The notes under the pieces: model-generated
What the model saw: the letters and a program-made list of their open reading frames with translations, nothing else
Databases searched by the model: none
Told to the model about the DNA's origin: nothing
In this document: piece after piece, positions 1-4,898 of the stretch
How positions within the stretch are numbered: position 1 is the stretch's first letter
Layout of the letters: each line of letters begins with the position of its first letter
Translations under genes and position numbers: made by a program
From: a virus
Taxonomy: Duplodnaviria; Heunggongvirae; Uroviricota; Caudoviricetes
Reading direction: 5' to 3' (one strand)
IMG/VR virus record: IMGVR_UViG_2778261453_000012
Length of the DNA: 4,898 nucleotides

Positions 1-584
1 GATACTGCCTCAGGTAATGCGTCCACCACCTGATTGCAGACTGCCCACCAGGATAATTCAGCCAGCGATAATTCCCGCTCCTGCGTGCCATTCATTACAT
101 GGCGTATGACGTCAATCATCCAGGCTGTCAGATTTTGTTGAGTAAGTTGCTCAAGTGATTCGGAGGTCTGGTCGCGCAGCTGGTTGTCGCAGTGCCAGCA
201 CAACACCATTGCGCCAGCACCGTAACTGTGAATAACGGTTTCGCTGTGATGATAATCGCCGTGTGGCCACTGGCAGGATTTCACGTGACGTAATAACCAG
301 TCAGACAGTGCACCAGCGCCGCCAGCTGCACGAATCACCCGCTCATCGCTGAAAAATGGCAGCAGTGATTTATCTTCCGCCAGCGGCTGGCGAACAGTAG
401 GAACCGCTCCAGATGGCAGCGCCCGCATGTTTTTCGGTTCCGGCTCCACCAGCACCCTGCCGCGATGAAAAACTGGCAATGATTCACGACCGGGCTTAAG
501 GACCACCAGCCCGAGTTCCGGAACCAGAACAGGTCGAAGTAATACCCGCACATTACCTCCAGACGCGCTGACGGTAGCAGGCAT
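1..584 (-). CDS. Hypothetical protein, N-terminal 194 aa in window (3' end beyond left edge); contains a Cys/His cluster (C104, H108, H112, H113, C129, H131, C132), possibly Zn-binding/HNH-like; possibly the continuation of the 553..825 ORF after a frameshift
   Basis: Hand translation of the minus frame with codon at 582-584 (ATG): no TAA/TAG/TGA down to position 3. Begins MPATVSASGGNVRV..., includes ...RHVKSCQWPHGDYHHSETVIHSYGAGAMVLCWHCDNQ.... The frame is open upstream to a TGA at 636-638. Weak SD (GGA) before the ATG. Absent from the ORF track because there is no in-window stop. Confidence 0.45.
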   Translation of the reverse strand, partial: MPATVSASGGNVRVLLRPVLVPELGLVVLKPGRESLPVFHRGRVLVEPEPKNMRALPSGAVPTVRQPLAEDKSLLPFFSDERVIRAAGGAGALSDWLLRHVKSCQWPHGDYHHSETVIHSYGAGAMVLCWHCDNQLRDQTSESLEQLTQQNLTAWMIDVIRHVMNGTQERELSLAELSWWAVCNQVVDALPEAV

Positions 585-825
585 GTGTCCGTGGCAGATG
601 TGCACGAACAGGAAGATATACAGAAACGGTCCAGGTCAGACGATCAGCGTTCAGACTCCGCTCCACACGGACACCGCGACGCAGATACGCCTCTTGAAGC
701 ATATCTGCCTCATCGATCGTACAGAACAGATAGTGAAACCAGCCATACTGAGGCGCACGAAAACGCCTCCCCTGCTTAATTTCCGGGTCGGCTTCAGAAT
801 TGTGGGATTTTATGTGTTGTGTCAT
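553..825 (-). CDS. Hypothetical 90-aa protein, or the N-terminal part of a frameshifted larger gene that continues in the 1..584 frame
   Basis: ATG at 823-825 preceded by GGAG with 6-nt spacing (ccGGAGaatccgATG) and by a candidate promoter. Translation MTQHIKSHNSEADPEIKQGRRFRAPQYGWFHYLFCTIDEADMLQEAYLRRGVRV... is protein-like at the N-terminus. Confidence 0.45.
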   Translation of the reverse strand: MTQHIKSHNSEADPEIKQGRRFRAPQYGWFHYLFCTIDEADMLQEAYLRRGVRVERSLNADRLTWTVSVYLPVRAHLPRTHACYRQRVWR

Positions 826-874
826 CGGATTCTCCGGTGACAGCAGGTGTCAGTTGTTCAGGCTGACTGCGCGA

Positions 875-903
875 ATTGTAAGGCAATACGCCGGAATGTA
901 CAA
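875..903 (-). promoter_or_regulatory. Candidate sigma70 promoter for the 553..825 gene: -35 TTGTAC (903..898), 17-nt spacer, -10 TACAAT (880..875)
   Basis: Read directly on the minus strand: tTTGTACattccggcgtattgcctTACAATtcgcg. The -10 is a 5/6 match to TATAAT; it sits about 50 nt upstream of the ATG at 825. Confidence 0.35.
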
Positions 904-930
904 ACAGAAAACCCGTCAGTAAGACGGGCT
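899..930 (-). terminator. Rho-independent terminator downstream of the BOF-family gene
   Basis: Minus strand: CCCGTC-ttact-GACGGG (plus 912-928) followed immediately by TTTTCTGTTTGT. A 6-bp GC-rich stem with U-tract, 19 nt after the stop at 947. Confidence 0.6.
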
Positions 931-946
931 TAACAAGCAGGGGCGG

Positions 947-1291
947 TTACTTTAATAATTTCAGTGCCTTTACATCAACTTCAACACTGCTCAGGTCTTT
1001 ATCAATTTCACCCTCAATTCTTACTTTGTCTTTCGGAGAAACATTCTGCCCGGCCCATACGCTGTCATCAATATCCGTGACAATTGTCCCGCTATTGTCA
1101 CGAAACTCATAACGTTCATCACCCACTTTTTTAACGATGCTCCCTTCAAGGATAACCCATGCATCATCCTTCAGTTCTTTTGCCTGCGCTACTGTTGAAC
1201 GCTCTGCTTCTGGCCCCTGGAAACCACCCTGCTGTGCAAAAGCGCCAAAAGACACACCGGAAATAAGTGCTGCAATCAATACCTTTTTCAT
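947..1291 (-). CDS. YgiW/YdeI (BOF, bacterial OB-fold) family periplasmic protein, 114 aa, with N-terminal signal peptide
   Basis: MKKVLIAALISGVSFGAFA|QQGGF...: typical Sec signal with AxA cleavage site, then the QGGF start characteristic of mature BOF proteins, and a C-terminal motif ...DKVRIEGEIDKDLSSVEVDVKALKLLK. SD AGAGGA 7 nt before the ATG. Confidence 0.8.
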   Translation of the reverse strand: MKKVLIAALISGVSFGAFAQQGGFQGPEAERSTVAQAKELKDDAWVILEGSIVKKVGDERYEFRDNSGTIVTDIDDSVWAGQNVSPKDKVRIEGEIDKDLSSVEVDVKALKLLK

Positions 1292-1348
1292 TCATAGTCC
1301 TCTTTCAGAGATGAACATTCAAACAGCATTTTCAGTATGGTAAAGCGC

Positions 1349-1403
1349 GGGTGCGTTGAGGATGCCTGACACATCAGAGGTGGCGGGAGATTACTCCCCC
1401 GCC
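1349..1403 (-). promoter_or_regulatory. 3' elements of the hok transcript: fbi-like box (1349-1361, CCUCAACGCACCC on the RNA) and a 3' stem-loop (1382-1403)
   Basis: The fbi-like box is complementary to the predicted mRNA 5' end GGGUGCUUGAGG (plus 1724-1735), 12 bp with one bulged C. The stem-loop GGCGGGGGAG-uaau-CUCCCGCC lies just after the hok stop and has no U-tract, so it is not a classic terminator. Confidence 0.45.
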
Positions 1404-1410
1404 TGGTCTC

Positions 1411-1566
1411 TTACTTCTCAGATTCGTAGTCTACGAAGACAGCGACCTCCGTCTGACCGGTTCGGATTCGCACCTCGCAGAGGTCTTTCCTCGTTACCAG
1501 TGCCGTCACTATGACGGTTAAACAGATGACGATCAGGGCGATTAACATCGCCTTTTGCTGCTTCAT
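1411..1566 (-). CDS. hokD: Hok/Gef family type I toxin (51 aa small membrane toxin), closest from memory to HokD/RelF
   Basis: MKQQKAMLIALIVICLTVIVTALVTRKDLCEVRIRTGQTEVAVFVDYESEK: hydrophobic TM segment followed by the conserved TRKDLCEV.IR.G..EVA.F motif of Hok proteins. SD AAGGAG about 8 nt upstream of the ATG at 1566. Confidence 0.85.
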   Translation of the reverse strand: MKQQKAMLIALIVICLTVIVTALVTRKDLCEVRIRTGQTEVAVFVDYESEK

Positions 1567-1623
1567 AGCCTGCTTCTCCTTGCCTTTCGGCACGTAAGAG
1601 GCTAACCTACATGTGTTCAGCAT
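1411..1623 (-). CDS. Mok-like leader reading frame (70 aa), in-frame N-terminal extension of hok starting 19 codons upstream
   Basis: ATG at 1621-1623 with upstream AGG (ctgAGGctcaatccATG). Extension MLNTCRLASYVPKGKEKQA precedes the hok Met. No start codon exists in the alternative frame that is open across hok. Confidence 0.4.
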   Translation of the reverse strand: MLNTCRLASYVPKGKEKQAMKQQKAMLIALIVICLTVIVTALVTRKDLCEVRIRTGQTEVAVFVDYESEK

Positions 1624-1692
1624 GGATTGAGCCTCAGATTAATGTTAAGCGTCTTGCAGGACGCGTAATGTTAACTGGGGCTTTTCTCTATC
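1615..1692 (+). ncRNA. Candidate Sok-like antisense RNA (about 70-80 nt), antisense to the hok leader and mok start
   Basis: Plus-strand candidate promoter -35 TTGCCT (1580-1585), 17-nt spacer, -10 TAACCT (1603-1608). Downstream imperfect inverted repeat 1633-1680 (outer stem CCTCAG/CTGGGG, inner GCGTC-ttgcag-GACGC, flanked by 9-bp direct repeats TAATGTTAA) followed by CTTTTCTCT. Position and length match what is expected for Sok. The -10 is weak. Confidence 0.35.
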
Positions 1693-1770
1693 TGCCGTTG
1701 GTGTTCATGCCCGAGGCAGATAGCCTCAAGCACCCGCAGCAATTCTACTTAACTATCCTTTTCCCGCAAA
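1688..1770 (-). promoter_or_regulatory. hok promoter and 5' leader: -35 TTGCGG (1769..1764), 16-nt spacer, -10 TAGAAT (1747..1742), predicted TSS near 1735, tac-like 5' box (1735..1724), leader stem with 9-bp perfect inverted repeat (1688-1696 / 1715-1723)
   Basis: Elements read directly from the sequence. The predicted transcript 5' end GGGUGCUUGAGGCUAUCUGCC resembles my memory of the R1 hok mRNA 5' end (GGCGCUUGAGGCUUUCUGCC). Confidence 0.45.
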
Positions 1771-1856
1771 CCGTTTTTATCCCCAGCGGCAAATCGAATA
1801 CACCACCAGCGCCACCGCCATCGCAATTCCTACCGTTGTGAATGCTTCAGGCCAGG

Positions 1857-2414
1857 TCATTGATTCACCTCCTGCGGCGGTTCTGGTAGCGACATCCAGT
1901 GGGTTGCTTGCCTAAGATCATTACCCGGACTAACTGCTATACCTCCGCGCCGGAACGTGCCTCCGAGATAGCGTGCGGAATATATTAATGGCCCAGCCTC
2001 GCTATCGATATTCATCGAAATAAGCACGTTCTGGCTCTTTTCAGGCATTCGCTCAGTACAGCTTATCCAGCCATCCAGAGTTATCGGAGATCTGGTTGAC
2101 GTTTCCGAGATTTCCCGAAAATTGTTGGTTGACGAATTCTTATTTTCCCGAAAGTTTCCGGCCTGAAGCATGGCGACGCGGCAGGCGTTCCAGCCATCAG
2201 CATATGTTTTAGTTACACCGTCGAGATGGCAGGTAAGCAAATCCATTTCATCAGGCACTACCATTGCTATCGGCTCTGCTTCCAGTGATGCCAGCGCGAT
2301 ACGAAACACATTAGCCAGCAGGCTGTCTGAAGACTTGTTATCGTGCGCCGAGTCGCTCAGGAAGCCTGTGATGTATGATTTAATCTCCGCGCGTTCTCTG
2401 GTAATAGTGCTCAT
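1857..2414 (-). CDS. DUF551-type prophage protein, 185 aa (variable N-terminal domain plus C-terminal DUF551-like domain)
   Basis: C-terminal region ...DGWISCTERMPEKSQNVLISMN...ATHWMSLPEPPQEV matches the W-I-S-x-x-E-R-(L/M)-P-E ... T-H-W-M-P-L-P-E-P-P signature I recall for DUF551. ATG at 2412-2414 is one nt after the stop of the upstream gene, with AAGGA inside that gene's 3' end. Confidence 0.75.
   Translation of the reverse strand: MSTITRERAEIKSYITGFLSDSAHDNKSSDSLLANVFRIALASLEAEPIAMVVPDEMDLLTCHLDGVTKTYADGWNACRVAMLQAGNFRENKNSSTNNFREISETSTRSPITLDGWISCTERMPEKSQNVLISMNIDSEAGPLIYSARYLGGTFRRGGIAVSPGNDLRQATHWMSLPEPPQEVNQ
2094..2159 (-). repeat. Imperfect tandem duplication of a 33-bp (11-codon) unit inside the DUF551-protein gene
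   Basis: ggttgacg at 2094-2101 and again at 2127-2134; tttcccgaaa at 2111-2120 and 2144-2153. Protein-level repeat NFRENKNSSTN / NFREISETSTR in the inter-domain linker. Confidence 0.55.
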
Positions 2415-2415
2415 A

Positions 2416-2634
2416 TCAGTTTTCCTTATACGGATTAATTTTATTGTGCAGTGCGCTGAATGATTCCCATGTCACATCGGTATATAGCTCAATAACTGGT
2501 TCAAATGTCCTTCCAATTATCCAGACCAGTAATAGCGGGGATATCGGTATCATCAACACTATAAACAGAATGAAAAACAGAAACTCTGTTGTTCTGCTCT
2601 TTCGTGGGTAATTTTTTTCTAAATAATGTTTCAT
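2416..2634 (-). CDS. Small hydrophobic membrane protein, 72 aa, function unknown
   Basis: MKHYLEKNYPRKSRTTEFLFFILFIVLMIPISPLLLVWIIGRTF...: basic N-terminus followed by a ~25-residue hydrophobic segment. Sits in an AT-rich islet (about 36% GC by eye) and is translationally coupled to the downstream DUF551 gene. Confidence 0.6.
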   Translation of the reverse strand: MKHYLEKNYPRKSRTTEFLFFILFIVLMIPISPLLLVWIIGRTFEPVIELYTDVTWESFSALHNKINPYKEN

Positions 2635-2640
2635 TTCTTA

Positions 2641-2662
2641 CCGCCCTTTCGGGCGGCCTCCT
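2641..2662 (-). promoter_or_regulatory. Structured translation-initiation region: perfect SD AGGAGG (2662..2657) separated from the ATG (2634) by a 6-bp GC stem with GAAA tetraloop (2656..2641)
   Basis: Minus strand: catcAGGAGG-CCGCCC-GAAA-GGGCGG-taagaaATG. The SD is 22 nt from the ATG in linear sequence, about 6 nt if the hairpin is folded. No U-tract on either strand, so not a terminator. Confidence 0.4.
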
Positions 2663-2761
2663 GATGTTCTGAGGGTGCAGGAATCCCTCCGGTTAAGGAT
2701 TTAATAAAAATCGTTTCTGATTTAAATCTTCAGTATTTAGTTGTTAGTTGGTTTATCGCCT

Positions 2762-3073
2762 TTATGCTTCAGCCTTATTTCGCAACCAGACACAAACCGG
2801 GCCATCTTCCGTATCATGAATGGAACCAATAAACCAGCCATCGCCCTCTGGTCGTTCCGGTTCCCATGCAGAAATATCAGCATCACACGCATCAAGGTCA
2901 GCACATCCTTCATCTCTGAAGCAGAGGACGTATTGAAGATTATTTTCCTCCATCCAGGCGTTAAACTCTTCCGTTGAAATATATTCCCGACCATCACAGA
3001 ATTTTTCATATTCAGGATGTGTCCAGTAGCCATATCCGTCACGAACTACCGGCATTTCTTTAATTTCACTCAC
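2762..3073 (-). CDS. Hypothetical acidic protein, 103 aa
   Basis: GTG start at 3071-3073 preceded by perfect SD (gcAGGAGGttaacaGTG); overlaps the upstream stop by 8 nt. Sequence VSEIKEMPVVRDGYGYWTHPEYEKFCDGREY... is D/E-rich. An internal ATG at 3053-3055 is an alternative start. Confidence 0.65.
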   Translation of the reverse strand: MSEIKEMPVVRDGYGYWTHPEYEKFCDGREYISTEEFNAWMEENNLQYVLCFRDEGCADLDACDADISAWEPERPEGDGWFIGSIHDTEDGPVCVWLRNKAEA

Positions 3074-3293
3074 TGTTAACCTCCTGCAACGCTACACGAT
3101 ACGCCTTCTTTATCCACGCCTTACTGCCATATAATTTCGTCTTCATAATAAACACACCTGCACGACTCGCCGATATCCCCGGACAGGTTAACAGCACAGC
3201 ATCCACCACACGGTTATGCTTCCGAAACTCCATTACAGTACTGCTGATAACCACCTGCCCCACCGGGCCGTAATCCTGATACAGGATTTTCAC
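3066..3293 (-). CDS. Hypothetical protein, 75 aa
   Basis: GTG start at 3291-3293 preceded by AGGAGG with 8-nt spacing; start overlaps the upstream TGA (GTGA overlap), indicating translational coupling. Confidence 0.55.
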   Translation of the reverse strand: MKILYQDYGPVGQVVISSTVMEFRKHNRVVDAVLLTCPGISASRAGVFIMKTKLYGSKAWIKKAYRVALQEVNSE

Positions 3294-3571
3294 GCAGACA
3301 CCCTCCTGTCGAAATAAACGTAGTTATTCACTATGCGCAGCGGCATGCCTAATTTTCTGGCAATTTCCCTTCTTTGCATGCCTCTCTGATGCAGTTGCCG
3401 CGCCAGCTCAATATCACGCTGAGAATATTTTGCCAACGGGTGAAAATCACCACGTAACATCATGCTGATGCCCAGCTCCCGTGCCTTCGTTCTCACTGCC
3501 GCTTCAGTTCGTCCGATAAGTGCGCCAACGCTTTTTACCTTCATCGTTCCCGCACACTGCCGGAGTATCAT
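3290..3571 (-). CDS. Putative helix-turn-helix DNA-binding protein, about 85-93 aa (start ambiguous: ATG 3571 or ATG 3544)
   Basis: Two HTH-like segments: KSVGALIGRTEAAVRTKARELGIS and YSQRDIELARQLHQRGMQRREIARKLGMPLRIV. The track's longer form begins with GTG at 3694 inside the upstream gene; I prefer an internal ATG downstream of the upstream stop at 3604. Confidence 0.55.
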   Translation of the reverse strand: MILRQCAGTMKVKSVGALIGRTEAAVRTKARELGISMMLRGDFHPLAKYSQRDIELARQLHQRGMQRREIARKLGMPLRIVNNYVYFDRRVSA

Positions 3572-3603
3572 GATTTCCGCCCGGCACCACGTCTTCCACC
3601 CAC

Positions 3604-4266
3604 TCACCGCTGCTGTTCTCTGGTGGCGGTAATATCCCGGAGAATATCCCGGCACTTGTTCAGCTCCCGCAGCGCGGCGCAGACTCGCTCCCACTTCTGA
3701 ACCTGACCTTTTGCCCGGCGCAGCTCGCGGTTAGCCACATGCAGCGATGGTAAAATCAGACCATCCGGATGCTTTCTGGTGAACGACGGCTGTGACTGCA
3801 CTGTGACCGCCACACTTTCCGTTTTTATTTCTTCCTGTGTTTCCGCTTCCCCGACTGGTAACGCAACACCTGCTGGCTGAGGAAAGGCTTTACCATCCGT
3901 TTCCGTTATGGATGCGGCTTTCGGCTCTGCCGGTAAATCAGCGCCCGGTATGCAGTACCGAAATTTACCGCCCTGATTCACGCGAATCAGACGCCCTTTG
4001 CTGATTGCCATGGCCAGTGATGAATTCGCCCGGCGGGAGGTAATCCCGAACATCAGTGCCAGCTCATCCGCCGTTTGTGGGCCATGATGTTCAATCGCCT
4101 CAGTCAGCATTTGCGCTGTCACTTTCGGTACCGGTGACACTGGTTCACTTTCACCAGCCTGAATCAGCCACCACATCGAACCCTTGTTATCCGCTTCACC
4201 ACGGCGCTTCAGTTTCCACAGTTCGTTGACAGCATCTTCGCGGCTGATTCCAAGGCGCGATGCCAC
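3604..4266 (-). CDS. Hypothetical winged-helix-like DNA-binding protein, 220 aa (start uncertain: GTG 4266 overlapping the DnaC-like stop, or internal ATG near 4176 with AAGG SD)
   Basis: Segments [21 protein letters not shown] and [39 protein letters not shown] look like winged-helix motifs; the C-terminus is charged and helical-looking ([31 protein letters not shown]). Confidence 0.6.
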
Positions 4267-4697
4267 TACACGCTCATGACATCAGACACGGTGACGATAA
4301 TCACGCTGCGCCCCTTCGCCATCAGCCGGTTACCCATCGCCGCTGCAAGGTGATTTTTCCCGGTGCCGGTTTTACCGCTGAACACAAAATTCGTGCACCC
4401 GGTCATCAGTTCGTCAGCTATGGATTTGGCCTGGCTCAGCGCGTATTTTTGCCCGTCGTTCTGCACCTGATAATTCGCAAACGAGCATTTGCTGTGCAGA
4501 GGCTGGATGCCCGAACGATTCAGGATTTTTTCCACCCGCAACTGGTGATTCTGGCGGTTAATCTCCTCGCTGCGTTTTCGTCCTTCAACAAGTTGCCATT
4601 CCCGCCACTCCTCCACCGTCCGGTACGGTGGAACCGACGCCTGTGGTGCAAGTCTGCGAATACGTTCAAGAACCCCGGCTGCCGCAATGTTTTTCAT
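4266..4697 (-). CDS. DnaC-family replicative helicase loader homologue, truncated: 143 aa covering the N-terminal region and Walker A only
   Basis: ...[73 protein letters not shown] aligns to E. coli DnaC (NCSFENY...[18 protein letters not shown]...GKSVLIITVADIMSAM) as I remember it. The ORF ends with TAG where DnaC continues about 100 more residues (Walker B DLLVIDE absent). SD AGGGGG upstream. Confidence 0.75.
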
Positions 4698-4703
4698 GCC
4701 ACA

Positions 4704-4898
4704 TCACCCCCTGAATCCCGGCGGAATTTCGGTATCCGGTTCAGAAATATGATTCACACAACGCTGGTTGTTCGTGCCGCTTACCGGGAGCAACCAGGGG
4801 TTTTCAAAATTCCGGTCCGGCCCAAAAAACGTCGTCGCTCGCTGAACAAATTCCGTTCCCGTTTTCCCGGTAGCCGCCAGGTATCTTGCGTAACGCCT
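4704..4898 (-). CDS. 3' end (C-terminal 64 aa) of an upstream replication-module gene, partial at the window edge
   Basis: Hand translation of the minus frame from 4898: RRYARYLAATGKTGTEFVQRATTFFGPDRNFENPWLLPVSGTNNQRCVNHISEPDTEIPPGFRG*, stop TGA at 4704-4706, 6 nt before the DnaC-like ATG. Function inferred only from position. Confidence 0.45.
   Translation of the reverse strand, partial: RRYARYLAATGKTGTEFVQRATTFFGPDRNFENPWLLPVSGTNNQRCVNHISEPDTEIPPGFRG

Follow-up and report, generated by a model that had tools for sequence, protein, structure and literature searches.

An apparent gene split in a lambdoid Escherichia coli prophage is best read as two tightly packed nin-region genes

Introduction

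The question raised by the left end of the DNA analysed here is how many genes the minus strand encodes around positions 553-640. Namely, in this whole stretch of 4,898 nucleotides (IMG/VR record IMGVR_UViG_2778261453_000012, a virus of the Caudoviricetes), which we refer to as the window, one open reading frame ends at position 553 while a second, already open over the end of the first, runs on to the left edge. A first-pass annotation, made from the letters alone, had left three readings standing: a gene broken by a frameshift, a programmed shift, or two overlapping genes. Its description of the frames holds. The first frame, credited there with a good ribosome binding site, runs from the ATG at 825-823 to the TAA at 555-553, encodes 90 amino acids and is preceded by a GGAG motif at 832..835 (minus strand) that, as read from the sequence, resembles a Shine-Dalgarno element and lies 6 nt 5' of the ATG. 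The second frame is open from the TGA at 638-636 to the left edge for 211 codons, the at least 194 codons given earlier having been counted from an ATG at 584. The two frames, put at about 80 nt of overlap, are both open over 635..553 of the minus strand, that is, over 83 nt. Finally, the open reading frame in the third frame (335..553, minus strand; 72 amino acids), dismissed as Trp/Cys-rich junk, does contain 6 Trp and 7 Cys, lies inside the second gene, and is annotated in none of the seven E. coli loci discussed below.

In what follows we argue that a lambdoid E. coli prophage here carries, with high probability, two separate genes packed closely together in its nin region, the second of which starts at the GTG at 551-549. 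As for the earlier wording of "two overlapping genes", both genes are real, but their coding regions do not overlap, since the TAA at 555-553 and the GTG at 551-549 are separated by one base.

Results

The locus and its gene order

At least 16 complete E. coli genomes, of serotypes O103, O145, O111, O157 and others, match positions 1-1300 of the window at 100% identity, and 498 records match at 99% or more. With so many independent assemblies in agreement, an assembly indel in the 553-640 region is unlikely. In one of the identical genomes, NZ_CP028112, the region belongs to a lambdoid prophage, of which it forms the nin/late-regulatory part; there, replication genes, DUF1627, several small open reading frames, DUF551 and Hok/Gef are followed by a YgiW/YdeI-family protein, a "hypothetical protein", DUF968, RusA, antiterminator Q and tRNAs. 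The first-pass annotation had placed the locus upstream of the antiterminator, and in the identical genome Q does follow, outside the window, past its left edge and beyond the RusA gene.

The PGAP annotation of NZ_CP028112 has two coding sequences here, 4476-4748, corresponding to window 825-553, and 4750-5799, corresponding to window 551 onward. What is more, RefSeq annotates the same arrangement, a stop codon, one base and a GTG, in seven E. coli loci, namely the identical one and six diverged ones, the latter being approximately 81-85% identical to the window in the DNA of the DUF968 part and 33-46% identical in the protein encoded by the small open reading frame. In other words, the two-gene layout at 553-551 is already known, as the RefSeq annotation has two genes.

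The small gene and its family

The small gene (553..825, minus strand; 90 amino acids; WP_000191872.1 in the identical locus) matches the phrog_1212 profile with an E-value of 1.5e-34, residues 26-90 aligning with profile positions 2-66 of 66. The match thus extends over practically the length of the family profile and ends exactly at residue 90, the last before the stop codon. Searches of Pfam and NCBIfam with the same protein matched no family. In the alignment with members from Escherichia, Salmonella, Cronobacter, Erwinia and Edwardsiella phages, the family is conserved to its final residue, with W29, F30, T36, A40, Y47, L58, D61, L71, P72 and W89 invariant; of these, L71, P72 and W89 lie within the region where both frames are open. 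When 5.8 billion proteins were searched with a profile, 281 matched, of which the best 120 were listed; together with a first single-sequence search, these yielded 126 relatives of 49-143 amino acids, none of which carries a DUF968 domain. The C-terminal sequence QQRIWR is found in 82 of the relatives retrieved, each representing one cluster.

The AlphaFold2 model of the small protein, computed from a 20-sequence alignment, has a mean pLDDT of 73.5. A core spanning residues 27-72, of beta-alpha-beta-beta topology, is confidently predicted (pLDDT above 90), and the N-terminus is disordered in the model. Foldseek comparison of this model with the PDB gave nothing at E <= 0.001, the best hit, at E 0.52, being among generic small alpha/beta folds. 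Given the slot upstream of YbcO or NinG that the family occupies in other phages, an identity with NinE or NinF was considered as well; it was rejected because there is no Pfam match at E <= 0.1 and because an Erwinia phage has a separate NinF.

Most relevant to the question of one gene or two is the company that this family keeps. Namely, homologues of the small gene stand directly upstream of NinG in Gifsy-2, Edwardsiella phage GF-2 and Klebsiella phage 5 LV-2017, directly upstream of YbcO (DUF1364) in mEp237 and phiES15, and directly upstream of a Dcm methylase in Erwinia phage Ehr59. Since the family adjoins differing downstream genes elsewhere, the small open reading frame is an independent gene.

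The DUF968/YdfU-like gene and its start

The second gene enters the window only with its 5' part (1..551, minus strand; 183 codons plus 2 nt from the GTG at 551-549; WP_001265236.1) and leaves it at the left edge. In the identical genome the protein is 349 amino acids long, the window holding residues 1-183 only. The first-pass annotation had guessed at a YdfU/DUF968-like identity, and the guess was a good one: in the identical locus, the complete protein matches Pfam PF06147 (DUF968) with 256 bits and an E-value of 2.3e-76 over residues 160-346, against a gathering score of 27.8 bits, although most of this domain falls outside the window. The match to the phrog_96 profile, "HNH endonuclease", is longer (E 9e-173), positions 1-333 of 334 covering residues 1-348 as counted from the GTG at 551. 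Several PHROG "HNH endonuclease" families match residues ~250-330, the HNH motif lying outside the window, and HNHc_6 (PF16784) scores 21.9 bits on the full-length protein, under its cutoff of 26.6 bits. In published descriptions, DUF968 combines an N-terminal portion resembling Orf with an HNH motif (PMC4118853), and YdfU and YbcO are classed together in group 7 of the His-Me finger superfamily, RusA and Q being typical of their surroundings (PMC5714182); the RusA and Q neighbours at the present locus match this published context. No tested activity was found for any close member of this protein's group. Among phages, the N-terminal half has distant relatives at approximately 30% identity in phage P1 (records M95666.1 and MH422554.1) and P1-like phages, Escherichia phage vB_EcoM-813R1 being among the hits, and one of these relatives is annotated as PdcB, and relatives at 26-33% identity in Vibrio phages.

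Could this gene start farther upstream and truly overlap the small one? The window does offer an ATG at 584-582 and a GTG at 605-603 in the DUF968 frame, which would make the two genes overlap by 11 codons (32 nt) or 18 codons (53 nt), respectively. An ATG is a stronger start codon than a GTG, and a start at ATG 584 would lengthen the protein by 11 residues. Nonetheless, several observations speak against either start. Neither is preceded by anything like a Shine-Dalgarno sequence, the DNA reading tgcacatctgccacggacac ahead of ATG 584 and ttctgtatatcttcctgttc ahead of GTG 605. ATG 584 is missing in all six diverged relatives, five of which have no in-frame start at all 5' of the conserved GTG. 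The phrog_96 profile, as noted above, begins at GTG 551, and PGAP chose the GTG in 7 of 7 loci, including K-12-like Qin prophages, in which the gene is ydfU. The homologues tell the same story. When the whole open frame, including its 28 upstream codons, was used as a tblastn query, close relatives alone aligned from query residue 16-23, nothing in phages aligned earlier than residue 16, and distant phages aligned from residue 47 or later, never in the extension; residue 47 of this query lies 18 residues past GTG 551. DNA similarity of the diverged loci to the window likewise fades approximately 12-25 nt 5' of the GTG. We have consequently rejected both alternative starts, which have no Shine-Dalgarno sequence ahead of them and are not conserved in relatives, and regard truly overlapping genes as improbable.

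The 83-nt stretch open in two frames

If the second gene starts at GTG 551, what is the stretch ahead of it? The upstream extension of the DUF968 frame consists of 28 stop-free codons (635..552) bounded by the TGA at 638-636 (552..638 in all, minus strand) and is non-coding in that frame. The pattern of substitutions identifies the frame that is under selection. Namely, among the six related E. coli loci, the final 28 codons of the small gene contain 17 variable columns, 13 of them at third positions of its own frame, which correspond to second positions in the DUF968 frame. For the small gene in its entirety, the synonymous to nonsynonymous codon differences stand at 184:164 in its own frame, as compared with 45:300 and 46:288 in the other two. 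The translation of the extension in the DUF968 frame, on the other hand, is in the window unrelated to that in the relatives except for its last few residues, and these are the ones lying on the conserved Shine-Dalgarno and start region. The coding frame across 635..553 is that of the small gene.

It remains to be asked whether 28 codons without a stop are in themselves surprising. In the +1 frame of 14 neighbouring genes, stop codons occur at a rate of 0.0598 per codon, giving a probability of 0.18 for 28 open codons, while shuffling the codons of the small gene gives 0.48; at least 28 open codons precede the annotated start in 2 of the 14 neighbouring genes. As such a run is within chance expectation (P ~0.18-0.48), the 83-nt overlap needs no special explanation: it is a mere lack of stops for 28 codons ahead of the true DUF968 start.

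A comparable case is found in Klebsiella phage 5 LV-2017, where the annotated NinG coding sequence (1917-2582 of the extracted locus) begins 28 codons ahead of the NinG profile and overlaps an unannotated phrog_1212-like open reading frame at ~1801-1992. It looks as if the NinG start had been called too far upstream there, over an extension like the stop-free one in the window.

Does the ribosome shift frame?

A programmed +1 (or -2) shift, either within 553..635 or at the AGG-TAA that ends the small gene, would yield a fusion of the small protein with the DUF968 protein, of ~440 amino acids in the case of a +1 shift at AGG-TAA. Some features of the junction could be taken to suggest it. The DUF968 frame is indeed +1 with respect to the small gene (825-551 = 274, which is 1 modulo 3); directly ahead of the small gene's stop stand a rare AGG codon and a GGAGG resembling a Shine-Dalgarno sequence, an arrangement that loosely recalls the +1 site of prfB; and the DUF968 frame is stop-free for 25 codons 5' of the GTG in the diverged loci as well. 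That said, the first-pass annotation had proposed looking for slippery heptamers at the junction, and a scan of 645..540 turned up no XXXYYYZ heptamer, no run of four or more identical bases and no instance of the +1 motifs sought (CTTTGA and CCCTGA, for example). A slip at a classical -1 site would take ribosomes into the junk frame, the DUF968 frame being +1. Re-pairing of the tRNA from AGG to GGT would, by our reasoning, be poor, and in prfB the Shine-Dalgarno element precedes the slip codon by 3 nt and does not sit on it.

The comparative evidence points the same way. The offset between the small gene and its downstream neighbour is not conserved: in GF-2, as in the window, it is +1, and in Gifsy-2, mEp237, phiES15 and Ehr59 it is -1/+2. 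Such variation agrees with initiation at an independent start and is at odds with recoding as a conserved event. Nor does the stop-free extension behave as one would expect of the inside of a fusion protein: it is not conserved as protein, it varies at second codon positions in the DUF968 reading, and its length is within the chance expectation given above. A programmed shift anywhere in this stretch is therefore very improbable in our judgement, and the +1 event at AGG-TAA in particular has a chance of the same very low order.

Is it a broken gene?

The remaining reading, that one ancestral gene, for a protein of at least 270 amino acids, was split by a one-base indel at ~585-635, or appears split through an error of sequencing or assembly, takes its appeal from the two frames being open together over 83 nt and from indels that do occur here in the databases. 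In particular, two singleton proteins carry them: P0117, in which the small gene is read into the DUF968 frame (...GGNVRVLLRSVPVPELG), and P0002, in which it is read into the third, junk frame. A further relative, P0006, has an internal out-of-frame stretch. All three represent clusters of one or two sequences each and are probably sequencing errors or sporadic mutations; P0117 and P0002 come from short contigs (~2 kb and 56 kb), as against the 82 cluster representatives that end in QQRIWR. Against a broken gene stand the separate conserved ends and starts of both families, the unrelated genes that follow the small one elsewhere, the retention of the two-gene layout in the diverged loci, and the selection on the small-gene frame up to its very stop; against an error stands the identical sequence in the independently assembled genomes. 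Finally, a homologue spanning the frame switch, which the first-pass annotation had suggested looking for, is not among the 126 relatives retrieved, none of which is an intact fusion. Each homologue matches just one of the two frames, and the two families begin and end independently, the very pattern that the first-pass annotation had named as speaking against a split gene. A pseudogene or an error thus has hardly any probability left, the least of the readings considered here.

Other features of the window

A scan of 400-1450 for promoters and terminators gave counts at chance level, its sole notable feature being a terminator-like hairpin with a T-run at 909..931 (minus strand), 3' of the YgiW/YdeI-family gene and 5' of the small one. 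As a pattern match it is weak, the terminator consensus scan having given this one site with 0.9 expected by chance. The YgiW/YdeI (NirD/YgiW/YdeI stress-tolerance, OB-fold) family gene itself (947..1291, minus strand) has a signal-peptide-like N-terminus and looks like cargo, set between hok and the nin genes in the slot that rem occupies in the Qin prophage of K-12. Farther upstream, 1411-1735 (minus strand) holds a hok/sok type I toxin-antitoxin locus, with the Hok/Gef coding sequence (1566..1411) inside a mok-like open reading frame (1623..1411) and a match to Rfam sok (RF01794) at 1735..1561 with 113.5 bits. If the window has a real frameshift, the place to look for it is 2762-3072 (minus strand), where PGAP annotates, at the corresponding 2229-2539 of the extracted locus of the identical genome, a "frameshifted" hypothetical-protein pseudogene, and where two minus-strand open reading frames overlap (2762..3073, 103 amino acids; 2737..3042, 101 amino acids).

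Discussion

The boundaries of the two genes, the frame that is coding where both are open, the independence of their families and the absence of shift signals are borne out by the observations. That said, three features do not sit easily with two genes and a start at GTG 551, namely the GTG start codon itself, the spacing of 4 nt between it and its Shine-Dalgarno sequence, and the presence of the in-frame ATG 584. In E. coli, a spacing of 4 nt between GGAGG and GTG is among the shortest that function well.

How, then, might the second gene be translated? Its GGAGG Shine-Dalgarno sequence (556..560, minus strand) lies within the small gene, whose last two sense codons, TGG AGG (Trp-Arg), supply it. 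The anatomy of a coupled pair, with adjacent stop and start codons and the Shine-Dalgarno sequence inside the upstream coding sequence, is present here in the form of TAA 555-553, one base and GTG 551-549. The junction, TCTGGAGGTAAyGTGCG, is conserved in the seven E. coli loci, and its equivalents, tGGGGGtga or tGGAGGtga, precede NinG or YbcO genes in other phages; the design is mirrored in five of them. A stop and a start one base apart, together with an embedded Shine-Dalgarno sequence that is conserved and mirrored elsewhere, point to translational coupling, and, judging from this anatomy alone, the DUF968 gene is probably coupled to the small one. Ribosomes finishing the small gene would then initiate at GTG 551, or else translation of the small gene would keep the embedded Shine-Dalgarno sequence accessible, so that newly recruited ribosomes would initiate there. 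The 635..553 stretch is translated solely in the frame of the small gene.

The double use of these codons extends over the family. The conserved terminal Trp-Arg/Gly-stop codons of phrog_1212 genes (tGGAGGtaa, tGGGGGtga, tGGAGGtga) serve as the Shine-Dalgarno sequence of the next gene as well, at 553-560 (minus strand) of the window and, in the extracted loci, at ~1995-2009 of L008 and L009, ~2040-2057 of L010 and ~1985-1999 of L013. In most loci examined, the phrog_1212 gene abuts a DUF968/YdfU, YbcO/DUF1364 or NinG gene, with anything from a 16-nt overlap to a 2-nt gap between them. One could speculate that the phrog_1212 protein is a dedicated coupled partner, be it a regulator, an inhibitor or a subunit, of the putative His-Me-finger nucleases of the nin region, although we hold this to be rather unlikely. 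Be that as it may, a family that stands consistently ahead of nin-region nuclease genes, with an embedded Shine-Dalgarno sequence, could guide a functional test of both proteins.

There is also a more general point for the reading of compact genomes. An open frame that runs on 5' of the real start of a gene, over the end of the preceding one, is expected by chance, and should not be taken to flag a frameshift unless accompanied by a slippery site or by a homologue that spans both frames.

How does the junction compare with known systems? Among recoded genes, the nearest comparison is prfB (RF2), which, like the window, has an SD-like element near the stop codon and a downstream frame at +1. 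Unlike prfB, however, the window is without a slip site of the CUU-UGA type, and its Shine-Dalgarno sequence coincides with the would-be P-site codon; again unlike prfB, no fused homologue was found among the 126 relatives retrieved and the frame relation is not conserved among relatives. The anatomy of the junction is also like that of translationally coupled operon pairs of phages and bacteria, with adjacent stop and start codons and the Shine-Dalgarno sequence within the upstream gene. As regards the second protein, its likeness is to PF06147 (DUF968), a family placed by published classifications in group 7 of the His-Me finger superfamily, the full-length protein of the identical locus matching both DUF968 and phrog_96.

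As a whole, the locus compares closely with the Qin prophage of K-12 and its order of rem, an unnamed 92-aa gene for a hypothetical protein, ydfU and ydfT/quuQ. The window differs from Qin in having a YgiW/YdeI-family gene upstream in place of rem and a RusA gene before Q downstream, and in that its small gene is a diverged allele, of 90 as opposed to 92 amino acids and with 33-46% protein identity. Past this gene the two converge: DNA identity of ~81-83% sets in ~12-20 nt 5' of the GTG, and the N-terminus of the DUF968 protein in the window, VRVLLRPVLVPELG..., is nearly identical to its Qin counterpart. In both, a small open reading frame ending in QQRIWR is followed by TAA, one base and the GTG of a 349-aa DUF968 protein, with the Q region next.

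Follow-up and report, generated by a model that had tools for sequence, protein, structure and literature searches.

Prophage genes beyond those needed for phage growth may carry their own signals or depend on a neighbour's, and a gene of the BOF (YgiW/YdeI) family lying just downstream of hok raises this question directly: from where is it transcribed, and what might its product do for a lysogen? We examined the gene in a stretch of 4,898 nucleotides from a virus of the Caudoviricetes (IMG/VR record IMGVR_UViG_2778261453_000012), referred to here as the window.

The BOF gene and the cassette that carries it

The gene, its predicted export signal and the segment that moves with it are as follows.

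947-1291, minus strand: BOF-family (YgiW-like) gene, 114 aa, ATG start (open reading frame and profile matches)
1291-1235, minus strand: predicted signal peptide of the BOF product, residues 1-19 (sequence rules)
900-1875, minus strand: mobile cassette comprising a small hydrophobic ORF, hok/sok, the BOF gene and a terminator (alignment)

A sequence-only reading had assigned the product to the BOF family, and profile searches bear this out. The 114-aa product scored above the cut-offs of the Pfam and NCBIfam models, with 115.1 bits for PF04076 (BOF; cut-off 25.8, E=1.9e-33, profile positions 10-102 of 103), 136.8 bits for NF033674 ('NirD/YgiW/YdeI stress tolerance'; cut-off 35) and 112.3 bits for TIGR00156 (cut-off 108.15), and it matched the sequence of PDB entry 1NNX (YgiW) with E=3.5e-29. 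The AlphaFold2 model (mean pLDDT 83.8, and at least 94 across the barrel, residues 31-110) forms a five-stranded OB barrel with strands at 45-57, 60-65, 68-74, 89-98 and 103-113. Foldseek's best match to this model was 1NNX (E=1e-11, TM score 0.91 normalised to the target); the OB folds of RPA, Ten1 and Stn1 came next.

Comparison with the host genes gave 47% identity to YgiW and 31-37% to YdeI. The product fell short of the YdeI equivalog model NF007471 (64.8 bits against a cut-off of 179), and its identity to YgiW and its location in a prophage cassette, where host ygiW lies beside qseB, set it apart from YgiW orthologues as well. Judged by sequence, the phage gene is a distinct third paralogue beside host YgiW and YdeI and not a host gene copied into the phage; we rejected a recent origin from the host's ygiW because of the 47% identity. 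Between diverged cassette copies, dN/dS was 0.16-0.23 at dS 0.37-0.55, indicating purifying selection on the BOF gene, and we rejected a decaying passenger gene because of this dN/dS of ~0.2.

The N-terminus begins with MKK, continues with a 15-residue hydrophobic core (Kyte-Doolittle 1.5-2.6) and ends in AFA before QQ, giving a predicted mature protein of 95 aa, 10.5 kDa and pI 4.6. Its start, QQGGFQGP, aligns with the start of crystallised mature YgiW. For the EHEC gene Z1498 a SignalP SPI signal has been reported, and its product was found in culture supernatants (PMC12962677). Counting genes back from Z1503, together with the reported SPI signal, suggests that Z1498 is the BOF gene. Sequence rules and the published SignalP call thus point to a product that is probably Sec-exported to the periplasm.

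The gene had also been described as a moron, and it is indeed mobile, found at differing positions and low in G+C, but the moron is the whole hok/sok and BOF cassette and not the BOF gene alone. Positions 900-1875 of the window align with 933W and Sakai Sp5 at 97.3-97.4% over 976 bp, with differing flanks. Its boundaries are sharp, and the cassette occurs in three distinct genomic contexts: the nin region, between DUF551 and DUF968 genes, in the window; the right prophage end past the tail genes in 933W and Sp5 (in 933W, L0134/L0135); and a chromosomal site in four further loci (L007-L010). Diverged BOF copies (81-82% amino acid identity) adjoin hok at the chromosomal site and in another nin region. 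G+C across the BOF gene is 43.5-46.5%, against 52-59% in the flanks. The insert is therefore discrete, variable in position and distinct in base composition, as morons are, and the promoter and terminator of a moron are present for the cassette as a whole (hok start at 1735, terminator at 931-909); the BOF gene by itself lacks a constitutive start.

The BOF gene is already known. It is 99-100% identical to L0136 of 933W, ECs_1244 of Sakai Sp5 and WP_000756596, and the 933W record calls L0136 'similar to YgiW and YdeI'. A chance pattern is excluded, since many STEC genomes contain prophages with a 100% identical region in which the gene is annotated. What we add is that hok/sok and the BOF gene form one 976-bp cassette, with the gene inside the hok unit at the position of a displaced terminator. 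Roughly a tenth of complete E. coli genomes carry the gene (548 of 5426 by RefSeq name, mostly STEC, with up to four copies in some), and the genomes with contiguous hok and BOF gene (550) are essentially the same set. A search for the linkage elsewhere in species-representative genomes returned just chromosomal ygiW-like genes (44-51% identity; Rahnella, Ewingella and others).

The end of the hok transcription unit

The elements of the hok/sok locus, the gap that follows it and the end of the unit are listed in order of transcription from the hok promoter.

1742-1770, minus strand: hok promoter, with -35 TTTGCG (1770-1765), a 17-nt spacer and -10 TAGAAT (1747-1742), read from the sequence
1561-1735, minus strand: hokW mRNA 5' leader with tac, sok target and mok start (Rfam RF01794)
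1615-1685, plus strand: sokW antisense RNA, mapped from the 933W annotation 58664..58734
1411-1623 and 1411-1566, minus strand: mokW and hokW, in the same frame (Pfam and 933W annotation)
1382-1403, minus strand: terminal hairpin of the truncated (active) hok mRNA, in the gap (mRNA positions 333-354)
1349-1361, minus strand: fbi (fold-back inhibition) element of the hok mRNA, in the gap
1298-1304, minus strand: Shine-Dalgarno sequence AAGAGGA of the BOF gene, 6 nt ahead of the ATG
899-931, minus strand: intrinsic terminator closing the unit, stem-loop 931-909 plus U-rich tail (terminator scan)

As the sequence-only reading had it, the BOF gene lies directly downstream of hok (1411-1566) on the same strand in a prophage. 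The upstream locus has the hallmarks of a type I hok/sok toxin-antitoxin (TA) system, namely Hok, an overlapping mok, antisense sok and tac/fbi end-pairing, and the function of hokW/sokW was demonstrated by Takada et al. The hok ORF matched PF01848 (HOK_GEF) with E=4.3e-23, positions 1735-1561 scored 113.5 bits against RF01794 (sok/hok leader; gathering score 59), and the hok promoter is kept in all four cassette variants.

The gap between hok and the BOF gene had been given as 118 nt; it is present, with a length of 119 nt (1292-1410). It had further been treated as promoterless, which agrees with our scans, but about half of it is no mere spacer: the first ~62 nt are the hok mRNA 3' UTR, made up of the terminal hairpin and the fbi element. 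The hairpin reads GGCGGGGGAG-UAAU-CUCCCGCC, and in R1-type hok it is needed for stability of the truncated mRNA (PMC9841398). The fbi sequence, CCUCAACGCACCC, pairs with the 5' end, GGGUGCUUGAGG, in the minimum free energy fold of 1735-1345 and is invariant across all cassette variants and hokD.

Consensus scans found no sigma-70-like promoter on the minus strand of the gap in the window or in two diverged variants (L007 and L011). Two candidates picked by eye, TTTACC-16-TTGAAT (8/12) and TACCAT, were both weak and were set aside, and inspection by eye revealed no PhoP- or PmrA-box-like repeats. Local folding gave no significant structured RNA in the leader (z = -0.56) or at the 3' end of the BOF gene (z = -0.86), and Rfam at a permissive threshold returned just the sok model and two chance snoRNA matches. 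The strong Shine-Dalgarno sequence claimed for the gene is there at 1304-1298, and AAGAGGAC at this site is kept in both diverged variants. So is the dedicated terminator: the terminator scan found a hairpin at 931-909, with 9 pairs, 5 of them G-C, and a T-rich tail, the sole such site on either strand between 700 and 2000. It has counterparts in both variants, in L007 with compensated stem changes.

Comparison with other hok loci shows what is unusual about this arrangement. R1 hok/sok and hokD-rem resemble hokW in having tac, the sok target, mok/hok, the terminal hairpin and fbi at matching positions; the terminal hairpin of R1-type mRNA is at 337-354 and its hokW counterpart at 333-354. R1-type hok has its terminator hairpin at mRNA positions 400-425, straight after fbi. 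The hokD locus of BL21 is 94% identical to hokW as far as window position 1339, and past the counterpart of that position it has AACCCGCTTCGGCGGGTT+TTTGTTTTTA, then a promoter-like site and then rem, which hokD-type loci carry in place of the BOF gene. R1-type and hokD transcripts thus end directly after fbi, whereas hokW lacks a terminator there and has the BOF cistron in that space. A promoter-like site precedes rem, whereas the spacer ahead of the BOF gene has none. In all three cassette variants compared, consensus scans, which are simple and blind to Rho-dependent termination and activator-dependent promoters, found no terminator and no promoter in the interval from hok to the BOF gene, and in all three a terminator lies immediately 3' of the BOF gene. 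The BOF ORF is flanked by fbi on one side and by the unit's sole intrinsic terminator on the other, and takes up the position at which related hok loci terminate.

That the ORF takes the place of the hok terminator, and that it is strictly linked to hok over three contexts at dS ~0.5, could also mean that the BOF protein serves the TA module, by binding or buffering the periplasmic C-terminal domain of Hok or aiding Hok-assisted lysis, or that the cistron alters 3' processing of the hok mRNA. Small-peptide binding is known in BOF proteins (SipA), and Sp5 release fell by half in a hokW-sokW deletion in which a kanamycin cassette had been put in place of the locus, just upstream of the BOF gene (PMC8621323). 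However, the linkage may just reflect one ancestral cassette moving whole, and most hok loci work without a BOF gene (4712 genomes had a hok match, against 548 with the BOF gene). In other genera, no Hok homologue was found within the 2.5-kb flanks of BOF homologues, and the periplasmic tail of Hok, as read from the sequence, is not cationic. We consider service to the TA module, through the protein or through mRNA processing, quite unlikely.

Transcription and a proposed role in lysogens

We drew transcription start sites (TSS) from published Cappable-seq of EDL933 in eight uninduced conditions. The EDL933 locus is 99.96% identical to the window; because EDL933 has at least two copies that are ~97% identical, read assignment may be partly ambiguous. 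The hok start maps exactly to 1735 (EDL933 1901548), 7 nt past the -10 element, in all eight conditions, and is repeated in EDL933's 933W copy at 1392267. The sok antisense start at 1392147, which corresponds to 58664 of 933W, was likewise present in eight of eight. No start was mapped between fbi and the BOF ATG, and two were assigned to the BOF gene from within the hok 3' region.

1423 and 1409, minus strand: two conditional TSS assigned to the BOF gene (EDL933 1901860 and 1901874)

Both are weak and appear in stationary LB and stationary acid alone (two of the eight conditions); a -10-like TAGACT can be read at 1433-1428. The 933W copy has no gene-specific start for the BOF gene at all. Two side observations concern the same region: an antisense start on the plus strand near 1305, 14 nt upstream of the BOF ATG, and a candidate RNA of ~130 nt running from 1036 to the terminator.

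The two stationary-phase starts allow a different account, in which the BOF gene is independently regulated by its own stationary-phase (sigma-S-like) or activator-dependent promoter inside the hok 3' end and the hok transcript ends near fbi. Their confinement to stationary cultures fits this account, as does the invariance of TAGACT in BOF-linked hok variants, where BOF-less hokD has ACAGCT. Host BOF paralogues are themselves stress-regulated. Takada et al. reported a discrete 'full-length hokW mRNA' and smaller species on 6% gels, in a text without sizes (PMC8621323), and a discrete mRNA would fit a 3' end near fbi, whether by termination or by processing. On the other hand, the starts are missing in six of eight conditions and wholly missing for the 933W copy, and the terminator found in BOF-less relatives is missing between hok and the BOF gene in every variant. 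The 57-nt spacer from fbi to the ATG, at 65-79% identity, is conserved less than any other part of the cassette, which argues against a conserved regulator site there. Z1498, if it is the BOF gene, is well transcribed in exponential LB; its value in LB is 207, where neighbouring genes have 12-59 (PMC4048457). We regard independent regulation as possible but rather doubtful.

Read-through from hok, which the sequence-only reading had offered as one option, is favoured by the comparative evidence and the published TSS map, and uninduced Sp5 lysogens contain hokW mRNA (PMC8621323). The supplements of the Sakai RIBO-seq and EDL933 translatome studies hold no entry for the BOF gene. Since the gene lies inside the hok transcription unit, the hok promoter is probably what drives it in lysogens. 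We think it more likely than not that the gene closes the hokW unit as its last cistron, read through from the hok promoter, and that lysogens gain YgiW-like envelope-stress tolerance from it. Expression in lysogens would come mainly from read-through from the constitutive hok promoter, yielding a predicted transcript of ~830 nt from 1735 to near 905. The weak internal starts at 1423 and 1409 would add to transcription in stationary phase, as would upstream phage transcription after induction, and the protein would be translated through its own Shine-Dalgarno sequence.

Once in the periplasm, the protein would most likely act as do YgiW, YdeI and SipA, small acidic proteins of chaperone-like character that are found in association with outer-membrane porins and increase tolerance of envelope, oxidative and metal stress. 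SipA, YgiW and YdeI are periplasmic, with OmpA, OmpF and OmpD as their respective partners; SipA binds polymyxin-type peptides, and ygiW and sipA cross-complement for sensitivity to H2O2 and Cd (PMC6370654). For the phage gene, co-transcription, periplasmic location and the stress-tolerance role are inferences. A literature search on L0136, ECs1244/1245 and ygiW in lysogens or phages found no functional study of the phage BOF gene. If the protein confers such tolerance, the gene would therefore be a fitness factor, and our hypothesis is that it is a lysogenic-conversion factor; Stx phages would have in it a genuine conversion factor if the protein raised tolerance of acid, oxidants or the antimicrobial peptides of the gut.

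The interaction of family members with OmpF, OmpD and OmpA could serve another end, with the BOF protein acting as a superinfection-exclusion or receptor-masking factor whose association with outer-membrane proteins from the periplasmic side hinders adsorption or DNA entry of rival phages. Exclusion is a frequent role of morons that prophages express in the lysogenic state. Yet the product had no match among the PADLOC defence models, and its PHROG group, 1230, is labelled 'unknown function'; we judge exclusion highly unlikely. A further version, which we hold to be unlikely, would make the BOF cistron an integral, selected part of the hokW module. Replacement of the hok terminator would have turned the translationally silent, stable hok mRNA into a constitutive carrier for a periplasmic protein, and the longer 3' end and/or the protein, possibly with the antisense start, would modulate the timing of Hok activation.

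Expression of the BOF gene as a distal hok cistron would have practical consequences. When hokW-sokW is deleted with a resistance cassette, expression of the BOF gene may suffer a polar effect, and phenotypes assigned to the toxin could therefore partly stem from it. A 2025 Irish case-control GWAS linked accessory 'ygiW_2' and a mokC-like gene to haemolytic uraemic syndrome (adjusted OR 5.5; PMC11950266). This pair would most simply be the hokW-BOF cassette, which may do no more than mark 933W-type Stx2a phages.

Relation to known systems

The closest characterised relative is E. coli YgiW (1NNX), which the phage protein resembles in family, fold, predicted signal peptide and a GGF(Q/S)GP motif at the mature N-terminus, with the 47% identity extending over the mature domain. 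The phage protein is ~16 residues shorter, with one GGFxGP motif and no linker, and its gene lies inside a prophage hok cassette, whereas that of YgiW adjoins qseBC. YdeI (OmdA) of E. coli and Salmonella and SipA of Vibrio cholerae are likewise small periplasmic BOF proteins, with roles in tolerance of antimicrobial peptides, H2O2 and Cd and in porin binding (PMC6370654). The phage protein shares only 31-37% identity with YdeI; its acidity (pI 4.6) would fit binding of cationic ligands, as for proteins of the SipA/YdeI type.

Mobile elements commonly carry BOF genes; examples are a copy beside pefB on the Salmonella virulence plasmid and NcrY of nickel-resistance plasmids. A tblastn search with the BOF product matched 1118 plasmid records, mostly below 60% identity. 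The Salmonella plasmid copy is 49-53% identical to the phage protein, and the plasmid copies have other neighbours, with no linkage to hok seen.

Among phages, L0136 of 933W and ECs_1244 of Sp5 are the same gene, beside mokW/hokW/sokW, and the window copy differs by its position in the nin region. Lambdoid phages carry other envelope-associated accessory genes, bor and lom, which are dispensable for phage growth. Both are present in 933W, and their protein families differ from BOF. Unlike bor and lom, the BOF gene appears to rely on a promoter that belongs to a TA locus.

The BOF gene, its product and its cassette

The open reading frame downstream of hok in the window almost certainly encodes a BOF-family protein, as the sequence-only reading had proposed. 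An HMM search matched Pfam BOF (PF04076) over almost its full length (115 bits, cut-off 25.8), the NCBIfam model 'NirD/YgiW/YdeI family stress tolerance protein' (136.8, cut-off 35) and TIGR00156 (112.3, cut-off 108.15), and the E. coli YgiW crystal structure (PDB 1NNX) was matched with E=3.5e-29. The locus comprises:

947-1291, minus strand: BOF gene, 114 aa
6 nt 5' of its ATG, minus strand: Shine-Dalgarno AAGAGGA, read from the sequence, the strong site of its own that had been claimed for the gene
1411-1566, minus strand: hok, directly upstream of the BOF gene
1411-1623, minus strand: mok, directly upstream of the BOF gene

An AlphaFold2 model built from 46 homologues (barrel pLDDT at least 94) has 1NNX as its closest solved structure (TM 0.91, target-normalised), followed by the classical OB folds of RPA, Ten1 and Stn1. 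Export is very probable: the first residues resemble a Sec signal peptide, with MKK, a hydrophobic core of 15 residues and AFA/QQ, and the predicted mature N-terminus, QQGGFQGP, aligns to the first residues of mature YgiW. The predicted mature protein (95 aa, 10.5 kDa) is acidic, with a pI of 4.6.

By sequence comparison, the product is a distinct paralogue of YgiW/YdeI. It is 47% identical to K-12 YgiW and 31-37% to YdeI, scores below the cut-off of the YdeI equivalog model and lacks the linker of ~16 residues that follows the signal peptide in both. Its closest relatives outside the cassette are Pantoea plasmid or chromosomal genes (62%); the Salmonella virulence-plasmid BOF gene is at 53%, and relatives in species-representative genomes at 44-51% only. 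Diverged cassette copies (81-82% amino acid identity) have dN/dS of 0.16-0.23 at dS of 0.37-0.55, and the protein is therefore under purifying selection. Synonymous divergence in the adjoining hok is 0.06-0.07 between the variants, compared with the BOF-gene dS, which fits either strong RNA-structure constraint on the hok message or a hok part that has recently recombined or been homogenised.

The BOF gene is already known and annotated in public records. The window stretch is 100% identical to prophages of numerous STEC genomes, in which the gene's RefSeq name is 'NirD/YgiW/YdeI family stress tolerance protein', and 98.5% identical to Stx phages 933W, VT2-Sakai, Min27 and others. The 933W record calls it L0136, adjoining mokW/hokW/sokW, with the annotation 'similar to hypothetical YgiW and YdeI proteins'; its Sakai Sp5 counterpart is ECs_1244. 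It belongs to PHROG 1230, a family listed as of unknown function, and a literature search turned up no functional work on the phage copy. It occurs in 548 of 5426 complete E. coli genomes (1-4 copies each), overwhelmingly O157, O26, O111, O103, O145 and O121.

The shared unit is a 976-bp cassette (900-1875) with 97.4% identity to 933W and Sp5 and unrelated flanks. In 933W and Sp5 it follows the tail genes at the prophage's right end; in the window it occupies the nin region, with a DUF551 gene on one side and a 90-aa ORF, then DUF968, on the other. Diverged cassettes are found in another nin region (L011) and, in L007-L010, at a chromosomal site outside any prophage, flanked by a cytochrome-c peroxidase gene and mrp/metG. 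G+C content is 43.5-46.5% over the BOF gene versus 52-59% in the flanks. With this placement and G+C dip the earlier term prophage moron is apt, but for the whole cassette rather than for the BOF gene alone. Every diverged cassette has hok immediately upstream of the BOF gene, and the number of genomes with contiguous hok and BOF gene (550) coincides with that of BOF-gene carriers; functional coupling of the BOF protein to Hok, rather than a general stress role, is a rival reading.

Three further features were observed. An unlisted hydrophobic ORF of 27 aa (MTWPEAFTTVGIAMAVALVVYSICRWG; 1777-1860, minus strand) has a strong Shine-Dalgarno GGAGG, and its start overlaps the DUF551 gene's end. It is part of the shared cassette, and 933W retains it with amino acid changes; L007 and L011 have a different hydrophobic ORF, of 34 aa, at its position. 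In L007, Hok (3728-3883 of that locus) has Gly for Cys in the periplasmic DLCEV motif and Ile for Leu in the membrane helix, next to an intact BOF gene; this may reflect decay of the toxin with retention of the BOF gene. At 3604-4697 of the window (minus strand), a DnaC/IstB-like ORF (4266-4697, 143 aa) ends soon after its Walker A motif, abutting the start of a DUF1627 ORF (3604-4266); this junction resembles a deletion or fusion in the replication region, and the prophage is thus probably defective.

Possible function in STEC lysogens

Three periplasmic family members, YgiW, YdeI and V. cholerae SipA, interact with OmpF, OmpD and OmpA, respectively, and confer protection from H2O2, Cd and cationic peptides, the last of which SipA binds directly; ygiW and sipA cross-complement (PMC6370654). 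By analogy, an extra, constitutively expressed, acidic paralogue could plausibly give STEC lysogens higher envelope-stress tolerance. We consider the chances of such a stress-tolerance role evenly balanced, with superinfection exclusion by the BOF protein a rival reading. An Irish case-control GWAS associated 'ygiW_2' and the mokC-like 'group_5720' with HUS (adjusted OR 5.5 for both together; PMC11950266), a pairing that appears to match the hokW-BOF cassette, and the pair may simply mark 933W-type Stx2a phages. In the hokW-sokW deletion that showed a role in phage release, a kanamycin cassette replaced the region just upstream of the BOF gene (PMC8621323); if the two form an operon, polarity on ECs_1244 is a concern.

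Transcription of the BOF gene

Window 83-2483 has a 99.96% identical counterpart in an EDL933 prophage at 1.90 Mb, whose record coordinates convert to window positions by subtraction from 1903283. Cappable-seq of EDL933 (Zehentner et al., 2023; PMC10469882) placed a hok-strand start at 1901548 (window 1735) in 8/8 conditions, exactly the predicted hok 5' end and 7 nt downstream of the -10 TAGAAT, and a second at 1901659 (window 1624), also in 8/8. The only starts attributed to the BOF gene were 1901860 and 1901874 (window 1423 and 1409), confined to stationary LB and stationary acid, and none of the eight conditions gave a start between fbi, the 3' fold-back inhibition element of hok mRNA, and the BOF ATG. 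In the 933W copy, both hok starts and the annotated sokW start were replicated, with no start specific to the BOF gene. The earlier reading had found no convincing promoter in the gap after hok; this stands, with no sigma-70-like site found on its coding strand, but the gap is 119 nt rather than 118 and is largely hok 3' UTR.

The mRNA of hokW was detected in uninduced Sp5 lysogens (Takada et al.; PMC8621323). Landstorfer et al. (PMC4048457) list Z1498 as the sole gene between Z1495 and Z1500, with a value of 207 in LB versus 12-59 for its neighbours, 457 at 15 °C and 0 in faeces, and a 2026 secretome study (PMC12962677) found its product in EHEC supernatants, assigned it an SPI signal peptide and saw less of it in a T2SS mutant. 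We infer that Z1498 is the BOF gene because of the gene order counted back from Z1503 and the signal peptide. The BOF gene would then be transcribed in exponential LB, a condition that yielded no start specific to it; as it is not preceded by a terminator either, read-through of transcripts from the hok promoter is indicated. An independent stress promoter is a rival to which the two stationary-phase starts could belong; the published start sites and the missing intervening terminator favour the suggested read-through from hok. We regard co-transcription with hok as moderately probable: the BOF gene would be transcribed by read-through, supplemented by weak internal starts in stationary phase.

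The same start-site data (PMC10469882) hold several other observations. The 5' end at 1624 (minus strand) lies 1 nt before the mok ATG, was seen in 8/8 conditions in both EDL933 copies and lacks a clear -10; either a leaderless mok/hok transcript, devoid of tac and of most of the sok target, or a processing product that survived enrichment could account for it. An antisense start at ~1305 (plus strand; from EDL933 1391837), 14 nt upstream of the BOF ATG, appeared in 7/8 conditions in the 933W copy, with a -10-like CATAGT at 1293-1298. Its RNA would run antisense through fbi, the hok 3' UTR hairpin and possibly hok, and could influence read-through or the end-pairing of hok mRNA. Within the BOF ORF, starts at 1034-1036 (minus strand; EDL933 1902247/1902249) in most conditions follow a promoter-like TTGATG(1071-1066)-17-CAGAAT(1048-1043); with the BOF terminator (~905) they would define a ~130-nt candidate 3'-end-derived small RNA, whose fold is not unusual (z = -0.86). 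Just past that terminator, a promoter-like TGTACA-16-TACAAT (875-902, minus strand) matches a start at 868 (minus strand; EDL933 1902415) in 8/8 conditions, so the next gene (825-553, PHROG 1212, function unknown) has its own constitutive promoter in the lysogen.

The hok-BOF junction and BOF-less hok loci

The hok leader/sok region upstream of the BOF gene on the same strand scores 113.5 bits with Rfam. In the fold of 1735-1345, the 5' end GGGUGCUUGAGG pairs with CCUCAACGCACCC at 1361-1349, the tac/fbi end-pairing that is a defining trait of hok mRNAs (PMC9841398). The dedicated terminator claimed for the BOF gene was borne out: the hairpin at 931-909 (minus strand), with a U-rich tail, is the sole terminator-like site in 700-2000, and the BOF ORF thus sits between fbi and the only terminator of the unit. 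All three diverged cassette variants have a terminator immediately 3' of the BOF gene, with compensated stem changes in L007, and none has a terminator-like or promoter-like coding-strand site between hok and the BOF gene. The 57-nt stretch from fbi to the ATG is the least conserved part of the cassette (65-79% identity, versus 85-88% for the BOF gene and 94-95% for hok). Overall, the earlier observation is confirmed and its interpretation supported.

In hokD-type loci such as that of E. coli BL21 (L015, 1899-2298), the small gene rem holds the BOF gene's position, though separated from hokD by a terminator and a promoter-like site; the position 3' of prophage hok loci seems to take up accessory genes repeatedly. 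The hairpin at 1403-1382 (mRNA 333-354) matches in position the terminal hairpin of the truncated R1 hok mRNA (337-354 in an R1-type locus), and this BOF-less locus has a canonical terminator hairpin right after fbi (positions 400-425). The BOF-less hokD shares 94% identity with hokW as far as window 1339, a little beyond fbi, where homology ends and AACCCGCTTCGGCGGGTT and TTTGTTTTTA follow at once, then a promoter-like TTGAAG-18-TAGAAT ahead of rem. Both this type of terminator and the promoter-like site are missing after fbi in the hokW cassette. What is new is modest: an operon anatomy with the BOF cistron in place of the hok terminator, in agreement with the published start sites.

What the first reader, a model, noticed from the sequence alone, without database searches (positions are those of the whole stretch)
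1335..1770. Complete-looking hok/mok/sok-type type I toxin-antitoxin locus with all cis elements present
Beyond the Hok ORF, the sequence shows every element expected of a functional locus: a promoter (-35 1764-1769, -10 1742-1747); a predicted mRNA 5' end GGGUGCUUGAGG that can pair with a 3' box CCUCAACGCACCC (1349-1361), i.e. tac/fbi-like fold-back inhibition; a 9-bp perfect inverted repeat in the leader (1688-1696 / 1715-1723); an upstream mok-like start; and a 3' stem-loop. As far as I recall, the K-12 hokD/relF copy lacks its own upstream regulatory region, so an intact copy inside a prophage is notable. hok/sok loci are reported to act in post-segregational killing and in phage exclusion.
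Basis: partly seen in the sequence, partly recalled or inferred. Interest (0 to 1): 0.55.

Follow-up and report, generated by a model that had tools for sequence, protein, structure and literature searches.

The report
Known hokW-sokW toxin-antitoxin copy
This is an intact second copy of hokW-sokW, a small membrane-toxin gene silenced by an antisense RNA, which has already been characterised in an E. coli O157 Shiga-toxin prophage, so the finding is correct but ordinary.

Summary
The minus strand of 1349-1769 carries a complete hok/mok/sok-type type I toxin-antitoxin locus. It has a 51-aa Hok/Gef toxin (PF01848) and an in-frame 70-aa mok ORF. The leader matches the whole Rfam hok-leader model at 113.5 bits. 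The 5' tac element pairs with the 3' fbi box 1349-1361 in the minimum-energy and centroid folds; 5 of 2000 shuffles do as well, and the pairing is conserved and covaries in relatives. The leader 9-bp helix and the GC-rich 3' stem-loop are also present. I add the convergent sok gene on the plus strand (-35 1580-1585, -10 1603-1608, RNA about 1615-1689).

It is not new. Within 1335-1770 it differs at three neutral positions from hokW-sokW of Sakai prophage Sp5, which Takada et al. 2021 showed to be a working type I system. The same toxin protein occurs in thousands of assemblies. The recollection that K-12 hokD lacks its leader is correct.

One caveat applies to "all cis elements": the intrinsic terminator that follows fbi in relatives is missing here, replaced by a BOF/YgiW-family gene. 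Interest is low.

The parts
1764..1769 (-). hok (hokW-type) promoter -35, TTGCGG
   Evidence: Sequence. 16-nt spacer to the -10. Only 3 of 6 match consensus, so the scan did not call it. Assignment rests on position and homology.
1742..1747 (-). hok promoter -10, TAGAAT; predicted TSS G1735 seven nt downstream
   Evidence: A -10-like hexamer (TAGAAT/TAAGAT/TACAAT/TATAAT) lies at the same distance from GGGUGC in relatives whose upstream DNA is otherwise unrelated. The Rfam model starts at 1735.
1349..1735 (-). hok mRNA from the predicted 5' end to the end of fbi (387 nt); true 3' end unknown
   Evidence: MFE -160.9 to -162.6 kcal/mol; z = -7.65 against shuffles. Differs at 2 transcribed positions from Sp5 hokW.
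1724..1735 (-). tac (translational activator element), GGGUGCUUGAGG
   Evidence: Pairs with fbi in the full-length fold. Pairs with nt 19-29 (1717-1707) in nascent 30-50-nt fragments. Pairs with ucb in the 60-70-nt and 140-nt fragments and in the Rfam consensus.
1688..1723 (-). Leader hairpin containing the 9-bp perfect inverted repeat (1715-1723 / 1688-1696)
   Evidence: Conserved helix with compensatory changes (helix 2).
1677..1683 (-). ucb / anti-SD (AAGCCCC): pairs with the mok SD in the closed form and with tac in the open form
   Evidence: The tac/ucb helix is 99% paired but invariant in 34 relatives.
1632..1635 (-). mok Shine-Dalgarno, GAGG
   Evidence: Paired to nt 56-59 in the full-length MFE; mean unpaired probability 0.25. 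8 nt upstream of the mok ATG.
1411..1623 (-). mok-like ORF, 70 aa, in frame with hok (MokW-type)
   Evidence: Same arrangement as K-12 mokC/hokC. Annotated 'MokW' in phage records.
1598..1603 (-). dcb (AGCCUC): pairs with the mok SD region in the open conformation
   Evidence: Constrained fold. Rfam consensus helix. Core pairs kept in 32-33 of 34 relatives (helix 5).
1411..1566 (-). hok toxin ORF, 51 aa, identical to HokW; SD AGGAG at 1576-1580
   Evidence: PF01848 81 bits. PHROG 251 'MokW-like host killing'. PGAP protein WP_000813258.1. No amino-acid difference from Sp5 HokW.
1419..1433 (-). Hairpin with 7-nt loop CUACGAA presenting the Tyr47 codon UAC (1426-1428): predicted TadA A-to-I editing site (Tyr to Cys)
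   Evidence: Structure. TACGAA is invariant in all 34 aligned hok mRNAs. Editing is reported for hokB/C/D/E (PMC12214031). Not tested for this copy.
1382..1403 (-). GC-rich 3' stem-loop after the hok stop; expected protective 3' end of the processed, active mRNA
   Evidence: Conserved helix (helix 4). Role taken from R1 work (PMC9841398).
1349..1361 (-). fbi (fold-back inhibitory element), CCUCAACGCACCC
1580..1585 (+). sok promoter -35, TTGCCT
   Evidence: Sequence. 17-nt spacer to the -10. Overlaps the invariant CAAGGAG region of hok mRNA.
1603..1608 (+). sok promoter -10, TAACCT
   Evidence: Primers YO-421/422 of Takada et al. replace exactly 1602-1609 to make the promoter-less sokW mutant that unmasks toxicity.
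1615..1689 (+). Sok antisense RNA (SokW-type), about 75 nt. A 5' single-stranded tail is complementary to the mok start and to the YUNR loop CUGA (1620-1617); then a long hairpin and a U-rich tail.
   Evidence: 5' end inferred from K-12 sokC, which starts 8 nt inside mokC, and from Takada probe YO-592, which ends at 1615. Fold -31.5 kcal/mol, z = -5.2. 3' end inferred.

Best explanation
The interval is a functional-looking paralog of hokW-sokW, a hok/mok/sok-family type I toxin-antitoxin cassette. It sits in the early-right (replication to Q) region of a lambdoid prophage of the E. coli O157:H7/O145 type.

Expected mechanism, by analogy with plasmid R1 parB:
1. A weak constitutive promoter (1769-1742) makes a stable hok mRNA starting at G1735.
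2. While nascent, the 5' tac element is held in a local hairpin (nt 3-29).
3. Once the 3' UTR is made, tac pairs with fbi (1361-1349) and ucb (1683-1677) covers the mok Shine-Dalgarno. The full-length RNA is then neither translated nor bound by Sok.
4. Slow 3' trimming back to the GC-rich stem-loop (1403-1382) removes fbi. tac then pairs with ucb, and the mok start region is presented in a hairpin whose CUGA loop is the entry point for Sok.
5. Sok (plus strand, about 1615-1689, from TTGCCT-17-TAACCT) is abundant and unstable. It pairs with the mok initiation region, blocks mok and the coupled hok translation, and marks the duplex for RNase III.
6. When Sok synthesis stops, the stored mRNA is translated and the 51-aa Hok peptide (or the in-frame 70-aa Mok-Hok form) damages the inner membrane.

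What is shown and what is inferred:
- Shown here: the sequence elements, the predicted folds and their conservation.
- Shown elsewhere for the 99.3%-identical Sp5 copy: toxicity, rescue by sokW, partial RNase III/Hfq dependence, and loss of SokW with HokW production on prophage induction.
- Inferred for this copy: expression, processing, and the biological role.
For: - Family match: Rfam RF01794 covers model positions 1-157 at 113.5 bits (gathering 59) on 1735-1561. Hok matches PF01848 at E = 4e-23.
- Closed form: tac/fbi and ucb/SD-mok pairings appear in the MFE and centroid, whichever 3' end is used.
- Chance control: tac/fbi duplex -21.5 kcal/mol against -13.7 +/- 2.1 in shuffles (5 of 2000).
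- Relatives: an fbi is found 45-56 nt after the stop codon with matching sequence changes. Examples are GGGUGC/GCACCC versus GGCGC/GCGCC, and GAGG/CCUC versus GAAG/CUUC versus GAGA/UCUC. Column 4/430 is UA:20 and CG:11.
- Switch: the tac/ucb conformation costs 10.0 kcal/mol in the full-length RNA but only 0.1-2.1 kcal/mol after trimming.
- Sok: the fold has the expected tail, hairpin and U-run architecture (z = -5.2).
- Identity to a tested locus: only 3 differences from Sp5 hokW-sokW within 1335-1770. They lie in the promoter spacer (1755), a hairpin loop (1658) and an added base pair at the 3' stem (1403). Takada et al. primers and probes match the window. Function of the Sp5 locus is shown in PMC8621323.
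- R1 mechanism: definitions from PMC9841398.
Against: - No transcript or protein data exist for this copy.
- The consensus scan calls neither promoter nor any terminator.
- The unconstrained MFE of the trimmed RNA keeps the metastable 5' hairpin and the ucb/SD pairing rather than the tac/ucb form. The in-silico switch is therefore near-degenerate, not decisive.
- The terminator that follows fbi in relatives is missing, so the mature 3' end and the trimming route are unknown.
- The host prophage looks replication-defective (truncated DnaC-like gene).
- Some chromosomal hok loci did not give post-segregational killing in earlier work (cited).
Confidence: 0.9

Rival explanations
1. Silent relic. 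The locus is intact in sequence but not expressed or not activatable in its present place, as reported for several chromosomal hok loci. It would then be a passenger of a decaying prophage with no current effect.
For: - The prophage carries an about 391-bp deletion that truncates the DnaC-like replication gene and DUF1627.
- In another strain an IS1203 copy sits about 1.4 kb upstream of the cassette.
- Chromosomal hokA/B/C loci failed to give post-segregational killing (cited).
- The -35 is weak.
Against: - There are no disabling changes: three neutral differences from a copy shown to be expressed and toxic.
- The identical RNA region occurs in several independent assemblies (L058, L060, L062, L063 and L065 have 0 mismatches).
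- R1 hok is toxic from single chromosomal copy (PMC9841398).
Confidence: 0.07
2. Operon-embedded variant. Because the usual terminator is replaced by a BOF/YgiW-family gene, and hok lies in the sense direction inside the prophage early operon, the relevant hok RNA may not be the discrete tac-to-fbi transcript. It may instead be part of longer transcripts: a hok-BOF bicistron, or read-through from upstream early genes. Activation would then be set by induction-driven read-through that also occludes the convergent sok promoter, not by slow 3' trimming.
For: - No terminator-like site on either strand in 1200-1900.
- All BOF-linked copies lack the terminator, and copies without BOF keep it or a remnant of it.
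- All ORFs of the window are on the hok strand.
- SokW disappears and HokW appears only on RecA-dependent prophage induction in Sp5.
- In Sp5, hokW lies downstream of int across attP in the pL direction.
Against: - tac/fbi, ucb, dcb and the 3' stem-loop are all conserved, which argues that the discrete-transcript mechanism is still under selection.
- tac/fbi still forms in a fold extended to 1300.
- hokW mRNA is present before induction and does not rise afterwards.
Confidence: 0.2

Closest known systems
hokW-sokW of Sakai prophage Sp5 / phage VT2-Sakai (Takada et al. 2021, Toxins 13:796)
   Same: - The toxin protein is identical.
- 433 of 436 nt are identical across 1335-1770, covering promoter, leader, sok promoter, 3' UTR and the downstream BOF gene junction.
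- The 27-aa upstream ORF and the BOF gene travel with it; 97.4% identity over window 900-1901.
   Different: - It is a separate copy in another prophage region. Here it lies between DUF551 and BOF/DUF968/RusA in the early-right region. In Sp5 it lies at the attR-side end, downstream of int across attP.
- Three single-base differences: 1755, 1658 and 1403.
hok/mok/sok (parB) of plasmid R1
   Same: - Same set of elements in the same order: tac, metastable partner, leader helix, ucb, sok target, mok SD and start, dcb, hok SD, hok, 3' stem-loop, fbi, and a convergent sok promoter.
- Leader length is 169 nt against 168 nt.
   Different: - HokW is 44% identical to R1 Hok.
- mok is in frame here. As I recall the canonical R1 sequence, its mok is out of frame; an R1-type variant fetched here is in frame.
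- The sok-target hairpin is longer than the Rfam consensus by about 16 nt.
- No terminator follows fbi here.
- The carrier is a prophage, not a plasmid.
hokC/mokC/sokC (gef) of E. coli K-12
   Same: - Identical tac sequence.
- mok is in frame, 19 codons upstream of hok.
- Sok starts 8 nt inside mok.
   Different: - About 80% protein identity.
- The leader is shorter (150 nt).
- In K-12, IS186 lies immediately downstream of hokC and no equivalent fbi is found there, the best tac match being weaker and displaced.
hokD (relF) of the K-12 Qin prophage
   Same: - 47 of 51 residues are identical.
- Homologous from the hok SD through fbi (window ~1343-1580).
- Comparable prophage neighbourhood, next to DUF968/ydfU.
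   Different: - K-12 lacks tac, ucb, the mok start and the sok promoter; relE sits upstream.
- K-12 keeps the terminator after fbi that the window lacks.

Membership tests
[quoted passage not shown] | Small hydrophobic Hok/Gef-family toxin ORF (about 50 aa) | tested here: met
   PF01848, 81.1 bits against a cut-off of 22, profile positions 1-42 of 42. PHROG 251.
[quoted passage not shown] | Structured hok mRNA leader (tac stem, sok-target hairpin, SD-mok/dcb hairpin, hok SD hairpin) | tested here: met
   Rfam RF01794 full-length match, 113.5 bits against gathering 59, E = 3.7e-26. Helices are conserved in 34 relatives.
[quoted passage not shown] | Overlapping upstream mok ORF with its own SD, to which hok translation is coupled | tested here: met
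   ATG 1623 with GAGG 8 nt upstream; 70-aa ORF in frame with hok, as in K-12 mokC. Translational coupling itself was not tested.
[quoted passage not shown] | Long-range 5'-3' pairing (tac/fbi) that closes the full-length mRNA | tested here: met
   Present in MFE and centroid. 5 of 2000 shuffles reach the duplex energy. Conserved position and compensatory changes in relatives.
[quoted passage not shown] | Refolding to a tac/ucb 'open' form after loss of the 3' end | tested here: inconclusive
   The open form costs 10.0 kcal/mol in full-length RNA and only 0.1-2.1 kcal/mol in trimmed RNA, but it is not the unconstrained MFE. The tac/ucb pairs are invariant, so covariation gives no information.
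[quoted passage not shown] | Cis-encoded antisense Sok RNA from a convergent promoter, complementary to the mok initiation region | tested here: met
   TTGCCT-17-TAACCT at 1580-1608. Predicted RNA has a 5' tail, a hairpin and a U-run (z = -5.2). Its position matches K-12 sokC and the sokW promoter mutation and probe of Takada et al.. Met at sequence level only.
[quoted passage not shown] | Stable 3' stem-loop that ends the processed mRNA | tested here: met
   9-bp GC-rich hairpin at 1403-1382. 94.9% of cells paired in relatives.
[quoted passage not shown] | Own transcription terminator downstream of fbi | tested here: not met
   No terminator-like site in 1200-1900. Relatives have AACCCGC-TTCG-GCGGGTT plus a T-run 6 nt after fbi, which is absent here and in Sp5. 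This is a usual feature of the family rather than a strictly defining one.
[quoted passage not shown] | Toxicity of Hok and neutralisation by Sok | not testable with these tools
   Shown for the Sp5 copy, which has the identical toxin and a Sok differing at one loop base (PMC8621323).
hokW-sokW (Sp5) subtype | Near-identity of toxin, leader, sok and the BOF-gene junction | tested here: met
   3 differences in 436 nt and an identical protein. The same junction sequence follows fbi.

The most novel reading that the evidence does not exclude
hokW-type cassettes may be wired as sensors of prophage induction. They have lost the family's own terminator and are fused to a BOF/YgiW-family gene. They also sit in the sense direction downstream of prophage early operons: the pR-side operon here, and the pL operon across attP in Sp5, which reaches hokW only after excision. 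Antiterminated early transcription would then run through the cassette and occlude the convergent sok promoter, releasing HokW. This would explain the unexplained RecA- and induction-dependent loss of SokW reported for Sp5. Near-identical Sok RNAs from two prophages in one genome could also cross-protect each other's toxin mRNAs.
Probability: 0.2. Interest if true: 0.45.

Novelty: already known. Interest (0 to 1): 0.12.

Why it matters
For annotation, the region should be labelled hokW/mokW/sokW-type. PGAP calls only 'Hok/Gef family protein' and misses mok and sok. For biology, O157-type genomes can carry more than one near-identical hokW-sokW copy. Phenotypes measured with Sp5 alone in K-12 may therefore be buffered or amplified in the native strain. 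The missing terminator, the linked BOF gene and the orientation within early operons give a concrete, testable idea for how induction switches the toxin on. None of this changes the basic picture of hok/sok biology.

Tried and rejected
- Consensus promoter/terminator scan of 1200-1900 found nothing on either strand. Promoter assignments therefore rest on homology and on published mutagenesis, not on this scan.\n- Unconstrained folding of 3'-trimmed RNAs did not give the published tac/ucb open form; it gave the metastable 5' hairpin. The open form had to be evaluated by constraint.\n- The MAFFT alignment misregisters the distal half of tac/fbi in Photorhabdus copies, which have no bulge and a one-nt-shorter tac. 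About 10-11 'unpaired' cells at columns 8, 10 and 12 are therefore artefacts. Spurious 'tac' matches in L008, L026, L027, L038 and L040 were discarded.\n- The Rfam 'sok' hit is on the hok-mRNA strand and is not evidence for Sok RNA itself.\n- Sub-threshold Rfam hits ceN48 and sR2 were rejected as chance.\n- No phage record holds more than about 30% of the window. No listed genome matches all 4898 bases in one piece, so the exact source prophage was not pinned down.\n- I did not use the protein-database searches, structure prediction or covariance-model building. The answer did not need them.

Full report
**What is there**

The window is a stretch of a lambdoid prophage of the E. coli O157:H7/O145 type. 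All substantial ORFs lie on the minus strand. In order they are a truncated DnaC/IstB-like ATPase, DUF1627, three small ORFs, DUF4014, DUF551, a 27-aa hydrophobic ORF, hok, a BOF/YgiW-family gene, and a 90-aa ORF leading into DUF968/RusA/Q-like genes in related genomes. The 561 bases around the finding are 100% identical to O157:H7 chromosomes, and some homolog is present in 4731 of 5426 complete E. coli genomes.

**Check of the observation**

- The Hok ORF is 1566-1411: 51 aa, PF01848 at 81 bits.
- An upstream ATG at 1623 has GAGG 8 nt before it. It opens a 70-aa ORF in frame with hok. This is the same arrangement as K-12 mokC/hokC, which share a stop codon and differ by 57 nt.
- Rfam RF01794 matches 1735-1561 over its whole length at 113.5 bits (gathering 59). 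That model is named 'sok' but lies in the hok-mRNA sense orientation. It starts with the tac sequence and ends at the hok AUG, so it certifies the leader and not the antisense RNA.
- The promoter hexamers are TTGCGG (1769-1764) and TAGAAT (1747-1742), with a 16-nt spacer and G1735 seven nt downstream. The consensus scan does not call them. However, a -10-like hexamer sits at exactly this distance from GGGUGC in relatives whose upstream DNA is otherwise unrelated.

**Fold-back inhibition**

With any 3' end from 1349 to 1300, the minimum-energy structure pairs nt 1-12 with 1349-1361 (12 bp, C1355 bulged). It also pairs the mok Shine-Dalgarno with GCCCC at nt 56-59, which is ucb. The centroid agrees, and the 390-nt RNA is far more stable than shuffles (z = -7.65).

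The tac/fbi duplex energy is -21.5 kcal/mol, against -13.7 +/- 2.1 for dinucleotide shuffles of the 3' UTR; 5 of 2000 shuffles reach it.

In loci fetched from other Escherichia, Kluyvera, Citrobacter, Pantoea, Erwinia and Photorhabdus genomes, a complement to the 5' end lies 45-56 nt after the stop codon. It changes together with the 5' end: GGGUGC/GCACCC versus GGCGC/GCGCC, and GAGG/CCUC versus GAAG/CUUC versus GAGA/UCUC. On the 34-sequence alignment the closed structure is 89.9% paired, against 41-48% when partners are slid. Column 4/430 shows UA:20 and CG:11.

So is the 3' stem-loop at 1403-1382 (94.9% paired).

**The switch**

Nascent fragments of 30-50 nt fold tac into a local hairpin with nt 19-29. 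The 60-70-nt fragments fold into the long tac/ucb hairpin.

Enforcing tac/ucb costs 10.0 kcal/mol in the full-length RNA but only 0.1-2.1 kcal/mol once the RNA is trimmed to the 3' stem-loop. In that form the mok SD pairs with AGCCUC (dcb), and a CUGA (YUNR) loop is presented opposite the Sok 5' end.

This reproduces the published R1 scheme of closed full-length, open truncated and metastable nascent forms (PMC9841398). The trimmed-RNA result is a near-tie, not a clear prediction.

**The antitoxin**

On the plus strand, TTGCCT (1580-1585), a 17-nt spacer and TAACCT (1603-1608) precede a predicted 75-nt RNA (1615-1689). It has a 9-nt free 5' tail, a long hairpin and a U-rich end (-31.5 kcal/mol, z = -5.2).

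The 5' end is placed in two ways. K-12 sokC begins 8 nt inside mokC. The published sokW probe YO-592 also ends exactly at 1615. The published promoter-less sokW mutant replaces exactly 1602-1609.

**Identity**

The primers and probes in Takada et al. 2021 (PMC8621323) match the window. Aligned to VT2-Sakai/Sp5, the interval 1335-1770 differs at three positions:
- 1755, in the promoter spacer.
- 1658, in the loop of the leader hairpin and of the Sok hairpin.
- 1403, which adds a base pair to the 3' stem.

HokW is identical. That paper shows HokW is toxic and that sokW from its own promoter neutralises it, partly through RNase III and Hfq. It also shows that both RNAs are present in lysogens, that SokW disappears and HokW accumulates in the inner membrane upon RecA-dependent induction, and that phage release is halved without the locus.

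The window copy is a paralog in a different prophage region. In Sp5 the locus sits at the attR-side end. Here it lies between the replication genes and the Q-type genes. The exact toxin sequence is on record in more than 10,000 blocks of the assembly collection, in several contexts. Enrichment of hok in prophages has been described (bioRxiv 10.1101/2025.08.07.668861).

**K-12 comparison**

K-12 hokD aligns with the window only from about 1580 to about 1343. It therefore keeps the SD, the ORF, the 3' stem-loop and fbi, but has relE where the leader should be. This agrees with the literature statement that hokD was inactivated by rearrangement (PMC12214031).

**What does not fit 'all cis elements'**

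Relatives of the hokD type have a textbook intrinsic terminator 6 nt after fbi: AACCCGC-TTCG-GCGGGTT followed by a T-run. The window and Sp5 lack it. Homology breaks at about 1343, and the BOF gene starts 54 nt after fbi.

Across ten further contexts of the identical toxin, every BOF-linked copy lacks the terminator, including a diverged one. Copies without BOF keep it or a remnant of it. No terminator-like site is found on either strand in 1200-1900. The 3' end of the primary transcript is therefore unknown, and read-through into the BOF gene is likely. The tac/fbi pairing survives in a fold extended to 1300.

**Additional layer**

The Tyr47 codon UAC (1428-1426) lies in a 7-nt loop, CUACGAA, closed by a 4-bp stem. 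TACGAA is invariant in all 34 aligned hok mRNAs. This is the TadA editing motif, and Tyr-to-Cys editing at the equivalent position is reported for hokC, hokD and hokE. It is predicted here, not shown.

**Mechanism and role**

The molecular mechanism is most likely the classical one (confidence about 0.9). The biological role of this copy is open:
- Prophage stabilisation, or help with lysis on induction as in Sp5. Both are plausible.
- Exclusion of other phages, as reported for R1 hok/sok against T4 (cited). This is possible.
- The host prophage looks replication-defective, with an about 391-bp deletion across the DnaC-like/DUF1627 junction. Its copy may therefore matter mainly through cross-talk with the Sp5 copy, since the two Sok RNAs differ at one loop base. 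That is inference.

A more speculative reading concerns transcription. hok lies in the sense direction downstream of early operons in both prophages. In Sp5 it is downstream only after circularisation, because int is at the opposite prophage end on the same strand. Read-through early transcription could therefore silence the convergent sok promoter on induction.

**Verdict**

The locus is an already characterised and very common element, so interest is low.

Noticed in passing
window 1292-1348 (minus strand), with L002, L005, L006, L009, L020 and L056-L065: The intrinsic terminator that follows fbi in hokD-type relatives is absent. It is replaced by the upstream region of a BOF/YgiW-family gene (947-1291). 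Every BOF-linked copy lacks the terminator, and copies without BOF keep it or a remnant of it. This suggests hok-BOF co-transcription.
   Followed up: partly
window 1419-1433 (minus strand); Tyr47 codon 1426-1428: Hairpin with loop CUACGAA, a TadA/tRNA-Arg-like A-to-I editing motif that would recode Tyr47 to Cys. TACGAA is invariant in all 34 aligned hok mRNAs.
   Followed up: partly
window 1777-1860 (minus strand): 27-aa hydrophobic ORF (MTWPEAFTTVGIAMAVALVVYSICRWG). Its ATG overlaps the DUF551 stop (ATGA) and it ends 8 nt before the hok -35. It has no Pfam or PHROG match. It is present in Sp5 with 11 base differences, including several amino-acid changes.
   Followed up: partly
window 4266-4697 and 3604-4266 (minus strand): The DnaC/IstB-like ATPase is cut to 143 aa (248 aa in related prophages), and DUF1627 is 220 aa instead of 238 aa. 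The two ORFs abut at 4266, and related genomes have about 391 extra bases here. The prophage is probably replication-defective.
   Followed up: partly
window 1561-1735 (Rfam hit): The Rfam family RF01794, named 'sok antitoxin', is modelled on the hok-mRNA sense strand (tac to the hok AUG). A hit marks the toxin leader, not the antisense RNA.
   Followed up: yes
L054, L066 and L067 (Sp5 / VT2-Sakai): In Sp5, int is at the left prophage end and hokW at the right end near attR, both on the same strand. pL transcription can reach hokW only after excision and circularisation. This is a possible explanation for induction-dependent SokW loss.
   Followed up: partly
L057, L059, L061 and L064 (contexts of the identical Hok protein): The hok/sok cassette sits at a variable cargo spot upstream of DUF968/RusA. 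Downstream there may be a BOF gene, a 119-aa ORF plus a weak Peptidase_U49-like ORF, or nothing. One copy lies beside IS1 copies and a GhoT/OrtT-family toxin gene.
   Followed up: no
L052 (plasmid NZ_CP037905.1) and other 90-100-kb plasmids: Non-mobilizable plasmids of about 90-100 kb carry 87%-identical hokD-type loci with a full leader and fbi. In the one I inspected (L052) the locus lies about 1.3 kb from a phage antirepressor KilAC-domain gene, which suggests a phage-plasmid.
   Followed up: no
L014 and L022; H101: Very short contigs labelled Acinetobacter idrijaensis and Xanthomonas pisi encode 91-100% identical HokW and are probably contamination. A record named Actinobacillus phage vB_Apl-pPE4 carries an 88%-identical stretch of this prophage region.
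   Followed up: no
L051 (IncFII plasmid, R1-type hok): In this R1-type variant mok is in frame with hok (57-nt offset), and PGAP annotates only a shortened 33-aa Hok. The mok reading frame relative to hok is therefore not fixed within the family.
   Followed up: partly

Follow-up and report, generated by a model that had tools for sequence, protein, structure and literature searches.

SokW, the known antisense antitoxin of a hokW/mokW module, as the highly probable plus-strand RNA opposite the mok start of an Escherichia coli lambdoid prophage

The locus considered here raises the question whether the strand opposite a mok start codon gives rise to a small antisense RNA of the Sok kind and, if so, whether such an RNA is a new one. 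The whole stretch of DNA that was analysed, referred to as the window, comprises 4,898 nucleotides of a virus record assigned to the Caudoviricetes (IMGVR_UViG_2778261453_000012). A first-pass annotation made from the letters alone had proposed a Sok-like RNA of 70-80 nt on the plus strand, starting near 1615 and consisting of a 5' tail and a terminator hairpin. With a probability of about 95%, the plus-strand segment from 1615 to 1685 or 1691 is SokW, an antitoxin RNA encoded in cis and antisense within the type I module hokW/mokW of an E. coli lambdoid (Stx-phage-like) prophage. The plus-strand element is already known and not new, as sokW was annotated in 1999 and demonstrated experimentally in 2021. 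All defining features of a Sok RNA that could be tested were found in the window element, which is the already named sokW.

The minus strand of the window carries an intact hok/mok mRNA (1411-1735). The toxin gene hokW (1566..1411) encodes 51 amino acids (MKQQKAM...DYESEK), is listed in RefSeq as WP_000813258.1, 'Hok/Gef family protein', and equals hokW of phage 933W. It is contained in frame in mokW, a reading frame of 70 codons (1411..1623, minus strand; ATG at 1623-1621) located at the same position as mokW of 933W. The 5' leader of the hok mRNA (1561..1735, minus strand), extending from the +1 position (GGGUGCUUGAGG) to the hok AUG, features tac, ucb, the mok Shine-Dalgarno sequence GAGG (1635..1632) and the Sok target. 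It matches the Rfam family RF01794 (1735..1561, minus strand) over the full length of the model (1-157) with 113.5 bits and an E-value of 3.7e-26, the gathering threshold being 59; other Rfam matches, ceN48 and sR2, stayed below threshold and are attributed to chance. Upstream of the leader, the sequence suggests a putative hok promoter (TTGCGG-16 nt-TAGAAT; 1742..1769, minus strand) which is located 6 nt upstream of G1735 and was not called by the sigma-70 scan. A fbi-like 3' element, CCUCAACGCACCC (1349..1361, minus strand), is complementary to the 5' end of the hok mRNA, and duplex prediction as well as a full-length fold predict a fold-back of the tac/fbi type in which the 5' end pairs with this element at 1361..1349. 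Inside the leader, a target hairpin of -13.4 kcal/mol is predicted (1598..1635, minus strand), with the mok AUG in the stem and a 7-nt loop, CUGAACA (1620..1614).

Although RF01794 bears the name 'sok antitoxin (CssrC)', the model describes a 157-nt leader of the hok strand up to the hok AUG and not the Sok RNA. In K-12, its match lies at 654-502 on the minus strand, opposite to the curated sokC at 553-611 on the plus strand, and the same relation was found in an IncFII plasmid locus whose Hok is identical to that of R1. Since the family is on the hok strand, the match in the window marks the hok leader and merely implies a Sok on the other strand. Because matches of this 'sok' model fall on the hok strand, automated pipelines will mis-strand or miss the Sok RNA. 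The RefSeq entries at these loci give 'Hok/Gef family protein' only, without a mok or sok feature.

The identity of the opposite-strand RNA follows from records in which it is annotated. The 933W record AF125520.1 includes mokW, hokW and a misc_RNA, 'SokW antisense RNA', which correspond to 1411-1623 (minus strand), 1411-1566 (minus strand) and 1615-1685 (plus strand) of the window, respectively. The 441-bp stretch around hok is shared at 100% identity with many STEC chromosomes, among them O157:H7, O103, O121 and O145, and at 99.3% with the Stx2 phages 933W and VT2-Sakai/Sp5. Three of these 441 positions (1403, 1658 and 1755) differ between the window and 933W, and the sole difference within Sok is 1658 in the apical loop, with A in the window and C in 933W. 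SokW of 933W/Sp5 shares position, strand, start (1615) and promoter with the window element, and 70 of the 71 nt of the annotated sokW are identical. Likewise, the curated K-12 ncRNA sokC starts 8 nt inside mokC, as in the window, and aligns with 1615-1691. Annotation and homology place the 5' end at G1615, a nucleotide shared by all of 25 distinct long-hairpin loci, and the 3' end between 1685 (933W annotation, 71 nt) and 1691 (sokC-homologous, 77 nt). An RNA of this extent spans both the mok ATG (1623-1621) and the mok Shine-Dalgarno GAGG (1635-1632), so that the claimed antisense position relative to the mok start is correct. Moreover, the start called from the raw sequence was within one nucleotide of the annotated sokW start. 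The coincidence with 933W sokW, with the aligned position of sokC and with the published experiments, including the Northern probe discussed below, bears out start, length and the 'tail plus terminator hairpin' architecture as first proposed.

The experiments were carried out on the Sp5 copy of the module. Takada et al. (2021) studied hokW-sokW of Sp5 and found HokW to be toxic and sokW under its own promoter to be protective (PMC8621323). The antitoxin activity was lost in a 'promoter-less' sokW mutated in the -10 element, and sokW on a second plasmid partially restored growth in trans (PMC8621323). In Northern blots, sokW RNA was detected and vanished rapidly after mitomycin C, with the hokW mRNA persisting, and the protection by sokW depended partially on RNase III and Hfq (PMC8621323). 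Furthermore, hokW/sokW reportedly times lysis and approximately doubles phage release on induction of the Stx2 prophage Sp5 (PMC8621323). Matching of the oligonucleotides from this work (PMC8621323) by script relates the data to the window: the Northern probe YO-592 is the exact antisense of 1615-1644, and the RNA detected therefore belongs to the plus strand; primer YO-421 alters 1603, 1605, 1608 and 1609 and thereby converts TAACCT(A) into GAGCCG(G); and the trans-complementing fragment corresponds to 1563-1717. The published sokW oligonucleotides match the window exactly save for the intended mutations, and the only mismatch of another primer, at 1403, lies outside Sok. The window copy differs from the Sp5 copy by A instead of C at 1658 and, outside Sok, at 1403 and 1755. 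A strand-specific Northern blot (1620-1690) and an inactivation of the promoter, which the first-pass annotation had suggested as checks, were thus already performed in 2021 on a copy that differs by one base of the loop.

The prophage that surrounds the locus is a defective lambdoid element different from 933W and Sp5. Compared to an otherwise 99.9% identical prophage, it features a 389-bp deletion at 4268/4269 which truncates a DnaC-like gene and a DUF1627 gene, i.e., part of the replication genes is lost. A search of phage records with the whole window resulted in patchy matches only (24-30% coverage), which points to a mosaic prophage and not to a sequenced free phage. The locus could be regarded as a decaying remnant in which Sok is perhaps made and the module is idle, as proposed for several chromosomal hok loci. 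The defective state of the prophage, with its deletion in replication genes, is in line with decay, and so is the finding of Pedersen and Gerdes that chromosomal hokA, hokB and hokC show no post-segregational killing, as quoted in the citing passage of a recent preprint (bioRxiv 10.1101/2025.08.07.668861). Nevertheless, the promoters, the leader with its 113.5 bits, the mok and hok frames, the fbi element and Sok are all intact, no more than 3 of 441 positions separate the locus from the functional one of Sp5/933W, and the same 441 bp are conserved to 100% in many STEC genomes. An idle remnant is therefore considered unlikely, and a complete hokW/mokW module with its SokW remains the preferred reading.

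The promoter of this RNA had been proposed as the plus-strand pair TTGCCT (-35; 1580..1585) and TAACCT (-10; 1603..1608) with a spacer of 17 nt. Both hexamers are found at these positions and are backed by conservation, homology and the published mutation of the -10 element; the bare pattern of these weak hexamers, by contrast, is not above chance. The relaxed form TTG-N20-TA-N3-T occurs 3 times in the window compared to 1.86 expected occurrences, a count equalled by 61 of 200 shuffles, and was consequently dropped as independent evidence. A sigma-70 scan of 1300-1900 called no promoter, including the TTGCCT-17-TAACCT pair. This outcome is ascribed to the weak -10 element, in which three of six positions agree with the consensus, and is not counted as evidence against the RNA. 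The -35 element overlaps the antisense of the hok Shine-Dalgarno sequence AAGGAG and, judged by homology, would be functional. Its counterparts in the alignment are TTGCGC of the IncFII locus with the R1-identical Hok and TTGACC of K-12 sokC, and the entire pair comes to lie under TTGCGC-17-TATCCT of the same IncFII locus. The motif 'CTCCTTG' is retained in nearly all of 44 distinct loci. Nearly all variants of the -10 element (TAACCT, TAATCT, TATCCT, TACCTT and cACTCT) preserve its second position as A and its sixth as T, and 54 of 131 fetched loci carry the exact 29-nt promoter. It is conservation, together with homology to the R1 sok promoter, and not the hexamers by themselves, that supports the assignment of this pair as the putative sok promoter.

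Folding of the RNA 1615-1692 yielded -33 kcal/mol compared to -16.7 +/- 3.3 kcal/mol for shuffled sequences (z = -4.9), with none of 200 shuffles being as good, and the imperfect long inverted repeat noted in the first-pass annotation hence forms a hairpin above chance. The 5' recognition tail (1615..1630, plus strand) is single-stranded, with its nucleotides unpaired or weakly paired in the minimum free energy fold, and runs antisense both to the mok start codon (CAT, 1621-1623) and to the hok target loop; in the predicted fold, this loop, CUGAACA, is complementary to GUUCAG, the first six nucleotides of Sok. The terminator-type stem-loop (1629..1683, plus strand) combines a lower stem and one bulge with a middle stem rich in A/U and a GC stem at the apex. 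The base of the hairpin, folded as GCCUCAG/CUGGGGC, is antisense to the mok Shine-Dalgarno GAGG (1635..1632), and the stem base GCCUC/GGGGC is followed by the U tract UUUUCUCU, whose interruption is a point against the assignment. The T-rich stretch noted behind the inverted repeat is present as CTTTTCTCT at 1681-1689, and the U-rich tract TTTTCTCTAT (1682..1691), which is conserved throughout the family as CTTTTCTCTAT or CTTTCTTCTAT, is the presumed termination site. A simple scan for intrinsic terminators in 1300-1900 called none, due to the long and bulged stem, and this is not counted as evidence against the RNA either.

A second reading holds that the hairpin is selected mainly as part of the minus-strand leader of the hok mRNA, where it would be the second stem-loop of the Rfam model and the fold of the plus strand a mere mirror image of little importance for Sok. 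The consensus structure of RF01794, which refers to the hok strand, does have a hairpin at this place, and Watson-Crick covariation is blind to strand. The energies of the stem-loop are, however, -29.5 kcal/mol on the Sok strand and -19.1 kcal/mol on the hok strand, and K-12 sokC shows the same bias (-21.6 vs -10.9 kcal/mol). G·U pairs cause this strand-specific structure, which is about 10 kcal/mol better on the Sok strand: the conserved U·G and G·U pairs of the plus strand turn into A·C mismatches in the hok mRNA, flagged as non-canonical by cmscan. Besides, the plus-strand RNA exists (PMC8621323), and the two roles are compatible with each other. Selection mainly in the hok leader is thus very unlikely. 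In 26 distinct family members from Escherichia, Kluyvera, Photorhabdus, Erwinia, Pantoea, Citrobacter and of the R1 type, the lower and middle stems are paired to 98.4%, compared to 38-50% in slid controls. The shared stems include four compensatory pairs, e.g., A-U/G-C at 17:8 and G-C/A-U at 14:11, and a U·G pair is invariant in 26/26 members, with two such pairs in 13/13 members of the long type. Taken together, fold energy (z = -4.9), strand asymmetry and covariation speak for the Sok architecture of a 5' tail, one stem-loop and a U-rich end.

Inside the hairpin, the first-pass annotation had pointed to two 9-bp direct repeats flanking a palindrome and had considered a protein-binding site. 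Both copies of TAATGTTAA are present (1640-1648 and 1666-1674), and so is the palindrome, with GCGTC at 1649-1653, ttgcag, and GACGC at 1660-1664. In the fold, the first copy is the 5' arm and the second copy the 3' arm of the middle stem, in which seven A-U and two G·U pairs join UUAAUGUUA to UAAUGUUAA, and the palindrome forms the apical stem. Repeats and palindrome are the arms and the tip of an RNA hairpin, and the suggestion of a protein-binding site is left without support. Such a site, for a dimeric regulator such as a prophage or host repressor of sok or hok at 1640-1674, would fit the dyad symmetry and the flanking repeats, which are real, and the invariance of the stem arms around a variable 6-nt spacer (diversity of 0.45 at 1658) is a pattern compatible with an operator; a RecA-dependent block of sokW transcription after mitomycin C was moreover proposed by Takada et al. 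(PMC8621323). Still, the RNA hairpin accounts for the whole arrangement, and the repeats pair only by means of G·U, i.e., as plus-strand RNA and not as an inverted repeat of DNA. In Kluyvera and other relatives, the pairing is kept by exchanges from G-C to A-U at the apical base and from A-U to G-C in the middle stem. In addition, the element is located 25-60 nt downstream of the sok start and approximately 70-95 nt downstream of the hok start, over neither promoter, and a binding protein is neither known nor suggested by any of the results. A regulator site is therefore highly improbable. The interpretation as a transposon target-site duplication, with 9-nt repeats around a 17-nt palindromic insert, was rejected, as excision of the insert and one repeat would leave a hairpin shorter than in any family member, self-complementary arms based on TTAA suffice to explain the repeats, and the insert ends are not known to match an IS end.

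The tip of the SokW hairpin is what sets this RNA apart from its shorter relatives. The apical extension GCGTC-TTGCAG-GACGC-GT (1649..1666, plus strand) comprises 18 nt which appear as a gap in the alignment of K-12 sokC and R1-type sok, and shows up as an insertion of 16 nt in the match to the Rfam consensus. It accounts for the length of 71-77 nt compared to 59 nt of sokC. The extended stem comprises 24 pairs in three segments parted by a bulge and a mismatch. The long-hairpin class offers only two pairs in which both partners have changed, each seen in a single sequence, and its shuffle control was uninformative; owing to this low variation, the case for the apical extension is made mainly by thermodynamics and near-invariance. 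Of 5426 complete E. coli genomes, 4245 (78%) contain the extended hairpin, with 8478 places in total. Variants of the apical loop include TTGCAG, TTGCCG and TTGTAG, and also CTGCAA, the reverse complement of TTGCAG.

Beside SokW of 933W/Sp5, the closest known system is SokC of K-12 (b4413). The two share the start 8 nt inside mok, a mok in frame with hok, the first 9 nt (GUUCAGCAU), the hairpin base GCCUC...GGGGC and the 3' tract CUUUUCUCUAU. SokC, however, is an RNA of 59 nt with a short hairpin and the -10 element cACTCT, whereas the window element features the 18-nt extension, a different position of the bulge and TAACCT; moreover, the tails diverge from position 10 on. Sok of the R1 parB locus is likewise cis-antisense over the mok initiation region, with a homologous promoter whose -35 element overlies the hok Shine-Dalgarno sequence. 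It is likewise composed of a 5' tail, a single hairpin and a U-rich end, and its partner mRNA shows the tac/fbi architecture. Differences concern the short hairpin of R1 Sok with a GAAAA-type loop, its unrelated tail sequence and the frames, as mok and hok of R1 are in different frames and those of the window are in frame. HokW is 44% identical to R1 Hok (PMC8621323).

In the R1 paradigm, Sok binds the processed hok mRNA and blocks translation of mok and thereby the coupled translation of hok, and the duplex is cleaved by RNase III (PMC9841398, PMC8621323). By homology, this pathway may be carried over to the locus of the window. A sigma-70 promoter, weak and constitutive, would lie within the first codons of mok, its -35 element covering the hok Shine-Dalgarno sequence, and would initiate transcription at G1615. 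The resulting Sok would consist of a single-stranded 5' tail of about 15 nt, a long hairpin with a bulge, and a U-rich end. Its tail would be complementary to the loop CUGAACA and to the 5' arm of the hok mRNA hairpin that carries the mok AUG. Following the R1 model, pairing would begin at the loop and grow to a full duplex, which would block mok translation and hence the coupled translation of hok and would be cut by RNase III. With a short-lived Sok and a stable hok mRNA, a loss of sok transcription, caused by loss of the element or, as in the case of Sp5, by induction of the prophage, would then free Hok. In other STEC prophages, copies like that of the window may work as hokW/sokW of Sp5 does.

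The comparison of long-hairpin loci further revealed an uneven distribution of variation. Among 25 distinct loci, the pairwise diversity amounted to 0.324 in the Sok 5' tail compared to 0.023 in the hairpin, 0.040 in the hok coding sequence and 0.050 in the sok -10 element. Despite differing loops, the target hairpin is predicted at about -12 kcal/mol in 24 of the 25 sequence variants. As far as can be judged from these sequences, this suggests that the Sok tail and the loop and stem of the hok target may be a hotspot of diversification among near-identical prophage modules whose promoter, long hairpin and Hok hardly vary, with antisense specificity possibly diverging between co-resident prophages. 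R1 hok is not silenced by chromosomal Sok RNAs (PMC9841398). Judged by counts per genome, one O157:H7 genome contains five long-hairpin loci, of which only one has the tail of the window. A tentative extension of this idea, which we would sooner doubt than adopt, is that co-resident lambdoid prophages might possess mutually orthogonal Sok/hok specificities and that the 18-nt extension might tune the turnover of Sok. If true, the orthogonality would be comparable to the way in which antisense loops define plasmid incompatibility groups, every prophage would retain a switch of its own for addiction or for the timing of induction, and the extended stem with its 24 pairs would, by its length, be a conceivable substrate of RNase III. 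Up to 4 identical tails within one genome count against this reading, and so does the weak coding constraint on the tail region.

In all, 609 genomes contain the exact combination of -10 element and tail found in the window, at 708 places (median, 1 per genome). Besides, tiny contigs labelled as Acinetobacter, Xanthomonas and one MAG carry hok loci identical to those of E. coli, which probably reflects contamination.

The 5' tail of the Sok antisense RNA (1609-1630, plus strand), compared with the homologous positions in the fetched hok/sok loci L004-L130, is hypervariable among prophage loci that are otherwise almost identical. Among the 25 distinct long-hairpin loci, which feature an 18-nt apical extension of the Sok hairpin, its pairwise diversity amounts to 0.324, as opposed to 0.023 for the hairpin and 0.040 for the hok coding sequence. 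In 24 of the 25 variants, the target hairpin of the hok mRNA retains a stability of about -12 kcal/mol. The exact tail of the window occurs in approximately one copy per genome, and long-hairpin loci reach up to eight per genome. This pattern may reflect orthogonal Sok/hok specificities between co-resident prophages. On the opposite strand, the stretch of the tail represents the loop and the 5' arm of the target hairpin.

Variation was also found in the 6-nt apical loop of Sok (1654-1659), for which the comparison, including the loci L098, L025 and L026, revealed the variants TTGCAG, TTGCCG (phage 933W), TTGTAG and CTGCAA. The latter, being the exact reverse complement of TTGCAG, has the appearance of a spacer inverted between the arms of the palindrome, as made by template switching. 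In the 3'-UTR of hok, a hairpin of the form GGCGGGAGA-uuac-UCCCCCGCC (1382-1403, minus strand) is closed by a G-C pair in the window, whereas 933W and Sp5, both Stx2 phages, feature G·U at this position (1403, C vs T). The window locus departs from the functional locus at just three positions, of which this is one.

The Rfam model RF01794 ('sok antitoxin') covers not the Sok strand but that of the hok mRNA leader, beginning at the mRNA +1 and reaching as far as the hok AUG. It matches the window at 1561-1735 (minus strand, hok mRNA leader); likewise, in the K-12 locus (L003) the match at 502-654 (minus) lies opposite the curated sokC at 553-611 (plus). Pipelines relying on this model will place Sok on the wrong strand. 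In the PGAP/RefSeq annotation of L001 and of the near-identical prophage of strain 2013C-3264 (L131), a 'Hok/Gef family protein' is the sole feature at the locus, with neither a mok CDS nor a sok ncRNA present; the GenBank record of phage 933W from 1999 features mokW, hokW and sokW. Furthermore, hok/sok sequences nearly identical to the E. coli prophage locus (95-98% at the DNA level for L023 and L050; 91-100% at the level of Hok for L015, L023 and L050) were found on very short contigs (L015, 275 bp; L023, 431 bp; L050) labelled Acinetobacter idrijaensis, Xanthomonas pisi and a 'Candidatus Scatousia' MAG. Most likely, these represent assembly contamination rather than horizontal transfer.

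Immediately upstream of the putative hok promoter ends an unannotated hydrophobic ORF of 27 codons (MTWPEAFTTVGIAMAVALVVYSICRWG; 1777-1860, minus strand), the start codon of which shares the sequence ATGA with the stop codon (TGA) of the DUF551 gene upstream. Judging by its sequence, it may be a gene for a small membrane protein. Compared to the elsewhere 99.9% identical prophage of strain 2013C-3264, 389 bp are missing at 4268/4269 (L131 4570-4958). With this deletion the junction at which the DUF1627 gene meets the replication gene for a DnaC-like ATP-binding protein is lost, which probably renders the prophage of the window replication-defective.

Follow-up and report, generated by a model that had tools for sequence, protein, structure and literature searches.

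A portable Shine-Dalgarno and hairpin cassette ahead of accessory genes in Escherichia prophages and its possible role as a split ribosome-binding site

We describe a short leader element, made up of a Shine-Dalgarno (SD) sequence, a GC-rich hairpin and a TAA, which sequence comparison identifies as a portable cassette without prior annotation. It was found ahead of a DUF4014 gene in a 4,898-nucleotide stretch of a tailed-phage genome (IMG/VR record IMGVR_UViG_2778261453_000012), referred to here as the window. We give roughly even weight to the reading that the cassette acts as a split ribosome-binding site, in which ribosomes would use the distal SD across the folded hairpin. The initial annotation of this locus had described an AT-rich islet in which a small membrane protein is encoded behind an SD and a hairpin, and all of the elements that it described are present in the sequence. 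Its interpretation held in part: the conserved membrane gene, the likeness to phage T4 gene 38 and the coupling geometry stood, whereas a melting switch and a single inserted segment did not. It had also treated the leader as a feature of the DUF4014 gene; the leader is present there, but as one copy of a multi-copy cassette that heads several unrelated genes, which had been missed.

Leader architecture and predicted stability

The features of the locus are listed below by position in the window.

1857-2414, minus strand: DUF551 gene, 185 aa, downstream of DUF4014 (Pfam PF04448, 5e-20)
2412-2427, minus strand: coupling junction AAGGAAAAC-TGA-T-ATG (read from the sequence)
2416-2634, minus strand: DUF4014 gene, 72 aa, ATG start (Pfam PF13198, phrog_1832, RefSeq WP_000683609.1)
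2635-2640, minus strand: 6-nt spacer UAAGAA, from the stem to the AUG (read from the sequence)
about 2638-2664, minus strand: minimal cassette core TC-AGGAGG-hairpin-TA[AG], common to all contexts (cross-context comparison)
2638-2705, minus strand: leader cassette, long form, AATCCTTAACC - GGAGGG N9 CCCTC - N8 - AGGAGG - hairpin - TAA (71-nt query search)
2641-2656, minus strand: hairpin CCGCCC-GAAA-GGGCGG, six G-C pairs and a GNRA tetraloop (RNAfold MFE and centroid)
2657-2662, minus strand: SD AGGAGG, flush with the 5' base of the hairpin (read from the sequence)
2671-2689, minus strand: weaker upstream hairpin GAGGG-AUUCCUGCA-CCCUC, within the long form (RNAfold, RNAalifold)
2706-2761, minus strand: AT-rich spacer separating the cassette from the upstream 103-aa gene (extents of homology)
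2762-3073, minus strand: upstream 103-aa gene, phrog_1372, ending 127 nt before the DUF4014 start

The AGGAGG lies at a linear distance of 22 nt from the DUF4014 ATG (2634-2632), and 16 of these nucleotides belong to the hairpin. The perfect 6-bp GC stem with its GAAA loop is confirmed between SD and start codon, and RNAfold predicts it in its MFE structure as well as in the centroid. The spacer opens with the conserved UAA and has no SD-like triplet, and the first in-frame stop 5' of the ATG is this TAA, two codons earlier. The SD and hairpin positions listed above are one base off those of a quick reading.

The stem has a predicted stability of -12.4 kcal/mol with six pairs and of -14.4 kcal/mol when a seventh, G.U pair between G2657 and U2640 is included, and in silico it should remain folded to 80-90 C, with a pairing probability of 0.93 at 80 C. 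Deletion of the hairpin in silico leaves AGGAGGTAAGAAATG, which has an ideal 6-nt spacing. In the window context the AUG and spacer are predicted to be mostly open, and the SD has an unpaired probability of 0.02-0.13, with an upstream UCC(U) as its partner and a predicted opening cost of 0.9-2.6 kcal/mol. Opening the SD, spacer and AUG while the hairpin is kept would cost 2.3-3.9 kcal/mol, and linearising the SD-to-AUG region would cost about 19-20 kcal/mol; pairing between the SD and the anti-SD is worth -8.6 to -10.3 kcal/mol.

When the window was dinucleotide-shuffled 1000 times, the expected number of arrangements of an SD, a perfect stem of at least 6 bp and an ATG was 0.016, so that by the shuffles alone a chance origin is moderately unlikely. 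We judge the leader to be a real feature because it is conserved in hundreds of loci, rather than from the shuffle odds.

Distribution, contexts and conservation of the cassette

The 71-nt cassette query matched 3278 places in 2339 of 5426 complete E. coli genomes (~43%), with at most four copies per genome and no annotation beneath these places. The cassette precedes at least six unrelated ORF families, and the start codon, ATG or in a few cases GTG, lies 6-11 nt past the stem: 6 nt for DUF4014, 7 nt for a 60-aa acidic protein, 9 nt for a 135-155-aa protein, 10 nt for two other ORFs and 11 nt for a 174-aa ORF. The spacer has no SD-like triplet in five of the six cassette-led genes, the sixth being the 174-aa gene, which carries its own GGAG there. 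The post-stem TA[AG] is kept in most copies. At least two different upstream contexts were found, upstream and downstream neighbours occur in mixed combinations, and two copies lie 1064 nt apart within single prophages. The weaker hairpin at 2671-2689 is missing from the second upstream context and is therefore not part of the core. In the window the stronger hairpin is not spanned by any ORF that has a start codon, and a coding role for it was rejected; a 9-codon mini-ORF runs across it in that second context only.

A scan of species-representative genomes found the cassette in E. coli and S. flexneri only, and a BLAST search of phages returned Escherichia-type records only; the Rac prophage of K-12 has no copy. 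Because the cassette was found only in such Escherichia/Shigella-type records, these searches gave no diverged copies with compensatory changes for comparison. No Rfam family matched it in an E-value scan of positions 1300-3200, which gave only noise at the leader, and a scan of 1.77 Mb of lambdoid DNA yielded no recurring SD-hairpin-ATG design other than this one. The Pas sRNAs of EPEC/EHEC prophages were considered as an identity for the leader, given that they come from the same kind of prophage, and were set aside as they adjoin lysis genes.

Among 46 distinct hairpin-type DUF4014 loci, nucleotide diversity in the hairpin was 0.016, as against 0.088, 0.065 and 0.161 at codon positions 1, 2 and 3 of the gene and 0.37 further upstream. 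Across all cassette copies the bases that flank the GGAG vary, but the core itself is essentially invariant, and in the long-form cassette the whole ~63 nt are nearly invariant, beyond the SD and stem. In 54 distinct cassettes no stem pair had a double-sided compensatory substitution; the hairpin is kept as a sequence and not just as a structure, which counts against the split-site reading. The stem changes that do occur are mostly C>U and include four types that preserve a G.U pair, all C>U on the sense RNA (C4, C6, C4+C6 and C14), and three disruptive types (G11>U, G3>A and C2>G); this bias towards G.U-preserving changes is only suggestive. A loop variant, GAAA>GGAA, is still a GNRA loop.

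The gene itself occurs with two kinds of leader. In a count limited to IMG/VR DUF4014 loci with a resolvable start, 114 were of the hairpin type, all with ATG, and 60 had no hairpin; the latter carry a GGAG 6-7 nt before a start codon that is mostly GTG and lies 1 nt past the upstream stop. The homologues in epsilon15, g341c, ES18, HK225, D6 and 933W all abut an upstream ORF.

A split ribosome-binding site and its alternatives

To our knowledge, the hairpin-bridged ribosome-binding site is a textbook curiosity of two T4 genes only. The initial annotation had likened the leader to one of them, gene 38, and the comparison proved apt when the gene 38 initiation region itself was examined, as the two share one plan: in gene 38 an AAGGAG is followed by a GC stem with a UUCG loop (-13.0 kcal/mol) and then by AAAU and AUG. 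Both leaders combine a 22-nt linear distance from SD to AUG, a GC stem closed by an ultra-stable tetraloop, a GGAG-type SD at the 5' base of this stem and a short A/U spacer, and their stabilities are close (-13.0 against -12.4 or -14.4 kcal/mol). They differ in that gene 38 has a UUCG loop and an SD that lies partly in the stem, whereas the cassette has a GAAA loop and an SD outside the stem. In gene 38 the structure cuts the 22-nt spacing to 5 nt, and destabilising mutations lower initiation (reviewed in PMC3014915). The gene 38 element is confined to a single gene of a virulent phage, and mutations have been used to test it, while the cassette belongs to temperate phages and is present in multiple copies before unrelated genes. 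At T4 gene 25 (the gene 26-25 junction), as far as the account in the same review goes, an intervening structure brings a spacing of 27 nt down to 11 nt (Nivinskas 1999; Malys and Nivinskas 2009; both via PMC3014915), and it is present in close relatives while distant ones have ordinary sites. On that account the phylogenetic pattern matches the one seen for hairpin-type and coupled DUF4014 leaders, although the gene 25 element is fixed at one gene junction and the cassette moves between junctions. The cassette itself has a 22-nt linear distance and a stable hairpin that cuts the spacing to 6 nt (6-11 nt across genes).

From the observed sequence, predicted stability, conservation, portability and geometry we infer that the distal SD is used, in the following way. 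A strong AGGAGG adjoins a stem of 6-7 bp with a GAAA loop, which would be constitutively folded, and the folded hairpin would loop out 16 nt, so that the distance left between SD and AUG would effectively be 6 nt and the width of the helix base. The 30S subunit would then pair with the SD and the AUG would be placed in the P site, as experiments have shown for genes 38 and 25 of T4. The cassette would in this manner give independent initiation to a gene that is coupled to an upstream ORF in older relatives. The DUF4014 gene of the window is not couplable to the upstream 103-aa gene, since a 127-nt gap separates them.

The cassette is probably also an exchange patch, because the same 26-70-nt sequence heads several accessory-gene blocks. 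We infer that recombination takes place within it, and it would then serve as a homology patch for the exchange of these blocks; exchange at the cassette fits with the mixed neighbours and with the paired copies 1064 nt apart.

Roughly one E. coli gene in three is initiated without a good SD. Given this and the A/U-rich spacer and early codons, SD-independent initiation is possible at DUF4014, and the hairpin might then be an element of mRNA stability, processing or insulation, either as a barrier to 3' exonucleases that protects the upstream message or as an insulator that keeps upstream structure off a start site at which DUF4014 initiates without the distal SD. We regard this as rather unlikely. 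It is true that the stem has high stability and lies between cistrons in every case, that the spacer and first codons are predicted to be open, and that conservation spans the whole cassette rather than just the SD and stem. This reading does not explain, however, why a strong, invariant GGAG directly adjoins the 5' base of the stem in every copy or why the start codon always lies 6-11 nt past the stem in six unrelated genes, and the hairpin-less relatives keep a GGAG at canonical spacing, which argues that the gene relies on an SD.

The near-identity without covariation, the mixed neighbour combinations on both sides, the several copies per genome and the confinement to Escherichia/Shigella prophages would also suit a cassette with no RNA function, that is, a module-boundary linker that has spread recently through homologous recombination between prophages and in which the hairpin is incidental. 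This is quite unlikely in our view, as the neighbouring third codon positions, with the same recombination history, are about ten times as diverse as the cassette. The strand-specific bias of the stem changes towards the G.U-preserving type and the low chance of an SD, a perfect stem and an ATG arising together also speak against it.

The split-site reading leaves the near-invariance of the whole ~63-nt long form unexplained. This sequence-level invariance could mean that a common factor reads all copies and coordinates prophage accessory genes. As one version of this, the hairpin would be the operator of a trans-acting phage or host RNA-binding protein that jointly represses or activates the cassette-bearing blocks, which we consider improbable. 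The GNRA hairpin and its flanks are invariant in sequence, multiple copies occur per prophage and three GGA motifs lie within 45 nt; we also count for it what we take to be a loose resemblance of the cassette to lambda boxB (GCCC-GAAA-GGGC) and boxA (UCCUUAAC). No candidate factor was found, however, and a lambda-type nut site was rejected because a boxA consensus is missing, the cassette is placed far inside operons of the nin and ea regions rather than just after promoters, and the pL and pR leaders of mEp460, which bears the cassette, have no similar hairpin.

That the hairpin is a gate, with translation turned on at melting or with the stem acting as an intrinsic terminator or attenuator, is scarcely credible even though it lies inside a translation initiation region, as the SD core and the AUG are both outside the stem, the stem is predicted to remain paired at 80 C, the melted state would have a non-functional 22-nt spacing and no U-tract follows the stem on either strand. 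The switching by melting that the initial annotation had offered as an option is thus unlikely on the modelled energies, with stem pairing above 0.9 at 80 C and a linearising cost of ~19-20 kcal/mol against an SD:anti-SD gain of -8.6 to -10.3 kcal/mol. An RNA thermometer was rejected on the same placement of SD core and AUG and the same pairing probability. An intrinsic terminator was rejected since the stem is followed by UAAGAAAUGAAAC (sense) or CCUCCUGAUG (antisense) and a terminator scan of 1800-3400 found 0 sites.

The split ribosome-binding site may be extended to a wider and more doubtful proposal, namely that the cassette is a mobile translation-initiation module that supplies both a split site and a swap patch for nin and ea blocks, as a translational counterpart of the PeSLs of T4. 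The PeSLs of T4-type phages combine a sigma-70 promoter with a stem-loop that serves as terminator (Arbiol et al. 2010, PMC2839356). Like the cassette, they are short, repeated and conserved intergenic stem-loops that flank non-essential variable genes and lie at the joints of gene shuffling (PMC2839356). The cassette differs in having an SD instead of a promoter and terminator consensus, so that it would act on translation; in the window and in two other cassette contexts (L039 and L041) neither a promoter-like nor a terminator-like site was found at the cassette.

If the cassette works as the T4 design does, the hairpin-bridged ribosome-binding site would no longer count as rare or as tied to particular genes. 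About four of ten sequenced E. coli genomes, Shiga-toxin phage lineages included, would contain it as a reusable part, which there heads accessory-gene blocks, and it would bear on the expression and exchange of prophage accessory genes. Gene finders and predictors of ribosome-binding-site strength penalise a 22-nt spacing and would mis-score cassette-led genes. The cassette would also be a compact natural part for synthetic biology, and one 16-nt stem with a strong SD offers a clean and cheap system in which to study how the 30S subunit accommodates a helix between SD and P site.

The DUF4014 gene and its surroundings

The 72-aa ORF, which the initial annotation had read as a membrane protein, is a real conserved gene. 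It matches Pfam PF13198 over its full length (87.2 bits against a cut-off of 23.2, 1e-24, residues 1-72 on profile positions 1-72 of 72) and phrog_1832 at 1e-44, and RefSeq WP_000683609.1 is labelled 'DUF4014 family protein'. Codon-position diversity runs in the order position 3 > position 1 > position 2, codons 2-17 included. DUF4014 is present in 125 phage records as a protein of ~70 aa from enterobacterial phages and prophages; it is a narrow family of single-pass membrane proteins of E. coli and Salmonella lambdoid phages, and the ORF is a true accessory gene carried by lambdoid prophages. The protein has a basic N-terminus, one hydrophobic helix at about residues 18-40 and a conserved acidic C-terminal tail ending LHNKINPYKEN, and it is probably a single-pass inner-membrane protein with N-in/C-out topology. 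An AF2 model gives a single long kinked helix over residues 14-66 (pLDDT 79).

Searches of Pfam (beyond DUF4014), PADLOC, NCBIfam and PDB profiles returned no toxin, holin or defence match, and the role as toxin, holin or superinfection-exclusion factor that had been suggested for the protein is unsupported. The label 'O-polysaccharide acetyltransferase inhibitor' that DUF4014 also carries is a similarity transfer from epsilon15, of which we found no test, and a literature search found no paper that names DUF4014, the hairpin sequence or this label. The small O-antigen-modifying Gnarl proteins were considered as relatives and set apart by the descriptions in PMC12373910 alone, according to which gnarl1 and gnarl3 are genes of lytic phages and gnarl2 is a gene of Mu. 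As DUF4014 is very common, any phenotype would be of interest.

The lower GC content reported for positions 2416-2761 was borne out by a sliding-window check, with 0.382 for the islet and 0.508 for the whole window; only 0.5% of windows of equal length lie below it, and the GC minimum starts at 2411. By part, GC content is 0.356 in the DUF4014 coding sequence and 0.425 in the 127-nt intergenic part. The suggestion of one separately acquired 350-bp insert did not survive, since homology breaks at three places, ~2406-2415, ~2632-2640 and ~2705, and the islet is for this reason better described as a coding module, a portable leader cassette and an AT-rich spacer. From the extents of homology, the spacer (2706-2761) accompanies the upstream gene in Rac-SA53 and mEp460. 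Positions 2300-2900 are 100% identical to EHEC prophage DNA, and the locus is a nin-type region on the minus strand and part of the rightward early operon. A scan of the AT-rich spacer in the window and in the same two further contexts found no promoter consensus and no sigma-70-like site, and a model in which DUF4014 has its own promoter (a moron) was rejected on these grounds.

The homologues 933W L0067, epsilon15 gp46, ES18 gp39, g341c gp23 and HK225 gp57 belong, like the protein of the window, to the 72-aa family, with 47-76% identity. They also resemble it in lying in accessory early regions, usually with another small gene, often DUF551, within 1-3 nt. Their genes belong to the ea (early-left) region, have no hairpin and are directly coupled to the ORF that precedes them, whereas the window copy lies in a nin-type region behind the cassette.

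At its other end the DUF4014 gene stops at TGA (2416-2418), and one base separates this from the ATG of DUF551 (2414-2412); the final DUF4014 codons, AAG GAA, form the SD of the next gene. A TGA-N-ATG junction is present in 70 of 74 distinct DUF4014 contexts, a conserved geometry that is consistent with the translational coupling to DUF551 put forward earlier. The downstream coupled partners fall into at least six unrelated families, of which DUF551 is the commonest, and the DUF4014-DUF551 pairing is also found in Salmonella phage epsilon15 (gp46/gp47).

Architecture of the DUF4014 leader

The leader of the DUF4014 gene contains a Shine-Dalgarno (SD) sequence that is separated from the ATG by a hairpin. 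This arrangement, proposed in the initial annotation, is confirmed in the sequence and in the RNAfold minimum free energy (MFE) and centroid structures, both of which contain the stem.

Elements of the DUF4014 leader (position, strand, element, basis)
2657-2662, minus strand, SD AGGAGG, sequence
2641-2656, minus strand, hairpin CCGCCC-GAAA-GGGCGG, sequence and RNAfold MFE and centroid
2635-2640, minus strand, spacer TAAGAA, sequence
2634, minus strand, ATG of DUF4014, sequence

The stability of the stem is -12.4 kcal/mol (-14.4 kcal/mol with a seventh G.U pair), and an SD with a perfect stem of at least 6 bp and an ATG is expected 0.016 times per shuffled window. The comparison with T4 gene 38 made earlier also holds, as the initiation region of that gene, read directly, has the same geometry: AAGGAG, a GC stem with a UUCG loop (-13.0 kcal/mol), AAAU, and AUG. 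In T4 genes 38 and 25 the structure cuts a spacing of 22 or 27 nt to 5 or 11 nt, destabilizing mutations lower initiation, and the structure is confined to close relatives (review, PMC3014915).

The hairpin is best seen as a permanent bridge between the SD and the AUG, forming a split ribosome binding site (RBS), and not as a gate, because linearizing the SD-to-AUG region is predicted to cost 19-20 kcal/mol, far more than the gain of about -9 to -10 kcal/mol from SD:anti-SD pairing, whereas freeing the SD, spacer and AUG with the hairpin kept costs 2.3-3.9 kcal/mol. We give the bridge an even chance. The linearizing cost speaks against the earlier suggestion that initiation is switched by hairpin melting, as does a stem predicted to be still paired at 80 °C; a melting switch or terminator is considered excluded.

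The long cassette (2638-2705, minus strand) has two SD-like segments (GGAGGG and AGGAGG) and two anti-SD-like segments (UCCU and CCCUC). Folding in the context of the window predicts partial pairing of the SD to an upstream UCC, and RNAalifold on 54 distinct cassette copies from fetched loci joins UCC to the GGA within the actual SD; because all of these bases are invariant across the copies, the pairing is neither supported nor dismissed. The cassette has no Rfam family, and its sequence does not occur in the searchable literature.

Distribution and variation of the cassette

The portability of the cassette was traced from BLAST matches covering the leader without the CDS. In the fetched lambdoid loci, the SD and hairpin also head genes other than DUF4014. 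The stem-to-start distance is 6 nt for DUF4014, 7 nt for a 60-aa acidic protein, 9 nt for a 135-155-aa protein, 10 nt for two further ORFs, and 11 nt for a 174-aa ORF, the only one with a GGAG inside its spacer. The core common to all contexts is TC-AGGAGG-hairpin-TA[AG], and its upstream and downstream neighbors occur in mixed combinations. At least two upstream contexts exist. One, which includes the window, is a conserved, longer form of the cassette (about 63 nt). In the other, a 70-aa ORF has its TAA four bases before the SD, and a 9-codon mini-ORF (ATG TCA GGA GGC CGC CCG AAA GGG CGG TAA) runs through the SD and hairpin, overlapping the upstream stop as TAATG and ending 3 nt before the DUF4014 ATG. 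The mini-ORF is found in L219 (reverse strand, around 5190-5250), L055, L060, L074 and other related loci and is absent from the window; it could possibly serve as a termination-reinitiation relay that would unfold the hairpin.

Two identical cassettes lie 1064 nt apart within one prophage in L219, L240, L274 and L283, each leading a block of tightly coupled small genes, in one case the DUF4014 block and in the other a block whose first gene encodes the 60-aa acidic protein. A 71-nt cassette query matched at 3278 sites, none of them annotated, spread over 2339 of 5426 complete E. coli genomes with at most four in any one, and in the phage collection the cassette was present in Escherichia-type records only. 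Judged from sequence, the leader is an undescribed, very common and portable form of a type of RBS that is known but rare, with a putative function.

Leaders were also surveyed in IMG/VR with the DUF4014 protein as the anchor, so that sampling was unbiased as to leader. The hairpin-type leader was present in 114 of the 174 loci with a resolvable start, and all 114 start with ATG. The other 60 have AAAGGAGAGTGAT followed by GTG or ATG, with an ordinary GGAG 6-7 nt before the start codon and a single base between that codon and an upstream stop. All distant homologues inspected (epsilon15, g341c, ES18, HK225, D6, and 933W) likewise abut an upstream ORF. The hairpin is thus a derived state, occurring where DUF4014 lacks coupling to an upstream ORF.

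Nucleotide diversity across 46 distinct hairpin-type sequences was 0.016 in the 16-nt hairpin; the first, second and third codon positions had values of 0.088, 0.065 and 0.161, and the region further upstream had 0.37. Stem variants comprise four C>U types that keep a G.U pair and three disruptive types, the one loop variant is still GNRA, and no compensatory double substitution was found at any stem pair in 54 distinct cassettes. In L205 (Rac-SA53, KU052037.1, 418-1183), an IS1 is inserted about 20 nt into the ORF behind a cassette whose stem has two C>U changes (CCGUCU), with G.U pairs kept at both.

That the hairpin is a stability or insulator element, with SD-independent initiation, is unlikely, as two features favor the split RBS: a GGAG that never varies and directly abuts the stem, and a start-codon distance kept within limits in unrelated genes. 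The bridge reading is itself weakened by the lack of compensatory double substitutions, the mixed stem variants, the predicted partial pairing of the SD in the window, and a near-invariance that spans the whole long cassette, beyond the SD and stem. A functionless recombination linker homogenized between prophages is a still more doubtful explanation, disfavored by the same two features. These also speak against an operator for a hypothetical RNA-binding factor, which we regard as improbable.

The DUF4014 protein and its coupling to downstream genes

Along its whole length the 72-aa ORF is a match to Pfam DUF4014 (87 bits); it also matches phrog_1832 and is already annotated in RefSeq. The gene is thus known, as a family of unknown function. 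The Pfam match shows that the membrane-protein ORF of the initial annotation is real. Diversity by codon position runs third > first > second, and even within codons 2-17 there are more synonymous than non-synonymous differences, which argues that the protein is made from the annotated ATG. The basic N-terminus, hydrophobic core and acidic tail point to a single membrane pass in N-in orientation, and the AF2 model is a single long kinked helix. No match was found in PADLOC, NCBIfam or PDB. The database labels "O-polysaccharide acetyltransferase inhibitor" and "released from the phage upon host infection" both trace to similarity notes pointing to epsilon15 gp46, and no experimental test behind either was found.

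DUF4014 is a narrow family. When one genome per species was scanned, only the representatives of E. coli and Shigella flexneri had it, and tblastn found it in 125 phage records, including Stx phages such as 933W and VT2-Sakai, HK225, D6, and, at 47-50% identity, the Salmonella phages epsilon15, epsilon34, g341c and ES18. In D6 (NC_050154.1, a P1-like plasmid prophage; 683-1138), DUF4014 is the N-terminal part of an annotated 152-aa ORF, which suggests a fusion or lost stop. PP818812.1 (vB_Apl-pPE4, labeled an Actinobacillus pleuropneumoniae phage; about 11347-12567) has the cassette at 97% identity and a DUF4014 gene with 76% amino-acid identity to the window copy; the host label may be wrong or the assembly in error.

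The DUF4014 stop lies one base from the DUF551 ATG. This TGA-N-ATG junction, the geometry behind the translational coupling proposed earlier, is conserved in 70 of the 74 distinct contexts, and the genes that follow it are of at least six unrelated kinds (DUF551, an 87-aa protein and an HNH endonuclease among them), so DUF4014 regularly leads a coupled pair, a role that would fit a strong independent initiation site. The AAGGA from the last DUF4014 codons is predicted to be the SD of the downstream gene (2412-2427, minus strand). Across the 74 contexts AAG GAA, conserved codons at the C-terminal end, also provide the SD of whatever gene comes next, and part of the C-terminal conservation may therefore be a nucleotide-level constraint.

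The AT-rich islet and its setting

The low-GC islet was borne out: 2416-2761 has 38.2% GC vs 50.8% for the window and is essentially its lowest-GC stretch of that length (DUF4014 CDS, 35.6%). Its reading as a single separately acquired insert of ~350 bp is contradicted by homology breaks at about 2406-2415, 2632-2640 and 2705, which point to three pieces with separate histories: the DUF4014 CDS, the cassette, and a spacer that travels with the upstream 103-aa gene. Scans of the window, L039 and L041 (related loci) found neither a promoter nor a terminator consensus with the DUF4014 gene, so it is not a classical moron.

By sequence identity the window belongs to a lambdoid prophage of enterohaemorrhagic E. 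coli, with 2300-2900 being 100% identical to many O157, O26, O111, O121 and O145 chromosomes. It is a nin-type region, with the replication genes on one side and the late regulator on the other. All genes are on the minus strand, in the order truncated DnaC/IstB-like, DUF1627, HTH protein, 75-aa ORF, 103-aa ORF, 72-aa ORF (DUF4014), DUF551, hok/sok, BOF/YgiW-like, 90-aa ORF, and DUF968 start. The DnaC/IstB-like ATPase ORF (4266-4697, minus strand) covers the profile only to position 132 of 238 and leads directly into the DUF1627 gene start; this replication-loader gene appears to be 3'-truncated by deletion. The type I toxin-antitoxin locus of the hok/sok type (1411-1735, minus strand) is complete, with a Hok/Gef ORF (Pfam, 1e-22) and a full-length sok antisense RNA match (Rfam RF01794, 113.5 bits). 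The BOF/YgiW-like periplasmic OB-fold gene (947-1291, minus strand) is followed by a hairpin of 9 bp and a T-run (931-909), the sole terminator-like hairpin in that part of the window, and together (909-1291) they look like a self-contained moron-type unit.

Follow-up and report, generated by a model that had tools for sequence, protein, structure and literature searches.

The four genes at positions 2762 to 4266 of the window (the whole stretch of 4,898 nucleotides analysed here) are very probably ordinary accessory early genes of a decaying lambda-like E. coli prophage, that is, four independently shuffled genes of uncharacterised function. A 391-bp deletion took away the start of the first of them and destroyed the adjacent replication gene as well. 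The features of the region are collected in Table 1. RefSeq and PHROGs already list all four proteins, and Pfam has one as DUF1627, in each case with no experimentally defined role; in this sense the earlier note, which called them unrecognised, was right. PHROG matches are strong for all four (phrog_630, phrog_323, phrog_1001 and phrog_1372, E 5.5e-23 to 2.5e-118), and these families are labelled 'unknown function' in three cases and 'transcriptional regulator' in the case of phrog_323. The three downstream genes (93, 75 and 103 aa) are identical to RefSeq annotation (WP_042353845, WP_000699809 and WP_000034815), and hundreds of STEC genomes carry the four as hypothetical prophage proteins. 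No publication turned up in a literature search with the RefSeq accessions and PHROG identifiers. Purifying selection acts on each of the four families (median dN/dS 0.13-0.32). Several other observations of the earlier note are in accordance with our results: the four consecutive minus-strand reading frames are present, two of them have GTG starts behind AGGAGG, there are real, conserved overlaps at 3290-3293 (GTGA) and 3066-3073 (8 nt), the 103-aa protein is acidic, and the HTH protein put at about 90 aa has 93 residues and weak HTH matches. Two DNA-binding proteins among the four, the HTH and the winged-helix-like one, are plausible, and searches of Pfam and NCBIfam gave no match to the canonical nin-region genes NinB/Orf, NinG/Rap, RusA or NinH.

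Table 1. Features of the four-gene interval and its upstream neighbour (positions in the window).
Feature	Position	Strand	Remarks
103-aa acidic protein (pI 4.1), phrog_1372	2762..3073	-	GTG start 6 nt after AGGAGG; 8-nt overlap with 75-aa gene
75-aa basic protein (pI 9.8), phrog_1001	3066..3293	-	GTG start overlaps TGA of HTH gene (GTGA), 8 nt after AGGAGG
93-aa HTH protein, very basic (pI 11.3)	3290..3571	-	RefSeq 'DNA-binding protein', WP_042353845 family; starts 32 nt past DUF1627 stop
DUF1627/YdaW-family gene remnant, 5'-truncated	3604..4266	-	220 aa, codons 19-238 of a 238-aa gene
DnaC-like (YdaV-type, IstB-like AAA+) helicase loader, 3'-truncated	4266..4697	-	143 of 248 codons kept; TAG created at junction
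Deletion junction	4267..4269	.	391 bp absent relative to intact prophages; breakpoints ambiguous by 2-bp microhomology (GT, gene sense)

The interval very probably belongs to the delayed-early rightward operon of a Rac/Sp-type lambdoid E. coli prophage, with the order Cro/YdaS, YdaT, YdaU, DnaC-like YdaV, DUF1627/YdaW, accessory genes, hok/sok, DUF968, RusA and Q. Its four reading frames are very probably separate mosaic units, namely DUF1627/YdaW, a small basic HTH protein, a 75-aa ferredoxin/ACT-like protein and a 103-aa acidic protein with a His/Cys quartet, which recombination swaps at gene boundaries. By its position directly after the helicase loader, DUF1627/YdaW goes with the replication module. 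The four genes are probably transcribed through read-through from the early promoter, and the downstream ones probably translated through ordinary stop-start coupling. A search of 2300-4898 gave neither a promoter-like site on the coding strand nor a terminator-like one, and the sole match to Rfam was the expected sok RNA, outside the four-gene interval. For the two basic HTH-type proteins DNA binding is the most likely activity, and the two small proteins most likely act singly, by binding a host or a phage partner.

Against intact prophages the window aligns at 99.9% identity in two blocks, which span 5,289 bp there as compared with 4,898 bp here. In the alignment to one intact prophage (L001), window positions 1-4269 correspond to 6001-10269 and positions 4268-4898 to 10659-11289. 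The segment that was removed carried loader residues 144-248, the 21-nt intergenic spacer that contains GGAGG, and codons 1 to 17 of the 238-aa DUF1627 gene, and the sequence across the junction reads ...ATGAGCGTGTAGTGGCATCG.... A search with the junction 50-mer gave no match in the GTDB representative genomes or in IMG/VR. The 391-bp loss is an illegitimate deletion with 2-bp microhomology, and the window holds a degraded copy. The apparent overlap of a TAG and a GTG at 4266, previously taken for translational coupling, is therefore a by-product of this deletion. An origin of the deletion mediated by insertion sequences was considered and found no support: O145 strains carry an independent IS3-family insertion in the loader gene, and it lies at about codon 30, away from the breakpoints, although contigs of two assemblies do break at the junction.

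Since the deletion took the start of the DUF1627 gene, the "220-aa gene" is a remnant without a start of its own; a reading frame of that length exists, as the earlier note had it, but not the winged-helix-like gene in complete form. In the intact gene TTGGAGGACGTTTTAATG precedes the start, while the window copy is devoid of a Shine-Dalgarno sequence. The ATG and the ribosome-binding site GGAGG are missing from it, its N-terminal winged-helix-like domain is incomplete, and the first start codon that it could use is the GTG of codon 19, again with no Shine-Dalgarno sequence, so it does not qualify as a complete gene. Its family is clear: the Pfam DUF1627 profile (PF07789) scores 263.3 bits against a cutoff of 28.1 and is matched over positions 1-155 of 155, phrog_630 matches the intact protein over its full length, and phage records name the homologue 'putative YdaW family protein'. 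A PDB sequence search found no solved-structure relative. With its Pfam domain complete and a GTG overlapping the stop upstream, the remnant may still allow some re-initiation and yield a DUF1627 protein with part of its activity.

On the other side of the junction the loader remnant keeps its Walker A motif (GKTGTGKN), and the Pfam IstB_IS21 match to it covers only profile positions 40-132 of 238. The intact loader, 248 aa long, is annotated in L001 at 10342-11088. A complete AAA+ module, with Walker A, Walker B, sensor and arginine-finger regions, is absent from the remnant, as the Walker-B region (DLLVLDE in the intact protein) was deleted and the C-terminal 105 residues are gone. With its helicase loader lost, the prophage can presumably not drive its own replication, and the prophage lineage is probably replication-dead. 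One O103:H2 strain has an IS2 element in DUF4014 and a 75-aa gene shortened to 55 aa. Independent disruptions in this region, of the loader in O145 and of accessory genes in O103:H2, fit prophage domestication in STEC.

We surveyed the gene neighbourhoods at the 80 closest matches per query in one viral collection, mostly enterobacterial prophages, so all co-occurrence frequencies below are biased toward close relatives. Among these closest 80, loci anchored on the 103-aa gene held all four genes in 26 of 70 cases, only DUF1627 in 11 and none of the other three in 33; of those anchored on the 75-aa gene, 34 of 72 held all four, and 28 were distant homologues accompanied by none of the others. 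Within the same limit of 80 matches, the gene upstream of DUF1627 was a helicase loader in 71/72 loci (DnaC-type in 26, Phage_lambda_P-family in 45), and the gene downstream of it was the HTH gene in 56/79 and DUF977 in 21/79. The HTH gene, again among its 80 closest matches, had DUF1627 directly upstream in 65/72 loci and was followed by the 75-aa gene in 49/79 and by a DUF4406 gene in 30. The 103-aa gene keeps its 8-nt overlap also with another upstream gene, which encodes an 84-aa CxxC protein and itself comes after DUF977. The phylogenetic ranges of the four families differ as well. These neighbourhoods indicate that the four genes assort independently and that they form no conserved multi-gene unit across diverged phages.

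DUF1627 and the HTH gene are often adjacent, so a two-gene pairing is possible, as is cooperation between neighbouring genes in general. In a stronger form, DUF1627/YdaW and the 93-aa HTH protein would be a conserved DNA-binding pair on the replication module, which modulates replication or transcription or counters host defence (a retron, or Rex-like exclusion) in the manner of ren, with the 75-aa and 103-aa genes as passengers. We regard this as rather unlikely. The position of DUF1627 after the helicase loader, whichever family the loader belongs to, and its place immediately upstream of the HTH gene speak in its favour, and so do a weak match to phrog_142 ('Ren-like exclusion protein', E 5e-4) and the presence of ydaW among the listed blockers of the retron-Sen2 toxin: a fragment of ydaW from Rac, when over-expressed, is reported to block this toxin (bioRxiv 10.1101/2020.06.22.160242). 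However, DUF977 stands in place of the HTH gene in 21/79 loci, the adjacency may simply reflect the close kinship of the sampled prophages, and the DUF1627 partner is truncated in the window. The phrog_142 match contains no stretch that passes independently, and no alignment came out at E<=100 when lambda Ren was compared by BLASTP with the DUF1627 protein in its intact form. Homology of DUF1627 to Ren was therefore dropped, and the positional analogy alone stands.

As for the HTH protein itself, the longest reading frame that contains its gene extends to 3694, the protein has weak HTH_7, HTH_23 and sigma70_r4 matches and a match to phrog_323 at E 5.5e-23, and dN/dS in its family is 0.20. Matches to TPR proteins in the solved-structure search had no passing stretch and were taken as compositional.

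It is also unlikely, in our estimate, that one of the two proteins without a family has a new anti-defence or host-takeover activity, for which the 103-aa protein is the stronger candidate, or that, separately, DUF1627/YdaW counters defence in association with the loader, whether as a functional analogue of Ren or by blocking retrons. Of the four candidate zinc ligands in the 103-aa family, H19, H86 and C94 never vary and C26 is kept in 47 of 48 sequences, and the family reaches phages of Burkholderia, Pseudomonas and Vibrio. The protein matched no metal-binding family, had no fold match in PDB, and its profile found no solved-structure relative by sequence. It might be a small metal-stabilised inhibitor or a DNA mimic. 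A relation to the nearby DUF551 domain, suggested by the W/P/G-rich C-terminus of the protein, was rejected at an hhalign probability of 0.09. The anti-defence idea for this protein draws on the His/Cys quartet, the lack of a fold match in PDB and the spread over temperate phages, and neither this idea nor the one for DUF1627 needs a four-gene cassette.

Such a cassette was the main claim of the earlier note, according to which the four genes are one co-evolved, translationally coupled module of two DNA-binding proteins and two small effectors, serving as a regulatory switch, an anti-repressor module or a defence/exclusion module. The same strand, the tight packing and the real overlaps at two junctions are what such a module would show, one common E. 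coli prophage lineage does carry the four together and in the same order (26-34 of about 70 loci among the closest matches), and the effect of the over-expressed ydaW fragment on the retron-Sen2 toxin points in the same direction. Nevertheless, we find the module very improbable. Each of the genes often occurs alone, and their slots are taken by the unrelated DUF977, DUF4406 and 84-aa CxxC protein; the 103-aa family extends to phages of Burkholderia, Pseudomonas and Vibrio, whereas the genes of the 75-aa family are located close to integrases in Stx, Fels-1 and Klebsiella phages; and the first 'coupling' is a deletion scar. The claim thus fails for want of conserved co-occurrence among the loci surveyed, the outcome that the note itself had named as refuting it. 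In phage operons stop and start codons overlap as a rule, which makes the two real overlaps nothing unusual by themselves. Nothing was found in support of a switch, an anti-repressor or a defence function either: PADLOC-DB v2 returned for the four proteins nothing but noise at E 0.02-0.03 with no passing stretch, so none of them is recognised as part of a catalogued defence system, and their NCBIfam matches were likewise sub-threshold noise.

The 75-aa and 103-aa proteins gave nothing significant in PADLOC, NCBIfam, PDB sequence searches or Pfam. The predicted fold of the 75-aa protein is a bb-a-bb-a sandwich of ferredoxin/ACT-like type, and its similarity to the ACT domain is confident at the level of the structural model. 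Identity to ACT, BMC and other ferredoxin-like sandwich domains is only 11-15% (13% to the ACT domain), and none of 21 family members has a Pfam hit, ACT and BMC included, so by sequence the protein is no member of the ACT family. The ferredoxin/ACT-like fold is very common, and a ligand-binding or shell-forming role cannot be inferred from it. An exhaustive search found 42 representatives of the family, where another homologue search gave 9 hits, mostly partial. The gene is almost always stop-start coupled to the gene upstream of it, and distant homologues near integrases have 4-nt overlaps with varying upstream genes.

This nearly constant coupling, and the fact that at 9 of the 28 distant loci the homologue follows, with a 4-nt overlap, a gene with a ParE_like toxin domain (PF24732), would be in accordance with a 75-aa protein that is an antitoxin-like partner of its upstream gene, in which case the HTH and 75-aa genes in the window would be a toxin-antitoxin-like pair. 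There is only a very small chance of this, as the upstream neighbour varies (ParE-like at 9 loci, a 188-aa protein at 10, a 211-aa, a 248-aa and other proteins elsewhere), in the window this place is taken by an HTH protein that bears no toxin signature, which leaves the pair outside the type II toxin-antitoxin systems, and the generic ferredoxin/ACT-like sandwich is no known antitoxin fold. The antitoxin role was rejected because of this variability of the upstream partner.

The junction at 4266-4269 is extremely unlikely to be an assembly artefact that conceals a genome with intact loader and DUF1627 genes, since, although the window is a whole contig of a draft assembly (of the short-read kind in which several related prophages could be confused), although the contigs of two further assemblies (GCA_023434805.1 and GCA_002006965.1) stop exactly at the junction, as if assemblers met a fork there, and although the junction 50-mer is found in 0 of 5,426 complete E. 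coli genomes, the identical junction is spanned by contigs of three different draft assemblies (GCA_002549675.1, GCA_012247705.1 and GCA_046054415.1), one of them 10.1 kb long, the homology at the joint is just 2 bp and far too short for a k-mer mis-join, and forks are expected if those two strains hold both alleles.

The reading of the interval as accessory genes of a decaying prophage is of little significance for new biology and its value is mainly corrective. A stop/start overlap seen in raw sequence may be a deletion scar, a gene such as the "220-aa gene" may be the remnant of a pseudogene, and close packing in a phage operon does not prove a functional cassette. The 103-aa protein, with its broad host range, His/Cys quartet and lack of a fold match, and the 75-aa protein, with its ACT-like fold, are low-priority candidates for screens of anti-defence or host-interaction activity.

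None of the four proteins has detectable sequence similarity to lambda Ren, NinB-NinI or other nin proteins, and the analogy to ren is one of position: DUF1627 occupies the same slot, immediately downstream of the loader in 71/72 loci among the closest 80. The interval as a whole has the same position as the nin region of lambda, between the replication module and RusA/Q (in the intact prophage RusA comes later, beyond the end of the window), and its genes are likewise small, overlapping, mosaic and non-essential-looking. The Rac prophage of E. coli K-12 (ydaS-ydaT-ydaU-ydaV-ydaW) and the STEC prophages share with the window the gene order Cro/YdaS, YdaT, YdaU-like, DnaC-like ATPase and DUF1627/YdaW, and Rac of K-12 presumably lacks the three genes downstream of ydaW. 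The closest known relatives are prophages of non-O157 STEC, for example that of O145:H28 RM12581 (NZ_CP007136, 2491377-2508665), which are 99.9% identical to the window and from which it differs in the 391-bp deletion truncating the loader and DUF1627.

In its best genome matches the window falls into two blocks that extend over 5,289 bp, not 4,898 bp. In direct alignment with an intact reference prophage region (L001), window 1-4269 corresponds to L001 6001-10269 and window 4268-4898 to L001 10659-11289. The offset of the two blocks in L001 means that the window lacks 391 bp, with a 2-bp GT microhomology at the joint. With this deletion the DnaC-like loader loses residues 144-248, among them the DLLVLDE Walker-B region, and its frame reads directly into a TAG created at the joint. 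Also gone are a 21-nt spacer with a GGAGG ribosome-binding site and, at the DUF1627 gene, the ATG and the first 17 codons. The GTG that overlaps the TAG at 4266, which the earlier note had read as translational coupling, corresponds to codon 19 (Val) in DUF1627, with no Shine-Dalgarno sequence before it. The supposed 220-aa winged-helix gene is therefore a remnant truncated at its 5' end, and what had looked like the first "coupling" is a deletion scar. The loader gene of the window copy is dead, which would leave the prophage unable to drive its own replication, and the DUF1627 remnant quite probably yields no protein. All four ORFs do have the coordinates first assigned to them, and the two downstream overlaps are genuine (see the table); the boundaries of the HTH, 75-aa and 103-aa genes are identical in RefSeq.

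Positions of the features discussed, in the window and in compared loci
Feature	Sequence	Position	Strand	Evidence or remark
Loader gene, truncated	window	4266-4697	minus	
DUF1627/YdaW remnant	window	3604-4266	minus	
HTH gene	window	3290-3571	minus	
75-aa gene	window	3066-3293	minus	
103-aa gene	window	2762-3073	minus	
GTGA overlap (HTH TGA, 75-aa GTG)	window	3290-3293	minus	AGGAGG 8 nt before
8-nt overlap (75-aa and 103-aa genes)	window	3066-3073	minus	AGGAGG 6 nt before GTG
DUF4014 leader hairpin	window	2641-2664	minus	GCCGCCC-GAAA-GGGCGGU
AGGAGG of DUF4014	window	2659-2664	minus	
ATG of DUF4014	window	2634	minus	
hok/sok type I toxin-antitoxin locus, complete	window	1411-1735	minus	RefSeq, Pfam, Rfam
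Hok/Gef ORF, 51 aa	window	1411-1566	minus	RefSeq CDS; Pfam HOK_GEF, 79.8 bits
sok antisense RNA	window	1561-1735		Rfam RF01794, 113.5 bits (gathering score 59)
YgiW/BOF-family OB-fold protein, 114 aa	window	947-1291	minus	Pfam BOF, 115 bits
90-aa protein	window	553-825	minus	phrog_1212 (unknown function), no Pfam match
IS3-family element in DnaC-like gene	L157 (NZ_CP035768)	5544-6757		O145 RM11626-C1
IS2 in DUF4014; shortened 75-aa gene	L158 (NZ_AP038987)	3142-4370 and 4902-5069		O103:H2 PV16-126
DUF977 gene, then 84-aa gene	L046	5335-6008		also in L031 and L057
ParE_like gene	L138	5783-6004		also in 8 other loci among L122-L149
112-aa LexA-family gene	L001	13304-13642	plus	

A probe of 50 nt, with the joint at its centre and flanks too short to match intact copies, gave 0 matches in 5,426 complete E. 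coli genomes, and a 40-mer gave none in GTDB representative genomes or IMG/VR. Searching for exact copies of the truncated products, we did locate the identical joint in two more draft assemblies, on a 10.1-kb contig of GCA_012247705.1 that is 100% identical across the shared 4,295 nt and on a contig of GCA_046054415.1. Contigs of 571 bp (GCA_023434805.1, L152) and 4,468 bp (GCA_002006965.1, L156) stop exactly at the joint, on opposite sides, which implies an assembly-graph fork there: in these strains either the intact and deleted alleles are both present or a repeat or IS element lies at the joint. Since a k-mer mis-join would need far more homology than 2 bp, we consider the deletion to be a real, rare and lineage-specific allele. 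The window's HTH variant is recorded on three contigs only, which fits a small clone. Independently of this deletion, in O145 strains an IS3-family element splits the loader gene near codon 30, and in an O103:H2 strain IS2 lies in DUF4014 and the 75-aa gene is cut to 55 aa. In this the region resembles a domesticated prophage in decay.

The four genes had been proposed to form a tightly coupled cassette. For each anchor gene we took a maximum of 80 loci from IMG/VR and placed the window proteins by tblastn, counting only loci with enough flanking DNA. Around the 103-aa gene (n = 70) all four genes were present in 26 loci, DUF1627 without either middle gene in 11, while the other three were absent from 33. 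Around the 75-aa gene (n = 72) all four were found in 34 loci, the 103-aa gene was missing in 10, and 28 were distant homologues (about 58% identity) without the others. Upstream of DUF1627 (n = 72) lay a DnaC-type loader in 26 loci and, in 45, a Phage_lambda_P-family protein of 220 aa (56 bits against a cutoff of 26); whichever family the helicase loader belongs to, DUF1627 goes with it. Downstream of DUF1627 (n = 79) were the HTH gene (56), DUF977 (21) or the 75-aa gene (2). The HTH gene in turn was preceded by DUF1627 in 65 of 72 loci, by DUF977 in six and by another gene in one, and followed by the 75-aa gene in 49 of 79 and by DUF4406 in 30. Where the 103-aa gene lacks its window neighbors, DUF977 and an 84-aa CxxC protein stand upstream with the same 8-nt overlap, which illustrates recombination at conserved gene-boundary sequences. 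The distant 75-aa homologues occur in integrase-proximal regions and overlap variable upstream genes by 4 nt, encoding a ParE_like toxin domain (9/28), a 188-aa protein (10/28) or others. Given such frequent solo occurrence and replaced neighbors, the conserved co-occurrence on which the earlier note had made the cassette depend is absent, and the arrangement is classic gene-boundary mosaicism. In deposited genomes the 75-aa family is found in Stx1 and Stx2 phages, Fels-1 and Klebsiella prophages, and the 103-aa family in phages of Yersinia (PY54), Erwinia, Pseudomonas, Vibrio and Burkholderia and in Escherichia phage D6, nearly every copy being labelled "hypothetical".

Two of these alternative neighborhoods have features of their own. 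The DUF977 protein has 140 aa (103 bits) and the 84-aa protein after it ends in CPFCGESL. The ParE_like genes (PF24732, 72 bits, 73-75 aa) belong to integrase-proximal loci of Salmonella/Klebsiella-type prophages, where together with the 75-aa homologue they could form an unrecognised toxin-partner pairing.

Every sizeable window ORF is on the minus strand. A prophage with 99.9% identity to the window is carried by hundreds of complete E. coli genomes, most of them non-O157 STEC (O145, O103, O111, O121). The window is the whole contig NOCO01000082.1 (4,898 bp) of draft assembly GCA_002549675.1, so both ends are assembly breakpoints, probably at the edges of sequence common to several lambdoid prophages of that genome; genomes with any window match have a median of 2 and a maximum of 13 matching places. 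In the intact copy of O145:H28 RM12581, a LexA-family gene (S24 peptidase) on the opposite strand is followed, in the direction of transcription, by genes for a Cro/CI-family regulator, a YdaT-family protein, a 364-aa hypothetical protein, the DnaC-like ATP-binding protein (248 aa), the DUF1627 protein (238 aa), a "DNA-binding protein" (93 aa), two hypothetical proteins (75 and 103 aa), DUF4014, DUF551, Hok, the YgiW/BOF-family protein, a 90-aa hypothetical protein, DUF968, RusA and Q. This order identifies the region as the early-right operon of a lambdoid prophage of the Rac type. On the repressor side, L001 has only a 112-aa "LexA family protein", apparently missing its DNA-binding N-terminal domain (its equivalent in locus L153 matches Peptidase_S24), and an exoribonuclease gene close by carries a frameshift, so that the "intact" copies, too, may be cryptic prophages.

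At the family level the four genes are real, with purifying selection in all of them (median dN/dS 0.32, 0.20, 0.16 and 0.13). The first belongs to DUF1627 by its domain (Pfam 263 bits; phrog_630 over the full length), the window gene being incomplete; the protein is basic (pI 9.3) and has sub-threshold winged-helix-type matches (AbiEi_4, HTH_Crp_2, a MarR-type PHROG) in two separate N-terminal regions. Homologues are labelled YdaW family in phage records. In the literature YdaW counts as a predicted transcription factor whose function is unknown (PMC9308461). A clone of ydaW from Rac was listed among the over-expression blockers of the retron-Sen2 toxin RcaT (bioRxiv 10.1101/2020.06.22.160242), and DUF1627 is listed with genes conserved close to the PasA and PasC sRNAs. 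The very basic HTH protein (pI 11.3) matches phrog_323, "transcriptional regulator", and weakly resolvase-type and sigma-r4-type HTH domains. When membership was tested, none of the four belonged to a canonical nin family, as had been supposed. The suggested defence module found no support, PADLOC and NCBIfam giving no significant match for any of the four proteins. Ren and a toxin-antitoxin pair were also tried as identities, and neither applied.

Window 2300-4898 showed neither a terminator-like site nor, on the coding strand, a promoter-like one. Read-through from the early-right promoter would transcribe the four genes, and ordinary stop-start coupling would serve translation of the distal ones. 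The DUF1627 and HTH proteins are predicted to bind DNA, the former being tied functionally, to judge by its position, to the replication module. The 75-aa and 103-aa products may act alone as small binding proteins, the latter perhaps metal-stabilised.

The distal genes also deserve mention. The YgiW/BOF protein has a signal-peptide-like N-terminus, and its gene, between hok/sok and DUF968, looks like a moron-type stress-tolerance gene. The 90-aa gene sits between DUF968 and the BOF and hok genes, a position presumably held by rem in the K-12 Qin prophage. Between the AGGAGG and the start of DUF4014 is a stable hairpin; with its 59-nt context it has a folding energy of -17.4 kcal/mol (z = -2.7), equalled by none of 200 shuffles. 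Unless shortened by the hairpin, the distance from the SD to the start would be 24 nt. The hairpin could also be an RNA-stability or processing element.

The four proteins and the deletion allele are already in public databases as hypothetical proteins, and it seems improbable that a new anti-defence or host-interaction activity is hidden in the 103-aa or 75-aa family or in DUF1627. What we describe is already known and unexceptional, a group of mosaic early-operon genes within a replication-dead prophage. Nearest to it among known systems come the Rac ydaS-ydaW operon and the STEC prophages of near-identical sequence, and by analogy the nin region of lambda with ren, whose slot is the one taken by DUF1627.

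Follow-up and report, generated by a model that had tools for sequence, protein, structure and literature searches.

E. coli DnaC (PDB 6QEL/6QEM) is the described protein with which the locus reported here can be most directly compared. In the published DnaC numbering, the helicase-binding domain (HBD) occupies residues 1-75, the Walker A lysine is K112, the Walker B motif includes E170 and sensor I is N203 (PMC8213410). Further along the protein are R216, R220 and the sensor II residue R237, and the residues that bind single-stranded DNA are K143, F146, S177 and Y179 (PMC8213410). On its own, the HBD does not sequester DnaB but loads and activates it (PMC8213410). A second described system is Rac, the cryptic prophage of E. 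coli K-12, in which the gene for the initiator YdaU is followed by ydaV (b1360, 248 aa), a 22-bp spacer and ydaW, a DUF1627 gene. A third is IstB, the AAA+ transposition helper of IS21-family elements (PF01695).

The DNA analyzed here, which we refer to as the window, is a stretch of 4,898 nucleotides. Exact look-up of the 143-aa loader product that it encodes identified the window as the reverse complement of the whole 4898-bp draft contig NOCO01000082.1 of assembly GCA_002549675.1. All of the genes that bear on the truncated loader are on the minus strand. The minus-strand order begins with the 3′ end of a replication initiator gene, the loader stub, a DUF1627 remnant, the gene for a 93-aa DNA-binding protein and two small ORFs, and it continues with DUF4014, DUF551, hok/sok, a gene for a YgiW/YdeI-type protein, a 90-aa ORF and DUF968. 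In complete genomes the equivalent block comes after a repressor gene of the LexA type, cro and a gene of the YdaT family, which places it in the early-right part of a lambdoid prophage of the Rac-like kind; this prophage is taken to be one of Shiga-toxin-type E. coli. The initiator (O-like/replisome organiser) 3′ end is found at 4704..4898 (-), where it is cut by the contig end, and its intact counterpart, WP_001262348.1 (360 aa), matched phrog_3729 'replication initiation protein' with an E value of 1e-255. The position of this initiator end means that the loader fragment sits within the replication module of the prophage. The core order of genes is the same as in K-12 Rac, and K-12 YdaV shares 198 of 248 residues (80%) with the intact relative of the window loader. 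Rac differs from the window prophage in that its ydaV is full length, in that the 3′ end of its ydaW was cut by another deletion, and in that its initiator YdaU (DUF1376) is not of the same type as the 360-aa phrog_3729 initiator.

The loader ORF at 4266..4697 (-) comprises 143 codons and a TAG stop. Codons 1-143 of a DnaC/YdaV-type helicase-loader gene, the native length of which is 248 codons, were assigned to 4269..4697 (-) by DNA identity and profile matches. The 143-aa stub matched PHROG phrog_50 'DnaC-like helicase loader' with an E value of 6e-40, and it matched Pfam IstB_IS21 with an E value of 1.8e-7 over profile positions 40-132 of 238 only. At the DNA level it is 100% identical to the 5′ 430 nt of the WP_000788760.1 gene of E. 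coli O103:H2 12009. The Walker A motif or P-loop, GKTGTGKN, is located at residues 108-115 (4353..4376, minus strand); it has the GxxGxGK form of DnaC/DnaI-type AAA+ loaders, and its K114 aligns with DnaC K112. The stub retains the HBD (approximately residues 1-77), AAA+ beta1, Walker A, alpha1, beta2 and the start of alpha2. The assignment of the HBD is a prediction from the alignment of residues 2-103 of the intact relative with DnaC residues 2-101. When the intact relative was aligned with 6QEL, stub residue V143 was the equivalent of DnaC A141. Compared with E. coli DnaC, therefore, the stub spans the HBD and the Walker A segment and ends at the A141 equivalent, and it represents a prophage paralogue and not the host gene. 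IstB is the Pfam family that scored the stub, and IstB chains in the PDB matched the intact protein at approximately 1e-8. However, the context here is a phage replication module and not an IS21 element, and the match to DnaC is far stronger.

The motifs that follow this point in DnaC are missing from the stub. Walker B (DnaC D169/E170, LLVxDEIG) was absent from all frames of the window; in the intact relative it reads DLLVLDEIG at residues 164-172, inside the deleted part. The stub has no equivalent of sensor I N203, the arginine coupler R216, the arginine finger R220 or sensor II R237, and none of these was found elsewhere in the window. The single-stranded DNA-binding patch (K143/F146/S177/Y179) is also absent from the stub, its positions falling just past the truncation point. 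Searches of the window with tblastn and blastn for the 105 lost C-terminal residues and the 391 bp of lost DNA found neither at any other place in it. A full-length loader has approximately 245-250 residues, compared with the 143 aa of this product. Among 495 homologues of the stub, the length mode was 246-248 aa, and the shorter entries were contig-end partials, frameshifts and fusions. In addition, residues 2-243 of the intact relative were aligned with E. coli DnaC, which has 245 residues, over its positions 2-242 (6QEL; E=1.7e-73). These comparisons indicate that the loader family is not naturally short and that its full-length members do not end at residue 143. The original prediction had described a DnaC-like ORF that runs through GKTGTGKN and the next strand and then meets a TAG, with the Walker B, sensor and arginine-finger region missing downstream in all frames. 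This was borne out, and the two circumstances that could have explained it differently, namely family members that end naturally at this point or a C-terminal half that is encoded elsewhere, were excluded, the latter within the window.

Near-identical prophages are present in complete E. coli genomes at 99.8-100% identity, and the prophage of O103:H2 12009 (L001) is one example. When window positions 3600-4898 were compared by megablast with 5,426 complete E. coli genomes, many matches of 99.9% were obtained. All of the best 30 genomes listed gave a two-piece match that spanned 1690 nt, as against 1299 nt in the window, and in the same 30 both the 'ATP-binding protein' gene and the 'DUF1627' gene were intact. 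In 797 records the undeleted 1690-bp arrangement was covered to 80% or more. By blastn, bases 1-631 of the reverse strand of the window corresponded to L001 4001-4631 with 100% identity, and bases 630-4898 corresponded to L001 5021-9289 with 99.8% identity. The window is without L001 4632-5022, a block of 391 bp. The deletion junction maps to 4267..4270, where 4270 is the last base of the left side, the GT at 4269-4268 is ambiguous and 4267 is the first base of the right side. This GT is the only microhomology between the deletion ends (2 nt), and no flanking direct repeat was found around the lost 391-bp block. There was no evidence of an IS at the junction that would point to an IS-mediated or IS-excision-linked deletion; the IS3-family and IS2 insertions described below sit elsewhere. 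The intact L001 reads ...GAGCGTGT|TGCATG... at one end of the block and ...CACAGGT|AGTGGC... at the other, and the window reads ...GAGCGTGTAGTGGC... across the junction.

In L001, the loader gene (4202-4948, 248 codons, WP_000788760.1) and the DUF1627 gene (4970-5686, 238 codons, WP_000450617.1) are in the same frame. The block that is missing from the window consists of loader codons 144-248 (the 3′ 105 codons), the 21-bp intergenic spacer TAATTTTTGTTGGAGGACGTTTTAATG, which contains a GGAGGA Shine-Dalgarno sequence, and DUF1627 codons 1-18, METVFDALKALKKASSQV. Because 391 equals 1 modulo 3, the loader frame is shifted by +1 and runs into a TAG. This stop codon lies across the junction at 4266..4268 (-), in the reading ...GTG T|AG TGG..., and it is assembled from both sides, with the T supplied by the loader side and the AG by the DUF1627 side.

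The 5′-truncated DUF1627 gene, consisting of native codons 19-238 and the stop, is located at 3604..4266 (-), as determined with Pfam and by comparison with WP_000450617.1. The ORF encodes 220 aa and starts at a GTG, the first G of which is the last base of the TAG. Its product clearly belongs to the DUF1627 family (Pfam PF07789), residues 58-212 of 220 being aligned with profile positions 1-155 of 155 at an E value of 7.9e-79. The GTG at 4266-4264 is, however, the native Val19 codon and not the native start. The native ATG, 18 codons and the GGAGGA have been lost, and there is no good Shine-Dalgarno sequence upstream of the GTG. The remnant is without the conserved N-terminal segment that begins at Met1 (METVFDALKA...) and that has its own ATG and Shine-Dalgarno sequence. 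The intact 238-aa protein WP_000450617.1 matches phrog_630 from position 1 and agrees with K-12 YdaW at each of its first 10 residues, which shows that the lost N-terminus belongs to the conserved family. The 220-aa product has been recorded as WP_097921345.1, and this GTG-started 'DUF1627 protein' is a truncation product and not a natural isoform. Coupled re-initiation through the TAG/GTG overlap could in principle take place at the DUF1627 remnant. As for the nature of the DUF1627 protein, which the original prediction had called a winged-helix protein, the Pfam matches that bear on this label were all below threshold (AlkZ-like, E=4.5e-4; AbiEi_4; HTH_Crp_2), as were the PHROG matches to phrog_633 'transcriptional regulator' (8.8e-5) and to a Ren-like family (5e-4), and a sequence search of the PDB with this protein found no relative and nothing useful.

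These results sharpen several parts of the original prediction. It had placed a deletion or recombination junction near position 4266; the alignment with the intact relative that it had proposed, together with the 391-bp gap in the blastn comparison with L001, located the breakpoint at 4270|4267, 1-4 nt from the estimate. The TAG that it had noted after Walker A is present, with the correction that the junction itself creates this stop through the +1 frameshift. The overlap of the next gene's GTG with the stop is real in that one G is shared, but this GTG is the native Val19 codon of a gene that has been 5′-truncated by 18 codons. The abutting gene had also been described as unrelated. It did not arrive by recombination; in prophages of this type it naturally follows the loader gene, in the same order as in Rac ydaU-ydaV-ydaW.

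The distribution of the junction was determined with short probes. A junction 50-mer, in which neither half is able to seed a match alone, matched neither GenBank phages nor any of the 5,426 complete E. coli genomes, and a junction 30-mer had no match in GTDB species representatives or JGI metagenomes. Carriers of the junction were found solely through exact look-up of the 220-aa product. WP_097921345.1, the existence of which depends on the junction, was present on five contigs, and the exact junction 30-mer was found in three of them. One of these three (L012) is a 146-kb contig of GCA_039763465.1, which differs from the window at 1 of 4898 nt, and the other two (L013, GCA_012247705.1, and L015, GCA_046054415.1) are identical to the window. 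With the window itself, this makes a total of four separately deposited assemblies, and a mis-join is ruled out by the agreement of all four on a junction whose ends have 2 nt of homology. Comparison with related prophages, another of the checks that had been proposed, therefore found the truncation in three further assemblies and in none of the 5,426 complete genomes. Our data indicate that the deletion is real, though rare, and marks one lineage; its junction can serve to identify a small lineage of E. coli precisely. In the DUF1627 remnant, a single substitution relative to O103:H2 12009, at window position 3906 (-), changes ...ASIAETDG... to ...ASITETDG... in the DUF1627 product. The ASITETDG variant is carried by the 220-aa product in all of the deletion-bearing contigs, which makes it a second lineage marker. 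The stub ORF retains the native start and the native upstream context, and no gene was called over the stub in the annotations of L012 or L013.

The same loader gene has been damaged in other strains as well. In O145 strains it is broken by an IS3-family element at approximately codon 30 (L004 792-2098, E. coli O145 RM11626-C1), and further truncated or fused loader alleles occur. Independent breakage by an IS3-family element, together with these other alleles, shows that decay of the loader gene recurs. The other decayed copies (the O145 IS3-family copy and the Rac ydaV fusions P0108, P0110 and P0117) leave N-terminal stubs of 30 to approximately 137 residues. Their breakpoints and mechanisms differ from those of the window copy, and none of them has the junction of the window. 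In O103:H2 PV16-126 (L005 3246-4572), an IS2 was found inside the DUF4014 gene of the same prophage.

It is very probable that a single 391-bp deletion made a lineage-specific pair of pseudogenes and that this is a case of ordinary prophage decay. In the proposed sequence of events, one deletion by illegitimate recombination, at the level of microhomology, struck the prophage replication module and took the 3′ 105 codons of the loader gene, the 21-bp spacer in which the ribosome-binding site lies and codons 1-18 of the DUF1627 gene. The shifted loader frame then met the TAG built by the junction, and a pair of gene remnants was left. The loader stub is without any of the elements needed for ATP hydrolysis, oligomerisation and single-stranded DNA binding, and it is likely to be non-functional and probably unstable, with 66 residues of an incomplete AAA+ fold. 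Without complementation by another copy, the prophage would be unable to load DnaB at its origin, a prediction that bears on whether it can still replicate after induction. The event itself would be one of neutral decay in a repressed or defective prophage. Accidental decay is favored because one event harmed two adjacent genes, because the deletion shows no spreading, because the stub was left uncalled in L012 and L013, and because the gene was broken independently elsewhere. We infer, rather than observe, that the stub has no activity at all, as the isolated DnaC HBD does act on DnaB in vitro (PMC8213410). Likewise, the persistence of the deletion in at least four sequenced isolates is compatible with neutrality and is no proof of it. 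A pseudogene pair that is derived from a deletion is an already catalogued kind of prophage decay. Both ORFs deserve to be labelled as pseudogene remnants of one deletion, and the significance of the finding extends little beyond annotation.

A two-step origin of the same remnants is unlikely. According to this history, codon 144 was first changed from TTG to a TAG nonsense codon, and deletion of the dead 3′ portion of the gene followed, between GTAG microhomologies, so that the homology involved was 4 nt instead of 2 nt; the end product and the functional verdict would be unchanged. With the base of the TAG in place, the sequence common to the two deletion ends is indeed GTAG, and a metagenome contig with a related allele (L016) carries a TTG-to-TAG change at codon 144 (2806-2808) with the rest of the gene intact. 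However, the allele in L016 is not that of the window, and the contig came to light only through a look-up restricted to 143-aa products, which is a form of ascertainment. In addition, no complete genome matched the window allele with the TAG at 100%, in a search with a query that cannot separate GAC-plus-TAG from wild type.

We consider it very unlikely, from what the sequence predicts, that the stub is an active fragment, that is, a DnaB-binding protein that would be expressed on derepression of the operon and that would either sequester DnaB or act as an ATPase-free loader or activator, with an effect on host replication or on superinfecting phages. Residues 1-77 do match the DnaC helicase-binding domain, and the native 5′ end is retained by the ORF. 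The isolated HBD of E. coli DnaC was found to load DnaB at approximately half of the wild-type level and to stimulate unwinding in vitro (PMC8213410), and for this reason a soluble stub would be expected to cause unregulated loading or activation, not sequestration. The helicase-sequestering fragment that the original prediction had offered as one of its two readings is thus without support, since the isolated domain loads and activates DnaB (PMC8213410), while its other reading, a decaying pseudogene, fits the data. The stub also differs from the isolated domain in carrying a further 66 residues, which belong to an incomplete AAA+ fold (beta1, P-loop, alpha1 and beta2, with the remainder of the sheet missing) and are expected to misfold. 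The junction is confined to a handful of assemblies, is found in 0 of the 5,426 complete genomes and gives no indication of having spread or been selected. The deletion also harms the neighbouring gene, as an accident would, and neither annotation of the carrier contigs L012 and L013 calls the stub. Several independent alleles are cut at residues 136-143, but this clustering is ascertainment-biased because the query consisted of residues 1-143. It is highly improbable that the stub engages DnaB without ATP control on derepression, thereby modulating replication or blocking phages, and that the truncations at residues 136-143 reflect selection or a hot spot. A stub that bound DnaB would represent a naturally occurring loader fragment free of ATPase activity; the data give no pointer to this, and residual DnaB binding by the stub is unlikely to matter.

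An assembly or sequencing artefact, in which the real genome has the 391 bp and these were dropped from a short draft contig in the presence of several similar prophages, is almost certainly not the explanation. In its favor are the small size of the draft contig that forms the window (4.9 kb), the 5-9 places of partial similarity in related genomes, and two contigs of other assemblies (L003 and L014) that stop or start exactly at the junction in a way that suggests an assembly-graph fork. Against it, the identical junction is present in four separately deposited assemblies, in one case within a 146-kb contig, its ends share 2 nt, which is insufficient for a k-mer mis-join, and the deleted block is bounded neither by repeat or mosaic edges nor by flanking repeats. 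A collapsed repeat was considered separately and rejected. In 60 spread partial matches, the edges were found at query positions 133, 193-199, 950, 1079, 1186 and 1647 and none was near 631/1022, and the lack of a flanking direct repeat also rules it out.

With regard to the contig ends, L003 ends at window position 4270, 2 nt before the junction, and L014 starts at window position 4267, exactly at the junction. These ends are probably the result of an assembly-graph fork caused by a co-resident intact copy, in addition to the bias of an exact-product look-up; as another explanation, an IS may be present at the site. A second intact copy would account for the contig breaks in GCA_023434805.1 and GCA_002006965.1. 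The contig ends at codon 143 (L003 and L017-L021) and the start of L014 were also considered as signs of a hot spot. This was rejected, as an exact-sequence look-up returns only contigs that are cut at that codon and the pile-up at codon 143 is therefore mostly ascertainment. Partial products in the same protein cluster spanned 105-156 aa.

In ydaV of Rac, three different deletions have a common left breakpoint, within 1 nt, in the sequence GGTTACC at codons 136/137. The breakpoint is at approximately 4407 in L007, 4410 in L008 and 4410 in L010, which is equivalent to approximately 3393 in K-12 (L006), and the shared sequence reads ...GTGATTGTGGTTA|CCGTGG.... The right partners of the three deletions are an in-frame DUF1627 C-terminus, a phage lysozyme C-terminus and the chromosome past the right end of Rac. 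Two of the three codon 136/137 deletions were seen in independent sources, and none was found among 60 spread rows of complete genomes. The GGTTACC in Rac ydaV may be a breakage hot spot, a reading that is subject to query-driven ascertainment bias.

Two other features of the window were observed. A hok/sok type I toxin-antitoxin locus occupies window positions 1411-1735 (-). The hok coding sequence is at 1411-1566 (-), and an upstream-extended ORF of 70 aa covers 1411-1623. In an Rfam scan sok was the sole match (1561-1735, minus strand; 113.5 bits, E=3.7e-26), and it is unrelated to the loader deletion. The ORF list also contains a GTG-started ORF of 134 aa at 3290-3694 (-), which overlaps the 3′ end of the DUF1627 gene. 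In this region, annotated genomes call just the 93-aa DNA-binding protein (window 3290-3571), which matched phrog_323 'transcriptional regulator, D5-like' with an E value of 5.5e-23.
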